Notes: generated from the letters alone by a model not told the origin. Shown: positions 1 to 64,000, counted from the stretch's first letter. The stretch is DNA of 64,000 nt from Planctomycetes bacterium UBA1146 (GCA_002311345.1 DCAA01000023.1:59494-123493), one strand, 5' to 3'. Numbers and translations are program-made.

Positions 1-1118
1 GCGGAACGGACATCGTTCTCGGTGAAGGTGTGGTGGATGTGGGTGGATTGATGGTGATTGGATCCGAGCGGCACGAGTCGCGTCGGATCGACAATCAGTT
101 GAGAGGGCGATGTGGTCGACAGGGTGATCCGGGGGCAACTCTCTTCTATCTGTCCCTGCAGGACGATCTGATGCGGCTCTTTGCAAGTGATCGTGTCTCC
201 TCGATGCTCAAACGTCTCGGGATGGATGAGGGAGTGGACATTTCTCACCCGATGGTTACCCGAGCCATCGAAAAGGCACAGAAGAAAGTGGAAGCCAGGA
301 ACTTCGAGATCCGCAAGAACCTGCTCGAGTACGACCAGGTCATGGATAGCCAGCGCAAGGTGATCTACCAGGTTCGAGATCGGATTCTTGCCAGTGACAA
401 CCTGATGGCACTGGTGGAGGAGCACTTCGAGCAGGTGATCGAGACCTACATCATGGGACTATTGGAGATCGAGGACCCTGACCAGGATGTTGGCGATTCC
501 GTGGCAGAATACATCGCCAGTCGCTATCAACTCCAACTGCCTGCTTCCACCTATGCCGAGGGCGAGCCGGAAGATTGGATCGAACTCGTCACCGCTGCGT
601 GGCTGAATCTGGTCGAAGAGAAGAGAAAATCCGCCGGCGATGAGCAGTTCGATCGGCTCCTCCATTTCATCTTGTTGCGAGCTGTTGATGAGAAGTGGAA
701 GGAACACCTGCATGCCATGGATCAACTCCGAACCGGAGTCGGGCTGCGTGGCTATGCACAGGTCGATCCAAAACTGGAATACAAGCGAGAGGGTTATTTG
801 CTCTTTGCCAGCATGCTGGAGCAATTGCGAGAAGAGACGTCCTCCATCATCTCGAGAATTCGAATCGAGTCAGTGGACGAGTCAGAGGAGCAGAAGCGTC
901 TGGCGCAGACATGGAGTGGCCAGTTGGAGGGTGTATCCTCTGATGATGCGCAACGGCAGTTCGAGTCTCATGCCGAAAATATGCAGCAGGGTGTTCTAGG
1001 GTCGCAGGGAACGACCACCTTGAATACAATCCGCAATGAACAACCGAAGGTGAAAAGGAATGATCCCTGTCCCTGTGGGAGTGGCAAGAAATTCAAGTAT
1101 TGCTGTGAGAGGAAGTGA
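1..1118 (+). CDS. secA: Preprotein translocase ATPase SecA, C-terminal part (5' end outside window)
   Basis: The frame is open from the window edge. The translation includes GSERHESRRIDNQLRGRCGRQGDPG and ends with the SecA zinc-finger tail CPCGSGKKFKYCC. Confidence 0.9.
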   Translation, partial: GTDIVLGEGVVDVGGLMVIGSERHESRRIDNQLRGRCGRQGDPGATLFYLSLQDDLMRLFASDRVSSMLKRLGMDEGVDISHPMVTRAIEKAQKKVEARNFEIRKNLLEYDQVMDSQRKVIYQVRDRILASDNLMALVEEHFEQVIETYIMGLLEIEDPDQDVGDSVAEYIASRYQLQLPASTYAEGEPEDWIELVTAAWLNLVEEKRKSAGDEQFDRLLHFILLRAVDEKWKEHLHAMDQLRTGVGLRGYAQVDPKLEYKREGYLLFASMLEQLREETSSIISRIRIESVDESEEQKRLAQTWSGQLEGVSSDDAQRQFESHAENMQQGVLGSQGTTTLNTIRNEQPKVKRNDPCPCGSGKKFKYCCERK

Positions 1119-1230
1119 GGGGATCGGTGGGGGGGGCAGATTGAATCGGGAGGGTGCGTGGCAACGTGCAGACGGCCGCGCCGGTGCCGTGAAAGATCGA
1201 AGCGTCCATCGATCCAAACCTGGACTACGA

Positions 1231-2514
1231 TTGCTCGGCTTCTTACTCGATTTCCCGATGGCAGCCGCGCTAATATTGCTATCTCCCTGGCTTTTTCAAC
1301 TGGTTTTCTTGCGAGGGAGATCTGTCGGATCGCTGATGCAACGTCTCGGCTTCTGGAGCATCTCACTGCCGAGTCGCGATAGGATCTGGATTCATGCAGC
1401 CAGCGTGGGAGAGGTCAGGGCAGCGATTCCACTGATCGATTGCTTCCGTCGCGACCGTCCCGGGGCGGAGGTGGTGCTTTCCACGATGACCACCGGAGCC
1501 AGGGATCTCGCCAAGGAGTTGCTTCCCGATGAGCAGGTTCGGCTATTTCCGTTCGATTTCTCTCCGTGTGTCCATGGTGTGCTATCGAGACTACGTCCGG
1601 ATGTGGTTGTGCTGGTCGAACTGGAATTGTGGCCAAACTTGCTGCTGGCATGTCACGCCCGTTCGATTCCGGTGGTGGTCGTCAATGGTCGGATTTCATC
1701 TTCTGGCGAGAAAAAACTCTCGATGTTCGGGCCACTAACAAGGTGCTTGATGCAAGGTCCGACGCAAGTGTGTGCGCGAGGCGAACAGGACGCGGAACGT
1801 TTTCTCGCACTCGGTGTGGCACCCGAACGGATCAGGATCACTGGAGAATTGAAGCACGATGCCATCGTCGGCCCTGATCCTCCGCTTGTTCGACAAGATC
1901 ATGATCGTGCTGTCGGATTCGCGCAGGGCGGGTTCCGCTGGGTTGCAGGATGTACCCATCCCGGCGAAGAGAAAGTGGTGCTAGAAGCTCACCGCAGTCT
2001 TCTCCTCGAACGACCAGGGAGCCAGTTGATCCTCGCTCCTCGACATATTGAGCGAGCAGACTCAGTTCTCATGATGGCAAGACAGATGGGTTTTGATTCG
2101 GAACTGGAATCGAGTTCCAATTCCGGATGTTGCTGTGTGATGGTTGTCGATCGTCTCGGAAGGCTCGATGGAGCCTACAGGATCTCGGACGCGGCCTTCG
2201 TAGGGGGTAGTCTGATCCCTCGTGGTGGGCACAATTTACTCGAGCCTGTGGCTGCTGGTTGTGTCAGTTGCCATGGCCCATCGATGGAAAACTTCACGGA
2301 TATGGTCGAGTTGTTGCGTGAAGCCGGTGCGGTGCATCAACTTTCCAGACCTGAAGAACTCGGACCCTTGCTCCAGAAATGGGCCGGGGATCAGAACCTG
2401 CGACAACGTGGTCGTGATAAGGCCAAGCAGGTGCTGGAGCAGATCGGAGGGGCATCAGAGCGTTGCTCGAGGGTTCTCAGTGAGTTGCTGATCTCGGTTG
2501 GCTCGAGCGGATGA
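1231..2514 (+). CDS. waaA: 3-deoxy-D-manno-octulosonic acid (Kdo) transferase
   Basis: Kdo-transferase signature [18 protein letters not shown] follows an N-terminal membrane anchor. The start is uncertain: TTG 1231 or ATG 1258. The ORF opens at 1060, but that start would overlap secA. Confidence 0.85.
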
Positions 2515-2647
2515 AGTCGCTAGAGTATCTCGTTCCACGGCCCATCAGGGCTTTGCGAGAGATGACAGCAGTTGCGGGCGAGTAAGAGGTCTCGAGGCTC
2601 CGGGAGGGGCGAGGCTTGATCCTGCCCGCTGCACGGAAGGAACGCAG

Positions 2648-3808
2648 ATGCCGGGAGAGACCGCTCTCTTTACCTCAGAATCGGTTTCCAGGGGACACCC
2701 TGACAAGATCGCCGATCAGATCTCGGACGCCGTCCTCGATGCATATATTGCCGGAGATCCCGACAGCCGGGTGGCTTGCGAAACGATGGTCACCACGGGT
2801 CTGGTGGTGGTGGCCGGTGAGGTTACCAGCAGTGCCACCATCGATATTCCACAGCTGGTTCGAGATGTAATCCGTGACATCGGTTACACCGATTCAGCGA
2901 TGGGATTCGATGCGGATACCTGCTCGGTGATGGTATCTCTCGACAAGCAGAGTCCTGACATCGCGATGGGTGTAGATCGGGCTGGAGCGGGTGATCAAGG
3001 GTTGATGTTCGGATTCGCCTGTACCGAGACACCAGAGTTGATGCCGATGCCCATCTCGTTATCCCACAAGCTGGTTGCCGAGCATGCGAAGATACGTGCG
3101 GCAGGGGAAGCGCCCTTCCTTCGCCCCGACGCCAAGAGTCAGGTGACCGTGGAATATGTCGATGGAATACCGAAGCGTGTCGATGCAGTGGTGTTCTCTA
3201 CACAGCATTCGGAAGATGTATCGAACGAAACCCTGCACCAGTTCGTCGAGGATCGGATCATTCGAGAGGTCATCCCGTCCGAACTCCTCGATGAGAACAC
3301 CAGGTACTACATCAATCCGACCGGTAGGTTCGTCGTCGGCGGCCCCCAGGGAGACTGTGGCCTGACCGGTCGCAAGATCATCGTTGATACCTACGGCGGA
3401 ATGGGACGGCATGGCGGTGGTGCCTTCAGTGGTAAGGATCCCTCCAAGGTGGATCGGTCCGCCTGTTACATGGCCAGGTTCGTGGCCAAGAACATCGTCG
3501 CAGCAGGGCTCGCCAGCAAGTGCGAGGTGCAACTGGCTTATGCCATTGGAATTGCCGAACCGATGTCGGTGCTGGTCGATTCCTTCGGCTCCTCGACGAT
3601 TTCCGCCAGCGAACTCGAGCGCCTGGTGCGAGAGGTGTTCGACCTCACTCCCGCCGGAATCATCTCCTATCTCAATCTGAAACGACCCATCTACCTTGCT
3701 ACAGCAGCCCATGGGCACTTTGGCAGGGAAGAGGAAGGATTCCCCTGGGAGGGCACCGGGAAGGTCGAGCAATTGAAGTCTCTCGCTTCCCAGATGGCAG
3801 GAAACTGA
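2648..3808 (+). CDS. metK: S-adenosylmethionine synthetase
   Basis: [26 protein letters not shown] and [16 protein letters not shown] motifs are present. ATG 2648 matches the usual MetK N-terminus; the ORF-track start at 2498 is an over-extension. Confidence 0.95.
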
Positions 3809-3815
3809 TCGAGGT

Positions 3816-4667
3816 TCAGCTCAGTCCCAGTCGATCCACATCGTCTTCGTCGAGGCCGAGGTGATGTCCGAACTCATGTAGCAGGGTGATACGGATTTCA
3901 GAGCGGAGTTCTTCTCGATCCTGACAGATTCGTTCGAGATTTCTGCGGTAGATCCGGATGGAAGCTCCGGTTGGTATTTCACCGATACCACCGACCTCCA
4001 GGTGAGACCGATCCACCAGGTTGATGCCCGAATAGAGTCCGAGAGTGTCCGGATGAACCTCGCCTCGGGTCTCCTCGATCAGTTTTCTGTCAGGCAGGTC
4101 CTCGATCATCACGGGGACTTCCGCCAACGATTTGCGTAGAGCTTCCGGCAACTCTTCGATCACCTCCGAGACGAGGAGATGGGCTTCCCGTTCGGAAATC
4201 GACGGGATCGGGGGATTCCTCAGGGGGTCCAGTTGAGCCGCCCGCTCGAAATGAGCCTCGGCGAGCGCCAGTTCTCCCAGGTGATCCTGACACAACCCGA
4301 TGAAGTACTCGCGGTCGGAGGCTTCCTGGGCGCCTGCGGGTGTGACCGATTCCACGGAGTCGAGCGCACCGCGTGGATCACCGGTGGCATAGAGAGCTTC
4401 GGCGAGGCGCACCTTGCGCAACTGTTCCAGTTCCTGTGCCCGGTTCTGTGACAGATCGCTAGCGACGGGAGCCCCGGCGAGCGATTCCAGCAGTTTCAGT
4501 GCGTCGAGTGGCGCCCCCCCCTCGAGAAAACCAGTGGCGACCAGGATCGTTTCGTCCATTCGAGAGACGTTCGATCGAAGCAGTTTCGCCAGCGCCAGAG
4601 AGCGATTTACGTCTCCATCTTCGACAGCGTTTCGTAGTTTCTCTAGATCAGATTCGGAATCAACCAA
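3816..4667 (-). CDS. TPR-like N-terminal region fused to a zincin-like metallopeptidase domain (DUF1025/Zincin_1 type)
   Basis: The C-terminus ITLLHEFGHHLGLDEDDVDRLGL carries HExxH, preceded by LGLYSG...IRIYRRNL, which is typical of the small zincin family. TTG 4667 is preceded by GAGGGGG. The ATG 4733 alternative overlaps the upstream gene by 74 nt. Confidence 0.7.
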   Translation of the reverse strand: MVDSESDLEKLRNAVEDGDVNRSLALAKLLRSNVSRMDETILVATGFLEGGAPLDALKLLESLAGAPVASDLSQNRAQELEQLRKVRLAEALYATGDPRGALDSVESVTPAGAQEASDREYFIGLCQDHLGELALAEAHFERAAQLDPLRNPPIPSISEREAHLLVSEVIEELPEALRKSLAEVPVMIEDLPDRKLIEETRGEVHPDTLGLYSGINLVDRSHLEVGGIGEIPTGASIRIYRRNLERICQDREELRSEIRITLLHEFGHHLGLDEDDVDRLGLS

Positions 4668-5349
4668 GCAGCCCCCTCGATTCGAGCCAGCGCTCGATCG
4701 ACGCGATGGACCCCTCACCGAGTCGATGGCCATCCGAATGCCAGTCCAATGTGACGTTGGCCCCGGATTGCGAGAGGATCCGCATCGATTCCCTCACCGG
4801 GTCTGGTTGCGTCAGGGGGTCATTTTCATCGTGGAGAAGCAGTACAGCAGGTAACTTTCCTGAGGTGAGTTCATCTTCGAGAAACTCGTGCTTGAGACGA
4901 GCAGAGGCGATGATGCAATTCGCGAACCGTTCTGGATGTCTGCAAGCGATGAATCCTGCCATATATCCACCCTGGCTGAAGCCGAGCAGTGTGGTTCTGG
5001 AACCATCGAGACCAGTGGAATCGAGAACCGTCTCGACGAGGCCCAGCAGATCCTTCTCTGACTTCTGCATCGAATTCAGGAAGCGTTGCTGGTCGCCGGT
5101 GTAGATGTACCAGGAATGCCCTTCACGGATCGTGTTGCGCTCCCTCACTTCGTGTCGGTAAGGGCCGTCAGGTGTCAACAGTGCCACTCCTCGCTCGCTG
5201 AGATGCTGGAGCAGGCGAGCCAGCCCGGACCCATCTTGGCCCATGCCGTGAAGTGCGACGAGGCAAGATGTTGGTTTGCCCTCGGGTGGGATCCATCGCC
5301 AGGCGACATCGTCCTCGAACTTGCGATGGTTGAGTTGAATCCTGTCCAG
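4660..5349 (-). CDS. Phospholipase/carboxylesterase-family alpha/beta hydrolase
   Basis: GFSQGG nucleophile elbow is present, and the LVALHGMGQDG oxyanion region spans the first ATG (5244). The 5' end is set at an in-frame CTG (5349) preceded by AGGAGG plus 5 nt. See findings. Confidence 0.65.
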   Translation of the reverse strand: MDRIQLNHRKFEDDVAWRWIPPEGKPTSCLVALHGMGQDGSGLARLLQHLSERGVALLTPDGPYRHEVRERNTIREGHSWYIYTGDQQRFLNSMQKSEKDLLGLVETVLDSTGLDGSRTTLLGFSQGGYMAGFIACRHPERFANCIIASARLKHEFLEDELTSGKLPAVLLLHDENDPLTQPDPVRESMRILSQSGANVTLDWHSDGHRLGEGSIASIERWLESRGLLG

Positions 5350-5778
5350 GAGATCCTCCTGTCGATACCCGTATGGAGATCGACTCTCTTGTAGAGAGTC
5401 TCGATTGTACGGTATCGCTCCGGTTGCCGGGAGAGCAGTTCCGATTGACGAAACCGAGCACGATAATAATTGGAGAGACTTCCCCTGTAAGAAGCGTCTT
5501 CTATATCGATGGCAGCAGGAAGGTGAGTGCGATGAGCCCTACACGTCTGAAATCGGATGTTCCTTCACCCAAATCGTGCCAGTCATCGATGCACTCCAGG
5601 TCGTCGATGAACACGCAGTCGCCTGTCCGGCGAACTTGAGTCGCGGCGATGATGTCATCGGGGCTCCACCGGCTTCGGCAAAAGAGGCACAGAACTGTGT
5701 AGAAGACGCTGGTCTCGACACTCTTACCTGGTACGCCGCAAACTCCGTTGACCTCCGCGTGGGGAAGGTAGTTTCTCT

Positions 5779-6612
5779 TCAGGGGCAGTTGGAGTAATTG
5801 GCGCAGCCGATTGCAGATTCTCCAGCGGGGTCTGCTCCACAGTCAGGCCAGGGGGCTGCCGGGGCAGCGCCATCGAGGAACTGGTGATTGATCAGATAGA
5901 TCACGTCACCGAGATCCACCGTGAAGTCGTTGTTGGCATCGGCAGCTGCACTGCAACCTGGAATGAGACCATCGGCAAAGAAGTAATTGATCAGGAATAT
6001 CGCGTCAGCCAGGTTGAGAGTCCCATCATCATTTCCATCTCCGCGAATGAACGCCACCGCATCGACGAAACACAAGGTGCCGGCCTGTAACTCTGGCATC
6101 GTTGAAATTCCGTCGATGGTCAAGATGTTATGAATAACCGGTTGCCCCATTCCGTTGACTGGACTGATGTCGGAACAACTTCCAATCAGGGCATTGTCAG
6201 CCACGACTTGCAGGGTGAAGCGAACGATCGAATTCTCGGTGCCTGGTGCTAATGTCTGGCCACTGAAGGGAGGACTGAAATCAAAGATCGCGGCGCATGC
6301 TGCCCATCCAATTCCAGGTTCGAAATTGTCATCGTAGGTCGAAGTGAAGAACTCGACCTCGTGTGGTGCCAGCAAAATCTCGATGTCCAGTCCACTGGTA
6401 TCTTCAGAGACGTGCGAGAAGATGTTGGAGTCCCAACTGATGGCGCTCTGGAAGCCCTGGATGTGGAGTTGATTGTTGAGTCGAACGATCGCCTCGGCAT
6501 GGGCACCAGGGATTGCCGTGGCGTCATCGATCCACATCAAATCCTGGGCCTGTGAGACGCTGGCGATAGACAAGACAGCGACGATGATGGCTATCACGTA
6601 GGAGTGACGCAT
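5779..6612 (-). CDS. Secreted protein A: one cohesin-like module plus a C-terminal dockerin-like module
   Basis: Signal peptide MRHSYVIAIIVAVLSIASVSQAQD. The module carries IQGFQSAISWD...AAIFDFSPPFSGQTL. The C-terminus has RGDGNDDGTLNLAD...ADANNDFTVDLGD...PWPDCGADP. Confidence 0.75.
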   Translation of the reverse strand: MRHSYVIAIIVAVLSIASVSQAQDLMWIDDATAIPGAHAEAIVRLNNQLHIQGFQSAISWDSNIFSHVSEDTSGLDIEILLAPHEVEFFTSTYDDNFEPGIGWAACAAIFDFSPPFSGQTLAPGTENSIVRFTLQVVADNALIGSCSDISPVNGMGQPVIHNILTIDGISTMPELQAGTLCFVDAVAFIRGDGNDDGTLNLADAIFLINYFFADGLIPGCSAAADANNDFTVDLGDVIYLINHQFLDGAAPAAPWPDCGADPAGESAIGCANYSNCP

Positions 6613-6719
6613 GTTTCCTCCTCTGAGAGGGGATTGTGAACCGTCGGTGCGGACGCAGGGGGGTCCTCAAACGATTCAGGGGATGTTGAGGTCGTTTCAG
6701 TAGAGCAGCAGCTGAAGGA

Positions 6720-8102
6720 TCAGCAACCGCTCGGGAGTACACAATCGAGCGTATCCTCGGAAGGATCGAGCCCACAGTTAAAGGGGCCGGGGGCTCCCGG
6801 TATCGGTCCATTCACGAAAAGGTAATTCAGCAAGAAGATGGAGTCCGAGATGTCAAGGCCACCATCGTCGTTGACATCAGCAGAATCAAAACAGGCAGGT
6901 TGATCTCCTGACACGAAGAGCCAGTTCATCACGAACAGGGCATCTGCCAGGTCGATGCTGGAATCTCCATTTGAATTGCCTCTAAGGAAACCCGGAGCAT
7001 CAAGGAATTCCACGATACCGTTCTCCAGTATCGGAGAGATGGAGAGCCCATCGAAGATCACGTAGTTGAGCGCTTGCCCCGAGGTGCAGTTTGGATTTGA
7101 CGGTGGGCACGAGGGGAGCAGGTAGGAATCGTCGAGAACGATTTCCGTTGTAGTTCCCAGCAGAGTCGGATCCGCAGGAGTCTGGAACTCGAGACGCAAG
7201 AGGCTCTGTCCATCTCCTCCTGGTAGGACCTGCCCTCCGAAGGGGGGCAGGAAATCGAAGATTGCAGCGAACGTTGCCAAACCGACTCCCGGTTCAACGG
7301 CTGGATCGAAGGCCGGATAGAAAAGTTCTATTCCTCCCTGGACTCCAGGGCCTCCGGGAAACAACGCATCCAGGAACAATCCTGAGTACCAGTCAGCGCC
7401 GGAAGCGGGTATCTGGAGGTCCAGGATGGTGTTGTCATAAGAGATCGCCACCTGGAATCCCTGGATCTCATCCTCGTGGTCATAGCGGAGCGTGGCAGTA
7501 ACCAGACTACCTGGAGTTGCGGCGATGCTACCGAAATAGAAACGGTGCAGGTTGTTGATGGTGAGAGATCCGTCAACCAGGGTCGGGATTATCGAAAAAC
7601 CGCCAGAAGAAAGCACGCTATCGATCGGTGGATCTCCCAGACCATTCACGAACTGAATCGGAATGGTAGCGGGGAGACTGATGGAACTGACGGAGAAATT
7701 CAATCTCATCAGGGCGTTCTGATCATCGGGAGAGGCCGGTAGCGTCGCCGGAGGTGTGCTCAAATCGCCATACGAGAAGATCACACCTGCAAGCAGGACA
7801 CCGGTAACGGAGTCGATGGAGATACCCGCAAAGTCGGGTTCCGCGCCCGATAGCAACCCGGAGACCGCGGTGTCCTGGAAATCGACTTCACTGAGGTTGA
7901 GGTGGATCGGGTTGTACTGGATTCCGACAGCGAAGCCTTCGATTCCTGAGTCATGGGTTGCACGAATGAAACAGAACACGTCTGAATCGCCGGCATTGGC
8001 GGCAATGTTGTCGATGCTGAGCACATCTGCAGCGCCAGCGGACTGCTGGAAAAGGCCACAGAGAACCGCCAGAATCATGAATCGGTTAAGGAAACCAAAC
8101 AT
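6720..8102 (-). CDS. Secreted protein B: two cohesin-like modules plus a dockerin-like module
   Basis: Signal peptide MFGFLNRFMILAVLCGLFQQSAGAADV. Two modules are seen (IEGFAVGIQYNP... and IQGFQVAISYDN...AAIFDFLPPFGGQVL). The C-terminus has RGNSNGDSSIDLAD...ADVNDDGGLDISD...FNCGLDPSEDTLDC. Confidence 0.75.
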   Translation of the reverse strand: MFGFLNRFMILAVLCGLFQQSAGAADVLSIDNIAANAGDSDVFCFIRATHDSGIEGFAVGIQYNPIHLNLSEVDFQDTAVSGLLSGAEPDFAGISIDSVTGVLLAGVIFSYGDLSTPPATLPASPDDQNALMRLNFSVSSISLPATIPIQFVNGLGDPPIDSVLSSGGFSIIPTLVDGSLTINNLHRFYFGSIAATPGSLVTATLRYDHEDEIQGFQVAISYDNTILDLQIPASGADWYSGLFLDALFPGGPGVQGGIELFYPAFDPAVEPGVGLATFAAIFDFLPPFGGQVLPGGDGQSLLRLEFQTPADPTLLGTTTEIVLDDSYLLPSCPPSNPNCTSGQALNYVIFDGLSISPILENGIVEFLDAPGFLRGNSNGDSSIDLADALFVMNWLFVSGDQPACFDSADVNDDGGLDISDSIFLLNYLFVNGPIPGAPGPFNCGLDPSEDTLDCVLPSGC

Positions 8103-8247
8103 CTCGAAAACTCCTCGCAGCGGACGTATCGGGGTACATCGACCGGATTCCCGGACGATTCCATCCTATCACCTCGAGGTATCCGATCCACATCCTGCCG
8201 ACCATGTCATGGGCACGCGATTTGCCGTGGATGGTCACTCACCCGGC

Positions 8248-8283
8248 AAAAAATGGACCCCGGAGGCGTGAACCTCCGGGGTC
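8248..8283 (-). terminator. Rho-independent terminator downstream of array gene C
   Basis: On the minus strand: GACCCCGGAGG-TTCACG-CCTCCGGGGTC, a perfect 11-bp stem with a 6-nt loop, followed by CA and TTTTTT. It lies 48 nt after the stop at 8332. Confidence 0.75.
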
Positions 8284-8331
8284 TCGAGTTCAATGCGAGG
8301 TTGATCTCGAATTTAGCTAGTCAGGTGTCGT

Positions 8332-9603
8332 TTACTGGTCGTCAGCGTCGCCGTCACAACCGATACCGTCACCTGTGGTCGGGTCGATTCCGAGGTCCGG
8401 GAACGGTGCCATCGGAGGAGCTCCACCAGCGAACTGGTAAGAGAATATCCAGACGGCGTCACCAACACTGATTTCACCATTGTCGTCCAGGTCACAGGAA
8501 TCAAGGCAGCCAGGTGTGGTGCCACCCTGGAAGAGGTACTGCAGGACAGAAATTCCGTCTGCGATGTTGACGAGTCCTCCATCGCTGTTGCAGTCGCCCC
8601 TGACAAAGGGATTGAAATCGACGATCTCGATATCGCCGTTGACGAGATTCGGAGTTTCGTTGTAATTCGCATCGACGATCTTATTGGTGATGGGAGGAGT
8701 TCCCGCCGACTCGACGAAGATGACAGGGGTGGTCAGCGGAGCTGTAGCTCCACCGAGATCTGCATTGACGTCGAATTGCAGGTTAAGAACTTCCTGGTTG
8801 TCACCAATTGGAATGTCCGTTGAAGTATCGAGGGCCATGATCAGGCCCGCGGCGATCTCGCCGGCTTCCAGGTTCTCTGACAGTGCGACGAATTCCGCTG
8901 AAGCCGCAACGCCCGAGGCCAGAACGCTGGTCAGGGTCATGAGAGACGGGTCGTATTGACCTGCGATCTGAAAACCATCGAGAGGACGCACCGTCGAGAT
9001 CAGGACCGGCAGGTTTGCGGTCTGACCCACGACGCCCAGCCCATGTCCGAAGATCAGGTAGTTGGGACTGTGGATCAGGAAAGTGGCTCCACTGGTGATC
9101 GGGTCTACGCTATTGCCGTTGATCACGAGCACGGTACTGACCGGGGGCGTTCCTGCGGTGCAGAAATCAACCCAGCATGATTGACCGACAGCAGCGAGAA
9201 CCTGGTAGTTCACATCGAGCATGCTGAAGTTCTGGACCTGGCTCAGGACCGCACAGCCGGTGAAGCAGATGACGACACCGGACATGACCGCATCGTCGGA
9301 CAGGATCGTGGTCTCGAAATCAGGCAAGGCGCCGTTTTTGACGGTACTGGCATCTGCTCCGAGTTGGGCACCAACGGGGATCATGCCCTCGTTATTGCAC
9401 AGGCTCAGGCTCCAGCCCTGAATTTCTGCTGGTTCCAGGACGTTCAACTGGGCGGTCGAGGTGAAGGTGTCTCCGCCGAACACGTCGCCACCGTCCATGA
9501 ACATCTCGAATGCAGGATTCTGGGCGAATCCAACGGTACCAACGCCGAAAATCAGGATGAGAACACACATCCTACAAATATTCTCGCGTATAGAGTTACG
9601 CAT
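8332..9603 (-). CDS. Secreted protein C: two cohesin-like modules (one of the QGWSLSL/CFTGCA subtype) plus a dockerin-like module
   Basis: ATG 9603 has GGAAGGAACGAG upstream and gives the signal peptide MRNSIRENICRMCVLILIFGVGTVGFAQ. The ORF-track start at 9804 overlaps the upstream gene. The C-terminus has RGDCNSDGGLVNIAD...CDLDDNGEISVGD. Confidence 0.75.
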   Translation of the reverse strand: MRNSIRENICRMCVLILIFGVGTVGFAQNPAFEMFMDGGDVFGGDTFTSTAQLNVLEPAEIQGWSLSLCNNEGMIPVGAQLGADASTVKNGALPDFETTILSDDAVMSGVVICFTGCAVLSQVQNFSMLDVNYQVLAAVGQSCWVDFCTAGTPPVSTVLVINGNSVDPITSGATFLIHSPNYLIFGHGLGVVGQTANLPVLISTVRPLDGFQIAGQYDPSLMTLTSVLASGVAASAEFVALSENLEAGEIAAGLIMALDTSTDIPIGDNQEVLNLQFDVNADLGGATAPLTTPVIFVESAGTPPITNKIVDANYNETPNLVNGDIEIVDFNPFVRGDCNSDGGLVNIADGISVLQYLFQGGTTPGCLDSCDLDDNGEISVGDAVWIFSYQFAGGAPPMAPFPDLGIDPTTGDGIGCDGDADDQ

Positions 9604-9694
9604 TACTCGTTCCTTCCTGTTGTCGGCTTCGAAGTGCCGACCAACCTCGCTATTTGGTCTTCCCCAACGTCTGGGGAAGTTGTTGCCTTTGTTA

Positions 9695-11545
9695 TTACGG
9701 CTGTGAGTCACAGCCAGTGTCGTCACTGACACAGAGTGGGAGCAGGTCTGCACTCGGATCGGGCCCATCGCTAAAGGGGCCCGGATCAGGCGGTGAATCG
9801 CCAAACTTGAACAACCAGTTCAAGACGAAAACAGAGTCTGCAAGGTTAATGATTCCATCGTCATTGCTGTCACAAGCATCCGAGCACAGGATCGGTAATC
9901 CTGAGAACTGGGCACCGATCCCTGTAGCAACGTCTGCAAGATCGACCTTGTCGTCACTATTGCAGTCGCCTCTCTGGAAGATTTCCTGAGGCACAACGAA
10001 AACGCTCGTATCGATCCGTTCGAAGTCTTGAACCGATCGATAGTCGATGACCACGTTGTTGTAGAGGTAGACACTACCGTTTCCGTTGATGTTGTCGCAG
10101 AAGTTGATTTCTTGGAGTTCGTTGCACTCGGCGGTGTCATCCACGGTGACGTTGATGGTGCCGATCAAGAGATTCTCATCGGTCGGAGGTAGGGTTTGTC
10201 CCTCGAAAGGTGGCAAGGCATCGAGCAGGATCGCAAGGATCAATTCACCAGTTTCGCCATCGGAACAGTCATCGTCGACCTGATGGTTGATGTACTCGGC
10301 ACCGACCGATTGAACGATCGAGTCCTCGAGGGTGAACGTGCCTTCTTCCAGGGTGAGGTCGCAGTCATAACAGACGGTGATCGTCAAACCCTGGATTTCA
10401 TCTTCGGGATCTGAGTAGTAGAAGCGGAGCAATCCAGTCTGGCCGTGGTAGGCGTAGTTTCCGACTTCTTCATCGAATTCGGTCTGGGCGGTGATGATCG
10501 TATCGTCTTCAGGAGGAGGTTCGATCGCCTGACAGGTGAAAGAACCGCTCTGAAGCGAAGGAAACAGCGAAAGTCCTCCGACCACGATCACGTTCTCCAG
10601 CGGAGGATTTCCGATGAAACCATTGATCAGGGTCAGTGGAGTTACCAGGTCATTCTCGGGCAAGTAGATGATCTGATTGCAGCTGTATCGATAGGTAGCG
10701 ATGTGATTATCGACGCCTATCGCGATTGTCTGACCATCAAAGGGTGGTTGGAAGTCCAGCACCACTCCGATGGTGCCACCGTTCGAGTACAGGTTCGAGA
10801 CCTCGAATTCCGCGCCCACCTCTTCCGTCACAGTTCCTGAGAGGGTTATTTCTTGCAGAGTCAACTCCTCCGCTCCGTGAGCGACCGCGACGACAAAACC
10901 CTGGACCGGTCCAGAACTATTCGAGAGCAAGATCCGGGCATCGCCAATCGCGAGGCCATCCGATGTTGCGGATGAGTCTTCAATCAAAATGGAGTCGGGT
11001 GGCGGTGGATTGATGGTCACTGTCGCGTCATTGAGAACGAGACCCTCGGCAACACCGATGGAAAGCCCGCCCTGGACGATCAAGTTGTCCAGTGGTGGTG
11101 AGTTGAACACGCCATCCTGGAATTGAAGAGAGGTAGTGATGGGGTTCGGACTGATCATGGTGGGAGTGAAACTGAGCAGAGCGATGCTGGTGCCCGAGCC
11201 CGCTGGGATCATCTGTCCCTCGTATGGGCTGAAGGCATCGAGGATCACACCCAGGGTTAGACCTCCAGGTAAGATCTCGGCCGCGATCAGTTCGACTCCG
11301 ACAGTTTCCACGTCGGTCCCTTCTACTGTGATGTTCACTACACTGAGCAAGGAGTTGTCCACCGCGATGGCGAGCACATATCCTTGCGTCCCGGTGTCAC
11401 TATCGAGGCTTACCGTCGTCGATACCGACGATAGACCCTGAGTATTGGCATCCGCGATGCTGAGCGATTGCTGGGCTCCGACCGGGAAGGTCAGTGCCAG
11501 AACCGTCCACGCAGCGACGAACACCTGCCTGAGGCAGGTACCCAT
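9695..11545 (-). CDS. Secreted protein D: three cohesin-like modules plus a dockerin-like module
   Basis: ATG 11545 has GAGGAGTGGAG upstream and gives the signal peptide MGTCLRQVFVAAWTVLALTFPVGAQQ. Three repeats carry ILDAFSPYEGQMI, VLDFQPPFDGQTI and LLDALPPFEGQTL. The C-terminus has RGDCNSDDKVDLAD...CDSNDDGIINLAD. Confidence 0.75.
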   Translation of the reverse strand: MGTCLRQVFVAAWTVLALTFPVGAQQSLSIADANTQGLSSVSTTVSLDSDTGTQGYVLAIAVDNSLLSVVNITVEGTDVETVGVELIAAEILPGGLTLGVILDAFSPYEGQMIPAGSGTSIALLSFTPTMISPNPITTSLQFQDGVFNSPPLDNLIVQGGLSIGVAEGLVLNDATVTINPPPPDSILIEDSSATSDGLAIGDARILLSNSSGPVQGFVVAVAHGAEELTLQEITLSGTVTEEVGAEFEVSNLYSNGGTIGVVLDFQPPFDGQTIAIGVDNHIATYRYSCNQIIYLPENDLVTPLTLINGFIGNPPLENVIVVGGLSLFPSLQSGSFTCQAIEPPPEDDTIITAQTEFDEEVGNYAYHGQTGLLRFYYSDPEDEIQGLTITVCYDCDLTLEEGTFTLEDSIVQSVGAEYINHQVDDDCSDGETGELILAILLDALPPFEGQTLPPTDENLLIGTINVTVDDTAECNELQEINFCDNINGNGSVYLYNNVVIDYRSVQDFERIDTSVFVVPQEIFQRGDCNSDDKVDLADVATGIGAQFSGLPILCSDACDSNDDGIINLADSVFVLNWLFKFGDSPPDPGPFSDGPDPSADLLPLCVSDDTGCDSQP

Positions 11546-11682
11546 CTCCACTCCTCTGCCCCCTCGGGGCTCCCCGCACTTCCTCTTCCCCCCCACGGTG
11601 TGTTTCCACCGCGAGACTCTTCCCCTCCAGCCTGCTGCGGGGCAGGACGGAACGGTCCCCCCGAGACCCGGAGGGCTCTACT

Positions 11683-11710
11683 AGTTTATTGACAATGATT
11701 AACAAGTCAA
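11683..11710 (-). promoter_or_regulatory. Candidate sigma70-like promoter upstream of array gene D
   Basis: Minus strand reads TTGACT, a 16-nt spacer, then TAAACT, inside an unusually AT-rich patch just after the stop of gene E. This is a motif match only. Confidence 0.25.
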
Positions 11711-11720
11711 TCGGATTGGA

Positions 11721-13781
11721 TTAACAATCGATATCGTCAAGGAAGGTAGGATCAGGTCCTGGAAGGGGATAGGGCGGCGGAGGAACTGCAGATCCAGTAA
11801 ATAGGAACAGTAATGTATATATGGGGTCAGATATGTCCAAACGCCCATCATCGTTGGCATCGCAGGCGTCCTGGCACGCTGGAGTGGTTCCATCGGCGTA
11901 CAGCCAGGTGGCCGTGAAGATCGCATCGGCGAGGTTCAGGGAGCCACTTCCATCCGAATCACCGCGGAGGAAATCCGGGCCATCACTGACGATCAGCAGC
12001 CGGAACAGGGTATCCGTGATGTTCCCCGCGACCACGATCTCGCTGCAGACGATCTCGAAACCTGTCACTGCATTGTTGAGGGTCGTCGGTGAGTTGCCCA
12101 TCGCCGTGAGGGTCAGGTCAAAATTGAGCGGGAATCCGAAGCTGGTGAACTGGCTGACGCTTGTGATATCACCCACGTTATCGACACCACTCAGCAGAGT
12201 GCCATCGGCCATGGAGGCGATTCCACCTCCCAGGATGAGACCTGATGTCTGCGGTGGAGTGATCGTTCCCAGAGGGTTCCCTTCCGAGCCCGCCAGTGCT
12301 TCCATCCGAAGGACGGTCACCGGGTCTGATCCGCTATCAAGGAGAAGCCAGTCATCAGCAATGGAGTCATAACTGATGGCAGTCACATCTGAAGTGCTGA
12401 CGGGAAAAGATGAGAGCACCACACCAGTCAAGGGTTCGACGAATGTGACCAGGCTACTGTTGACCCGGCTCACCAGCAGCAGATCCATGGTGGAGTTGTA
12501 TCCAATCCCGCGCAGATTGACCAAGCCAGTATCGATGGTGCGTTTCAGGGTCAGATTCGAGTCCAGTACCTGGATCTCACCGGAGAAGGACTCTGTTACG
12601 TAGAGATCATCCAACTCGGCGTCATAGGCGAGATCTCTGGGCCGAACTCCCTGGAAGGGGACATATGCCACCAGTCCGCCAGGGCCATTGATGACGGTGC
12701 AGCTCGAAGAGGCGATCTCGCTGCCGACGACTCCCTGAACCAGGTATTGATACTGGGTACCGCTGGAGGTAGTGGAATCGATCCATGAACTGGCAGAACC
12801 CGGTAGTGTGTCGATGATGGCGCCGTTTCGGGTGATTCGGATCAGGTTGTAGAATCCACCTGCTCCGGGTCCACAGTTACGCCAGGTGAGGGTACTGGAT
12901 CCTTCTCCATCGGTGCTACAGAAGAGGTCTGCTGGAGCTGTGACCAACGGTTGTACGACATCAATTCGCAACAGGTCAGTCGCTGTATTGGTGTAGGCAT
13001 AGGAAGAATTCCCATCACGCGCGAATCCCAGGATTGCGCCATTGGTACCCTGAGGCAACGTGACATGGTTGCAGTCCAGTTGGCCCGTCGAGATGGAAAC
13101 AGATAGCAATTCAGCGACAGTGGCATCGAACACATCTCCGTAGGTGAAATCGAGGAAGCCCTCGGTACCGTCCAGGCGGAATTCGATTCCAACTCCGTAA
13201 CGTACGTCGTCGCCTGGGATCGGAAGGGTAGATATCACATCTCCGGTTTCCGGATCGATTTCTACAGCAACCTGGCTGACCGTATCACGAAGCCAGAGGT
13301 ATCCGGTGGTGCTGTCGAAGGCCAGACCTGATGCACTCCCGTTGATGCTGAAGGGGAGTGGAGCACCGATCTGGGTTCCCTGGTCGTCCATCTGAACCAA
13401 CTCGAAGGAGGTGGAGTTGAGGATCCAGAAAGTGTCGGTAGTCGGAGAGTATGCAATTCCGGAACACTGAGGCTGGAACAATGGAGCCACTGCAGGACCG
13501 ACCGGATGATCGATGATGTTGGCCAATGCGAGGGAGGGGGGAGATAGGGTGTTGTTGAAGACGCAGATTTTGCCGCTGGTGGCGTCGATGGTCCAGACCG
13601 TTCCATCGGAGGTATTGACGGTCACATCGGAACCGCTTGGATTGACTCCGCACAGAGAGGTCTGCGCTTCGATGGAGCCATTTTGTCCCTCGATTGGTGC
13701 GCTCAGAAGAAGTGAGATGGTGCTGAACACTGCGATACGCAGTAGGTCAAATGACTGAAGTGTGGGGCACAAGTTCCTCAT
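11721..13781 (-). CDS. Secreted protein E: beta-propeller-like repeats plus an Ig/Fn3-like segment plus a dockerin-like module (no cohesin-like module)
   Basis: ATG 13781 has GGAGAGG upstream. A signal/anchor sequence LLRIAVFSTISLLLSAPIEGQ follows. The body has repetitive strand-rich segments. The C-terminus has RGDSDGSGSLNLAD...CDANDDGRLDISD...PGPDPTFLDDIDC. Confidence 0.7.
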   Translation of the reverse strand: MRNLCPTLQSFDLLRIAVFSTISLLLSAPIEGQNGSIEAQTSLCGVNPSGSDVTVNTSDGTVWTIDATSGKICVFNNTLSPPSLALANIIDHPVGPAVAPLFQPQCSGIAYSPTTDTFWILNSTSFELVQMDDQGTQIGAPLPFSINGSASGLAFDSTTGYLWLRDTVSQVAVEIDPETGDVISTLPIPGDDVRYGVGIEFRLDGTEGFLDFTYGDVFDATVAELLSVSISTGQLDCNHVTLPQGTNGAILGFARDGNSSYAYTNTATDLLRIDVVQPLVTAPADLFCSTDGEGSSTLTWRNCGPGAGGFYNLIRITRNGAIIDTLPGSASSWIDSTTSSGTQYQYLVQGVVGSEIASSSCTVINGPGGLVAYVPFQGVRPRDLAYDAELDDLYVTESFSGEIQVLDSNLTLKRTIDTGLVNLRGIGYNSTMDLLLVSRVNSSLVTFVEPLTGVVLSSFPVSTSDVTAISYDSIADDWLLLDSGSDPVTVLRMEALAGSEGNPLGTITPPQTSGLILGGGIASMADGTLLSGVDNVGDITSVSQFTSFGFPLNFDLTLTAMGNSPTTLNNAVTGFEIVCSEIVVAGNITDTLFRLLIVSDGPDFLRGDSDGSGSLNLADAIFTATWLYADGTTPACQDACDANDDGRLDISDPIYTLLFLFTGSAVPPPPYPLPGPDPTFLDDIDC

Positions 13782-14016
13782 CAGAGTCCTCTCCGGGCGG
13801 ATGAAATCCGTCCCTGAGCCACTGCTGCTGGTTGTTGGCGGGAGCCTTCGACTTCCCCCCGCGCCCCGGAGGAAAAGCCGATAAACAACCGTTTGGAGCA
13901 CTCGCTGGTCAATTTACCAAAGCGCAATTACCGATACTTGGGAACCTGCCTATCCAGACAGAAATAACCCATGTAAACATAGATTGTAACGCTGGTGCTA
14001 CTTGCCGCAAGTGTGA

Positions 14017-15312
14017 TCAGGGATAGATCCGATAAAGCATGCGGGGAAACGGCACACATTCCCGAACATGATCTACGCCCGATAACCAGCAGATGGTCCG
14101 CTCGACACCGAGACCGAATCCTCCGTGGGGAACCGAGCCATAACGCCTCAAATCGAGGTACCAGCGAAAATCTTCCTCTGACAGACCATGTTCCTGGATC
14201 CGACCGACCAGTGAGTCCAGATCATCCTCGCGCTGGCCGCCGCCGATGATCTCGCCATAACCCTCCGGGGCCAGTACGTCGACACCCATCGCCAGACGAG
14301 AGTCCTGTGGGTCACGTTTCATATAAAAGGCCTTCACCTCCTCAGGATAGCGGTGGACCAGCACGGGAGAGTCGTACCAGGAGGAAATCACGGACTCGTC
14401 AGGAGCGCCGAGATCTCCTCCCCATTCGAAGGAGTGTCCCTCGGCGTTCATTCGTTCGACAGCTTCCGTGTAGGTGATTCTCGGGAAGGGTGACTGGACC
14501 TTCTCCAATTTCTCGATATCGCGTTCCAGGACTTCCAATTCCTCTCTGCAATGTTCGAGAACCCGTTCGACGATACGACTCAGTAGGCCTTCTATCAAAC
14601 TCATCACGTCATCGAGATCTGCGAAAGCCATCTCCGGTTCGAACATCCAGAACTCTGTCAGGTGCCGTCGCGTTTTCGACTTCTCGGCACGGAAGGTAGG
14701 CCCGAGGCAATAGACATCACCCAGAGCCATGGCGGCGGCCTCCATGTAGAGTTGTCCGCTTTGTGTCAGGTACGCCTTCTCATCTTCGAAATAGTCGACC
14801 TCAAAAAGTGTACTCGTTCCTTCACATGCGGTGGGAGTGAAGATCGGGGCATCGATGCAGGTGAATCCCCTGGCGTGCATCTCGTCGCGTATCGTCCGGA
14901 TCACTTCATCACGGATGTGCATCAAGGCGACCTGTTTGCGAGAACGTAGCCACAGGTGCCGGTGGCTCAGCAGGAAGTCAGGGCCATGTTCCTGTTTCGA
15001 GATGGGATATTCCTCCGCGATGCACAGACACTCGACAGAATTTGCGTGGATCTCCACACCACCTGGAGCACGGTCGTCTGAATTGGCAATCCCGCAGATT
15101 TCGATGGCGGATTCGTAAGGGATCTTGCCAATCTCCGTGAACTGCTGCTCGTCGAATTCGTCCCGGTTTACAACGCACTGAACGATTCCGGAGCCATCGC
15201 GCAGCAGCAAGAAGTGGAACTTCTTCGAGGAGCGGCGGTTATAGAGCCAGCCCTTGAGGACCACTTCGGCACCGGTGGCCTCAGCAAGGTCACGAACCCT
15301 GGTCCTCGTCAT
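14017..15312 (-). CDS. asnS: Asparaginyl-tRNA synthetase (short Thermus/archaeal-type class IIb)
   Basis: An N-terminal OB fold is followed by class II motifs. The C-terminus [35 protein letters not shown] resembles AsnRS more than AspRS. Confidence 0.8.
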
Positions 15313-15386
15313 CTGGCCCCTTTCAACAGAGCAACTGGTATTTGAAGTCTACTGGCGTGTCGATGTTGCCCCTGCAAAGTAATCCA

Positions 15387-16025
15387 TCAAGGAGCAGGCT
15401 GCTGATACCATCCGCCCGACTCCAGTGCTTCCAGTACCGCCAGGGGTATCGAGTCGCCTACATCTTTCCCGGCTGCCAACAGGCTTCTCAATCGGGTCGA
15501 GGAGATGTCCTGAGATACCTCCGGAAGCGACCAGGAGTTTACCAGTCGCCATCTTTCTCCTTCGAGGAAAGGGAGGTGTTCCCTGCGCAAGACGGTTCCG
15601 GAGCCTGGGCGGTGCGCCACCACCGGGATCGCCAGGTTCCACAGTTCCTCTGCCTCTTTCCATCTTCCGATCAACCGAACGTTGTCGGAGCCGATCAGCC
15701 ACAGCAAGGGTCTGCCCGGATATTGCTCGGCGAGAGCACGGACGGTATCGATGGTCCAGGAAGGCCCATCGCGTTCGAACTCGATGTCATCGCAGGTGAA
15801 TTGCTCTACCTCCTGGCAGAACAACTGCGCCATCGCGAGTCGAACTTCGGCTGGAGCATGGGTGGAGTCCTTCTCATGAGGAGGCTCCTTGCAGGGGATC
15901 CACCTCACTTCTTCGACTCCAGGAAGTTCCAGCGCCGCCTCAGCGACGGCGACGTGTCCCTGATGTAGGGGATCGAATACCCCACCCAGCAGTGCGAGGG
16001 GATTCATCTCCTGTTGGGCACTCAT
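15387..16025 (-). CDS. nadD: Nicotinate-nucleotide adenylyltransferase
   Basis: LLGGVFDPLHQGHV is the (T/H)xGH nucleotidyltransferase motif. ATG 16025 is preceded by AAGGAG. Confidence 0.85.
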   Translation of the reverse strand: MSAQQEMNPLALLGGVFDPLHQGHVAVAEAALELPGVEEVRWIPCKEPPHEKDSTHAPAEVRLAMAQLFCQEVEQFTCDDIEFERDGPSWTIDTVRALAEQYPGRPLLWLIGSDNVRLIGRWKEAEELWNLAIPVVAHRPGSGTVLRREHLPFLEGERWRLVNSWSLPEVSQDISSTRLRSLLAAGKDVGDSIPLAVLEALESGGWYQQPAP

Positions 16026-16591
16026 CAGCCTGGCTCTCCTTGTCAACTACGATGATCCGCGGTTCGTATTCTCATCAGCGCTGTCATCGGAACCCTTTCC
16101 GAAGCAGCGGTCCAGTCGGCAGTACCGAACTCCTGGGTGTTTATTTGAGAGCCTCCCTGGTCTCAGCACCGTATCCATGCTGCGTGAAGAGGAAGGTATC
16201 GACCCGATCTGGCTATCCTCGAGGCCTGGATACGATTGCACGCAAATCCACCGCGAGTCTCGTCGAATCTTCCATTTTGATGGTAGGAAAGGTGGATCCC
16301 GAATTTCAGGTGAGACCTGTTGATATTGTATCTGAGGAAGCCATGGGGCCTTCGGTCACTTGCAGGGCTTATTGAGCAGCCTGCGGGGATTTGCATCGGT
16401 TGTCACACATTATCGTCAGAAGTAGAATCTGCGACTAGGCTTGAGAAATTGTTCGCTACCATCGTCGAGCAATCGTCATAACCGTGGATGTGTTGAACAG
16501 ATTTGTCCAGGCAGATCGGTCACTGCAATCGTCTCTCAGGTGTCTGGAAGTTCAAATCATCGCGGGTCAAGAGGTCGCGAAGGAGCCCCAC

Positions 16592-17734
16592 ATGAAGGTG
16601 TCCATCATCGGTGTCCCAAGAGAGATCAAGGAGCAGGAGCAGCGGGTTTCCGTGGTTCCATCCGGTGCTTTCTTGTTGACGAAGGCCGGGCACACAATGC
16701 TGGTGGAAAAGGGTGCTGGCCTCGGTAGTGGTATTTCAGATGAGGAATACATCGGTGCCGGCTGTCAGATGATCGATGACGCAGCGGAGGTCTGGGCTCG
16801 TTCCGAGATCATCGCCAAGGTCAAGGAGCCCCTTGCCGAGGAGTATCAGTTTCTCAGGTCAGATCTCGTCGTCTTTACCTTCTTCCACTTTGCGGCATCG
16901 AAACCTCTGGCCGATGCATGTCTTGATTCGGGAGTTTCCGCTGTCGCTTATGAAACCATCGAGGGGAAAAATGGTACTCTTCCTCTGCTCACGCCGATGA
17001 GCGAGGTTGCCGGGCGAATGTCGGTTCTTGCTGGGGCTCGCAATCTACAGCGTCAAAATGGGGGGCGCGGAGTGCTGCTTTCAGGAGTTCCTGGAGTGGA
17101 GCCGGGTCGAGTCGTCATTCTAGGTGGAGGAGTGGTGGGATCGAACGCTGCCAGGATGGCGGCAGGGTTGGGTGCTCGAGTGAGGATCTTCGACATCGAT
17201 CTGGAGCGATTGCGCTACCTCGACGACACGATGCCCGCGAACGTCAATACCTGTTTCTCGACCCCTTTCGCCGTACACGAGGCGGTTCAGGCCGCGGATC
17301 TGGTGATAGGAGCGGTTCTCGTGGCCGGAGACAGGGCCCCGGTTCTGGTTCCCAAGGAGTGGCTCCTGGAGATGCCCAACGGATCCGTGATCGTCGACGT
17401 GGCTGTCGATCAGGGCGGTTGCGTCGAGAGTTGCCGTCCAACCACTCACGCCGATCCAACCTACGTCATCGACGGTGTTGTACATTACTGCGTGGCGAAT
17501 ATGCCCGGTGCCGTGCCGAGGACCTCTACCTTTGCCCTGACCAACGCGACACAGCCTTACCTGCAAGAACTGGCGAGCGAAGGACTCGAGTTGTTCGTGA
17601 AACGCGATCCCCATCGCGCCCAGGGTCTGAATGTCAGTGCTGGTATGGTATTTCACCGAGGCGTGAGCAAGGCATTCAAGTTACCTCTCCAACCAATCGA
17701 TGATCTTCCCTCTTTCGGGGGTACTGTCCGGTGA
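16592..17734 (+). CDS. ald: Alanine dehydrogenase
   Basis: [25 protein letters not shown]...[13 protein letters not shown]...[13 protein letters not shown] matches the Ald N-terminus and Rossmann motif. ATG 16592 is preceded by AAGGAG. Confidence 0.9.
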
Positions 17735-18756
17735 ACTTCGACAGAGGAGGGGCAACCGATATCTCGAGCGGGGACTCACAAACACTGGCGAGTTTGTACC
17801 AACTCGTTTCCGAGGATATCGCAGCCCTTCGGGAGTTTCTTCATGGAGAGTTCGCTTCCACTGAACCATTCGTGAATGAACTGCTGGAACACCTTTCCCG
17901 TTTCCAGGGTAAACAAGTGCGTCCTGCCTGTCTGTTCCTGTCCGGACGCTGCTTCGGCGAGATCGGAAACGATCACATCAAATGTGCGGCCGTTGTGGAG
18001 TTGATTCACACGGCAACGCTGGTGCACGACGATCTTCTAGATGCAGCACAGATTCGTCGTCGGGTCGAGACGATCCACTCTCGCTACGGCGATCGTGCAG
18101 CCATCCTGCTGGGTGACATCATCTATGCGCGCGGATTCGTGATCTCCACAGAGGTGGAGAATGCAGCCCGGTTGCTGGCGAATTGCACGATGGAGATCTG
18201 CATCGGAGAGATGATGCAGGTCGGTAATGCTGGGAATCTACAGCTCCTGGAGGAGCAGTACTTCGAGATCATCCATCGCAAGACAGCGATCCTCTACGGG
18301 CTCTCCTGTCGCCTGGGGGCGATGCTGGCCGGGGCTACCGAGGATCAGGCTGCCGCGATGGAACAGTTCGGCAACCAACTCGGTGTCGCCTTCCAGATCA
18401 TCGATGACTCTCTCGATGTCTTCGGTGATCAGGAGACGGTCGGCAAGTCTCTGGGGACCGATCTTGCAAACGGCAAGATGACTCTCCCCCTCATCCGACT
18501 TCGTGATGGACTCGATGTCGAGCAGAGGGAGTCCTTGTTGAAACTGCTCGAAGGCCATCGAGAAATGGACAGGACAGAGTTCCACCACGAGGTGGTTCGC
18601 TGGCTCGATGAATTCGAGATCCTGGATGAGGTGCGAGAGAGAGCGCAGCAGGTGGTGGCGAATGCACTCAAGTCACTCCATGTAGCGGCTCCCCGGTGTG
18701 AAGCCCGTGACCAATTCGAGCAACTGGCACGCTTCGTCATCGAGCGAGAAAGGTAG
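17731..18756 (+). CDS. Polyprenyl diphosphate synthase (long-chain trans-prenyltransferase)
   Basis: Two Asp-rich motifs are present: LVHDDLLDAAQIRR and FQIIDDSLD. The GTG start overlaps the ald stop (GTGA). Confidence 0.85.
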   Translation: MNFDRGGATDISSGDSQTLASLYQLVSEDIAALREFLHGEFASTEPFVNELLEHLSRFQGKQVRPACLFLSGRCFGEIGNDHIKCAAVVELIHTATLVHDDLLDAAQIRRRVETIHSRYGDRAAILLGDIIYARGFVISTEVENAARLLANCTMEICIGEMMQVGNAGNLQLLEEQYFEIIHRKTAILYGLSCRLGAMLAGATEDQAAAMEQFGNQLGVAFQIIDDSLDVFGDQETVGKSLGTDLANGKMTLPLIRLRDGLDVEQRESLLKLLEGHREMDRTEFHHEVVRWLDEFEILDEVRERAQQVVANALKSLHVAAPRCEARDQFEQLARFVIERER

Positions 18757-18765
18757 GGGGCGCCC

Positions 18766-19260
18766 ATGGCGGGTGAAGACGATATTCCACTCTCTCATAC
18801 CGATGATAAGGGGCACTCCCGGATGGTAGATGTCGGTGATAAGGAGGTCACCGACCGTCGTGCCACCGTCGAGGGCTACATCCGCATGAAGTCCACGACG
18901 CTCAAGCGAATCGTCGATGGAGATGTGGAGAAGGGAGACGTACTGGCGGTAGCACGTCTCTCAGCGGTACAGGCTGCCAAAGAGACGTCGAGATTGATTC
19001 CTCTTTGCCATCCGCTCCCGCTCGACAACGTGCACGTTGAGATAGAAGATGGTGAAGAAGATGGAATCAGCACCATCAAGATGACTGTCTCTGCTCGTGT
19101 TCAGGCGAGAACCGGGGTGGAGATGGAGGCCTTCATGGCAGTCTCGATCGGGTTGTTGACGATCTATGACATGTGCAAGGCTGTCGATCGGGGCATGGAA
19201 ATCGGTCCGATTCGACTTGTGGAGAAATCGGGAGGAAGAAGCGGCGACTGGGTCCGTTGA
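18766..19260 (+). CDS. moaC: Cyclic pyranopterin monophosphate synthase MoaC
   Basis: LSHTDDKGHSRMVDVGDK...IPLCHPLPL...MEAFMAVSIGLLTIYDMCKA is typical of MoaC. Confidence 0.9.
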   Translation: MAGEDDIPLSHTDDKGHSRMVDVGDKEVTDRRATVEGYIRMKSTTLKRIVDGDVEKGDVLAVARLSAVQAAKETSRLIPLCHPLPLDNVHVEIEDGEEDGISTIKMTVSARVQARTGVEMEAFMAVSIGLLTIYDMCKAVDRGMEIGPIRLVEKSGGRSGDWVR

Positions 19261-19287
19261 CCGGGATATCCGGGGAGGAATCGAGCG

Positions 19288-20154
19288 ATGGCGCAGATCA
19301 TCGATGGTAAGGCGAGGGCGAAGGAACTGCGAAAGAGTTTGAAGGAGCGGGTTCGTGTCTTCAAGGAGCGAACCGGTCATGCACCTGGGCTCGGAGTTTT
19401 GCTGGTGGGAGAAGATCCTGCCAGCGCCGTCTACGTTCGTAACAAGGAACGTGCCTGCGAGAAGACCGGAATTCGGTCATTTCATCACCAGTTGGCGATA
19501 GATATATCCCAGCAACAGATGGAGGAGTGCATCGACAAGTTGAATGCAGATCCGCAAGTTCACGGGATCCTGCTTCAATTGCCTTTGCCAGCCCAACTCG
19601 ATGCTGCCCCTCTGCTCGAGAGGATCCTGCCAGAGAAGGATGCGGATGGTTTTCATCCGGTCAATGCAGGACGACTATCTGTCGGTCAACCCACCTTCGT
19701 TCCCTGTACTCCGCTCGGGTGCATCGATCTCTTGCTATGGTCCGGTGTCACATTGGAGGGGGCGGATGCGGTGGTCGTGGGAAGATCGAACATCGTCGGA
19801 AAACCGATTGCCCAGTTACTTCTTGCCGAAGGGGCAACAGTGACCATCTGTCATTCGAAAACACGAGATCTTGCCGAGCAGGTGAGGCGTGCAGAGGTTC
19901 TGATCGCTGCGGTTGGGCGACCGGAGATGATCCGCGGCGATTGGATCCGTCCCGGTGCTGCAGTGATCGATGTAGGAATCAACCGACTCGATGATGGCTC
20001 CATCGTTGGCGATGTCGAGTTCGAGGCGGCGGCTGCCCGGGCCGGATATATCACCCCGGTACCCGGAGGAGTAGGTCCGATGACGGTCGTGAAATTGCTC
20101 GAGAACACGCTCGAAGGAGCGATTCGAATCGAAGAGCACAAACTCCAGGCATGA
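19288..20154 (+). CDS. folD: Bifunctional methylenetetrahydrofolate dehydrogenase/cyclohydrolase
   Basis: AQIIDGKA...LLVGEDPASAVYVRNK...GILLQLPLP...VVGRSNIVGKP...PVPGGVGPMT. Confidence 0.95.
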   Translation: MAQIIDGKARAKELRKSLKERVRVFKERTGHAPGLGVLLVGEDPASAVYVRNKERACEKTGIRSFHHQLAIDISQQQMEECIDKLNADPQVHGILLQLPLPAQLDAAPLLERILPEKDADGFHPVNAGRLSVGQPTFVPCTPLGCIDLLLWSGVTLEGADAVVVGRSNIVGKPIAQLLLAEGATVTICHSKTRDLAEQVRRAEVLIAAVGRPEMIRGDWIRPGAAVIDVGINRLDDGSIVGDVEFEAAAARAGYITPVPGGVGPMTVVKLLENTLEGAIRIEEHKLQA

Positions 20155-20164
20155 CGGAGGGCTC

Positions 20165-21919
20165 TTGCCACAGCAAGCCAACCACATCCGGAAATTACCA
20201 GCGCTGCTGGTCGAACAGATCGCAGCGGGGGAGGTCGTCGAGCGCCCCTCTTCGGTGGTCAAGGAACTGATCGAGAATTCACTCGATGCAGGTTCGTCGA
20301 GCATCGATATCCATCTGGAAGATGGCGGCAAGCGACTGATTCAGGTCACCGACGATGGCCAGGGGATCGCTCCTGATCAGCTTTCGATGGCTCTGGAGAG
20401 TCACGCCACATCGAAATTGAAGGAAGCCGTCGATCTCCACCGCATCATGACGCTCGGTTTTCGCGGTGAGGCGCTCTCTAGCATGGTGGCGGTCGCCACT
20501 GTCGAAATCGCATCTCGACCGGCAGCAGAGGATTCCGCTCATCGTGTCGTCGGGACTCAGGGTGATATTGAGCATCTAACTCCCCTTGCCATGAGGCCAG
20601 GAACACGGATCTCGGTTCGGGATCTGTTCTCGGCTGTGCCGGCGCGCCGTCGATTTCTGAAGTCCAGTTCGGCGGAAGTCTCTCGTTGTTCTGCCGCGGT
20701 GAAGAGCATTTCTCTGTCATATCCGACAGTCGCTTTTTCTCTGACCCACGACGAGAGGACGGTTCTGCGTTACCCTGCCGATCAGACGCTGCTGGATCGG
20801 ATCTCCGAGGTGCTCGGTTCGGAGGTGGCGCAGCAGATGATCCCCTTGACCGGTGACGATGCGATAGCAGGTTGGATCGGACGGCCCGATCTCCAGCGAC
20901 GCAACTCCGATGCGATCTATACCTTCCTCAACGGTCGATTCCTGAGGGACAAGGTGCTCCAGCACGCCGTGAGGGAGGGTTTTCGGGGATTTCAGATTCC
21001 CGGCCAGTTCCCGGTTGCGGTGGTGGGCATCGAAGTCGATCCCGAGCATGTGGATGTGAACGTACACCCTTCGAAACTGGAGGTCCGATTCCGGGATCGA
21101 GAGCAGATCCATCGTCACATTCGTCGGGCAGTACGGGGAACTCTGGAGGCGGCCGGATCGGTGCCAGAACTGCGCCTCGAGAGTGATCACAATCCTGATC
21201 GCCAAGCGGGCCGACCACAGCATCCCTTCGGTGCGACTCAGGAAGCGACTTGCTCCGAAGCCACGGTTGAGGGAGTCGAGGGCTACTCTGGCACCGGCGG
21301 TCCCGGGGAGCCGATGGTGATGGCCACCGACTCCACTCTGGTTTCCGATTCGGTGCGGGTATTCCAGGTCCGCGATTCGTTTCTGGTTCTGGAGGAAACG
21401 GACGGTTTGCGCATCATCGACCAGCACGCGCTTCACGAGAAGATCCTCTACGAGCAGATCCGCGAGTCGTGGCAGCAGGGGAACCTCGCGCAGGCGTTGC
21501 TGGTTCCAGAACCGGTTCCGCTCGATCCTGAGCAGTGGTCGCTGTTCGTCGAGTACTCGGATGCACTTGCAGAACTGGGGTTGCAGGGTGAGGAGTTTGG
21601 CGAGGGAGTTGTGCTGGTGAGAACGGTGCCCCAGGGATTTGATGGTCAGGCTCCTGGCGATCTGCTGCGGCATTTGCTGGTTCGATTCGAGCCGGTGAGC
21701 AGTGCTGGTGCCGAGCAACCGGATATCCGTGAGCGTTTGCTCCAGACGATGGCCTGCAAGGCTGCCGTGAAGGCGGGGCAGCCCCTTTCCAGGGAAGCAC
21801 AGCAGGACCTCGTGAAGGGAAGAGAGCGGGCTTTCCAGCCCTGGAATTGTCCTCACGGGAGACCATCGGAACTGTTCATCTCCTGGCAAGAACTGGAGCG
21901 CCGCTTCGATCGCAAATGA
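20165..21919 (+). CDS. mutL: DNA mismatch repair protein MutL
   Basis: The N-terminal GHKL ATPase motifs IAAGEVVERPSSVVKELIENSLDAG and TLGFRGEAL are present, along with a C-terminal dimerisation region. Confidence 0.9.
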   Translation: MPQQANHIRKLPALLVEQIAAGEVVERPSSVVKELIENSLDAGSSSIDIHLEDGGKRLIQVTDDGQGIAPDQLSMALESHATSKLKEAVDLHRIMTLGFRGEALSSMVAVATVEIASRPAAEDSAHRVVGTQGDIEHLTPLAMRPGTRISVRDLFSAVPARRRFLKSSSAEVSRCSAAVKSISLSYPTVAFSLTHDERTVLRYPADQTLLDRISEVLGSEVAQQMIPLTGDDAIAGWIGRPDLQRRNSDAIYTFLNGRFLRDKVLQHAVREGFRGFQIPGQFPVAVVGIEVDPEHVDVNVHPSKLEVRFRDREQIHRHIRRAVRGTLEAAGSVPELRLESDHNPDRQAGRPQHPFGATQEATCSEATVEGVEGYSGTGGPGEPMVMATDSTLVSDSVRVFQVRDSFLVLEETDGLRIIDQHALHEKILYEQIRESWQQGNLAQALLVPEPVPLDPEQWSLFVEYSDALAELGLQGEEFGEGVVLVRTVPQGFDGQAPGDLLRHLLVRFEPVSSAGAEQPDIRERLLQTMACKAAVKAGQPLSREAQQDLVKGRERAFQPWNCPHGRPSELFISWQELERRFDRK

Positions 21920-22007
21920 TCCAGTTGGCTTCCGGGGCAGGTCCCTTCATGGTACTTGTATGGTGCTGTCGAGTGACCAGAACAACGTTTCCATTGCAGA
22001 GGTGTCG

Positions 22008-23096
22008 ATGCATTCCAGCGATATTGAACCAGGCCTTGTGGTGATCCTTTACCCGGGTCTGGCGGGGCCCTTACGGCGCAAGATCCGGGACCGATTGGAG
22101 TCCTACGGAGGTGAAGTTACCGCCGTGGAGGGAACCGGACGATTCTACCTGGAAGTGCGCGGTGAGGTCGCTGCGATCCGCAGTCTCGTGGTCGAGTCCT
22201 GGTCAGGTGTCGAGAAGGTGATCTCGCTCGGTGGGGAGTTCCTCCATACGGCTGCCGATCCTGATCGTGGGCCTGAAGGGGTCGAGGTGGCGTCTGTTCG
22301 TCTCGGTGCCGGTTCGTTCAGCATCATCGCCGGGCCCTGTGCCGTGGAGGATGAACAGCGAGCCCTGCGGATTGCCTCCTCGGTTGCCGCAGCCGGTGCG
22401 GATCTCTTCCGTGGTGGCGCATACAAGCCGCGCACATCTCCCTATGCATTTCAGGGACTCGGCGATGCGGCATTGGAGATTCTTCAGAGAGTTCGAGAAG
22501 AAACCGGTCTCGGGATCGTCACAGAAATTCTCGACCCGCGCGATGTCGATAAAATCGCAGAAGTTGCCGATATGTTACAGGTCGGTTCTCGCAACATGCA
22601 CAATTACTCACTGTTGAAGGAACTGGGTCAGACGTCGATACCGATCCTGCTCAAGCGTGGCTTCGCTTCCACCATCGATGAGTTCCTGATGGCGGCCGAA
22701 TACATCCTGTCGGGTGGTAATAGCAGCGTCATTCTGTGTGAGAGGGGTGTTCGCTGCGCCACCGCGACCGACGAGGTCGTGCTCGATCTGGGATCGATTC
22801 CCGAGTTGAAGAAGCGCACTCACCTTCCGGTGCTGGTTGATCCCTCTCATGGCAGCGGCGCTTCCTACAAGGTCCCGGCTCTGGCGAGAGCTGCAGCGAC
22901 AGTTGGTGCCGACGGGATCCTTGTCGAGGTTCACGATCAACCTGAGGAAGCTCTTTCCGATGGAGCACAGGCCCTCACCTTGGATCAGTTCGAGGAACTT
23001 GTCCCCCAGGTCCACGAGATCCGGGCGATGTTCGAAGGCCACATCAGCGGAGTCTCCGACGACCTGGTGAGTACCCCGGGTGGGGAGGATCGTTGA
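22008..23096 (+). CDS. aroF: 3-deoxy-7-phosphoheptulonate (DAHP) synthase, type I-beta with an N-terminal ferredoxin-like regulatory domain
   Basis: IIAGPCAVEDEQ...FRGGAYKPRTSPYAFQGLG...VGSRNMHNY...LLKRG...VDPSHG. The N-terminal stretch of about 80 aa parallels the Thermotoga-type regulatory domain. The start is 22008 or 21960. Confidence 0.9.
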   Translation: MHSSDIEPGLVVILYPGLAGPLRRKIRDRLESYGGEVTAVEGTGRFYLEVRGEVAAIRSLVVESWSGVEKVISLGGEFLHTAADPDRGPEGVEVASVRLGAGSFSIIAGPCAVEDEQRALRIASSVAAAGADLFRGGAYKPRTSPYAFQGLGDAALEILQRVREETGLGIVTEILDPRDVDKIAEVADMLQVGSRNMHNYSLLKELGQTSIPILLKRGFASTIDEFLMAAEYILSGGNSSVILCERGVRCATATDEVVLDLGSIPELKKRTHLPVLVDPSHGSGASYKVPALARAAATVGADGILVEVHDQPEEALSDGAQALTLDQFEELVPQVHEIRAMFEGHISGVSDDLVSTPGGEDR

Positions 23097-24391
23097 CCCG
23101 ATCGGCTTCCAGCAGGCTGGCTGGTTTCGAGTCCAGAGAACTTGCTCCGGGTTCAATCCTTCACACACGCAGAGAGACCCGCCGTAAGACGAGCCATTTC
23201 CGGGTCTCCTGGATCGGTGATCTGGGAGCGTCGATTGCAAACCAATGCCTTATCCCCGCTTGTCTGCTACGAGGATCGCGATCCCATCCTTCGATGCGAG
23301 ACATCAGTCGTCGCACAGAAGAACTCTGGGGGATGTCGATCGGGAGCGGAGTCGATCGCGCAGGAATGAGGCATGTCGTCTCGATCCATTCGGAGTTTCC
23401 CGAGGATTCAAGACTTCCCGCTGCGGAACAAGTCTTCGAGCAGGCCATCGCGTTTCTTACGGAGTTGATCCACCAGCCGCATCTGGTCGAAGAGTGTTTT
23501 TGCGAGCAGACGGTTCAAAACGAGGCTCTTCAGCACAGGCGGACCATCGAGGGGCGAATCGATGACAAGCGATCCTGGGCGATACAGCGATGTGTCGAGG
23601 AAACCTGTCCAGATGAACCCTGGCGCTTCCACGAGTACGGGATGGTCGAGACGCTGGATACTGCGACTCCCGAGCTGATAACCGATCTGTGGCGGCAGAT
23701 GATCGCGACTGCTCCGATGCACGTTCATTTCAGCGGTGACATCGATCCGGAGGTCTCGGCTGCCAGGTTGCAGCCACTCTTCGATGGCAACGTTCCCGAT
23801 TCGGGGCAACTGAGGGAATCTATCCCGCTGAAGGGAGCCGAGCAGACGCGTGAGGTCACCGAGTATTTCCAGGTCCAGCAGGCGAATCTGGTCCTGGCGT
23901 TGAGGACATCGACCGGCTTCGACGATCCCCTTCATGAATCGATGCTGGTGGCTAACGGAGTGCTGGGACAATTTCCTCATTCGCGTCTCTTTACCCAGGT
24001 GAGGGAGAAAGAGAGCCTCTGCTATAGCGTGAGTTCCCATAACGACGCTTCCTCTGGCCTGATGCTCGTGACCGCGGGAATCGATGTGGGATCTGCTCCC
24101 CGTGCCCGGGAGAGCATCCTGGAGCAGATCGAGGTGGTCCGTCAGGGCGACTTCAGCGATGAAGAGTTCGAGATGACTCTCGGCGCCTGGGATTCTCGTC
24201 TGAGGATGATCCAGGATTCTCCCGCTTCGTTGGCGGAGTTCGATCTGACCTCGAGACTGTGCGGTAGGGAACCGGACCTGGATGCACTGAGGGGCCGAAT
24301 TGCCGCGGTGACAAGGGATGGAGTCGTGGAAGCGGCGCGGAGACTCGAACTGGACCTCGTTTACCTGATGGCACCGGAAGAGGCGTCATGA
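23093..24391 (+). CDS. M16 (pitrilysin) family protein, non-catalytic partner (no HxxEH)
   Basis: It has the same length as the adjacent M16 gene and is coupled to it. The M16 C-terminal-half architecture is present and the zinc motif is absent. The TTG start overlaps the aroF stop (TTGA). Confidence 0.65.
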   Translation: MTRSASSRLAGFESRELAPGSILHTRRETRRKTSHFRVSWIGDLGASIANQCLIPACLLRGSRSHPSMRDISRRTEELWGMSIGSGVDRAGMRHVVSIHSEFPEDSRLPAAEQVFEQAIAFLTELIHQPHLVEECFCEQTVQNEALQHRRTIEGRIDDKRSWAIQRCVEETCPDEPWRFHEYGMVETLDTATPELITDLWRQMIATAPMHVHFSGDIDPEVSAARLQPLFDGNVPDSGQLRESIPLKGAEQTREVTEYFQVQQANLVLALRTSTGFDDPLHESMLVANGVLGQFPHSRLFTQVREKESLCYSVSSHNDASSGLMLVTAGIDVGSAPRARESILEQIEVVRQGDFSDEEFEMTLGAWDSRLRMIQDSPASLAEFDLTSRLCGREPDLDALRGRIAAVTRDGVVEAARRLELDLVYLMAPEEAS

Positions 24392-25686
24392 CCTGGACCG
24401 CAAAAGAAAAGACACTCGAGAACTCGACCCTCGGAGAACGAGTAGTGGAGAGGACCCATTCCAGTGGCGCCACCGTCGCGTTTTGCCGGAAGCCGGGTTA
24501 CCTGCGCCGCTATGCCTGCTTCTCGACCCACTTCGGTAGCGTCGACGATCGCTATCGAATCGGTGGTGGCGAGGAGATCTGTTTGCCGGATGGAGTCGCT
24601 CATTTTCTGGAGCACAAGATGTTCGAGGGCCCCGAGGAGGATGCTTTTCAGCAGTTCAGTCGTTTAGGTGCGATGGCCAATGCCTTCACCAGTTTTGTGG
24701 GGACCACATATCTCTTTTCCTGTACCGATCATTTTTATCCCTGTCTCGATCACCTGGTCAACTTTGTCCAGACTCCGCACTTCACCTCGGAGAATGTCGA
24801 GAAGGAGAAGGGCATCATCGGTCAGGAAATCCGAATGTACGCCGATCACCCCGGCTGGAGGGTCTACTTCAATTTGCTCGCCGGTCTCTACAAGCGACAT
24901 CCGGTAGCCAAGGACATCGCAGGAACCGAGCAGACAATCGCGGAGATCACGCCAGCTTTGCTCCAGGAATGCTGGAGCGCCTTCTACCATCCTTCGAACA
25001 TGATCCTGCTGGCAGTAGGCGATGAGGATGAGAACGAGTTCTTCGAGGTTGCTGATCGACTGCTGTCCCAGAGAGATATGGGCCCCGATCCAGCGATCGA
25101 GCGAATCTTGACAAGTGAAGATCCTGGGCCGGCTCGCAAGGAGATCCGGGAATCGATGCAGGTGGGTCGGCCGAAACTCTTGTTTGGCTGGAAGGACATC
25201 CATCGAGGTCTCAGCGGACAGGAATTGATGCGTAAGGAGCTGGTCACCGAAGTGCTCCTCGAGTGTATCTTCGGGCAGAGTGGAACCCTTTTTGAAGATC
25301 TATACGGCCGTGGACTCATCGATGAGTCCTTCGGGGCTTCATACCAGATCCACAGCGATGTTGGTCATTGCGTTGTCGGTGGTGATGTCTCCGATCCGGA
25401 GAATCTCATCGAAATGGTGCAAGAACAGATAGAGCGGATTCGTTCCACGGGGATCGATCCCAGCGATGTCGAGCGTCATCGTCGTTCAGCGATCGGTCAT
25501 CTGTTGAGAGCCTTCAACTCTCTCGATCACATTGCGGGCAACTACTGCGGGGCTCGTTTCCTTGATACCAATCCGTTCGAAGTCGTCGATCTGCTGGCAG
25601 AGATAACCCCGGAGGATATCGATCGGCGATTGCAGGAGTACTTGCTTCCGCAAGAGATGTCCTGTTCGCTGGTGGTCCCTGGCTAG
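24388..25686 (+). CDS. M16 (pitrilysin/insulinase) family zinc peptidase
   Basis: The inverted zinc motif HFLEH occurs in GVAHFLEHKMFEG. The start overlaps the upstream partner by ATGA. Confidence 0.8.
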   Translation: MTWTAKEKTLENSTLGERVVERTHSSGATVAFCRKPGYLRRYACFSTHFGSVDDRYRIGGGEEICLPDGVAHFLEHKMFEGPEEDAFQQFSRLGAMANAFTSFVGTTYLFSCTDHFYPCLDHLVNFVQTPHFTSENVEKEKGIIGQEIRMYADHPGWRVYFNLLAGLYKRHPVAKDIAGTEQTIAEITPALLQECWSAFYHPSNMILLAVGDEDENEFFEVADRLLSQRDMGPDPAIERILTSEDPGPARKEIRESMQVGRPKLLFGWKDIHRGLSGQELMRKELVTEVLLECIFGQSGTLFEDLYGRGLIDESFGASYQIHSDVGHCVVGGDVSDPENLIEMVQEQIERIRSTGIDPSDVERHRRSAIGHLLRAFNSLDHIAGNYCGARFLDTNPFEVVDLLAEITPEDIDRRLQEYLLPQEMSCSLVVPG

Positions 25687-25704
25687 AGAAAAGTGGGGAG
25701 ACAG

Positions 25705-27279
25705 ATGCAGCAGCACTGGAAAATTATGGTCTGGTTGTTGGCGGGGGTTCTGGTCGGGCTGGGTTTGCAGCGGATGACCGAGGCTCCGGGATCCATCGGA
25801 GTCCAGTTTGCCGCTGAACCGATTGTCGTCGATGGGAATGCAGTCGGGATCCAGATCACTCGGGTGACGGCCCAGTTGCTACCCAAGGGACGCAGTACCT
25901 CAGAGAGCCTCCAAGTAGGCGACGTGGTACGCCGTGTTGTCATCAATGCAGGGATGGCGGACGAGGCGGCTGTCGATACTGATTCTCCCGCTGCCCTGAC
26001 AGCCTTCCTTCAAAAGGAAGGGGCCGGTGGCGTCGCCACCATCGAACTGGTTTCCGGCGGGAAACGTAGCACTCTCGTTGAGTTGGATCCCGATTCGAGT
26101 CGATCCACCTGGCTGGCACCGTTCCGCTTCCTGGCGGACATCTTCATGCGGTTACTGAAAATGCTGATCATGCCGCTGGTTCTGACATCGATCATCACCG
26201 GAGTTGCGGGTCTCGGTGGTGGTTCCGACTTTGGCAGGATGGGCCGTCGCACTTTTGGCTATTACGTCACGACTTCTTTTTTCGCGGTCGGACTGGGCCT
26301 GATCCTCGTCAATCTGATCCAGCCTGGAAATGGGGCACGTCTTGGCCTCTCCGTCGATGCTGATTTCGGTCAGAGAAGTGAGAACTGGCTCGACATTCTG
26401 CGGAGGATGATCCCTGAAAACGTTTTCGGCGCCTTTACCGGTAACGCAAACATGTTGCAGGTGATCTTTTTCGCGCTGCTGTTCGGTTTCTTCATCACCA
26501 AGGCACCAGAGAAACCGAAGAAAATTCTCACTGACCTGTTCGAGGCCGCCTTTGACATCGTCATGAGAATGGCTTCCTGGGTGATGAAGTTGGTCCCATA
26601 CGGTGTCTTTTGCTTGATCGTCAAGGTGGTTGGAGAGACCGGTTTCGATGTGTTCCGTCCGCTGGGCGCATATATGCTCACCGTGATGCTGGCGCTCATC
26701 ATTCATGCCGGTGTGGTTCTACCGCTGTTGCTGAAAGTGGTGGGGAAAATCTCACCGATAGCATGGGTGAGAGCGATGAGCCCGGCGCTGATGACCGCGT
26801 TCTCCACCTCGTCTTCTGCACTGACTTTGCCAACAACCCTCAATACCCTGAAGAAACGTGGCAAGGTTTCGAATCGAACCTCCTCGTTTGTCGCTCCGCT
26901 CGGTGCCACCGTCAACATGGATGGCACTGCGCTCTATGAGTGCATCGGCGTGGTTTTTCTTGCCCAGTATTATGCCAGTGCAGGCAACTTCGAGTTGACC
27001 CTGAGTGCCCAGGTGACCGTGGTGATGGCGGCATTCCTCGCCTCGATCGGAGCGGCAGGAATTCCATCTGCGGGTCTTGTCATGATGCTGACCATCCTGA
27101 GCGCCCTGAAGTTGCCGCTCGAAGGAGCGGCATTGTTGCTGGCGGTGGATCGTCCGCTGGATATGTGCAGGACCACGGTCAACGTCTGGAGCGATACCGT
27201 CGGAAGTGCCATCGTCGCTGCCCGGGAAGGGGAGACGGGTCTTGCAGAGTCAGGATCCGACCAGCACGCCCCCTCGTGA
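25705..27279 (+). CDS. Dicarboxylate/amino acid:cation symporter (DAACS/GltP family) with an inserted PDZ-like domain
   Basis: PFRFLADIFMRLLKMLIMPLVLTSIITGVAG and later SSSALTLPT, GATVNMDGTALY and AGIPSAG are hallmarks of the glutamate-transporter fold. The start is ATG 25705 or GTG 25693. Confidence 0.85.
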   Translation: MQQHWKIMVWLLAGVLVGLGLQRMTEAPGSIGVQFAAEPIVVDGNAVGIQITRVTAQLLPKGRSTSESLQVGDVVRRVVINAGMADEAAVDTDSPAALTAFLQKEGAGGVATIELVSGGKRSTLVELDPDSSRSTWLAPFRFLADIFMRLLKMLIMPLVLTSIITGVAGLGGGSDFGRMGRRTFGYYVTTSFFAVGLGLILVNLIQPGNGARLGLSVDADFGQRSENWLDILRRMIPENVFGAFTGNANMLQVIFFALLFGFFITKAPEKPKKILTDLFEAAFDIVMRMASWVMKLVPYGVFCLIVKVVGETGFDVFRPLGAYMLTVMLALIIHAGVVLPLLLKVVGKISPIAWVRAMSPALMTAFSTSSSALTLPTTLNTLKKRGKVSNRTSSFVAPLGATVNMDGTALYECIGVVFLAQYYASAGNFELTLSAQVTVVMAAFLASIGAAGIPSAGLVMMLTILSALKLPLEGAALLLAVDRPLDMCRTTVNVWSDTVGSAIVAAREGETGLAESGSDQHAPS

Positions 27280-27360
27280 CCAGGTTCGTTACGGTCCAGT
27301 ACCAAGACGTGGTATCTTGTTGATTCAGAGGTGGCGAATCCCACGAGAGGAGCGCGTACG

Positions 27361-27930
27361 ATGGCCATTCCGGCAACTCAGCTCAAAGTCGGACAGGTGA
27401 TCAATTTCGAGGACCAACTGTGGATCTGTGTGAAACTGGTGCAGAAGAAACTCTCCAAGGGTGGGGGAGCTGTCCAGGCGAAATTGAAAAATCTCCAGCG
27501 TGGGGATCACATCACTCACCGGTTTCGCTCGGTAGACAAGGTCGAAACCGCGTTTCTCGACAAGAAGGATTGCGAGTACCTGTACCCAGAGGGTGACTCG
27601 TTTGTCTTCATGGATTCCGATGATTTCGAGCAGTACCAACTTCACGCCGATTTCGTCGGGGATTTGATGCCGTTCGTCAAACACAACGAACACGTCGTGG
27701 TGACCTTTTACGAGGGGAAGGCGATCTCGGTCGATCTTCCCTCCGCAGTGGTACTGCGAATCACCGAGACAGAGCCTGGCTTCAAGGGAGATTCGGTCAA
27801 CAACGTCTTCAAACCAGCAACGCTGGAAACCGGTCTCAAGGTGAAGATACCCAATCACGTGGCCGAAGGTGATCTGGTCAAGATCTCGACCGAGAGTGGA
27901 GAGTTCATCGAACGCGTGAAGGACAAGTGA
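27361..27930 (+). CDS. efp: Elongation factor P
   Basis: Three-domain EF-P pattern with ...KLSKGGGAVQAKLKNL... (the Lys aligns with E. coli K34) and TEPGFKGDS...KPATLETG. Confidence 0.95.
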   Translation: MAIPATQLKVGQVINFEDQLWICVKLVQKKLSKGGGAVQAKLKNLQRGDHITHRFRSVDKVETAFLDKKDCEYLYPEGDSFVFMDSDDFEQYQLHADFVGDLMPFVKHNEHVVVTFYEGKAISVDLPSAVVLRITETEPGFKGDSVNNVFKPATLETGLKVKIPNHVAEGDLVKISTESGEFIERVKDK

Positions 27931-28630
27931 GGCGTTCCCGCAGTTCTCTCACTCCCTTGCGGAATTGACGATGCCCCCCCATCGAGGGGTGTCGAATATA
28001 ACCCGCCTCGAATCCGAGTCTCGACAGCACTTCCTCTGAAACACGACCGATGGCGACAGGTTCGGCATCGTCGAAGATTTTCATGAACGCCTCGAGCGCC
28101 TCGCGACCGGCTTCCTGCTCGAGACGGGTGGGTCTGCGATTGGTGAGAGCTTCTCCGGGTCGATGAGGATGCCAGGGAACTGCATTCCACAGCACGAGAG
28201 TTCTATCGCCGGCGATTTCCCCCCACACGATTGTGGCGGATCGTTCCCGGTAAGGTTCCGTGCGCATCGAGGAGCGTTGCAACTTGCGCCCTCTCGTCCA
28301 ATCCAGAGCTTCGGCGCCATCGAGTAGATTCTCTCCGGTGAACGGGATGCCGGTGAAACGACACCCGGCCCAACCACAGGCTTCACCGACCAGGACGGCG
28401 TCGGCTCCCTGGTGTGCCAGCAGGTACTGTTTCAGGTTCTCGCTGCGGATCGCGGCTGCATCAGGGCGGTCCAGTTCGTCGTCCTGATCTCGCCATGGAT
28501 TGAAGAGACCGGTGGGTGCGGGTTTCTGGATCAGTTCCAGCAACCTGTCGATGCGAGTCTCGAAATCAGAGTTGCTCACGGATCTCCTGTCGCATGCAAA
28601 ACACGCTTCCTCCCGATTTGAGAAACTCAC
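27905..28630 (-). CDS. Uracil-DNA glycosylase superfamily protein
   Basis: A motif-A-like GEACGWAGCRFTGIPFTG and a motif-B-like IRHPSMGG are present. The start is uncertain (ATG 28630 or GTG 28579). The 3' end overlaps the efp 3' end by 26 nt. Confidence 0.55.
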   Translation of the reverse strand: MSFSNREEACFACDRRSVSNSDFETRIDRLLELIQKPAPTGLFNPWRDQDDELDRPDAAAIRSENLKQYLLAHQGADAVLVGEACGWAGCRFTGIPFTGENLLDGAEALDWTRGRKLQRSSMRTEPYRERSATIVWGEIAGDRTLVLWNAVPWHPHRPGEALTNRRPTRLEQEAGREALEAFMKIFDDAEPVAIGRVSEEVLSRLGFEAGYIRHPSMGGHRQFRKGVRELRERLTCPSRVR

Positions 28631-29477
28631 CGGTCTCGATTTCGAGCACCTGAAAGCCGTTTGATTCGATTCTCGATCTGGTAATGGGAGCTCCCGCTGA
28701 CATCAGTACATGTCTCCCGTCAGGGCACCAGAGGTTTCCCGCCAGCACCTCTCTCGCCTCCAGGTCATCGACTTCGATGAGATGATCGAAAGCTGCCTCG
28801 AGCAGCGCCTGCCCGACCTCGTCGAAGGCACCCCGAACGTAGGCAGCACAACTCCCATCGAGGAGCGCCAGTGCTGTATCGAGATGATAGAAGGTTGGAT
28901 CCGGAAGCTGGAGGACGGCCACATCGAGCCCGAGTATCCTGCCCACCTCCAGATGGCAATCGAGTTCGCTGCGAGGCCCGACTCCACACCAGATCACCGC
29001 TCGACCAGGATGTCTCAGGGTGTCACCGTTGCCCTCCCAGAACCCCTCGATTCTGCTAGGGATCTGCTGGCAGGGCAGTCCGATCGCTTCCAGAGTTCGA
29101 CGATGAAGATGGGTTTCTTCTCGGCGGTCCGGATGGCTCATGCGGCTGAGGATCGCGCGCGGATTCCCTTCGGAGTCGCAGGTGACAAGGGAAGGATTGG
29201 CGGTGAATACCGCATCGACCAGATGTTCTTGCAACTCGAGCATATGAATCGAGAGTCCTAGCGACTCGATGGCATCTGCCAGATGGATCCACTGGGAGAG
29301 CGCCAGTTCTCGATCGATCGATCCGATGTGCCCTTCCATGTGAACATTATGCACATCGATCACATCGAAATGATCCGGTGAACAGAGCAGCGCACCCGTG
29401 ACGGGAACCTCGGATGGAACCAATCGGGGAGGATGGGAAAGCCATTGGTCCGCGGTGACGATCGATGCCATCGTCAT
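28566..29477 (-). CDS. Amidinotransferase/DDAH-like guanidino-group-modifying enzyme family protein
   Basis: The pentein-fold pattern ends with SGGSVFCMRQ, which holds the C-terminal catalytic Cys context. The start overlaps the mutY stop (ATGA). Confidence 0.55.
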   Translation of the reverse strand: MTMASIVTADQWLSHPPRLVPSEVPVTGALLCSPDHFDVIDVHNVHMEGHIGSIDRELALSQWIHLADAIESLGLSIHMLELQEHLVDAVFTANPSLVTCDSEGNPRAILSRMSHPDRREETHLHRRTLEAIGLPCQQIPSRIEGFWEGNGDTLRHPGRAVIWCGVGPRSELDCHLEVGRILGLDVAVLQLPDPTFYHLDTALALLDGSCAAYVRGAFDEVGQALLEAAFDHLIEVDDLEAREVLAGNLWCPDGRHVLMSAGAPITRSRIESNGFQVLEIETGEFLKSGGSVFCMRQEIREQL

Positions 29478-30538
29478 CGATGAACCTCCAGTAGCAGTTC
29501 TCTTGCTGCAGCGATCGATTTGCGATGCAGTGCCGGAAGCCGGTCTCCGCGGTCGATCGGGATCGTGCTCACGCCTTCAGGAAGATCGCCACTCCATCGA
29601 TAGAGCAGCGGGTAGATCTCCAGCTTCCTGTAGGTGATGGCGTGACGGAATCGATCGGCATGGCCGAGCAGAACCGGACTCTCGATGCCAAGCAGTTCCA
29701 GTTGCGCCGAGGCCAATTGTTCCGCATCGACTCCAGGTCCGGTGAGTTTCACCAGGGGTGGTCCCCGGTGTCCGCCGAGCAGTTCGCCGTCTGAACTCCA
29801 GATGAGAACCTGCTGGTCCTGGATCACCACTGCCGAAGCCCACCACTGCTGTTCTGTGGGTCGCTTCGGGCGTGGTTGCGGCCAGCGGGTTGGTTCCCCG
29901 CTGGCTCGCGCGACGCATCCGGTGGCCAGAGGGCATCGATGGCAGTCGGGGGAGCGTGAGGTACAGATCGAACGACCCAGATCCATCATCGCCTGGTTGT
30001 GATCGCCCGGATGATCACGATCGAGTGCTTCGTTGGCCGCCTGGCGTATGCGCTGTCGGGCATCGGCGCGGCGAGGATCCCCGTCGATCCCCAGGTAGCG
30101 ACATAGCACCCTCTCGACATTTCCATCGACCACCGCCAACGATTCACCGAAGGCGATGCTGCAGATGGCTGCCGTGGTGTATTCGCCGATTCCCGGTAAC
30201 TTGCGAACCTGTTCAGGATCGCGCGGAAACTGGCCGCCGTGATCGGTGACGATCATCTTTGCTGCCTGGTGCAGATTACGGCCACGCGAGTAGTAGCCGA
30301 GTCCAGCCCACATCTCGAGCACCTCATCGAGTCCGGCAGCGGCGAGCGACTGCGCGTCCGGATACTTGTCGATGAATCGATTCCAGTACCCGATCACCGT
30401 CGAGACCCGGGTTTGCTGCAGCATCACCTCGGAGAGCCAGATCGCGTAGGGATCACGGATACCCCGCCACGGTAGTTGCTGGTTCGACCGGCGATACCAG
30501 TCCGCCAGTTTCGTGGTGATCTGCCGGACCATCGTCAC
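29474..30538 (-). CDS. mutY: A/G-specific adenine DNA glycosylase
   Basis: LPWRGIRDPYAIWLSEVMLQQTRV, the HhH-GPD region, the 4Fe-4S cluster CTSRSPDCHRCPLATGC and a C-terminal NUDIX-like domain are all present. Confidence 0.9.
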   Translation of the reverse strand: MTMVRQITTKLADWYRRSNQQLPWRGIRDPYAIWLSEVMLQQTRVSTVIGYWNRFIDKYPDAQSLAAAGLDEVLEMWAGLGYYSRGRNLHQAAKMIVTDHGGQFPRDPEQVRKLPGIGEYTTAAICSIAFGESLAVVDGNVERVLCRYLGIDGDPRRADARQRIRQAANEALDRDHPGDHNQAMMDLGRSICTSRSPDCHRCPLATGCVARASGEPTRWPQPRPKRPTEQQWWASAVVIQDQQVLIWSSDGELLGGHRGPPLVKLTGPGVDAEQLASAQLELLGIESPVLLGHADRFRHAITYRKLEIYPLLYRWSGDLPEGVSTIPIDRGDRLPALHRKSIAAARELLLEVHR

Positions 30539-30777
30539 TCCCTACGGCCCAGGTGCGCTCGACGTCGAGGTTTACGGGAGGACAAATCCCGTGCTCCTGT
30601 GCGACCTGGGATACAATTCAGTGCTATGCTACAGGCTGCTCCTGAGCAAGTGATGACAGCAGGCCGGTGATGAGAACCGGATCGACCAACGCGATACTAC
30701 TCGAACTGCTATCGAGCAGTTCCTTGCTCGATCTCCCCGCTTCCCGATCATTCCTGAAGTGGGCTCAGCGGTTCGAA

Positions 30778-31653
30778 ATGCGGTGTGAAATGATCCGAGC
30801 GCGAATGCGAATTGTGACCCTGGTGGGGCTCTTCTGCGGTGGTTTCTGGGTGCCGTCGGATGCACAGGTTCTGTTCGAATACCAACCGACCCCTACCGAC
30901 ATCCCTTACGACCTGACCAGCGGGGAGGGGAGCGGCTCGGTGAGCATTTTCAACGTCGAGCTGCCAGCGAGCCTCGGGTTCCCGAACAATGTGCAGGGAT
31001 GGAGCCTGAGCCTGGCGCATGATCCCTCCATCCTCGAAGCCATCGAAATCGACCAGGGATCTTATATCCAGACCGTCAATAACGGAAACCCTCCGGATTT
31101 CTGGCAGACCTCCATCGAAGCGAACGGCATCACCATCGGCTCTGTTTATTGTTTCACCGGCTGCGCAAGTTGCGTCTACGAGATTCCGAAGGAGATCGCT
31201 GTCATCGGCTACCAGACCGTCGCGGCAACGCTTGCCGGGGACCTCGACGGGGAGACGACGACTCTCGTCTTCACACCGGTGGGCAACCCCCCGGTGACGA
31301 ATGTGATGGTGGTGAGTGGCACCTCCAACCCCGTCAACGGACAGGACGGGACCGTGAATCTCATCCCGGTCCTGGAACCGGAAATTGTCCGGGGTGACGC
31401 GAATGCGAACGGAGTCATCGAGCCTCTCGTGGATGGAATCACCGCCCTCAACTATCTGTTCGTGGGCGGGAGCACCGTCTCCTGTCTCGATACCCTCGAC
31501 TGCAACGACGATGCATCGGTCAACCTCGCTGATCCGATCATGCTACTGACGTGGGGCTTCGCGATGGGGTCTCCATTGCCGGCGCCGTTCCCCGATTGCG
31601 GAGCCGATCCGACCGATGATCTCCTGTCTTGCGATGCGAGTGGGTGCCCCTGA
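30778..31653 (+). CDS. Secreted protein F: one cohesin-like module (QGWSLSL/CFTGCA subtype) plus a dockerin-like module
   Basis: Signal peptide ...RIVTLVGLFCGGFWVPSDAQ. The module carries VQGWSLSLAHD...VYCFTGCAS...GNPPVTNV. The C-terminus has RGDANANGVIEPLVD...LDCNDDASVNLAD...PFPDCGADPTDDLLSCDASGCP. The start is one of ATG 30778, 30790 or 30805. Confidence 0.7.
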   Translation: MRCEMIRARMRIVTLVGLFCGGFWVPSDAQVLFEYQPTPTDIPYDLTSGEGSGSVSIFNVELPASLGFPNNVQGWSLSLAHDPSILEAIEIDQGSYIQTVNNGNPPDFWQTSIEANGITIGSVYCFTGCASCVYEIPKEIAVIGYQTVAATLAGDLDGETTTLVFTPVGNPPVTNVMVVSGTSNPVNGQDGTVNLIPVLEPEIVRGDANANGVIEPLVDGITALNYLFVGGSTVSCLDTLDCNDDASVNLADPIMLLTWGFAMGSPLPAPFPDCGADPTDDLLSCDASGCP

Positions 31654-31792
31654 GGGTGCTCAAGCGCTCGGCTGGACGATTTCATCGGGTTATCCACTCA
31701 ACACCATGCCGATCAGCGGCACTGCTCGTCCATCTACGATTCCCGACCCCCGGGATGCTGGCATCTGGCCACGGATTCACTACATTCCTTGC

Positions 31793-32881
31793 ATGAGCAA
31801 TAGTTTCGGAGAGTACCTCCGCATCACCACCTGGGGCGAGTCTCACGGCCCCGGAATCGGCGTCGTGATCGATGGCCTGCCGGCCGGGATTTCCGTCTCG
31901 GTCGAGACGATCGCTCGTGACCTGGCCCGGCGCAGACCCGGAGGGGCACTCGCATCGGCGCGCAAGGAGCCCGATGCGCCACAGATCCAGTCCGGACTCC
32001 ACGACGGCAAGACACTTGGCTCGCCACTGGCCATCTGGATCGAATCGGTCGATGCGCGCCCTGCAGATTACGACCAACTCTCAGAACTCTATCGACCGGG
32101 CCACGCAGACTTCACCACCGAGGCTCGCTACGGATTTCGCGATGCTCGCGGGGGCGGCCGCGCCAGTGCCCGTGAAACGGCAGCGCGTGTTGCTGCTGGA
32201 TCGGTTGCTCGAGCGATGCTCTCCAGTGAATACGGAATCGAAATCGTCGGCTGGGTCGATGCCATCGGGACGGCCCGTGCCGAAGTGAATCCGGCCCTCG
32301 TTCAATCGGAAGAGGTCGAGGCATCCGTCGTGCGCTGTCCCGTGACCGAAGCCTCCGAGGCGTTCATCGAAAAGATCGAGGCCGCCCGTGATGGCGGTGA
32401 CAGCCTCGGTGGTTGGGTTGGAGTGGTGGCACGCGGAGTTCCCGCCGGCTGGGGAGATCCGGTCTTTGGCAAGGTGAAAGCGTTGCTGGGCTCGGCGTTT
32501 CTGTCAATTCCTGCAGCGATGGCGATGGAAATGGGAGATGGGATCGCCGCGACCTCCAGAACCGGTAGTCAGAACAACGACCAGATGGTCCCCGATGGCA
32601 AGGGCGGTATGAGACAGGAGACCAATCGCTCGGGCGGATTGCAGGGTGGCATCACCAGCGGTGCGCCTTTGTGGGCTCGGGTCGGATTCAAGCCCACGTC
32701 CACAATTGCCACTTCCCAGCAGACGATCGACAGCTCGGGAAAGGCGGTGGCCTTCGAGGGTAGTGGCCGACATGATCCGTGCGTGGTTCCGCGGGCGGTA
32801 CCGATCGTCGAGGCGATGATGGCGCTGGTGCTGGCAGATCGGATGCTGGCCTGGCGTGCAACACCTCCTGCCAGTGAATAG
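31793..32881 (+). CDS. aroC: Chorismate synthase
   Basis: MSNSFGEYLRITTWGESHGPGIGVVIDGLPAG...RPGHADF...GGGRASARET...GRHDPCV. Confidence 0.95.
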   Translation: MSNSFGEYLRITTWGESHGPGIGVVIDGLPAGISVSVETIARDLARRRPGGALASARKEPDAPQIQSGLHDGKTLGSPLAIWIESVDARPADYDQLSELYRPGHADFTTEARYGFRDARGGGRASARETAARVAAGSVARAMLSSEYGIEIVGWVDAIGTARAEVNPALVQSEEVEASVVRCPVTEASEAFIEKIEAARDGGDSLGGWVGVVARGVPAGWGDPVFGKVKALLGSAFLSIPAAMAMEMGDGIAATSRTGSQNNDQMVPDGKGGMRQETNRSGGLQGGITSGAPLWARVGFKPTSTIATSQQTIDSSGKAVAFEGSGRHDPCVVPRAVPIVEAMMALVLADRMLAWRATPPASE

Positions 32882-32889
32882 GGGTTCCC

Positions 32890-33456
32890 TTGGCATGGAT
32901 CGATCATCTATCCGAACAAGAGGATGACAGCGGTACGCTGAAGAGGGTCTACGCGAGTTCTCGTTCGCGTGACGGAGAAGTCGCCCAGATTCTCCAGGTG
33001 ATGTCTGCCAGGCCTGATCTTCTCGAGAAGTACATCGATTTCTATGTGCAACTGATGCACCAGTCGGTCGGGCTTTCTCGTGCGGAGAGAGAGTGGGTGG
33101 CGGTTCTCACCAGCCAGCACAATGGCTGCCATTACTGAATCGAGTCTCACCTGCGCGATCTCGAATCCCAGACCGGGAGCGAGGATCTCGTTGAAGCGGT
33201 CCGGTCGGGCCCCGTCTCCCTCGATGATCGACTGCGAGCCATCGCTGCCTTCACCGAGAAACTGACCCTCCATCCGACCTCGATGAATGCTGGTGATATC
33301 GAGCATCTAAAGAGTACGGGCCTCGATGATGCGGCCATCATGGAACTGGTGCATGTGATCGGATTCTTCAATCACATCAACCGCGTTGCCGATGCTCTGG
33401 GGGTCGATCTCGAGACCTGGATGTCTCCTGCCGATCCCCGAGACCAGAAGAATTGA
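32890..33456 (+). CDS. AhpD/CMD-family peroxidase-related protein, probable selenoprotein (in-frame TGA at 33136-33138 read as Sec)
   Basis: LSRAEREWVAVLTSQHNGCHY-TGA-IESHLRDL matches the CMD motif N-x-C-x-Y-C-x-x-x-H, with TGA at the second Cys. The same frame stays open for 105 more codons with a family-like C-terminal half (RLRAIAAFTEKLT...VIGFFNHINRVADALG). Confidence 0.6.
33157..33187 (+). promoter_or_regulatory. Candidate bacterial SECIS stem-loop
   Basis: GATCTCGAATCCC-AGACC-GGGAGCGAGGATC forms about 11 bp with one bulge and a small internal loop. It starts 18 nt after the TGA, and the apical loop AGACC has G at position 2. Confidence 0.35.
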
Positions 33457-33538
33457 CTCTGGTTAGTGTCTCAGAGGGCGGTACGAACTCCTGACCGAGA
33501 TTTGAACCCTGCTGCGCCAGAGCGTAAGATGGAGATAT

Positions 33539-34852
33539 GTGCTGCACGGGTCCGGGTCGCTGCTGGAGTCGGATCTAGAGCAATCCGGTTTTCGAGATGA
33601 GGAAATGATGAGGAACGAATCAGATCGCGTTCAGAAGTTGCTGGTTCGAATACGAACCAGGCGACGTCTGCGGGCGGTGATGCATCATTCCGGAACGGCC
33701 GTAGCGGCGGCGATCTTCTCGGTGGCCCTGTTCAACTTGCTCGAGAGAATCATCTCCATCTCGGTTTCCGATCAGGTTTTCTATGGAGTCCCGGTAGCCC
33801 TCTTGCTGGCGGGGGGAGTGCTCGCTTTCCTGTCAGTTCGATCAGTTCCCCTGGTCGAGGCTGTCGAGGCGGAGAGACAGGGGGCGATCCCCCAGACCAT
33901 CTCCACCTCTCTACTTGCTCGTGATTCGGGGTTCTCCCCCGAGGCTGCTGACAAGATCATCGGCGATGCCCAGGTACTGGCGGCGAATGTCGATCCGCGA
34001 CGGGCGGTTCTGATCGGGAAACCGGGACACGGGAGGCGTGTACTCTATTCGCTGGCGGCGCTGATCCTTTCTCTCGTGATACCTGCAGTGGATCTGCTCG
34101 GCATCGAGGAGGAGGCCACGAAAAAGCAGCGAGAGTCGCACCGGATTGCCCGCAAGGAGTCCTCGCTCCAGCGCAGACTGCGTGAGGTTTCTCGACTCGC
34201 CGAGCGCCATCAGGTCGATGCTGAAACTCGCAAGTTACTGACTCGACTCGCTCAGAAACCTGAAGTACAGCCAACAAGTGAACTGTCGAATGAGCGACCC
34301 GAGCCGACAAAAAGCGCTCAGGATCGTGCCAGAAAAGCACGGCGTGTCGTTGCCAGTCGTCTGGAGAGAGATGCTCTCGCTTCGGCGCGCAATACCGCCG
34401 AGCGAGTGCGCCGCAGTGCAGAACAGTCCGGTGAGCCGAAATCAAAGGAGGGGCGCGAGTTGCAGCGGGCGATGCGCAAGGGAGATCTCGGGCGCGCAGC
34501 GATGGAACTGCAGAAACTGGCCCAGGCAGCCGGCCAGGATGGTGAGGCGGGCAAGCAAGCAAGAGAGGATCTGGCCCGTATCGCCAGTTCGATGGGGCTA
34601 CCCGATGACCTCGCGAGCAAACTCGCCCAGGCTTCCGGTGCTGGCGAATCAGGCGAACAGATCGATCCCAAGGATCTGCAGAATCTCACCCGGCAACTGG
34701 AGCAACTCGCACGATTGTTGCGCGAGAGTGATCTTCTCGACCACGCCCTCGACCAGATCAAGTTCACCGAGGCCGAGCTCAGTTCTTTACCTTCCGAATG
34801 GCCCGACGGACCTCCTCCACAGATTTGTCCCGATTGCCTTGCCGGGACGTGA
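33539..34852 (+). CDS. Membrane protein with a long charged coiled-coil region (hypothetical)
   Basis: Two or three hydrophobic segments are seen (AVAAAIFSVALFNLL, VPVALLLAGGVLAFL, LYSLAALILSLVIPAV). A Lys/Arg/Glu-rich helical region follows. The protein ends ...CPDCLAGT at a TGA. Confidence 0.6.
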   Translation: MLHGSGSLLESDLEQSGFRDEEMMRNESDRVQKLLVRIRTRRRLRAVMHHSGTAVAAAIFSVALFNLLERIISISVSDQVFYGVPVALLLAGGVLAFLSVRSVPLVEAVEAERQGAIPQTISTSLLARDSGFSPEAADKIIGDAQVLAANVDPRRAVLIGKPGHGRRVLYSLAALILSLVIPAVDLLGIEEEATKKQRESHRIARKESSLQRRLREVSRLAERHQVDAETRKLLTRLAQKPEVQPTSELSNERPEPTKSAQDRARKARRVVASRLERDALASARNTAERVRRSAEQSGEPKSKEGRELQRAMRKGDLGRAAMELQKLAQAAGQDGEAGKQAREDLARIASSMGLPDDLASKLAQASGAGESGEQIDPKDLQNLTRQLEQLARLLRESDLLDHALDQIKFTEAELSSLPSEWPDGPPPQICPDCLAGT

Positions 34853-34864
34853 CAGTTAACGGGA

Positions 34865-34909
34865 GGAGGAACCTGACAGGGTTCCTCCAGTGAACGAAGT
34901 TTCGTTCAC
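34865..34909 (+). other. Two adjacent perfect hairpins filling the spacer between two same-frame ORFs
   Basis: Hairpin 1 is GGAGGAACC-TGACAG-GGTTCCTCC (9 bp, 34865-34888). Hairpin 2 is GTGAACGA-AGTT-TCGTTCAC (8 bp, 34890-34909). ATG 34910 follows immediately. Confidence 0.6.
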
Positions 34910-35263
34910 ATGCTGAAGCAGGGCTCTCAACCGAATCCGGGAACGGGTGGTGCGATCACGCCCGGAGGAGGTGTGGCGTTACAACTCGGTGGCGGAGGAG
35001 GCCAGGTCCCGGATGCCAGGGATGGCGAGACCGGTACCCGACCGGAACAAGTGGGCGGTGGGGGACACCGAGGAGTTACCGTGGCCACCTTGCTGGTCGA
35101 AGGGGAAGCCCCCAGCGGAGAAGCAAGGACAGAATTGCGCCAAGCGGTCGAAGCGAGCGCTCGTCAGGCCGAGGCCGAACTCCAGAATCAGCGAGTGCCT
35201 CTGTCTCTTCGACAGGTGGCCAGAGATTACTTCGACCGTCTGCAAGGTCGAACGGACGACTGA
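34910..35263 (+). CDS. Gly-rich hypothetical protein (possibly the C-terminal continuation of 33539..34852)
   Basis: A Gly-rich N-terminus is followed by a helical tail ...RVPLSLRQVARDYFDRLQGR. The ORF is in the same frame as the upstream ORF, and no SD lies within 10 nt of the ATG. Confidence 0.5.
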   Translation: MLKQGSQPNPGTGGAITPGGGVALQLGGGGGQVPDARDGETGTRPEQVGGGGHRGVTVATLLVEGEAPSGEARTELRQAVEASARQAEAELQNQRVPLSLRQVARDYFDRLQGRTDD

Positions 35264-35305
35264 GCGGCGACGTCTCCGTTTTTCTACCTGCAGCGAATCG
35301 GGAGG

Positions 35306-36229
35306 GTGCGCATGCGCATGGGGGCCGGGTGCCTAGTCGTCTTACTCTTGACCTCCTGCTCATCTTCTTCGGTGGATCCTCTTTCCTTCATCGATTTCAT
35401 CGGAGGACCTGGTCGCGGCGTCGGCCGTTTCTTCCAGCCCCGTGCCATCACGGCCCTTCCTGGGGGAGATTGCATCGTGATCGATCGCAGTGGTCGTGTG
35501 CAACATTTCGATCAGGAGGGGCAACTCGAAGATGTATGGATGCTTCCGGAGTGGTCCGCTGGTCAGCCCGTCGATCTCTGTCATACCGACCAGGATACGT
35601 TGCTGGTGGCCGACACCCACTACATGAGAGTCATCGAGTTCGATCTTGACGGCAATGAGATCCGTCGCTTCGGTGAGGACGTGGGGCTGGAACTGGTTCG
35701 CGGCATCGATGTGGCACCGGACGGTTCCATCCTGGTTGCCTCTTACGGCATTCAGGATCGCATCTTCCGGTTTGATCGTGAAGGAAGTCTGATGTCGATC
35801 TGGGGTGAGCGCGGCGACGGGCACGATCAGTTCCTCCGACCCGAGGGGATTGCAGTGGCTCACGATGGTTCCGTGCTCGTCGTGGACTGTGGGCATCACC
35901 GGGTTCTGCGCTTCACTCTCGACGGAGACTACATCCAGACCATCGGTGGATCCGGTCGGGCTCCGGGTCAGTTTGATGACCCCTTCGACATCGACATCGT
36001 GGCCGATGGTAGTTTCGTGGTGGTCGATAAAGCCGGGTGCCGTATTCAGAGGTTTTCCAGCGATGGAACCCTGATGGCTGTCCAGGGGGGTATCGGCAGC
36101 AGTCCTGGCAGGCTCAGCGAGCCGCGCGGGATAGCGGTTGGTGAACGAGATGGTCACATCAGGGTTCTGGTGGCCGATACCGGAAATCACCGGGTGGTGG
36201 TGACACAGTTACCGGGAGGTCCATTTTGA
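35306..36229 (+). CDS. NHL-repeat beta-propeller lipoprotein
   Basis: The lipobox is LLLTSC. Repeated units such as F.RPEGIAVAHDGSVLVVDCGHHRVLRF and FDDPFDIDIVADGSFVVVDKAGCRIQRF are typical of NHL repeats. Confidence 0.8.
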   Translation: MRMRMGAGCLVVLLLTSCSSSSVDPLSFIDFIGGPGRGVGRFFQPRAITALPGGDCIVIDRSGRVQHFDQEGQLEDVWMLPEWSAGQPVDLCHTDQDTLLVADTHYMRVIEFDLDGNEIRRFGEDVGLELVRGIDVAPDGSILVASYGIQDRIFRFDREGSLMSIWGERGDGHDQFLRPEGIAVAHDGSVLVVDCGHHRVLRFTLDGDYIQTIGGSGRAPGQFDDPFDIDIVADGSFVVVDKAGCRIQRFSSDGTLMAVQGGIGSSPGRLSEPRGIAVGERDGHIRVLVADTGNHRVVVTQLPGGPF

Positions 36230-39024
36230 TGTCCTCCATCGGTTTTGATGTTCCCGCCTGGCTTCTGGTCCTGATCCCCGCACTCGGCTGTGTGATTTAT
36301 TTCACTGCCAGGAGTCGAGCTGGTCTGCCGGTGGCTGTTCAGCGGCTGGCGCTATTGCTCAGGGGCATGGCGATCATTGCCATCATTTTGGGCCTGGCTC
36401 GAATGGTTCACCTCTCCGGGGGAGAGGGACTGAGCATCCTGGTGCTGAGAGACCTGTCGGCTTCGGTTCCTCGACTCGTCAGCGATGAAATCGTATCCGA
36501 GACTTCGAAGCGTCTCGGGTCTCTCGAGTTTCCGGACCAGGTCGGCTTTGTCTCTTTTGGCAAGGATCAGCAACTGGAACAGCCGATGGGTCTGAGGCTT
36601 GGGCCGGGAGTTTCTTCCCAGGTCGACAGGAACGGGTCTGACATCGCGGCTGCATTGAGGTACTCGGCGAGCACTCTCGAGGGCAGCGCACCGGGTGGTG
36701 CGCGCCGCATCGTACTCATCAGTGATGGGAACTCGACCGAGGGAGATCCTGTACAGGAGGCGAAAAACCTCGCCACAGCGGGAATCGTGGTCGATGTTCT
36801 TCCGGTGCACTACGAGCACCAGCATGAAGTGATCGTGGAAAATGTAGAAGTTCCGGAGACGGTCCGTCCCGGGCAGACCTTCTCGGTGGACTCGGTGATC
36901 TGGTCGAGCGGGGATGCCTCAGCGACGGTGGTCCTCTCCGAGCAAGATCGCATCATCGAACGGCGTCCGGTCCAGCTCTCTGAAGGTCGAAATCGTATCA
37001 CTTTCGGGCTCGGCGCCACTTCTTCACCTCTGAGAAGACTGCGTGTCACTGTTTATCCCAACGATGGCACAGATTCGCTCGAGCAGAACAACTCGGGACT
37101 GGCTCTGGTGCGGACGATACAGCCCCCGCGGGTGCTGATCGTTTCCGAAGATCCGGACGATACTCTCGCCAGGATTCTCGCCGAGGGCAGCATCCTGGCC
37201 GATGTGGTTTCTCCCCAGCACGTATCAGCGATTGCGGAGGATTACCTGGGAATAGAGGCGGTGATCCTCGACGACGTGTCCGCCTTCGACCTCGATCCGA
37301 CACGGATCGAACTGGTGGAGAAACTGGTTCATTCCACAGGTATGGGTTTGTTGATGGTAGGAGGCCCCTCTTCTTTCGGAGCCGGAGGATGGCGTGGCAC
37401 GAAAGTAGAGGAAGCACTGCCGGTGAAGATGGACATCCGGCAACGCAAGAAACTTCCCAATGGTGCGCTCGCCGTGATCCTCCACACCTGTGAGTTCGCT
37501 CAGGGAAATCTATGGGCCCGTCGCATCGCTGTTGCTTCGCTGGATGCCTTGACGGCGCAGGATTATTTCGGTGTGCTTCTCTACGACAGCGGAGTTGATC
37601 GCTGGGGGATTCCGATGCAACTGGTTGCCGATCAGGAATCGATCCGGTCTCAGATCAATTCGCTATCTCCTGCGGATATGACCAGATTTTCTCCGACGAT
37701 GCAGATGGCCCTCCAGACGCTTCTTCCCGTCGATGCTCACTCCAAGCATGTCGTGGTCATCTCGGACGGAGATCCTCCTCCTCCCACCCAGAGCCTTATC
37801 GATGCTTATGTCGAGTCGGGGATCCGGATCTCGACCATCTGTATACAGCCGCATCCGGGACCAACAGGCCCCGCCACCATGAAGAAGATCGCCCAGGATA
37901 CGGCGGGGAGATACTACTTCGTCGATGATCCCGCGATGCTGCCGCAGATCTTCTTTCGCGAGGCGTTGACGGTGCGCCGGAATCTGATCACCGAAGAGAC
38001 TTTTACGCCCAGTATCGTGGAAATTGCCGATCCGATCCGGGGACTCGCCTCAGCAGGATTTCCACCTCTCCACGGTGTCGTATTGACGACCGTGAAACCT
38101 CTCTCTCGATTGGTTCTGGTCAACGACGAACAGGATCCCGTCCTCGCACTGGGCAGGCATGGATTGGGCAAAACCGCCGCCTTTACTTCCGATGTACGAT
38201 CGCGCTGGAGTGCAGACTGGCTCTCCTGGAGTGGCAACTCGACCTTCTGGAGTCAGTTGATTCGATCCATTTCTCGCGAACTGGATTCGGGTGTTCTGGA
38301 AGTCTCTCATCAGGTGGAGGGGGATGTGGGAACCATCGTCATCGATGCCATCGACCCGGAAGGCCGTTTCATCGATGGTCTCGATGTGAAAGCTGTCCTG
38401 GTCGGCCCGGATCTCTCCGAAGAATCCGTGGTCGTGAACCAGGTGGCACCTGGCCGTTACGTTGGCAAGTTTGCGGCTGTCCAGGAAGGGTCTTATTTGC
38501 TACGGATCGATCATGATGATGGTCAGGGAAACAGAGGAGGGCAGACGAAGGCAATTTCGGTCGGATATCCGGCGGAGTATCGCACATTGAGAAGTAACGA
38601 TGACTTGCTGCGGCGGATTGCCGAGGCTTCCGGTGGGCGGATTCTGTCTGGAAGCGATGATCTACTCGACCGCTCCTTGCCGAAAAAAAGAGATCGGAAA
38701 CCGCTCTGGTCAATCCTTGCCATCATCGGCCTTGGCCTGTTCTTTCTCGACATCGTGATCCGACGGGTCCAGTTCAAGATTCCGCGCAGAGGTCTTCGAC
38801 GAGAGGTGACCGTCCCCCTCGACGAGAGCGTCGAGGGGCGCAAAGAACGGTCACGGAGGCCGATCATCGGACGCGCACGGAGGGTCGTCTCTGGCGCCAA
38901 AAAAACGGGGTCCCGGCCGGAGAAAGATGATCCGGATGGCGCTTCCGAGGAGCCGGTGGGGCGTTCTGAGGAATTGCAGAAATTGATCGAGGCCCGCAAG
39001 AGAAGGCGAAATCGAGGCAGATGA
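36226..39024 (+). CDS. BatA-N-terminal/vWA-domain membrane protein with a GATase1-like middle domain
   Basis: N-terminal double-TM segment (PAWLLVLIPALGCVIYF, MAIIAIILGLARMV). The vWA MIDAS motif D-L-S-A-S and VLISDGNSTEGDP are present. The middle region has VLIVSEDPDD...LLMVGGPSSFG. A second vWA-like domain and a C-terminal TM follow. Confidence 0.75.
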   Translation: MMSSIGFDVPAWLLVLIPALGCVIYFTARSRAGLPVAVQRLALLLRGMAIIAIILGLARMVHLSGGEGLSILVLRDLSASVPRLVSDEIVSETSKRLGSLEFPDQVGFVSFGKDQQLEQPMGLRLGPGVSSQVDRNGSDIAAALRYSASTLEGSAPGGARRIVLISDGNSTEGDPVQEAKNLATAGIVVDVLPVHYEHQHEVIVENVEVPETVRPGQTFSVDSVIWSSGDASATVVLSEQDRIIERRPVQLSEGRNRITFGLGATSSPLRRLRVTVYPNDGTDSLEQNNSGLALVRTIQPPRVLIVSEDPDDTLARILAEGSILADVVSPQHVSAIAEDYLGIEAVILDDVSAFDLDPTRIELVEKLVHSTGMGLLMVGGPSSFGAGGWRGTKVEEALPVKMDIRQRKKLPNGALAVILHTCEFAQGNLWARRIAVASLDALTAQDYFGVLLYDSGVDRWGIPMQLVADQESIRSQINSLSPADMTRFSPTMQMALQTLLPVDAHSKHVVVISDGDPPPPTQSLIDAYVESGIRISTICIQPHPGPTGPATMKKIAQDTAGRYYFVDDPAMLPQIFFREALTVRRNLITEETFTPSIVEIADPIRGLASAGFPPLHGVVLTTVKPLSRLVLVNDEQDPVLALGRHGLGKTAAFTSDVRSRWSADWLSWSGNSTFWSQLIRSISRELDSGVLEVSHQVEGDVGTIVIDAIDPEGRFIDGLDVKAVLVGPDLSEESVVVNQVAPGRYVGKFAAVQEGSYLLRIDHDDGQGNRGGQTKAISVGYPAEYRTLRSNDDLLRRIAEASGGRILSGSDDLLDRSLPKKRDRKPLWSILAIIGLGLFFLDIVIRRVQFKIPRRGLRREVTVPLDESVEGRKERSRRPIIGRARRVVSGAKKTGSRPEKDDPDGASEEPVGRSEELQKLIEARKRRRNRGR

Positions 39025-39983
39025 TTGCTCAGATCCCTTGCCGGGGTCCCACCGTTCTCGAAGGTCCGGTTGACGATCGACTCCCTTGGCCGCAGCATCC
39101 GTGGATATCCCCGGGAATTGAACACGGGGAGGGAGGCCTTTTGTCCTCGCGAGCATCCTCATCATCCGTTCCCACCGATGAACGGACCCTCTCCACGGCA
39201 CCGCTTACGGTCGTGGCGGCGGCCCTGAACGAGCGGGAGAACATCGAACCATGGCTGGAGAATCTCTCCTGGGTCGATCGAATCGTGGTCGTCGATCACG
39301 GCAGCATCGATGGTTCTCGTGAGATCCTCGAATCACACCCGTCGGTGCAGGTGATCGATGCCCCCGCCGGAGAGGGGTTGGTCGAAGATATCCGCAGGAT
39401 GGGGCTGGAGGAGATCACGGATGGATGGATTCTCGTGCTCGATCTGGATGAGCGTGTGACCGATGAACTCCGTGACGAGGTCGAGGAACTGCTGGAAAGG
39501 CGGCCTTCTGAAAGTGGTTTTTCCATCCCGTTTCGCCATTACCTGCTAGGTCGATGGTTGAAACATGGTGGCTGGGCGGACCACCATCTGCGCCTATTCA
39601 AGGCAGGCCTGGGAGATTACCAGCCGGGATTGATCCACTCCGATGCGATCGTGGAAGGAACCGTGGGCCAGTTGAAGGGCAAGATTCTACACTTCGCGCA
39701 TCCGACGATTCACGATTTCGTGACCAGGATGAACCGTTACACGACTCAGAGTGCTCCGGCTCTGGCACGTGGTGAAGTGGGGGGATTGAGAAAGCGTCGC
39801 ATCTTGCCACACTCCCGGCTTTCGTGGTTGAGGGCAAGTGCTTCCGTCTTCTGGTGCAGGTACTTCAAGGATCGTGGCTTCAAGGATGGGATGCCTGGAT
39901 TCATCACAGCAGTATTGCTCGCCGCATATATCTTCATCGAGCAGTCGAAGGCGTGGGAATACCAACTGGAGTTGCATCGATGA
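39021..39983 (+). CDS. Family 2 glycosyltransferase
   Basis: LTVVAAALNERENIEPWLENLSWVDRIVVVDHGSIDGSREIL...LVLDLDERV has the GT2 N-terminal pattern with a D-x-D-like motif. The start shares an ATGA overlap with the upstream gene. Confidence 0.8.
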   Translation: MIAQIPCRGPTVLEGPVDDRLPWPQHPWISPGIEHGEGGLLSSRASSSSVPTDERTLSTAPLTVVAAALNERENIEPWLENLSWVDRIVVVDHGSIDGSREILESHPSVQVIDAPAGEGLVEDIRRMGLEEITDGWILVLDLDERVTDELRDEVEELLERRPSESGFSIPFRHYLLGRWLKHGGWADHHLRLFKAGLGDYQPGLIHSDAIVEGTVGQLKGKILHFAHPTIHDFVTRMNRYTTQSAPALARGEVGGLRKRRILPHSRLSWLRASASVFWCRYFKDRGFKDGMPGFITAVLLAAYIFIEQSKAWEYQLELHR

Positions 39984-42214
39984 ATGACCACGACCAGCAA
40001 AGAAAAAATTCAGGGATCATGCGGTTGTTGAGGTACGCGCTTCCATACCGCGGTCTGATTGTGGCGATCATCGCGCTGATGGTGTTCTATTCCGCGGCAA
40101 ACAGTTTACGCCTTGCTGCCGTTGGTCTCGTCATCGATGGAGTTGTATCGCCTTCAGAGGATGGACAGCGTGGACGCACGATCACGATATTCGAGGACTA
40201 CGTGCTTCCGTGGTTGCCCGGGAACCTCGAACTTTCCCACCAGAGTGAGGAAGTGTTCCAGATCCAGCGAGCGCAACTGGTAGGGGATATCGGCACTCTA
40301 TCCGGCTCGACAGTCAGGTCCCTCGAGCATGGAGTTGTCGTCGATGCAAACCTGATCAGCGGTGGTTCCCTCCAGTCGCTGGCCGGTTCGAGGATCGAGA
40401 TCAAGGGAGGTGTCATCGGTGAGTTCCGTAGGCTCACGGATGAGGAACTTGAGCGGTTCGGGCTCGATTTCCGATCGCCGGAAGAGGTCTCAACGACGGC
40501 GGTGCTCTCCATCGGTGAGATCACGGGTCCGGCTACCTTGCATATCTACAATGGCGAACCCGGTTCAGGTGCCATGAAGTTACTCTGGTTTGCTGCCGGA
40601 TTCATCGCCGTACTGTCTCTGGTCGTTGCACTTTGTAGTTTCTACCGATTGGTCTTCGGTCAGAGGGTTCGGATCCAGGTCATCATCGATATTAGAAATG
40701 CACTCTTTTGTCATCTGTCGAGGCAGTCTCTCGATTACTTCGAATCTCGTCGTCACGGTGATGTGATCTCGAGATCTGTCGGAGACGTGGCCAGTGTTTC
40801 GGCGTCGGTCCAACTTCTCTTCGGTGAGTTCCTGCAGAGTCCTCTGACAATTCTCTTCTCACTGGCAGTGGCATTCATCGCTTCTTGGCAGATGACTCTG
40901 GTCATGATTCCCCTGATGTTATTGCTGGCATTGCCGGTCTTCAGGCAGGCGAGGCGCGTCAGGACTCGTTTCAGGGGAGCACTCTCCCATGCCGGCGAGA
41001 CCACCGAAGGACTTTCCCAGTTGTTGTCGGGGATCCGGGTGGTGAAGAGTTTCGGCCTGGAGAGCCAGCATCAGGCCCAGTTCGAGCGAACCTCCGATGC
41101 TCTGCAGCATGCCCTCGTGAGAACCGAGATCGCCAGGGCCAAGGGTAGGAGTCTTGTCGAGGGCCTCTACAACTTGCTTTCAGCTGTTGCCATTGCGGTC
41201 GGTGGCTGGGCCGTCATCAACGGTTGGTTACAGATTTCCTTTGGTGATTTCGCGGTCTTCCTGGTCGCGATGCTTTCCTGTTACACCCCTGTCAAGAACC
41301 TTGCCAGGATGGCGACGACGATCGGGGAATCGCTGGGCGCAACGGATCGCATCTTCGAAGTTCTGGACACTCCGTTGACGGTTGTAGATCGTCCTCATGC
41401 GAGAGCAACGCAGCCTTTTTGTGATCAGATCCAGTTCCAGAATATCTGGTACCGATACGGGGAACAGGATCAGTACGCACTCGAAGGGATAGATTTCTCG
41501 GTGCACAAAGGGGAAAGGGTGGCCCTGGTTGGTCCTTCAGGAGCAGGAAAGTCGACCATCTTCGATGTGCTTGCCCGCTTCAGGGAACCGACGAAAGGTC
41601 GGGTGCTCTTCGACGGGGTTGACTATCTCGAGTTGACACATTCGTCATTGCTGGAGCAAATTGCCATCGTTGGGCAAGATTCCTTCCTGTTTCATTCTTC
41701 GGTCAAGCAGAATATCCGAGGAGGTCGAACGGGTGCATCCGATGCCGACATCGAGAACGCAGCCAGGGCTGCTTCGGTTCACGAAGAAATCCTCGCTCTC
41801 CCCGATGGATACGACACGATCATCGGAGAGAGGGGAGACCGGCTATCGGGCGGGCAACGTCAACGCATCACCATCGCCAGGGCGATCCTCAAGGATGCTC
41901 CGTTGCTGTTACTGGACGAGGCGACCGCATCACTCGATTCCGAAAGTGAACAGAGGGTTCAACGAGCTCTCGAGGAGTTGATGCGAGAACGAACGGTCCT
42001 GGTGGTGGCTCATCGGCTATCGACGGTGAGGGATGCAGATCGGGTTCTGGTGCTCGAGAAAGGGCAAATCGTTGAACAGGGGACCGATGATTCTCTTCGT
42101 GCCTCAGGGGGTCTCTACGCGCGCATGAGCGCCCTCCAGCAAGTGGGATTGGCTGAGGAAAGCCAATCAGGGCGGCCGGATTCAGCCACCACCCTCGGTC
42201 CATCAGAAAAGTAA
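39980..42214 (+). CDS. ABC exporter, fused permease/ATPase (MsbA-like) with an enlarged first periplasmic loop
   Basis: Walker A GPSGAGKST, signature LSGGQRQR and Walker B LLLLDEATS are present. Six-TM exporter core. ATG 39980 overlaps the GT2 stop (ATGA). Confidence 0.85.
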   Translation: MNDHDQQRKNSGIMRLLRYALPYRGLIVAIIALMVFYSAANSLRLAAVGLVIDGVVSPSEDGQRGRTITIFEDYVLPWLPGNLELSHQSEEVFQIQRAQLVGDIGTLSGSTVRSLEHGVVVDANLISGGSLQSLAGSRIEIKGGVIGEFRRLTDEELERFGLDFRSPEEVSTTAVLSIGEITGPATLHIYNGEPGSGAMKLLWFAAGFIAVLSLVVALCSFYRLVFGQRVRIQVIIDIRNALFCHLSRQSLDYFESRRHGDVISRSVGDVASVSASVQLLFGEFLQSPLTILFSLAVAFIASWQMTLVMIPLMLLLALPVFRQARRVRTRFRGALSHAGETTEGLSQLLSGIRVVKSFGLESQHQAQFERTSDALQHALVRTEIARAKGRSLVEGLYNLLSAVAIAVGGWAVINGWLQISFGDFAVFLVAMLSCYTPVKNLARMATTIGESLGATDRIFEVLDTPLTVVDRPHARATQPFCDQIQFQNIWYRYGEQDQYALEGIDFSVHKGERVALVGPSGAGKSTIFDVLARFREPTKGRVLFDGVDYLELTHSSLLEQIAIVGQDSFLFHSSVKQNIRGGRTGASDADIENAARAASVHEEILALPDGYDTIIGERGDRLSGGQRQRITIARAILKDAPLLLLDEATASLDSESEQRVQRALEELMRERTVLVVAHRLSTVRDADRVLVLEKGQIVEQGTDDSLRASGGLYARMSALQQVGLAEESQSGRPDSATTLGPSEK

Positions 42215-42410
42215 GTTCGGTGATCAAATTTTGTCAAGTATCGATCCGGCAACCATTGCCGGGCCAAATTTCCACATTTAGCCGCATTTTTGAGCCCTTC
42301 TGAGGCCATTCAGCCAATTACCTGGAGGATTTGGCCCAGAGATTGCTTATTAACAAACAGCGAAGGGAGTTCAATTCCCTGCTCAATGATCAGACTCTTC
42401 CTCGCTGTAT

Positions 42411-42459
42411 GGGAGTGTGGTCGCCGAAATCCCCTTTCGGCGGGCACCTCCCTTTTTTT
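42411..42459 (+). terminator. Rho-independent terminator (long interrupted stem plus T7)
   Basis: GGGAGTGTGGTCGCCGAAA-TCCCC-TTTCGGCGGGCACCTCCC pairs as 8 bp inner, 3 bp middle and 5 bp outer, followed directly by TTTTTTT. It lies about 200 nt after the nearest plus-strand stop. Confidence 0.6.
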
Positions 42460-43607
42460 CACCCCGCCAGGGTCCCCACCACCTCGTGGATGGCGGTGAC
42501 GACACGGGTCGGATCCCCTTCTTGAAGACGATGATGGATCGGGAGAGCGACCACCATTCGAGCCGCCGATTCTGCTACCGGGAAATCTCCCTCGACGTGT
42601 CCCAGGTGCGCGAAACAGGCCTGTTGAGGAAGGGTGCTTGGATAGTAGACGGCGCTATCGATCCCACGCTCCGAGAGTTCTTCTCGCAGTCGATCTCGTG
42701 CCTCGAGACGGACGATGTACTGGTGCCAGCAGTGATCGGAACCGTCTGTGCGACCGAGCGGGGTCACTCGTTCGATCAGGTCCAAACTTCTCAACGCTTC
42801 GGCGTACTCGTTGGCATTGCGAGTTCGAACTGCTTGCTGTTTCACGAGCCTGTCGAGACGTACTGAAAGTATGGCTGCCTGGAATCCATCCATGCGAGCA
42901 TTCCAACCCATAATGTCGTGACGATATCCCCCGACATCTCCATGTACGCGAAGAGATCGGATCCTGCCAGCAAGTTCGTCGTCCTGGCACACGATCATCC
43001 CTGCATCCCCAGCAGCTGCGAGGTTTTTTGTTGGATAAAAGGAATAGATACCGGCAGCACCGATGGCACCTGCGGGTTTTCCGCGATAACGGACACCGAA
43101 TGCCTGAGCGGCGTCCTCGACGATGGGAATCGAGTATTTGACCGAGAGTTTCAGCAGCGGGTCCATCGCGGCAGTTTGACCATAGAGATGGACAGGCATG
43201 ATCGCTGCAGTCTTTTCATTGATCTTGTCGGCGACATTTTGTGGGCAGATGCATAACGTATCAGCATCCAGGTCCACGAAGACGGGGGTGGCTCCCAGTT
43301 GGGCGATCACCGAGGCGGTGGAGAAAAAACTGTATGCCGGCAGGATCACCTCGTCTCCTGGTTTTACCCCCACGGCGGCGAGGGCCACCTTCAATCCATC
43401 GGTACCACTGGAAACGCCGATGGCATGGGGGATACCGAGAAACTCCTGGCAGCGGAATTCGAACCGTTCGGTTGCCGACCCCAGGCAGAAGGAACTCTCA
43501 TCGATGGCCCTTTCCAGAGCCTCGATCCATTCTCTCTTTTCCTCGGGATCATCGGGACCAACGGCGAACATCCTGATTCGATCGGTGTCGGACAAGGGAG
43601 CCTCCAT
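42459..43607 (-). CDS. DegT/DnrJ/EryC1/StrS-family PLP-dependent sugar aminotransferase
   Basis: AIGVSSGTDGLKVALAAVGVKPGDEVILPAYSFFSTAS is present, and a later ...FYPTKNL... holds the PLP Lys context. The start is ATG 43607 or TTG 43646. Confidence 0.85.
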   Translation of the reverse strand: MEAPLSDTDRIRMFAVGPDDPEEKREWIEALERAIDESSFCLGSATERFEFRCQEFLGIPHAIGVSSGTDGLKVALAAVGVKPGDEVILPAYSFFSTASVIAQLGATPVFVDLDADTLCICPQNVADKINEKTAAIMPVHLYGQTAAMDPLLKLSVKYSIPIVEDAAQAFGVRYRGKPAGAIGAAGIYSFYPTKNLAAAGDAGMIVCQDDELAGRIRSLRVHGDVGGYRHDIMGWNARMDGFQAAILSVRLDRLVKQQAVRTRNANEYAEALRSLDLIERVTPLGRTDGSDHCWHQYIVRLEARDRLREELSERGIDSAVYYPSTLPQQACFAHLGHVEGDFPVAESAARMVVALPIHHRLQEGDPTRVVTAIHEVVGTLAG

Positions 43608-43609
43608 GG

Positions 43610-44578
43610 TCAGCAGATACTGGTCTGGTTCTGTGACGTGAACCAATTGACGAAACGATCGAGACCCTCCGCGATGGATACTTTAGGTTCGTAGCCGAGC
43701 CTCGCACGGGATTTTTCCAGACACGCACAGGTCTTGGATACGTCGCCTGAATGCTCGGGTTGTCTTTCGATGGAGTATTCGAGGCCACAACTCCTACCGA
43801 TTCCTTCGATCAGTTCATCCAGGCGGATGCCCTGATGGTTTCCCAGATTGAAGATCTCGAATCCAGCGCATTTGTCGAGTGCCAGAAGAGTGCCATCAAC
43901 GATGTCATCGATATAGGTGTAATCCCGTTCTGAAGAACCGTCTCCGTACATCGATACCGGCTTCCCTTGCATGATCATTGAGCAGAAGCGGTGAATTGCC
44001 ATCCCGGGTCTTTGGCGGGGTCCGTAGACGGTGAAGTAGCGCAAACAGGAGATGTTGATGCCGAATATCTGGTTGAAGGAGTTGCACAACAATTCCCCGG
44101 CACTTTTTGTCGCAGCATAAGGAGAAGCAGGTTGATCTACCGAATCGCTTTCCTTGAAAGGAGTTTCGATTCTGTCTCCGTATACAGAAGAAGAAGAAGC
44201 GAAGATGAAATTTTCGATCGAGTAGTCGCGTGCCATCTCGAGGATTTGAGCGGTACCGTGGAAGTTCACATCTGCATATGCTGCTGGACTCGTCATCGAG
44301 GAGCGAACCCCTGTTCTTGCAGCCAGGTGCATCACTGCCTCGATTCTGCGGGTTTTTGCCACATGATCGAGCAGTGACTTGTCACGGATATCTCCCTCGA
44401 TGAGATCGAACCCTGCCCGCTCGGTGAGGGCTGCGATATTCGAACGCTTCAGTGCAGGGTCGTAGTCCGGTTCGAAGGAATCGAGGCATATAACAGCATC
44501 GCCTCGATCGAGCAGACGCTGACAGATGTGGCTACCTATGAAACCAGCTCCACCGGTAACGAGTACGTTGCTGCTCAC
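43610..44578 (-). CDS. NAD-dependent nucleotide-sugar epimerase/dehydratase (SDR family)
   Basis: VLVTGGAGFIGSH Rossmann motif and the YAATK catalytic Y-x-x-x-K are present. GTG 44578 is preceded by GGAG. Confidence 0.85.
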   Translation of the reverse strand: MSSNVLVTGGAGFIGSHICQRLLDRGDAVICLDSFEPDYDPALKRSNIAALTERAGFDLIEGDIRDKSLLDHVAKTRRIEAVMHLAARTGVRSSMTSPAAYADVNFHGTAQILEMARDYSIENFIFASSSSVYGDRIETPFKESDSVDQPASPYAATKSAGELLCNSFNQIFGINISCLRYFTVYGPRQRPGMAIHRFCSMIMQGKPVSMYGDGSSERDYTYIDDIVDGTLLALDKCAGFEIFNLGNHQGIRLDELIEGIGRSCGLEYSIERQPEHSGDVSKTCACLEKSRARLGYEPKVSIAEGLDRFVNWFTSQNQTSIC

Positions 44579-44665
44579 ACCATCTCCTTTTGCCGATAAT
44601 CTCCAGTGGGGATTCTAGTGGAGCACTCGAATCGCTGCCAACGGGGTCGCTGAATATGCACCAAT

Positions 44666-45394
44666 TTATCCGGGAATCTGGTATCGCGTTGGATCCTCGA
44701 TTCCTGCCTCCTCGAATCCTCGTCTTCTCAAACCACAGGAATCACAGATTCCGCAAGCAAGTCCCTGTGGATCCGGGTCATAACACGAGAGAGTGAGCGA
44801 CAGGTCCACTCCCAGATCCGTTGCGGTCTCGATGATCTGCGCCTTCGTCAGATTCACCAGCGGAGCCTGGATTCGCCACCAGGGTTGCTCGCTGGCACGA
44901 GATCCCTCACGGGTTCCCAGTTCGGCAGTGTCGAGGAATGAAGCGAGGAACTCGGGGCGGCAGTCGGGGTATCCACTGTAGTCGAGGGCATTGACGCCGA
45001 TCCAGATGTCTCTCAATCCTCTGGCTTCAGCAACGGCGATGGCCAGCGACAGAAAAACCAGGTTGCGAGCGGGAACATAGGTGGCGGGAATTTCCTGGCG
45101 AGAGGTGGCTCCCTCCTGTGGCTCCTCAGGAATGGGAACCGTTCCGAGCAGCGCGGAACCGCCGATGCGGTCGAATGGAACATCGAGAACCAGTGGCTGC
45201 TGGAGATCGAGTGAGGCAGCGATCTCGTGAACCCGCTCGATCTCGATGGCATGTGTCTGACCGTACCGGAACGTCAGGGGAAGAGGACGACAGCCGCGGG
45301 ACACACAGATGGCCAGCATAGTGGTCGAATCGAGGCCTCCGCTGGCGAGAGCCACACAATCGGTTGCTAGTGGATTGTCCTGTGCAGAAACCAG
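44666..45394 (-). CDS. queC: 7-cyano-7-deazaguanine synthase
   Basis: The VALASGGLDSTT PP-loop and the C-terminal Zn cluster CYDPDPQGLACGICDSCGLR are present. The start is uncertain (CTG 45394 after GGAGG, TTG 45439 or GTG 45355). The ORF-track start at 45811 runs into the divergent GT4 gene. Confidence 0.8.
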   Translation of the reverse strand: MVSAQDNPLATDCVALASGGLDSTTMLAICVSRGCRPLPLTFRYGQTHAIEIERVHEIAASLDLQQPLVLDVPFDRIGGSALLGTVPIPEEPQEGATSRQEIPATYVPARNLVFLSLAIAVAEARGLRDIWIGVNALDYSGYPDCRPEFLASFLDTAELGTREGSRASEQPWWRIQAPLVNLTKAQIIETATDLGVDLSLTLSCYDPDPQGLACGICDSCGLRRRGFEEAGIEDPTRYQIPG

Positions 45395-45493
45395 CGATTC
45401 CTCCTCGTGGTACGATCTTTCCCGGTCGTATATCCTCAACCATCGTGGTCGGCAAGTACCGGGGATGGCCCAAATGTGGACTTGGGGGATTTT

Positions 45494-46543
45494 TTGAGAA
45501 TTCTCATGGTGGCAGGAAGGCTGGACTGGTCGGTACCTACGACCCATGCACTGGGTCTGGTGGAGGGGCTCATCCAGCGTGGTCACGAAGTGCAGATGGT
45601 TTGCAAGGGAGGAGTTTTCCTTCCTCGTTTTCGATCGATGGGGATCGAGGTCTATCAGTTCCCCGGCTCCTGGCTGGCGCGCCGTCGCATGACCACCTTT
45701 CTGCAATCCTTTGCACCTGAAGTGATCCACGCTGTCGGAGGACTCGGTTCCTTGCGCATTGCGACCCGGCTTTCGAGGGTACTGGGGAGCCCCATGGTTC
45801 ATACTGTTCACTCCTGGTTACGTGCAGAAAGATCCGCCTGGTCGACCCGTTCTGCGGCTGGAATCATCGTCGTGAACCAGGATCTCCGCCAGCATCTGGT
45901 GAGCGAGATGAAGATCGAGAAGGATCTGATCCGGGTCATCCCTTACGGCATCGATGTTCTGGAGGCCGATCCGCTCCCGTGGGTGCCGAGGAAGATCCCG
46001 GTCATCGGTACGGTCGGTCGACTGGACAAGGGACGACGACTCGATGATTTCCTCCAGGCGGCTGGTTTGCTCCGCCAAAAGTTGGGCGATGTCATCTTCA
46101 CGGTCCTGGGTGAAGGCCCCGATGAGCCCCGGTTGCGTTCCGTCTGCAAATCGATGGATCTGGAAGGACACCTCACCTTTGCGGCCCCCCCCGCCGATGT
46201 CGATGCGGTTTATCGAGCCTTCGATGTCCTGATGCTGGTCAGTGACTGGGGTGGTGCCGGATTGCACATGCTGGAGGGCCTGGCTCGTGGGATTCCCACC
46301 ATCGCTACCGGCGGCGGAGAGATTCTCTCCTTGCTCGGGGAAGAAGGGATCTGCACCCTGGTTCGCCCCGGAGATTCAGAAGCTCTGGCACAAGCAGGAG
46401 CCCGTCTGCTGGCCGATCCTGAGCGTGCCCGCAAGCAGGCTAAGAAGGGTATCGAACACGTGCGCAGCCATTATCCAATGAGCGCAATGCTCGATCTCGT
46501 CGAGGATATGCACGATAGTCTCTGCCACACCACCAGCGCCTGA
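45494..46543 (+). CDS. Family 4 glycosyltransferase
   Basis: TTG 45494 gives MRILMVAGRLD..., a typical GT4 N-terminus. The C-terminal half has EG..G...LEGLARGIPTIATGGGE. Confidence 0.8.
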   Translation: MRILMVAGRLDWSVPTTHALGLVEGLIQRGHEVQMVCKGGVFLPRFRSMGIEVYQFPGSWLARRRMTTFLQSFAPEVIHAVGGLGSLRIATRLSRVLGSPMVHTVHSWLRAERSAWSTRSAAGIIVVNQDLRQHLVSEMKIEKDLIRVIPYGIDVLEADPLPWVPRKIPVIGTVGRLDKGRRLDDFLQAAGLLRQKLGDVIFTVLGEGPDEPRLRSVCKSMDLEGHLTFAAPPADVDAVYRAFDVLMLVSDWGGAGLHMLEGLARGIPTIATGGGEILSLLGEEGICTLVRPGDSEALAQAGARLLADPERARKQAKKGIEHVRSHYPMSAMLDLVEDMHDSLCHTTSA

Positions 46544-46588
46544 CCGGATCGGTAGACACGATCCCACCGTGCCATTATTCTCTGTGTC

Positions 46589-47419
46589 ATGGCGAAAGTG
46601 ATCGTCATCCCTGCGCGTCTCGCGTCGCAGCGACTTCCCGGAAAGCTCCTGCGCGATGAGACCGGTTGGCCTCTCATCCGCCACGTCTATCAACTCTGCT
46701 TGGAGGTGCCAGACGTGGACAGGGTCATCGTCGCTGTAGATGGCGAGGAGATCGCTGAAGTGGTACGTGGCTTTGGTGGTGAAGTCGTGCTCACTGAGGC
46801 GGAACTCCCTACCGGAACCGATCGAGTGGCGGAGGCATGTCGCTCGATGTCGCTGGAGGAGGATGATCTGGTCGTCAATGTCCAGGGGGATGAGCCGGAA
46901 TTGAATCCCGACCACGTGGTGAAGTTGCTTGATCTTCTCCAGGACCATCCTTCTTGTCAGGTCGCCACCCTTGCGCTCAGGAGAGAAGGAAAAGACTCGG
47001 CCGTGGATTTCCGCAATCCGAATCGAGTCAAAGTGGTGACTGACGCCGAGGGGAGGGCACTCCAGTTCAGCAGAAATCCGCTCCCGGAGGGTGTGGGAGA
47101 GGGTATTCCTGAGGGGGGCTGGCTGCAGCACATCGGGGTCTACGGTTTTCGTAATAGGTCTCTGGAGGCCTTCAGGGAGCTACCCAGGGGGGATCTCGAG
47201 CAACGAGAACGGCTCGAACAGTTGCGCCTGCTCGAAGCAGGGTGTGAGATCAGGGTAGTAATCGTCGATGAGGCGGCTCCGGGGATAGATACCGAAGAAG
47301 ACTACAGACGATTCGTGGAGAATACCCGCAGGATGCGGGAAGATCGGGGCGGTCAGAATCCTGCCCGGAATGTTCCGGCAGAGACGAGCGACCGGGGAAA
47401 AATGGACTACGACTCATGA
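46589..47419 (+). CDS. kdsB: 3-deoxy-manno-octulosonate cytidylyltransferase (CMP-Kdo synthetase)
   Basis: [18 protein letters not shown]...VNVQGDEP... Confidence 0.9.
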
Positions 47420-49029
47420 CTCAGTACATCTTCGTAACAGGTGGAGTGGTTTCCAGCCTCGGAAAGGGTCTCACGAGCGCTTCCATTGGCGCGCTTCTCG
47501 AGAGTCACGGGCTGAAAGTCGCCCTCCAGAAATTTGATCCATACATCAATGTTGATCCGGGAACGTTGAGTCCTTTCCAGCATGGTGAGGTGTATGTCAC
47601 CCCAGATGGCGCCGAGACCGATCTCGATCTGGGACATTACGAGAGATTCACATCCTGTGAGATCAGTGGCACCTCGAACTATACCACCGGCAAGATCTAC
47701 TTGACCGTGATTCAGCGTGAGCGTCGTGGCGATTACCTGGGCAAGACCGTTCAGGTCATTCCCCACATCACCGATGAGATAAAGGATAGCATCTCCCGCA
47801 TCGGATCGAGCGATGTGGACATCGTGATCACGGAGATAGGCGGGACGGTGGGAGACATCGAGAGTCTGCCATTTCTCGAGGCTCTTCGGCAGTTCGGACA
47901 CGATCACGGCAAGGAGAACGTTCTCTTCATCCACCTGACGTTGTTGCCCTATATCCGTGCCAGCGGAGAGATCAAAACGAAGCCGACGCAACACTCCGTT
48001 GGGCGTCTGCGTGAGATCGGGATCCTGCCCGACATCCTGATCTGTCGAACAGAGATGGATGTCGAGCCGGAGATTCCAGAAAAGATCTCACTGTTCTGTA
48101 ATGTTCCGACCGAATCGGTCTTCATCGAGAAGGATGTGGAGACTTCCATCTACGAACTGCCGCTGGTGCTTCGTCAGCAGCGCCTCGATACCCGCATCCT
48201 GGAGCATTTCGGCCGCAAGGGTGGCTCCGGAAACATGGATCGCTGGATCGAAGTCGTCAATGCACTACGCGAGCCCCAGTTTGAAGTCGAAATCGCAGTG
48301 GTTGGCAAGTACATCGAACTGACCGATTCCTACAAGTCGATCTACGAGGCACTCACTCACGGGGGAATTCATCACCGCGCTCGTGTTCGGTTCCGGAGGG
48401 TTCAGGCAGAAGTTCTTGCCGAAGGTGATCCGGAGGAGGTACTCGGCGGCGTCGATGGAATCCTGGTTCCGGGAGGATTCGGAGAGCGGGGGCTCGAGGG
48501 GAAGATTCGCACGGTCCAGTTTGCCAGGGAAAACAAGATTCCGTTCCTGGGAGTTTGCTACGGCATGCATGCGGCGGTGATCGAGTACTCCCGAAATGTT
48601 CTTGGCCTCAAGGAGGCTTCCTCGACAGAGATCCATAAGGATACTCCAGATCCGGTGATCACTCTTCTCGACGAGCAAAAAGATGTCGATGAGAAAGGCG
48701 GGACGATGAGGTTGGGTACCTACCCCTGCCAATTTGTTGCCGATTCCATCTGCAGTCAGGAATACTCAACGCTGGAAGTTGGTGAACGTCATCGTCACCG
48801 CTACGAGTTCAATAACGAGTATCGCGATAGATTGACAGAAGCGGGACTCCGTATTGCTGGCACATCGCCGGATAATTCTCTGGTCGAGGTGATCGAAATC
48901 GTGGACCACCCCTGGTTTGTCGCCTGTCAGTATCATCCCGAGTTCCAGTCGAAGCCGTTCGATGCACATCCACTCTTCAGGGGCCTGATCGGAGCCTCCC
49001 TGTCCATGAAATCACAAAGTGATGGATGA
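47416..49029 (+). CDS. pyrG: CTP synthase
   Basis: [15 protein letters not shown] is followed by the GATase domain GVCYGMH...HRHRYE. The start shares an ATGA overlap with kdsB. Confidence 0.95.
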
Positions 49030-49432
49030 CAAGCGGATCGATGACGACTGGAAGCGGCGTGCATCCGAGGAGAAGGCCAAGATCGCTGCAGAACTGGGGA
49101 AAGAGGGCTCGGCCGAGTCCGAGGGAGATGGCTCGAACACTTCAGATCCGCTCTTTCCGGCAGTAATCCAGCAGATCGCATACCCGGCGCTGATGGCACT
49201 GGGACAGATTCCCGATCCTCGCACCGGAGAGCGGATGTTGGACCTGAATCTGGCCAAGGAGACGATCGATCTGCTGGCCGTTCTGGAGAAGAAAACCGTC
49301 GGTAATCGCTCAGCCGAGGAAGACAAGATGCTGCGCGATCTTTTGCGTGATCTGCAAATGGCGTACTCGCAATCAGTGCAAACTGCCAGACAGACTGCTG
49401 AAGAGAGTACTTCCGAAAATCCAACAGAGTGA
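49019..49432 (+). CDS. DUF1844-like small protein
   Basis: ...[45 protein letters not shown]... matches my recollection of the DUF1844 core. It overlaps pyrG by 11 nt. Confidence 0.55.
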
Positions 49433-49452
49433 ACTCCCCGGGGTGAATAGAA

Positions 49453-51129
49453 ATGCAGCGCAGGGTTCTCATCACTGCCGCGTTACCATACGCAAATAAC
49501 CATCCACACCTGGGTCATGTTGCTGGCGTCTATCTACCAGCCGACACCTACCATCGTTATCTGAAGTTGACCGGCGTGGAGTCGATTTTCATCTGTGGGA
49601 GTGACGACCACGGGGTCCCCATCATGATCTCCGCACGGGAGGAGAACATCTCTCCACCGGATGTCGTGAAGAGGTATCGAGACATCCAGGAGAAGGTTTT
49701 CTCTTCACTGAGGATCGAGTTCGACCACTACAGCGGCACCTCGACCTGTGAGGGACATGATGAACTGGCACAGGAGTTTTTCCTGAAGTTACGAGAACAG
49801 GGAGACATCGACGAAAAGGTCACTGATCAGTTCCGATGTAGTTCCTGTGAGATGTTCCTTCCTGATCGATACGTAGAGGGTACTTGCCCGCTCTGCAGAG
49901 CAGAGGGCGCACGGGGCGATCAGTGCGATTCGTGTGGGGGTGCCTTCGAGCAGGACATGCTCATCGACCCTTTCTGTGCCAACTGCGGCTCCGCCCCGGA
50001 ACTGACTTCCACACGGCACTGGTTCTTCCGTCTGGATCGGTACGAGCAGCGGCTTGGAGAATGGCTGGAGAGTCGTGAAGGTTGGCGCGATAACGTCCGC
50101 AACTTTGCGCTGGGGACCGTCAACGGCGGTTTGCCCGCCCGCTGCATCACCAGAGATCTGGATTGGGGAGTACCTGTACCTCTGGAAGAGGCCAAGGACA
50201 AGGTTCTCTACGTCTGGTTCGACGCTCCGGTGGGGTACATCTCCTTCACCAGGGAGATGTTCCGGGCCCGTGGGCAAGAGGAAGAATGGCGTTCCTGGTG
50301 GACTGGCGACGACGTGGACATCGTTCACTTCCTCGGCAAGGACAACATCATTTTTCACGCGGTCATCTGGCCAGCAATGCTACTCGGACACGATGAGTTT
50401 CGATTGCCTGCAGATATCCCTGCTAACGAATACCTGAACTTCAAGGGAGAGAAGTTCTCAAAATCAAGGGGAGTAGGGGTCACCGCCGAAGAAATCCTCG
50501 AGTTGTTCGAAGCTGACCGTGTTCGTTATTACCTGACAGCCATCGCTCCCGAGGGGAAGGATTCCTCTTTCACCTGGGAGGACTTCATCCAGAGAAACAA
50601 CGACGAACTCTCCGATGTAATCGGCAATTTGGCCCACCGTGTCTTCACCTTCACGAGTAAGAACTTCGACTCGAAGATCCCCGGGGGGGTAGAGGAATCT
50701 CCCTTTGCCACCGAAGTATTCCAGGTGTTACGGGAGGCTCGCCAGGGATGGACCTCAGCACTCAACAGGCAGCGGTTCAGGGAAGCGCTCGACAAGGTCG
50801 TGACCCTGGCTCGCCACGGCAATCGACTCTTCGATGCGGCGGCGCCATGGAAGAGTCGGAAGACCGATCCGGTCGCATGTGGGCGAGATCTGGCAGCCCT
50901 GCTCGAGGTGGTACACGGCGTTTCCGTGCTGTTGTTGCCGTTCGTGCCCCAGAGCGCAGCCAGGCTCGTCGGGGCGTTCGAGCAGGCGGCAGCCCCCGCT
51001 TCGGAGGTGGTCAGTGTGCTCGGGGAAAGACCCCTGCTCCAGCCGGGTCAACCGGTGACTGGGCCCGGAATCGTCTATCCGCGCCTCGAGTTGCCCGACG
51101 ATGGCGAGGAATCAGACTCGGGATCGTGA
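49453..51129 (+). CDS. metG: Methionyl-tRNA synthetase
   Basis: The HIGH-type motif PYANNHPHLGH, the zinc knuckles CSSC...CPLC...CDSC...CANC, and KFSKSRG (KMSKS) are present. Confidence 0.95.
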   Translation: MQRRVLITAALPYANNHPHLGHVAGVYLPADTYHRYLKLTGVESIFICGSDDHGVPIMISAREENISPPDVVKRYRDIQEKVFSSLRIEFDHYSGTSTCEGHDELAQEFFLKLREQGDIDEKVTDQFRCSSCEMFLPDRYVEGTCPLCRAEGARGDQCDSCGGAFEQDMLIDPFCANCGSAPELTSTRHWFFRLDRYEQRLGEWLESREGWRDNVRNFALGTVNGGLPARCITRDLDWGVPVPLEEAKDKVLYVWFDAPVGYISFTREMFRARGQEEEWRSWWTGDDVDIVHFLGKDNIIFHAVIWPAMLLGHDEFRLPADIPANEYLNFKGEKFSKSRGVGVTAEEILELFEADRVRYYLTAIAPEGKDSSFTWEDFIQRNNDELSDVIGNLAHRVFTFTSKNFDSKIPGGVEESPFATEVFQVLREARQGWTSALNRQRFREALDKVVTLARHGNRLFDAAAPWKSRKTDPVACGRDLAALLEVVHGVSVLLLPFVPQSAARLVGAFEQAAAPASEVVSVLGERPLLQPGQPVTGPGIVYPRLELPDDGEESDSGS

Positions 51130-52775
51130 GAGAGGCGGGTCCAGTCGAACCAGACTTCCCGGCTCTTTCCTGCACCTCGCAGTGACGTTCCGAATAGTTC
51201 CTTCAGTTGGATTCTGCGCAACTTCCCGTTGACCAGGTTGCGGTAGATATTGTCTCCCAGCCGGTATCCGAGCGCGTGAGTCGTTCCAGCGATGACGTCT
51301 GGGTCTCGGTATGCCAGTGCCCGAAACGTTGGCCGCTTACCTCTTCCTTCCAGCCAGTCGATCTCTGCGTAGATGTGCCGGAGGGAATCACGAACGGACT
51401 GTCGAGTTGCTCCCATCAGTGGATCCAGACGACGTCCTCGAAACCGAGCAGCGAGAGATTCCAGTTCCTTCACATCGAGGCAAGTTCGTTTATGGTCGAT
51501 GATCTTGGTTCCCAGGTATCCGATGGCTTCTCGAAGTGCATTTTCATAGAACCAGTCGATCGGATTCTCGATCGATCCTTTGTCCTTGCACATGACGAAG
51601 TTCATGTGGTGAGTCGCTTCCTCTGATGCGTGACGTATAGACAGGTTCCCGAGCACGATGACCTGTACACGGGGTAAGTAGCACGACTCTTCTCTTTCCA
51701 GCTGAGATTTCACCAGTCCCATCTCGAATTCGTCGAGTTTGTGTTGCTTTTGGAGCCTACCGATGAGGTCGAGATTTCGACCGGTGTGTACCGTGAATTG
51801 GTCGAGTCCTTCCGTGGAAATTCCGAGGTACTCACGAATCGTCTCAATGATCATCCAGATCTGATCAGTCATGATGGTAGAGGAAATGGAGGGCAGGTTC
51901 AGGACTCCCGTTGATTCTTCCAGTTCCTGCTCGTTGAATTGCCAGTTCAGATAGGACTGAAACTTCACCAGGGGAGTGGTGTTGATCATGCAAAACCGAT
52001 CTTTGCCGATCCTTACCGCCTGGACCTTCTGTTCCTGCCCTTTCTCAGCGAGTTCCCAGTACACCCGATCGATGTTCTGGAAGATGGTGCACTGTGATGG
52101 AGAACCAAACCCGGATCGGGAAGCCACACGCATCAATTGTGCAGGAAGATGGGCTGGTGCGACGTGAAGATCTCCGAAAGTGACTGCGAGAATTGCACCT
52201 TCATGTTCACCGATCGCCTCGAGGAGGCGCATCGCTGCAATTTTTTCTCGCGCATCGAATGAGTCTCCAACCACGTCAGGTGCGGAGTTCAGTGCGAGGA
52301 TGGGAAGTCCCCGTTCCCGGAAGAAATCGAGTTGCAGAACGTAGTTTCGCCACGGAAACCCCCAGCGTTGATCCCAATCCGATTCGATGCGGAGTGTTTC
52401 ATCGTCGATCTCTCTGCGATTCCAGCGGTTCAGGGATTTCTGCGCGTCGATGTGGAATGCCTCGGTGCAGAGCACAACTTTCTTTCCCATTTCGATCAAC
52501 TTTTCGATTACTCGGAGTGGGCCCTTCTGGGATTCGCGCAGGGAGTGGTAATCACCAAAGTGAACCACGTTGCAGCCGGAAGCGTGCTCGGCGATCTCTT
52601 CGATGGAGATCGGCTCGAGTTTTCCCATAGTTGCCTGTTCGTAGGTATCGCGCCAGCGCTGTAAGGATCCTGAGGGGTCATCGATGGAGCGTTCTATTTC
52701 TCGACGCGCTTCCTCGGCCAGGCGCCGTTGCAGTTTCAGCAACCTGTTTCGAGCAGGAACTCCGCTTGGACTCAA
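51075..52775 (-). CDS. Hypothetical protein with an N-terminal ChaN/TIKI-like (haem-binding-uptake superfamily) domain
   Basis: VVHFGDYHSLRESQKGPLRVIEKLIEMGKKVVLCTEAFHIDAQ resembles the GExH...E core of ChaN/Cofac_haem_bdg. About 300 aa at the C-terminus are unassigned. The TTG start overlaps the mobA stop (TTGA). Confidence 0.4.
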   Translation of the reverse strand: MSPSGVPARNRLLKLQRRLAEEARREIERSIDDPSGSLQRWRDTYEQATMGKLEPISIEEIAEHASGCNVVHFGDYHSLRESQKGPLRVIEKLIEMGKKVVLCTEAFHIDAQKSLNRWNRREIDDETLRIESDWDQRWGFPWRNYVLQLDFFRERGLPILALNSAPDVVGDSFDAREKIAAMRLLEAIGEHEGAILAVTFGDLHVAPAHLPAQLMRVASRSGFGSPSQCTIFQNIDRVYWELAEKGQEQKVQAVRIGKDRFCMINTTPLVKFQSYLNWQFNEQELEESTGVLNLPSISSTIMTDQIWMIIETIREYLGISTEGLDQFTVHTGRNLDLIGRLQKQHKLDEFEMGLVKSQLEREESCYLPRVQVIVLGNLSIRHASEEATHHMNFVMCKDKGSIENPIDWFYENALREAIGYLGTKIIDHKRTCLDVKELESLAARFRGRRLDPLMGATRQSVRDSLRHIYAEIDWLEGRGKRPTFRALAYRDPDVIAGTTHALGYRLGDNIYRNLVNGKLRRIQLKELFGTSLRGAGKSREVWFDWTRLSHDPESDSSPSSGNSRRG

Positions 52776-53443
52776 TCTTCTGACTCCAGCCCGAGAAGAT
52801 CCTCAGGCGTGTTGATGTTTCGAAACGGATTTGTTGGAGATCGTTCTTCTTCGGTGTGCTGAAGGAAGTCATCGGGCCACTTCAGCTGTGTTGCATTCAC
52901 TCTTCTCACCCATGCCAGCAAGGCGAGATCTCCATCGGGTGGTTCGAGTACCTCGAGAGATGAAGGATCCCAGACCGCCGCCAACGGCTGTGGACGTCCT
53001 CCCTCGACCGGTACTACCGAGTTCCCATCCGTATGTCTGGAACAGATCTGCTCGACGATGTTTGGGCTCAGCAGGGGCAGGTCAACCGCAGCCAGGAAAA
53101 CCGGTCTGCCGACCTTCTCGATGGCGTTTCCGATCACATCGAGAAGACAGCGCGACCCGGGTGGGTCGGTGATGATGGCATCCCAGGGCAAGGTGGGGAT
53201 CTTCTCGAGCAAGGCAGAATCTTTCAGGACCACGAACGTTCGCTCGAACAGCGGAGAGAGCAACTGAAACTGTCGCTGCAGGAGGGGCAATCCGTCCACC
53301 TCGAGAAGGGCCTTGGGACATCCCATCCTGCGGCCTCGACCTCCTGCGAGGATGAGGCAATCAGCCACCGATTCGAAACCGGGTTTGTTCAAGTATGGGC
53401 CTCTCTGGAATCGTGAGATAACTTGCCGGCGGTCTTGGGTCAA
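52772..53443 (-). CDS. mobA: Molybdenum cofactor guanylyltransferase (MobA-like NTP transferase)
   Basis: CLILAGGRGRRMGCPKALLEVDGLPLL and a later AAVDLPLL are present. Confidence 0.7.
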   Translation of the reverse strand: MTQDRRQVISRFQRGPYLNKPGFESVADCLILAGGRGRRMGCPKALLEVDGLPLLQRQFQLLSPLFERTFVVLKDSALLEKIPTLPWDAIITDPPGSRCLLDVIGNAIEKVGRPVFLAAVDLPLLSPNIVEQICSRHTDGNSVVPVEGGRPQPLAAVWDPSSLEVLEPPDGDLALLAWVRRVNATQLKWPDDFLQHTEEERSPTNPFRNINTPEDLLGLESED

Positions 53444-53453
53444 TGTTGAAGAA

Positions 53454-54224
53454 TTACAGGGTTCCCCAGCGCCGCAACTGGCGCAAGGAGGCGGCCAGAT
53501 CCTTTGGCAGACCGGACTCCAGTTTCATCTCGATTTCGGTGGCAGGGTGGCGAAATTGAATCGAGAGGGCATGGAGACCCAGTCGGTTCAGCAGTGGTCT
53601 TTCGACACCATCTCTTCCAGCACGGTAATCTCTTTTGAATGAGGAGAGCAGCAGGGGGGTGCCCGTGCCGTAAAGGTTGTCACAGCAGCAGGGCGTTCCC
53701 AGATCGAGCATCGTTAGGCGTACCTGGTGAGTGCGACCGGTGAGTGGTTGGATTTCGACCCAGGAATGGTCCCTGAATGCTTCCAGGAGTTGATATTGGG
53801 AACGACATTCTTTGCCTGAAGAATGGAACCGCATCGATCCGGGACGAGATGGGTTTTTCTCGACATGAATAACGCTCTCCCCTCTGGGCGGGTCGGGGAG
53901 CCCCTCCACGAGTGCTCCGTAGGTCTTCTTGACTGTACGTTCCATGAACTGATTGCGGAGATGTGTCTGGGCAGTTCCATTTCTGGCGAACAGGATCACC
54001 CCCGTGGTTTCCTTGTCGAGGCGATGGACGACGTGAGGACGAGGAGCGTCGGGGTCACTTTCTTTCCAGTGGTTCCAGAGCAAGTCGATGAGACACAGAG
54101 CGCTGGAATCCCATCGTTCACTGACGGTGCTGAACCCGGAGGGCTTGGTCACCGCGCAAAAGTCAGAATCCTCGTGCAGGATCTCCAGTGAGGGATGGCG
54201 AGTGGAATTCAAATGACGGCTCAA
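53454..54224 (-). CDS. RluA-family pseudouridine synthase (no S4 domain)
   Basis: The catalytic HRLDKETTGVILFARN and the GRTHQVRL motif are present. Confidence 0.85.
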   Translation of the reverse strand: MSRHLNSTRHPSLEILHEDSDFCAVTKPSGFSTVSERWDSSALCLIDLLWNHWKESDPDAPRPHVVHRLDKETTGVILFARNGTAQTHLRNQFMERTVKKTYGALVEGLPDPPRGESVIHVEKNPSRPGSMRFHSSGKECRSQYQLLEAFRDHSWVEIQPLTGRTHQVRLTMLDLGTPCCCDNLYGTGTPLLLSSFKRDYRAGRDGVERPLLNRLGLHALSIQFRHPATEIEMKLESGLPKDLAASLRQLRRWGTL

Positions 54225-55000
54225 GATCCAGGCATTCGCAGGGCGGCAGTCTCGAGTTGCCCGATTCCGATGATCGCCTCATCCTTACCTTCATCGTCTT
54301 GTTCAATACGGCTCCTGAAGGCACTGATCACCTCGAGAAACCGATCGTAAGAACTCTGGTCTCCGCTCCTCCAGCGAGCGAATTCGAGCCAGCCACTCGA
54401 GATGTTGATGACAAACGAGGATGCGGGACTGACATCGGCGGGGGTTGAGTTTTCCTGTGCATCGATTCGAGCAGCCTCCAGCGACTTTTCGAATGCTTCG
54501 CAGGCACCATCCCAATCTCCCAGGCCGCAACGATGTGCACCCATTGCCCACCATGCCAGGTGAAAAGGCAGAGCCCCTTTTTCAAGAATTTCTCGCCAGT
54601 CGAGGCAGTCCTGGGCACACCGGATCCCTTCCTCGAAGTGCTTCGAGGTTCTCGGTTCCGTATCCTCGGGCCAGCAGGGAGCCAGATCTGCAGCCAGGTT
54701 GTAAGAAAGGATGTTGGCTCCATCGAGACGGCGATCTCGTTCTTCCTGGTTGGTTTCGGCCGCAGCCTGGGAAGAAAACTCATCGATGGCGGCTCGGCAG
54801 ATTCCAATGACATCATCCAGGCTCCTGGATAGACCCTGGCCATTCGAAATCCTCTGGCTTGCCATCAAATAGAGCGCCCTTCGCTCCAGACGATCCTCGC
54901 TCTGGTGGATATGAGAGATCAGTTTCTCAACCCCCTGCTGGCAGTAGAGCTCCTGTATCTGTGGCCAGGACTTCTCGAAAGGGTTGGTCTTCTGATTCAC
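54221..55000 (-). CDS. Hypothetical all-alpha protein
   Basis: The composition is helix-rich and protein-like. GTG 55000 overlaps the upstream stop (GTGA). The ORF-track start at 55099 would overlap the upstream gene by about 100 nt. Confidence 0.5.
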   Translation of the reverse strand: MNQKTNPFEKSWPQIQELYCQQGVEKLISHIHQSEDRLERRALYLMASQRISNGQGLSRSLDDVIGICRAAIDEFSSQAAAETNQEERDRRLDGANILSYNLAADLAPCWPEDTEPRTSKHFEEGIRCAQDCLDWREILEKGALPFHLAWWAMGAHRCGLGDWDGACEAFEKSLEAARIDAQENSTPADVSPASSFVINISSGWLEFARWRSGDQSSYDRFLEVISAFRSRIEQDDEGKDEAIIGIGQLETAALRMPGS

Positions 55001-58000
55001 CGGATCTCCTTCATCTCGATTTGATCGAACCACACTGTCCCGGTCTGCCCTTTCAGGTAACAAGCGATGTAGGTGGTCCTGCTGGTTCCTGGACTCCAAT
55101 CGAAGGAGATTCGAGTCCAGGCGGTATCGCGACGAAGAGGCTTTGACCTGGAGTTCCAGGATCCGAGTCGTCCAGTGAAGAAACCCACCAGCGCTTCGCC
55201 CTGGAACCCTTCTGCTTTGACAAGAGCAGTAACTCGATACTTTTTCCCAGGTGTTACCACGATCCGCTGGATGATTCCCCCGGCCCCCGGTTCCCTGAGT
55301 TCTGCTTTGAGTGCGGAACTGTCGGCAACGAGATTCTCGGTCTCGCGCACAAATCTGATCGAGCCTCCGGGATCGATTTCACCCGTGATCCATCCATCGA
55401 GGTACCCTTCGGCCTCGAAGGAACCGTTGATGAGAGGCTGATGGGCTTCGATGCGTGAGATCTCCTCCGAGAGGTCTTCTCCAGCGGGTCCCTCGTCGAG
55501 GACGCCCACGGGGATCGGGGTCCCTTCGGGAGACATCAACTCGAGTCTGAACCCACGGGTACCCACCAGTTGAGTCACCGCGACCTCGATGATGTTTTCT
55601 CCTGCCAGCAGCCTGACAGGGAAGGGTTTCTTGTTGTTGAGCATCAACTCGTCGTGCATCGGTTGGCTCATCTGCGCACTGGCATCGATGAAACCTATAT
55701 GTGATCCATTGACCTTGACTTGCATCTTCACGTCTGCCGCAATGGCGAGACGTGCATCGATGTCTTCCCCGATTGCGATCCTGCGGAACAGGAGCCAGCG
55801 CCTGTTCTTGATTCCCGGGGATTGCTGGGAAGAGAGATCGGTGAAAGGAGTCGGCCAGACCAGTCTTTTCCAGGGATCCTGTGCCTTGTCGTTGCCCTCG
55901 ACCGGCCCGCGAACCCACCAGCCATTGATGATCGTGCCATTGAGTCTGTTGTAGTTGAGTTGCTTGGGATGAGTCCGTGTGAACTTGACCGCAGTTCCAC
56001 CCAGGTCGACGCGCTCATCGAAGACGGGCCAGCCATTTGCGCGGAAGATCCAGGCAACATTTTTGCCCAGAGCGATGGAATAGAGCGCTGCGATCCGCTC
56101 GATGCTCGAGAGCCCATGTAGATTGAGCGTCTGTTCGGATGCACGTCTTTCGGTGAACATCTTGTGGTGTACGCCGAGACCGTGGAAGAAACGCAAGGCA
56201 GCAAAGACGGACGGATTCGGTTGCCAGGGTGACTTCCGATCACTATTTCGTTCGAGCAGCCAATCGAGGGTCCGCTGGAAAGTCCTGGCATTGAGCAGCC
56301 GATAACCGAGTTCGCCGTAGATTCCTTCATCGACACCGCAATCGGCCAGCAGCATGTACGGATCGTGACCGAAACCGATGTTGTGTCCGAGTTCGTGGGT
56401 GAAGGCACCTGGAAGAATGTCTCCCACTCCTGTGTATTCGTGGAGTACCGCCGCATCGAGAACGATGACTCCACCTCCGCCGAGTCCTCCCACTCCTGGT
56501 GGCAAGAAGATGTCGAAATCCATGAACAGTCGCGTGACCCCGTTGGCGGATCCAAGATGATCCCTGCATCCTTGCAGGCTGCGTTGAACTTCTGGCATCA
56601 TCGACTTCATGCGCGCTTTGAACACGCTCGGGCCGGATGCACTGGATCCGGCATCGTTGATGGTGATGGGGGTTTCGGATTTGGCGATTCCGCGGATTGC
56701 TGAATCTCCGAACGGAACATCCACCTGGATGCTCAACTTGTCGAGATCAACGCGTTGGAGAGTTTCTGGTTCTTGCCAGCGGAGCGTGCCCAGTTTCCGT
56801 TCCATCACTACTCTCCCATTGCGATCGACTGCCGCCAGAGAACCGTCCTTGCCCGGCACTTTCTCCAGAACCCGCCCGCTGGCATCCGAGATGGAGAGTC
56901 GCATCTGGATGTTCTTGTCCTTGCGTTCGAAATGGAGAATCGGTGTCCACGGCGATCTTGGTTCGAGGTCATGTCCTTCGCCGGGGGCCAGTGATCTGCG
57001 ATAGGGCAGAAAACGCGAGGACTGACCGCCGGGGAGCGAACTCCTCACATCGAGGCGATAGGTGCCGGGCATCACCCATGCGCGGCGAGCTTCAGCAGTA
57101 TCGAGGGTGAAACGCTCGCGGAATCCATCGACCGAAACCACTTCCACGGTTCCATCTCCGGCTCCTCCGAAGGCCGAATCAAACGAGTACTGGAGACGTC
57201 CCATCCGGTCCGGGACCACGGTCATGGGAACTTCATCTCGATCTCCACCGGTTCGATTCCTGAGCAAGAAAGGCTCGCCCTCCTTGGTCCGACCGATCAC
57301 GCAGACATCGACGGGAAGACCGGCGAGCAACAGTAGAAAACGTCCAGCAGGGATGCTGCGAGAGGACTCGAGGCGTCCTCGCGAACCCAACTCCCGGGCG
57401 ACTCTCTCGGTGGTATATGCCTGGGCTACAGGCTCCGGAGTCACCCACACCCGATCGACCTGGAGCCCCTTTCCTTCTCGATCCTGGACCACGATCACGG
57501 TCGATTTCTTGGGGGCCAGCGTCACCGTCTCTTTGCTGGCAGCCAGCGCTCCTTGCAGGATGAAGAGGCGTGGCAGCCGTACGACTATCGTCTGGGTATC
57601 GGGATCGATCTCGTCCTCGATCTCTCCATGAGCGATCACCGTCCATGAACCTGGTATCGCCATTCCCTTCCACGACCCATCGCCATCGGTTGTTCCTTCC
57701 ATCACCCCAAGACTTTCGTTGGACAGAAGTATTAGGCGAGCCCCGGCAATTGGTTTTCCATCGTCGTCGATCACTTTCACCTCGATGGGGTGAAGCTGGA
57801 ATTGCTCCCGAATCCATTCTTCTCGTTCACGTTCGTTGGCGATGGCGATCGCTTCCTGGGGGTTCTCCGAGCGGTGACCTGGCAGCAGAACTCGTTCTCG
57901 AGAATCGAGCAGTTCACCCTCTGCATCGAGCATCTCGACCAGGATGGGATTCTGCTGCGGATCCTCGATGGCGAGGTATCTTCTGAGGCTGCGTCCCGGA

Positions 58001-59085
58001 AGGATCCGGAATCTCATCTCGAGATTCTTGCGCAGGGGGGTGCGGATCTGAACGAGTTGTTCCGCGCCGGTCGAGTTCTCGACTTCCAGTGCGATGACCC
58101 GGTAGGCCTTGCGGTTTCTGGCGCCTCTTCTCTCCAGTTCTTTGCCTCGACGGTCGATGAAGGCGGGTCCGCCATGGTGATCTTTCTGGTGGTATTCGTA
58201 AGCGATGATCCGGTCGGAGGGGGGCCATGCTTCATCGAGGATCTTGAGAGTGACACGACCTTCATCGGGGGGAAGTAACTGTTCAACTTCGGGACGGGTC
58301 TCATCATCGGAGGAAGTGACCGGTTCCTGGTCGGTTTCCTCGAAAGGAATGTCGAACCTCGCTTCGGGATCGAATCCGACCGGGGGACGAACCACCGTAT
58401 CTACCCGCTTCACCACTTCCGGAGTCTCGCGAGGTTCCGGCGCTTTCTCGATATCGGAAGGATGTGGAATCGGCGCGGTGAGTTGGTCGAGCGGACCGTT
58501 CTTGCCCTGGAGAGAAGTGCTAGCCGTCGTGGAAATATCATCCGCTGCAGGTGAATCAGAATTCATCAGATTTTGCACGGTAAAACCGATTCCGATGACT
58601 GCTCCGAGCAGAAGCACAAGGGAACTGGGACTCAGAGAGGTTTGTGTCTGCGTTCGTCTGGCACGAGGTGCGATTTTCTCTGGCGCCCTAACCGGTGCCG
58701 CCGTTTTCGACTCGGTGCTCCTTCGAGGAGGAACGATCTTGCTCGGAGATGCAGCCTTCATCGGTGCTCTTTGCAAGTGGACTGTGGAACCGCCGATCAG
58801 CAATCTCGATCCGCTGGGGAAAGGAGCCGATCCCTGAATGGTTTTCCCATCGAGCCGTGTGCCGTTGGCACTGCCCAGATCTTTCACCACCAGGCCACGA
58901 TCCTCGGCGTCCAGTCTGGCATGGCGGCGAGATGCGCGGTCGTCGGAGAGCGGGATCTCGCAATCCGGGTCTCGCCCGATGATCCAGGGGCCATCACCGG
59001 CCAGCAGCATCGTCCTCTTGCCGGATGAGTCCTGGATGACCACAGAGAGGGGATGGCGCTTCTTCATCGTCTCACGCCTCTTCAT
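54997..59085 (-). CDS. FHA - TM - large extracytoplasmic region with metzincin-like HExxHxxGxxHD and C-terminal carbohydrate-binding-like domains
   Basis: FHA: WIIGRDPDCEIPLSDDRASRRHARL...DLGSANGTRL. TM: LVLLLGAVIGIGFTV. CarboxypepD_reg-like segment: IEVKVIDDDGKPIAGARLILL. Zinc motif: THELGHNIGFGHD. CBM_4_9-like tail: INGSFEAEG...GWI.... Confidence 0.75.
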   Translation of the reverse strand: MKRRETMKKRHPLSVVIQDSSGKRTMLLAGDGPWIIGRDPDCEIPLSDDRASRRHARLDAEDRGLVVKDLGSANGTRLDGKTIQGSAPFPSGSRLLIGGSTVHLQRAPMKAASPSKIVPPRRSTESKTAAPVRAPEKIAPRARRTQTQTSLSPSSLVLLLGAVIGIGFTVQNLMNSDSPAADDISTTASTSLQGKNGPLDQLTAPIPHPSDIEKAPEPRETPEVVKRVDTVVRPPVGFDPEARFDIPFEETDQEPVTSSDDETRPEVEQLLPPDEGRVTLKILDEAWPPSDRIIAYEYHQKDHHGGPAFIDRRGKELERRGARNRKAYRVIALEVENSTGAEQLVQIRTPLRKNLEMRFRILPGRSLRRYLAIEDPQQNPILVEMLDAEGELLDSRERVLLPGHRSENPQEAIAIANEREREEWIREQFQLHPIEVKVIDDDGKPIAGARLILLSNESLGVMEGTTDGDGSWKGMAIPGSWTVIAHGEIEDEIDPDTQTIVVRLPRLFILQGALAASKETVTLAPKKSTVIVVQDREGKGLQVDRVWVTPEPVAQAYTTERVARELGSRGRLESSRSIPAGRFLLLLAGLPVDVCVIGRTKEGEPFLLRNRTGGDRDEVPMTVVPDRMGRLQYSFDSAFGGAGDGTVEVVSVDGFRERFTLDTAEARRAWVMPGTYRLDVRSSLPGGQSSRFLPYRRSLAPGEGHDLEPRSPWTPILHFERKDKNIQMRLSISDASGRVLEKVPGKDGSLAAVDRNGRVVMERKLGTLRWQEPETLQRVDLDKLSIQVDVPFGDSAIRGIAKSETPITINDAGSSASGPSVFKARMKSMMPEVQRSLQGCRDHLGSANGVTRLFMDFDIFLPPGVGGLGGGGVIVLDAAVLHEYTGVGDILPGAFTHELGHNIGFGHDPYMLLADCGVDEGIYGELGYRLLNARTFQRTLDWLLERNSDRKSPWQPNPSVFAALRFFHGLGVHHKMFTERRASEQTLNLHGLSSIERIAALYSIALGKNVAWIFRANGWPVFDERVDLGGTAVKFTRTHPKQLNYNRLNGTIINGWWVRGPVEGNDKAQDPWKRLVWPTPFTDLSSQQSPGIKNRRWLLFRRIAIGEDIDARLAIAADVKMQVKVNGSHIGFIDASAQMSQPMHDELMLNNKKPFPVRLLAGENIIEVAVTQLVGTRGFRLELMSPEGTPIPVGVLDEGPAGEDLSEEISRIEAHQPLINGSFEAEGYLDGWITGEIDPGGSIRFVRETENLVADSSALKAELREPGAGGIIQRIVVTPGKKYRVTALVKAEGFQGEALVGFFTGRLGSWNSRSKPLRRDTAWTRISFDWSPGTSRTTYIACYLKGQTGTVWFDQIEMKEIR

Positions 59086-60307
59086 CCGTCAGCGACCAGA
59101 TCTCGACCAGATCTCCAGGTTTTACCGTCTGTTCTTGTGCCGGAATCTTGACCAGGCAGTTCGCGCGCGCGAATCCACTGAGCAGGTGAGAGCCCTGGCC
59201 AGAGGGGATCTCGACGCGATCTGCACCGCCTTCAGGATCGGGGCTGAAACGGCCCCTCAGTAGTCGCATGCGATCTCCCGGCGGCACCGGGTCTCCCGTC
59301 TGGAGAATCCCGTATCGTACCGGGTGGATGCCATCTGGTCTCTGTTCCATGCGGGCAAGAGCCGGGCGCACGAACATCTCGAAGGAGACCAGACATGCCG
59401 CGGGATTGCCCGGAAGTCCAAAGAAGGGCACACCGCCGAGAAGACCATCTACCAGCGGCTTGCCCGGCTTCATGGCGACCTTGCGGATCTGTACATCGTC
59501 GCCCATCTCGCGGGCCACTTCGCGGATGTAGTCGAGATCGCCTGCACTGATTCCTCCTGTGGTGATGATGGCATCGGGCTCGAGGGCGAGGGTTTCCTGC
59601 AAGCCATCGCGGATCGCATCGATATTGTCGAGCAGTACCGGTCTCGGGAGAGTTATCGCCCCCCACCTCTGGAGGCGGGCGCATAAAGAATAGAGGTTCG
59701 AGTTACGGATCTGACCCGGATTGAGATCGGAGTTGATCTCGACCAGTTCATTTCCGCTCGAGTGGACGGCGACCCGTGGTCTTCTATGAACGGGAATCTC
59801 TGTAGCCCCGATACTCGCCAGCAATCCGATGGCTGCAGGGCTGATGCGAATTCCCGGTTCCAGCACCGATTCGCCTGCAACTACATCTTCTCCCATTTTT
59901 CGAATGTGGCTTCCCGTGCCGATGGGACGGTCGAGCGTCACCTTCTCGGAATCGTACTGGAGACACTTCTCGAACGGGATGATGCAGTCTCCACCGGGTG
60001 GGATCACCGCCCCGGTATAGATCCGCATCGCCTGGCCAGATTCAAGGGGAGTGTCCCCCGGCATACCCGCTTCTATCGTTGCGACCACCGGCAACATGAC
60101 AGGCGTGGATTCAGATGCAGAACTGGTATCAGCAGCTCTGAGCACGAATCCATCCATGGCGGTGTTGTCGAAGGGGGGAATCGGGTCACGTGTGGATATC
60201 GAACTGGCGAGGAACCTGTGGGTTGCTTCTTCCAGTGGAATCGTTTCGGTACCAAGCGGTTTGATCCTGTCGAGAATCTGTTGGCGTACCTCATCAGGCT
60301 GGATCAC
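59072..60307 (-). CDS. moeA: Molybdopterin molybdotransferase
   Basis: PPFDNTAMDGFVLRA...ITTGGISAGDLDY... has the MoeA/gephyrin E-domain pattern. Confidence 0.9.
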   Translation of the reverse strand: MIQPDEVRQQILDRIKPLGTETIPLEEATHRFLASSISTRDPIPPFDNTAMDGFVLRAADTSSASESTPVMLPVVATIEAGMPGDTPLESGQAMRIYTGAVIPPGGDCIIPFEKCLQYDSEKVTLDRPIGTGSHIRKMGEDVVAGESVLEPGIRISPAAIGLLASIGATEIPVHRRPRVAVHSSGNELVEINSDLNPGQIRNSNLYSLCARLQRWGAITLPRPVLLDNIDAIRDGLQETLALEPDAIITTGGISAGDLDYIREVAREMGDDVQIRKVAMKPGKPLVDGLLGGVPFFGLPGNPAACLVSFEMFVRPALARMEQRPDGIHPVRYGILQTGDPVPPGDRMRLLRGRFSPDPEGGADRVEIPSGQGSHLLSGFARANCLVKIPAQEQTVKPGDLVEIWSLTDEEA

Positions 60308-60627
60308 GGTCCATCCTTCCCGAGGCTGTTTTCCTCGACCCAGCGCAGGTAGGGGGCATGGCCTCCTGCTAGCGGCAGAACGATCACCTCCGGACAGTCA
60401 TGGGGATGTCGGCGGGTAATCTCGGAGATCAGTTTCTCGATCGGCTGCAGGGCCGATTTGATCAACAGCATCGATTCCGTCTCATCGCAGGTTTTCCCTT
60501 CCCAGCGATAGATGGACCGGCAGCCGGGCAGGATGTTCACACACGCTGCCAGCCCCTCCTCGACCAGAGTTCTGGCCAGGTCTGGAGCCGTTTCGACCGG
60601 GTGTGTTACCAGTAGCAACTGGACCAA
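60304..60627 (-). CDS. cutA: Divalent-cation tolerance protein CutA
   Basis: LLLVTHPVETAPDLARTLVEEGLAACVNILPGCRSIYRWEGK... is present. TTG 60627 is preceded by GAGG and gives a typical CutA of about 107 aa. The ORF opens at 60696. Confidence 0.8.
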   Translation of the reverse strand: MVQLLLVTHPVETAPDLARTLVEEGLAACVNILPGCRSIYRWEGKTCDETESMLLIKSALQPIEKLISEITRRHPHDCPEVIVLPLAGGHAPYLRWVEENSLGKDGP

Positions 60628-60763
60628 GTGGATCCTCACTCGAACAGGGGTGTACGAAACTCGTGAGATCTTAACATGTGCGCCTTCCGTGGGCACGGGC
60701 AGCCACTCCCAACTCTGTCAGCCTGCTTATTGCCGTCAGCAGATTCCCGGGCACCATCCATGT

Positions 60764-63118
60764 ATGAGATGGTTCGAATTCGCGGATGAAGAAGGGTCTC
60801 GCCATGAGATTCCCGAACAGGACAAGTTCCTGATCGGGAGGGCTCATGGCTGTTCGCTCCGGATCGAGGAACCCGGTGTCTCGAGAAGGCACGCCTATGT
60901 CTGGGCGCGCGCAGGATCTGACTGGATCGAGGATCTCGGTTCGAGCAATGGAACCTGGTTGCTAGGAGATACAACTTCACCGAGAAGAATCGTCGACGAG
61001 ACATCCCTCAAAAATGGGGACCGCATCCGAATCGGATCGAGGGAACTGATTTATCGCAATGATTCTGACACGGAAGAGATCGGCAATGATCGCTGGCAGG
61101 ATGCACGAATCGTCGGCTCGGGAGGCATGGGAGAAATTCTGCGAGCCTACGATACGGATCTTGGGTGTTTGGTCGCGGTCAAGAAGATCAAATCCAGCGA
61201 TGAGGACCGAGCTGAGTTACTCCAAAGACTGCATCTGCGTGAAGCGTCCATTGGCAGGAGCATCGATCATCCGAATGTTGTGAGAGTGCTCGATGATGCG
61301 ATGGTCGACGGTGCTCCAGTGCAGGTGTTGGAGTGGATTGGCGGAGGAGATCTTGCTGGTTCGATGCGAACTCTTGTGGGCGATCAGGACAGTTGTTTCG
61401 AGATTGTGCGGCAGGTGGCGCTTGGACTTGCGGCTGCACACGACAATGAGGTTGTCCATGCTGATCTGAAGCCGGGAAACATCCTTCGACTTGCCCAGCA
61501 ACTGAAGTCGGATGAGGAACATATCCTGTTGCGAGGAGAGGACGACATCGCGACCGATCCTGCGGCGGAACGTGAGGATCAAAACGCCTTCCTGAAACGT
61601 GCCGCCGATGCATTGAAGGATCCACCATTCATCGCACGAAGCGGAGAACTGGCCTTGATCGAGGATGCTCTGGAAGGGCTGGAACGGTGCTGGATCCCGA
61701 TCTTCGGCGAGAGGGGGGTGGGGCGTCATCGCCTCGCGCAGGAAGCGCGACGGTTGCTGGGAGACCGGGTCCTCGAGGGTAAGGAATTCGAAATCCCTTC
61801 CGCTGGCTTCGATGGAGTGTGGTTGACTCCGATGCCACAGGAGTGGCCCGAAGAGAGCAACTGGGTCGAGGCACGAACTATTGCCGCAGAGTCTGGGATG
61901 CTCAGAGAGATTCATCTTGGTGCGCTGCTTCCCGGTCCTGCCGGAAGACTGGTGGAACGTCTGCTGGAGGCACGAAGCGGTGAAGGTTCGCTCTTTCTCT
62001 CGCGGCTGGATCCGACTGAAGGAGCCGACGGCCATCCCGAGAGATTGCTACGCAGCATCGAGAAAAGCATCGAAAGATCGGCGTGGATATCTCAGGAGGG
62101 TGGAGCGTTTCTAAATCCTCTGCGCATGAAGGAGAGTGTGCGCGAAGAGATGCAACGACTCTCTTCGGCGCTGGATGCGACTTTTTCCGCTTCCAAGAAA
62201 TTACTGGAACGCATCGCGCTTTTCGAAGGTGCGCTGACTGGTTCAGAGATTGCAAATCTACTCGATCATGATCGAGCCATTTTTCATTCCCTGGTAGAGG
62301 AGTCGATCGAGGTCGGGCTCATGACCAGGAGTGCCGATGGGACACTGAAGATTGCTAGTGTTGCTTTGAGTGAGGCTCTCACGAGACGTGTCCCCCTCGG
62401 TGAGCGAGAGACTCTGATTCGCGCTGGTGCTGATTTGGTGGAATCGCAAAGCGCTGGTCAGCAGGAAGAGCCGGTTTCGATGTTTCAGCGCGGCAAGTTG
62501 CTCAGAGCAGCAGGGCGGTTCCAGGGAGCTCTGGAGTCCATCCTCCAGGCGGGCCTGATGGCACGATCGGTATATTCCAGAACCCTGTTCCTCGAGGCGC
62601 TAGATGAGGCCAGGGAGTTGATCAGGGAAGCCGCAGCCGGGGGAGAACGTCGAGCGATTGATGCTGCCCTCAGGAGTGTTCTCGGTGGAGAACCAAAGGG
62701 TCTGGTCGCCATCGAGAGACTCAGGAAACTACCCATCGATGTCAGGGTCAAGATCGCTGATTTCGGGATTGCTCGCCGATCTGGTGAACAGATCGACCGC
62801 GATGGTATTGCCTGGGGAACTCCGCGATATATGTCCCCTGAGCAGGCACGCAGGGAAAGCCTGACGCCAGCCAGTGATATCTTCTCTCTTGGACTGCTGG
62901 CGAGCGAGTTAGTCGGGGGAGTTCATCCGCTCGGAAATTCACGCGGGATAGATGCGATCCGAAAACTGGCGAAGGGTGAGTTCGAGTTAGGTAAGTCCAA
63001 CACAACACCGGCCCCCTGGCGGCAGTTGATCTCGCGAATGCTCGATCTCGAACCATCCCAGCGGCCGAGCGCAAAAGAAATTGCCCGGGAGATCTCCGCC
63101 ATCCAGGTCCTTCTCTAG
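60764..63118 (+). CDS. FHA-domain Ser/Thr protein kinase with a very large insertion between the catalytic loop and DFG
   Basis: FHA: FLIGRAHGCSLRIEEPGVSRRHAYV...DLGSSNGTWL. Kinase motifs: GSGGMG, VAVKKI, HADLKPGNIL, then about 415 aa, then KIADFGIAR, YMSPEQ, DIFSLG. ATG 60764 matches the MRWFEF N-terminus before the FHA domain. Confidence 0.8.
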   Translation: MRWFEFADEEGSRHEIPEQDKFLIGRAHGCSLRIEEPGVSRRHAYVWARAGSDWIEDLGSSNGTWLLGDTTSPRRIVDETSLKNGDRIRIGSRELIYRNDSDTEEIGNDRWQDARIVGSGGMGEILRAYDTDLGCLVAVKKIKSSDEDRAELLQRLHLREASIGRSIDHPNVVRVLDDAMVDGAPVQVLEWIGGGDLAGSMRTLVGDQDSCFEIVRQVALGLAAAHDNEVVHADLKPGNILRLAQQLKSDEEHILLRGEDDIATDPAAEREDQNAFLKRAADALKDPPFIARSGELALIEDALEGLERCWIPIFGERGVGRHRLAQEARRLLGDRVLEGKEFEIPSAGFDGVWLTPMPQEWPEESNWVEARTIAAESGMLREIHLGALLPGPAGRLVERLLEARSGEGSLFLSRLDPTEGADGHPERLLRSIEKSIERSAWISQEGGAFLNPLRMKESVREEMQRLSSALDATFSASKKLLERIALFEGALTGSEIANLLDHDRAIFHSLVEESIEVGLMTRSADGTLKIASVALSEALTRRVPLGERETLIRAGADLVESQSAGQQEEPVSMFQRGKLLRAAGRFQGALESILQAGLMARSVYSRTLFLEALDEARELIREAAAGGERRAIDAALRSVLGGEPKGLVAIERLRKLPIDVRVKIADFGIARRSGEQIDRDGIAWGTPRYMSPEQARRESLTPASDIFSLGLLASELVGGVHPLGNSRGIDAIRKLAKGEFELGKSNTTPAPWRQLISRMLDLEPSQRPSAKEIAREISAIQVLL

Positions 63119-63174
63119 GGGGATTCCAACTTCTCGATGGTGTAGACTGGTCTCGTCGGAAGGAAGTGTTCCCT

Positions 63175-64000
63175 TTGTGCCCTCTTGCTTCATGGCATGA
63201 CCCCAGAGCGTGCCATGTATTTGTCCTGGCGCTGCTCATATTTATGACCCTGAACGGAGTCTGTTCCGCACAGGATCCTGTGCGTCCCGATGCCGTGGTT
63301 CTGGAACAAGTCCACTTCCTGCTGTTTGGACGTGAGCGACAGGAGATAGGGGAGGTGCAACTCCTCGAGGAACAGTATCGGATTCAACTGTTCGATGTAG
63401 GAATCTCCACCTACTACACCGTTGCCATCGCCAGAGACGATCTACTCTCGATCACTTCGATCTCAGCGGAACGTACCGTTCAAGTTTTGAAGGAGCGAGC
63501 CAGGCTCATCGCCGCCCGAGCAGTGTTGAGGGAGCAGCGGCGCAAAGAGCGGCGTGACAGGGCTGTCGCCGTGGGATCGAATGATGCTCGCAGTCGTCGT
63601 GGAGAAGGTCTGGACGTCCCCTCCGGGTCCAGCACTCCCTCCTCGTCTTCTCGGGTTCTTGCTCCGCTCAACCAGCCATTCTCTACCAGTAGTTCGCTGG
63701 AGGAGGGGATGGGTCTGCTCCAGCGATTACATCAGGTTTGCGAGGAACTTGTGCTCAGATCTGCGGATCTGTTGCAAGTCGGTCTTGAATGCAAGGAGTC
63801 GCTGCGTTCGTGGAGATCTGCAAGCGATGGAAATAGTCGTCTTTTCTTGAATCTGAGAGAGGAGAGTTTCTCCCTGGTCGAGCAGACCGAATCGATTTCC
63901 GATCGAATTCGAGCCCGCATGAAAGAGATCGATTGGACGGTTACCCAGATCAAGGATAAAGAACTGCGACCCCGTGATCTCCCTGAACTCGCCGATAGAA
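63175..64000 (+). CDS. Hypothetical secreted protein (3' end outside window)
   Basis: One frame is open from about 63112 to the window end. It encodes a signal-peptide-like VFVLALLIFMTLNGVCSAQDP and then charged helical sequence. The start is TTG 63175 or GTG 63166, after GGAAGGAA. Confidence 0.45.
   Translation, partial: MCPLASWHDPRACHVFVLALLIFMTLNGVCSAQDPVRPDAVVLEQVHFLLFGRERQEIGEVQLLEEQYRIQLFDVGISTYYTVAIARDDLLSITSISAERTVQVLKERARLIAARAVLREQRRKERRDRAVAVGSNDARSRRGEGLDVPSGSSTPSSSSRVLAPLNQPFSTSSSLEEGMGLLQRLHQVCEELVLRSADLLQVGLECKESLRSWRSASDGNSRLFLNLREESFSLVEQTESISDRIRARMKEIDWTVTQIKDKELRPRDLPELADR

What the first reader, a model, noticed from the sequence alone, without database searches (positions are those of the whole stretch)
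5779..13781. Tandem array of five secreted cohesin-like/dockerin-like proteins with no catalytic domains
Five consecutive minus-strand genes (A-E) each begin with a signal peptide. Each ends in the same module of about 85 aa, with two EF-hand-like loops such as GDGNDDGTLNLAD / ADANNDFTVDLGD, spaced as in type I dockerins. Upstream, A has 1, B has 2, C has 2 and D has 3 copies of a beta-rich module of about 150 aa. These modules share a landmark I-(Q/E)-G-(F/W)-(Q/A/S)-x-x-(I/L) strand and motifs like (F/L)DFxPPFxGQ. I read them as cohesin-like. Putting cohesin-like and dockerin-like parts in the same polypeptides, repeated across paralogues with no enzyme domains, suggests a self-assembling Ca-dependent surface scaffold or matrix rather than a cellulosome. 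Non-cellulosomal cohesin/dockerin modules are known to be widespread. I do not recognise this dedicated paralogue array as a described system.
Basis: partly seen in the sequence, partly recalled or inferred. Interest (0 to 1): 0.75.

Follow-up and report, generated by a model that had tools for sequence, protein, structure and literature searches.

The report
Planctomycete cohesin–dockerin scaffold gene cluster
Five neighbouring genes of an uncultured marine planctomycete encode secreted proteins built from the two snap-together modules known from cellulosomes (cohesin and dockerin). The cluster is old and conserved, and it probably builds a protein scaffold unrelated to cellulose breakdown.

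Summary
Five minus-strand genes (A-E, 5779-13781) and a sixth gene F (30667-31653, +) each end in a about 90-aa dockerin module. A, B, C, D and F carry 1, 2, 2, 3 and 1 cohesin-like modules.

- **Module identity.** Pfam Cohesin and Dockerin_1 hit near threshold. Window-built profiles find only cohesins and type I dockerins in PDB. An AlphaFold model of B matches solved cohesins (TM 0.80-0.84).
- **Protein E.** It has no cohesin. It is an NHL-type beta-propeller, an FN3-like domain, a second propeller and a dockerin.
- **Conservation.** The array is syntenic in every relative examined, and all nine cohesin and five dockerin types are separately conserved.
- **Older core.** Distant Planctomycetota keep a two-gene core of an E-type and a B-type gene.
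- **Wider family.** The cohesin family has 2,359 representative clusters. 139 of the best 150 read (Coh)n-Doc, and none has an anchor module.
- **Other carriers.** The same Cys-clasped, proline-tailed dockerin also tags haem peroxidases, cupredoxins, PKD and FG-GAP proteins, among others.

Best reading: a non-cellulosomal scaffoldin/adaptor cluster assembling by Ca-dependent cohesin-dockerin binding, a new variant of a known kind. A pure self-assembling matrix is possible but unproven. No binding was tested.

The parts
5779..6612 (-). Gene A (277 aa): signal peptide, one cohesin module A1 (6058-6546), dockerin (5782-6057).
   Evidence: ORF. Pfam Dockerin_1 scores 23.5 bits against a cut-off of 22.9. 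The custom cohesin HMM scores 97 bits. Orthologs are 53-75% identical in eight genomes.
6720..8102 (-). Gene B (460 aa): signal peptide, cohesins B1 (7548-8030) and B2 (6996-7547), dockerin (6723-6995).
   Evidence: AlphaFold model with pLDDT 79. Foldseek matches the cohesin dyad 3l8q at E = 1e-14 and single cohesins at TM 0.80-0.84. The isolated dockerin scores 24.8 bits on Pfam Dockerin_1. B-type genes pair with E-type genes in distant genomes.
8256..8283 (-). Terminator-like hairpin between genes C and B (12-bp stem, 9 G-C pairs, T-run).
   Evidence: Consensus scan. This is a pattern match only. It suggests at least two transcription units (E-D-C and B-A).
8332..9603 (-). Gene C (423 aa from the likely start MRNSIREN): signal peptide, cohesins C1 (9055-9522, divergent and F-like) and C2 (8611-9054), dockerin (8335-8610).
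   Evidence: Pfam Cohesin scores 24.8 bits against a cut-off of 24.1 on C2. HMM results. Ortholog lengths are 412-432 aa.
9695..11545 (-). Gene D (616 aa from the likely start MGTCLRQ): signal peptide, cohesins D1 (11003-11473), D2 (10517-11002) and D3 (9992-10483), dockerin (9698-9991).
   Evidence: Three cohesin-HMM hits plus a dockerin hit of 90 bits. Pfam finds nothing. Orthologs are 67-80% identical.
11721..13781 (-). Gene E (686 aa): signal peptide, beta-propeller 1 (about 12957-13673), FN3-like domain (about 12687-12932), beta-propeller 2 (about 11994-12674), dockerin (11724-11984). No cohesin.
   Evidence: AlphaFold model with pLDDT 75. Foldseek finds tandem propellers. NHL repeat hits in 12 of 18 aligned family members. 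PDB profile hits are YncE at 3e-7 and Fn3-like 3mpc at 4e-4. Dockerin HMM scores 128 bits.
30667..31653 (+). Gene F (ORF 328 aa; likely start at M38-M47, nt 30778-30805): signal peptide, one cohesin module (30865-31386, closest to C1), dockerin (31387-31650). It is unlinked to the array and lies between mutY-like and chorismate synthase genes.
   Evidence: Dockerin HMM scores 90 bits. Cohesin HMM gives E = 2e-8. ORF and neighbours. No Pfam hit.

Best explanation
The array is the core scaffoldin-like gene cluster of a non-cellulosomal cohesin-dockerin system of uncultured marine Planctomycetota. The closest genome is labelled 'Planctomycetes bacterium UBA1146'.

**Components.** All six proteins are exported by Sec signal peptides. 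A-D, and the unlinked F, are adaptor scaffoldins. Each is a rigid string of 1-3 cohesin beta-sandwiches joined with almost no linker. Each is followed directly by one type-I-like dockerin with two Ca-binding F-hands. E is the non-scaffold subunit: an NHL-type double beta-propeller with an FN3-like domain and its own dockerin.

**Proposed assembly (inferred).** Each dockerin binds, Ca-dependently, a particular cohesin of another subunit. This would give a defined branched hetero-oligomer with E as a ligand-binding head. Spare cohesins would recruit other secreted proteins carrying the same dockerin type.

**Specific prediction.** E-type and B-type genes stay adjacent in very distant genomes. 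I therefore predict that E's dockerin binds a B cohesin.

**Shown:** module identities, architecture, conservation, gene linkage, and the wider dockerin-tagged protein set.

**Inferred:** Ca-dependent binding, the pairings, the cellular location and the biological role.
For: **Module identity**
- Pfam Dockerin_1 and Cohesin hit at or just under threshold.
- A profile of the six dockerins finds type I dockerins in PDB, best 2y3n_B at E = 1e-6, aligned over both F-hands.
- All cohesin-profile PDB hits at E <= 0.5 are cohesins, best 3l8q at E = 2e-4.
- The AlphaFold model of B matches cohesin structures at TM 0.80-0.84.

**Conservation**
- The same five genes, with the same lengths and order, sit between AsnRS and MetK in relatives that are 53-94% identical.
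- A genome only 31% identical in B keeps all five types one-to-one.

**Specificity signal**
- Identity within a module type is 57-81%. Between types it is 14-47%.
- The nearest neighbour is always of the same type (40/40 dockerins, 64/64 cohesins).
- The dockerin helices carry type-specific conserved residues.

**Gene linkage**
- Two-gene loci of an E-type and a B-type gene occur in five distant genomes. The E-type dockerin there is 52-62% identical to the window's.

**Wider system**
- The cohesin family has 2,359 representative clusters at E <= 1e-3. Of the best 150, 139 read (Coh)n-Doc.
- 113 dockerin-only ORFs lie in the 80 loci kept. They carry varied domains, including enzymes.
- The dockerin sits at the N-terminus in some of these proteins. 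It is therefore not a C-terminal sorting tag.
Against: - No binding was tested, and no multimer prediction was possible.
- No cohesin-only or anchor-bearing 'root' scaffoldin was found among the best 150 family members. The 11 without a dockerin are truncated or frameshifted. How, or whether, the complex is fixed to the cell is unknown.
- Only 2 of 9 cohesin modules give any Pfam Cohesin hit. A matching fold does not prove dockerin binding.
- The near-zero linkers are unlike the flexible linkers of cellulosomal scaffoldins.
- The census of dockerin-tagged proteins comes from related genomes and from only four loci of the closest genome. It is not a complete genome survey.
Confidence: 0.55

Rival explanations
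1. Closed self-assembling matrix or fibre. The (Coh)n-Doc proteins bind only one another. A would give head-to-tail chains, B, C and D would give branch points, and E would cap chains. The result would be a Ca-dependent coat, fibre or gel in the periplasm or on the surface, with no recruitment of other proteins.
For: Every cohesin-bearing protein in the family also carries exactly one dockerin, and no root or anchor protein is seen. The array has more cohesins (8, or 9 with F) than dockerins (5, or 6 with F), which permits branching. The short rigid linkers suit a structural material. All types are strictly co-conserved.
Against: Many other secreted proteins carry the same dockerin variant, some in the closest genome itself (L028, L044, L068). 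They would be expected to compete for the same cohesins. Nine distinct, separately conserved cohesin types look more like a set of specific sockets than like a repetitive polymer.
Confidence: 0.2
2. Adhesin-type surface proteins in which the modules do not pair with each other. The cohesin-like beta-sandwiches would bind external ligands such as glycans or particles. The dockerin-like module would be only a Ca-stabilised, disulfide-clasped domain that attaches its carrier to an envelope component.
For: The cohesin modules are very far from characterised cohesins: 12-18% identity to PDB hits and a Pfam hit for only 2 of 9. Larger family members fuse them to adhesin-like Big_5, FG-GAP, SdrD_B and choice-of-anchor domains. 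The dockerin has a conserved Cys and Pro tail absent from classical dockerins.
Against: Cohesin modules and this dockerin co-occur almost obligatorily (139 of 150). An E-type dockerin protein stays linked to a B-type cohesin protein across distant genomes. Both facts are what partner modules would show. The dockerin works at either end of proteins, like classical dockerins.
Confidence: 0.15
3. Intramolecular latch. Each protein's own dockerin folds back onto its adjacent cohesin, giving closed monomers. The spare cohesins, if any, would do something else.
For: There is essentially no linker between the last cohesin and the dockerin in all types. The pTM of 0.63 for the three-module B model hints at a fairly fixed relative arrangement.
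Against: E has a dockerin but no cohesin, and so do the 113 dockerin-only ORFs. Their dockerins must have partners in trans or none at all. The coordinates needed to check for a contact were not available.
Confidence: 0.05

Closest known systems
Cellulosomal adaptor scaffoldins and their sca gene clusters (e.g. Ruminococcus flavefaciens ScaA/ScaC, Acetivibrio cellulolyticus ScaA/ScaB)
   Same: Secreted proteins made of one or more cohesins plus one dockerin, encoded by several tandem genes. The fold of the window's B modules matches these cohesins, with the 3l8q dyad as best hit. The dockerin aligns to type I dockerins over both F-hands. The gene-cluster comparison rests on my own knowledge of the cellulosome literature.
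   Different: No CBM, and no SLH or sortase anchor. None of the Pfam-scanned dockerin-tagged proteins has a glycoside hydrolase domain. There are no flexible Pro/Thr linkers. The dockerin has an invariant linker Cys, a C-terminal Cys and a P-x-A-P-x-P...G-x-D-P tail. The host is a Gram-negative-type planctomycete.
'Planctosome' hypothesis for freshwater Nemodlikiaceae (Andrei et al. 2019, ISME J, PMC6461901)
   Same: A cohesin/dockerin system in Planctomycetes, proposed not to act on cellulose, with adaptor proteins that carry both modules. P-domain (proprotein convertase) and lamin-tail-domain proteins carrying this window's dockerin type do occur in other Planctomycetota (L061, L082).
   Different: That model has a 2,210-aa LTD-anchored protein with one cohesin, a dockerin-HYR-cohesin adaptor and M12B/M14 peptidases. 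None of these is in the array. The array has four multi-cohesin proteins, an NHL double propeller and no identified anchor.
Archaeal non-cellulosomal cohesin-dockerin proteins (Archaeoglobus fulgidus; ANME scaffoldin-like proteins, PMC9012536)
   Same: Proteins with one dockerin and up to five cohesins in organisms that do not degrade cellulose. Their function is unknown and is suggested to be extracellular assembly.
   Different: A different domain of life and a different sequence family. No conserved five-gene array, E-type partner or Cys/Pro-tailed dockerin has been reported there.
NCBIfam NF041540, GC-type dockerin domain-anchored protein
   Same: A dockerin-like terminal domain with Cys near the end. 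It is the only curated model other than Pfam Dockerin_1 that picks up the module.
   Different: Scores are 10.7-20.7 bits against a cut-off of 29, and only the F-hand core aligns. This is not the same subfamily.

Membership tests
Cohesin domain (Pfam PF00963) | Match to the family HMM at or above the gathering score | tested here: inconclusive
   C2 scores 24.8 bits against a cut-off of 24.1. B2 scores 15.1 bits. Only 2 of 9 modules hit at E <= 1. All PDB hits of the window-built profile at E <= 0.5 are cohesins.
Cohesin domain (Pfam PF00963) | Nine-stranded beta-sandwich (jelly-roll) cohesin fold | tested here: met
   Predicted only. The AlphaFold model of B (pLDDT about 90 over most of both modules) matches 1aoh, 6kge, 3ul4 and 2vn5 at TM 0.77-0.84, and the 3l8q dyad at E = 1e-14. 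Other modules were not modelled but are homologous.
Cohesin domain (Pfam PF00963) | Binds a dockerin | not testable with these tools
   No multimer prediction or experiment was available.
Dockerin type I (Pfam PF00404) | Match to the family HMM at or above the gathering score | tested here: met
   A scores 23.5 and isolated B scores 24.8 against a cut-off of 22.9. Five of six modules hit at E <= 1. The profile matches PDB type I dockerins at 1e-6 to 2e-4.
Dockerin type I (Pfam PF00404) | Two duplicated segments, each a 12-residue Ca-binding loop (D/N at 1, 3, 5, 9, 12) followed by a helix | tested here: met
   Read directly from the alignments. Helices are predicted at B residues 385-397 and 418-429. 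C has a one-residue insertion in loop 1, and E has Ser at loop 1 position 5.
Dockerin type I (Pfam PF00404) | Ca-dependent folding and cohesin binding | not testable with these tools
   Needs biochemistry.
Cellulosome (system) | Dockerin-bearing glycoside hydrolases or other CAZymes as the docked subunits | tested here: not met
   None of the roughly 30 dockerin-tagged proteins scanned with Pfam has a GH, CE, PL or CBM family hit. E is an NHL propeller. This is a sample, not a whole genome.
Cellulosome (system) | Anchoring scaffoldin (SLH or sortase signal) and a substrate-binding CBM on a scaffoldin | tested here: not met
   There is no such domain in A-F. There is none in the best 150 cohesin-family proteins or the eight largest of them.
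'Planctosome' as drawn by Andrei et al. 2019 | LTD-anchored P-domain protein with a cohesin, a dockerin-HYR-cohesin adaptor, and dockerin-bearing M12B/M14 peptidases | tested here: not met
   None of these domains is in the six window proteins. LTD and P-domain proteins with this dockerin type exist in other genomes, so a relationship at the level of the wider system stays open.
NCBIfam NF041540 GC-type dockerin | HMM score at or above 29 bits | tested here: not met
   The best score is 20.7 bits, for the family consensus. Window modules score 10.7-12.3 bits.

The most novel reading that the evidence does not exclude
Planctomycetota may have a lineage-wide extracellular or periplasmic assembly code that nobody has annotated. 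A few ancient, mutually specific cohesin and dockerin types would polymerise (Coh)n-Doc proteins into a defined branched lattice without any membrane anchor. An E-type double-propeller subunit and B-type cohesins would form its oldest core. This lattice would be a structural component of the planctomycete envelope or surface, onto which redox enzymes, lectin-like proteins and toxins are plugged.
Probability: 0.2. Interest if true: 0.75.

Novelty: new variant of a known kind. Interest (0 to 1): 0.5.

Why it matters
- **Beyond cellulosomes.** Cohesin-dockerin pairing is the best-studied natural 'protein Lego', but it is understood almost only in cellulose-degrading Firmicutes. Here a large family of (cohesin)n-dockerin proteins is essentially unannotated and named only 'hypothetical protein'. 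It has 2,359 representative clusters at 50% identity.
- **Taxonomic spread.** It is found widely in Planctomycetota. A five-gene cluster is conserved across deep divergence, and a wide set of non-CAZyme proteins carries the same dockerin.
- **A testable system.** It offers nine cohesin and six dockerin types whose pairings can be measured directly, with a specific first prediction (E dockerin to a B cohesin). This could turn the speculative 'planctosome' idea into something testable.
- **Biology.** It may explain how these abundant, uncultured ocean bacteria organise their secreted proteins.
- **Engineering.** The disulfide-clasped, linker-free modules could also supply new orthogonal parts for protein-scaffold engineering.

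Tried and rejected
- **Genome-collection scan with the six-dockerin alignment.** I used the B-family alignment instead, which picked up dockerins through the CxD[AS][AST]DxNDD pattern.
- **Last word-indexed homolog search, run with the dockerin profile.** It returned almost only 75-172-aa gene fragments from short contigs. It showed the module is common in marine metagenomes but gave no view of which proteins carry it.
- **Aligning 65 dockerin-only ORFs for a one-call Pfam census.** The tool failed. I scanned 29 representatives in three calls instead.
- **Exact-sequence look-up of F from M38.** It found nothing, so F's annotated start and its conservation in relatives remain unknown. No F ortholog lies in the fetched loci.
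- **NCBIfam.** No family reaches its threshold. The GC-type dockerin family is rejected.
- **C-terminal sorting signal (PEP-CTERM or T9SS-CTD-like).** Rejected, because the same module occurs directly after the signal peptide in several proteins.
- **Recent tandem amplification or concerted evolution.** Rejected, because each module type is separately conserved.
- **Horizontal transfer island.** Unlikely. GC content is about 0.55, like the rest of the window, and the position among housekeeping genes is fixed.
- **Rfam and tRNA scans of the window.** Nothing found.
- **Intramolecular cohesin-dockerin contact in the B model.** Could not be checked, because only per-residue confidence and secondary structure are returned.
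- **Literature.** Searches for 'GC-type dockerin', for dockerin plus Planctomycetota, and for 'planctosome' found no description of this cluster. The Peer et al. 2009 review was not held.
Full report
**1. What is in the sequence**

The region holds five co-directional minus-strand ORFs. The starts of C, D and E were trimmed to the methionines that match ortholog lengths.

| Gene | Coordinates | Length |
|---|---|---|
| A | 5779-6612 | 277 aa |
| B | 6720-8102 | 460 aa |
| C | 8332-9603 | 423 aa |
| D | 9695-11545 | 616 aa |
| E | 11721-13781 | 686 aa |

- Each gene opens with a Sec-type signal peptide. This is read from the sequence, as no predictor was available.
- All-against-all blastp shows a shared C-terminal module in all five (E = 1e-12 to 1e-23). 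It also shows repeated N-terminal modules in A-D.
- An HMM of the C-terminal module finds exactly six copies in the six-frame translation of the window, at 90-134 bits.
- The sixth copy is in gene F (30667-31653, +), which lies between a mutY-like gene and chorismate synthase.
- A cohesin-module HMM finds 1, 2, 2, 3 and 1 copies in A, B, C, D and F, and none in E.
- Adjacent modules abut with almost no linker.
- GC content is the same as in the rest of the window.
- A strong terminator-like hairpin lies between C and B.

**2. What the modules are**

*Dockerin*
- Pfam Dockerin_1 reaches threshold for A (23.5 bits) and for isolated B (24.8 bits), against a cut-off of 22.9. It hits five of six modules at E <= 1.
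- The six-module profile finds type I dockerins in PDB, with 2y3n_B at 1e-6 and CelS at 2e-5. The alignment runs across both Ca-binding segments.
- Both loops carry D/N at positions 1, 3, 5, 9 and 12, and each is followed by a predicted helix.
- The module is nevertheless a distinct variant, judged from 120 metagenomic fragments and 198 modules from genomic loci:
  - The Cys in the inter-repeat linker is present in 99%.
  - A Cys near the C-terminus is present in 82-85%.
  - A second Cys pair occurs in 30-50%.
  - A P-x-A-P-x-P...G-x-D-P tail follows the last helix.
- NCBIfam's GC-type dockerin model does not reach its threshold.

*Cohesin*
- Pfam Cohesin passes only for C2 (24.8 bits against 24.1), and it touches only two of nine modules.
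- All PDB hits of the nine-module profile at E <= 0.5 are cohesins.
- The AlphaFold model of B has mean pLDDT 79, and about 90 over most of both beta-sandwiches.
- That model matches the A. cellulolyticus cohesin dyad at E = 1e-14. It matches single type I cohesins at TM 0.77-0.84.

*Protein E*
- The model (pLDDT 75) shows a beta-propeller, an FN3-like sandwich, a second beta-propeller and then the dockerin.
- Foldseek finds only generic tandem propellers.
- NHL repeats hit in 12 of the 18 aligned family members, SdiA-regulated in 6 and SGL in 3.
- The PDB profile hits are YncE (3e-7) and a clostridial Fn3-like module (4e-4).
- No catalytic family is detected, but propellers of this class can be enzymes.

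**3. Conservation**

- The closest genome found is a MAG labelled Planctomycetes bacterium UBA1146, with B 94% identical. NCBI lists it as unclassified Planctomycetota.
- The five genes occur in the same order and with the same sizes in every relative examined. B is 57-84% identical in these, and the array always lies between asparaginyl-tRNA synthetase and the abhydrolase/MetK side.
- I cut the arrays of eight genomes into modules:
  - Identity within a module type is 57-81%.
  - Identity between types is 14-47%.
  - Every module's nearest neighbour is of its own type (40/40 dockerins, 64/64 cohesins).
- The paralogues are therefore old and individually maintained, with no concerted evolution.
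- Each dockerin type has its own conserved residues on the two helices. Partner specificity would produce this pattern. That reading is an inference.
- A genome only 31% identical in B (L019) still has all five types one-to-one.
- Five more distant genomes keep only two adjacent genes: an E-type protein followed by a B-type Coh-Coh-Doc protein. One of them is a closed 9.18-Mb chromosome, and one is a MAG whose name suggests an anaerobic digester. The E-type dockerin there is 52-62% identical to the window's.
- The E+B pair looks like the ancestral core.

**4. The wider system**

- The cohesin profile finds 2,359 representative clusters at E <= 1e-3 among 1.84 billion representatives, and 202 at E <= 1e-30.
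- Of the best 150, 139 read (Coh)n-Doc with this dockerin type.

| Architecture | Proteins |
|---|---|
| CCCD | 66 |
| CCD | 55 |
| CCCCD | 11 |
| Other dockerin-bearing forms (up to seven cohesins) | 7 |

- The 11 proteins without a dockerin are truncated or frameshifted.
- No cohesin-only or anchor-bearing protein appears.
- Larger members add Big_5 plus FG-GAP, choice-of-anchor I, or SdrD_B domains at the N-terminus.
- Where sources name these proteins at all, the name is almost always 'hypothetical protein'.
- In the 80 loci kept, my HMMs found 113 dockerin-only ORFs, falling into 65 sequence clusters.
- Domains found on proteins with this dockerin type in the Pfam samples:
  - PKD and FG-GAP
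  - P-domain plus C-type lectin
  - DUF1800
  - DHOR and CCP_MauG di-haem peroxidases
  - cupredoxin
  - LVIVD propellers
  - a galactose-binding-like domain
  - LTD plus CotH
  - beta-helix/NosD
  - RHS/teneurin-like shells
- In several of these proteins the dockerin directly follows the signal peptide instead of ending the protein.
- The closest genome itself has at least three further loci with such proteins (L028, L044, L068).

**5. Interpretation**

- The evidence fits best a non-cellulosomal scaffoldin/adaptor cluster.
- A-D and F would offer specific cohesin sockets, and each would plug into another socket through its own dockerin.
- E would be a conserved docked subunit, probably on B.
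- Remaining sockets could hold other dockerin-tagged secreted proteins.
Its strongest point is that no root or anchor protein exists and every cohesin protein is itself dockerin-tagged.
- Two lesser rivals also cannot be excluded without binding data or coordinates: modules that do not pair at all, and an intramolecular latch.

**6. Relation to known systems**

- Polypeptides with both cohesins and a dockerin are standard for cellulosomal adaptor scaffoldins, and so are tandem scaffoldin genes (my own knowledge).
- Scaffoldin-like proteins occur in ANME archaea (PMC9012536).
- A 'planctosome' was proposed for freshwater Planctomycetes (PMC6461901).
- The kind is therefore known. The following appear to be undescribed:
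  - this particular family and its Cys/Pro-tailed dockerin;
  - the linker-free architecture;
  - the absence of any anchor;
  - the conserved five-gene array with its E+B core;
  - the set of non-CAZyme proteins carrying the dockerin.
- Literature searches found nothing on them.
- I rate it a new variant of a known kind, of moderate interest, with clear and inexpensive decisive experiments.

Noticed in passing
window 5315-5743 (+): Degraded remnant of a 1-Cys peroxiredoxin gene. It is 39% identical to residues 83-213 of the intact gene that sits at this position (between gene A and the abhydrolase gene) in most relatives. The N-terminal catalytic part is gone. The closest fetched relative (L009) also lacks the gene, so this looks like a lineage-specific loss.
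   Followed up: partly
window 30667-31653 (+): Sixth cohesin-dockerin gene (F), unlinked to the array and sitting among housekeeping genes (mutY-like, chorismate synthase). Its cohesin is closest to C1 (30% identity). No ortholog was among the fetched loci, and its annotated start could not be confirmed.
   Followed up: partly
L025-L028, L033, L037, L040: A second conserved locus in the same clade, including the closest genome (L028). It holds a roughly 1,000-1,150-aa dockerin protein with no Pfam hit, and about 2 kb downstream a roughly 710-750-aa protein with a PKD domain, one cohesin and a dockerin.
   Followed up: partly
L025, L051, L083 (Bacillota MAG 7); L031 (Dehalococcoidia); L036 (Nanoarchaeota); L088 (Proteobacteria): A few contigs carrying this planctomycete-type dockerin or cohesin family are labelled as other phyla. 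The 'Bacillota MAG 7' contigs share the clade's second locus. Mislabelling or binning error seems more likely than transfer, but this was not checked.
   Followed up: no
L078:3631-9273 (+): A 1,881-aa dockerin protein containing about ten copies of the FN3-like module found in the middle of E (hits to E-profile positions about 280-365).
   Followed up: no
L017:4531-6777 (+): In one relative the position of the three-cohesin gene D is taken by what looks like a second, split E-like gene: an N-terminal propeller ORF plus a C-terminal propeller-dockerin ORF. This would be a duplication or frameshift variant of the array.
   Followed up: no
window 1-64000: No tRNA, tmRNA or Rfam family match at gathering thresholds anywhere in the window.
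   Followed up: yes
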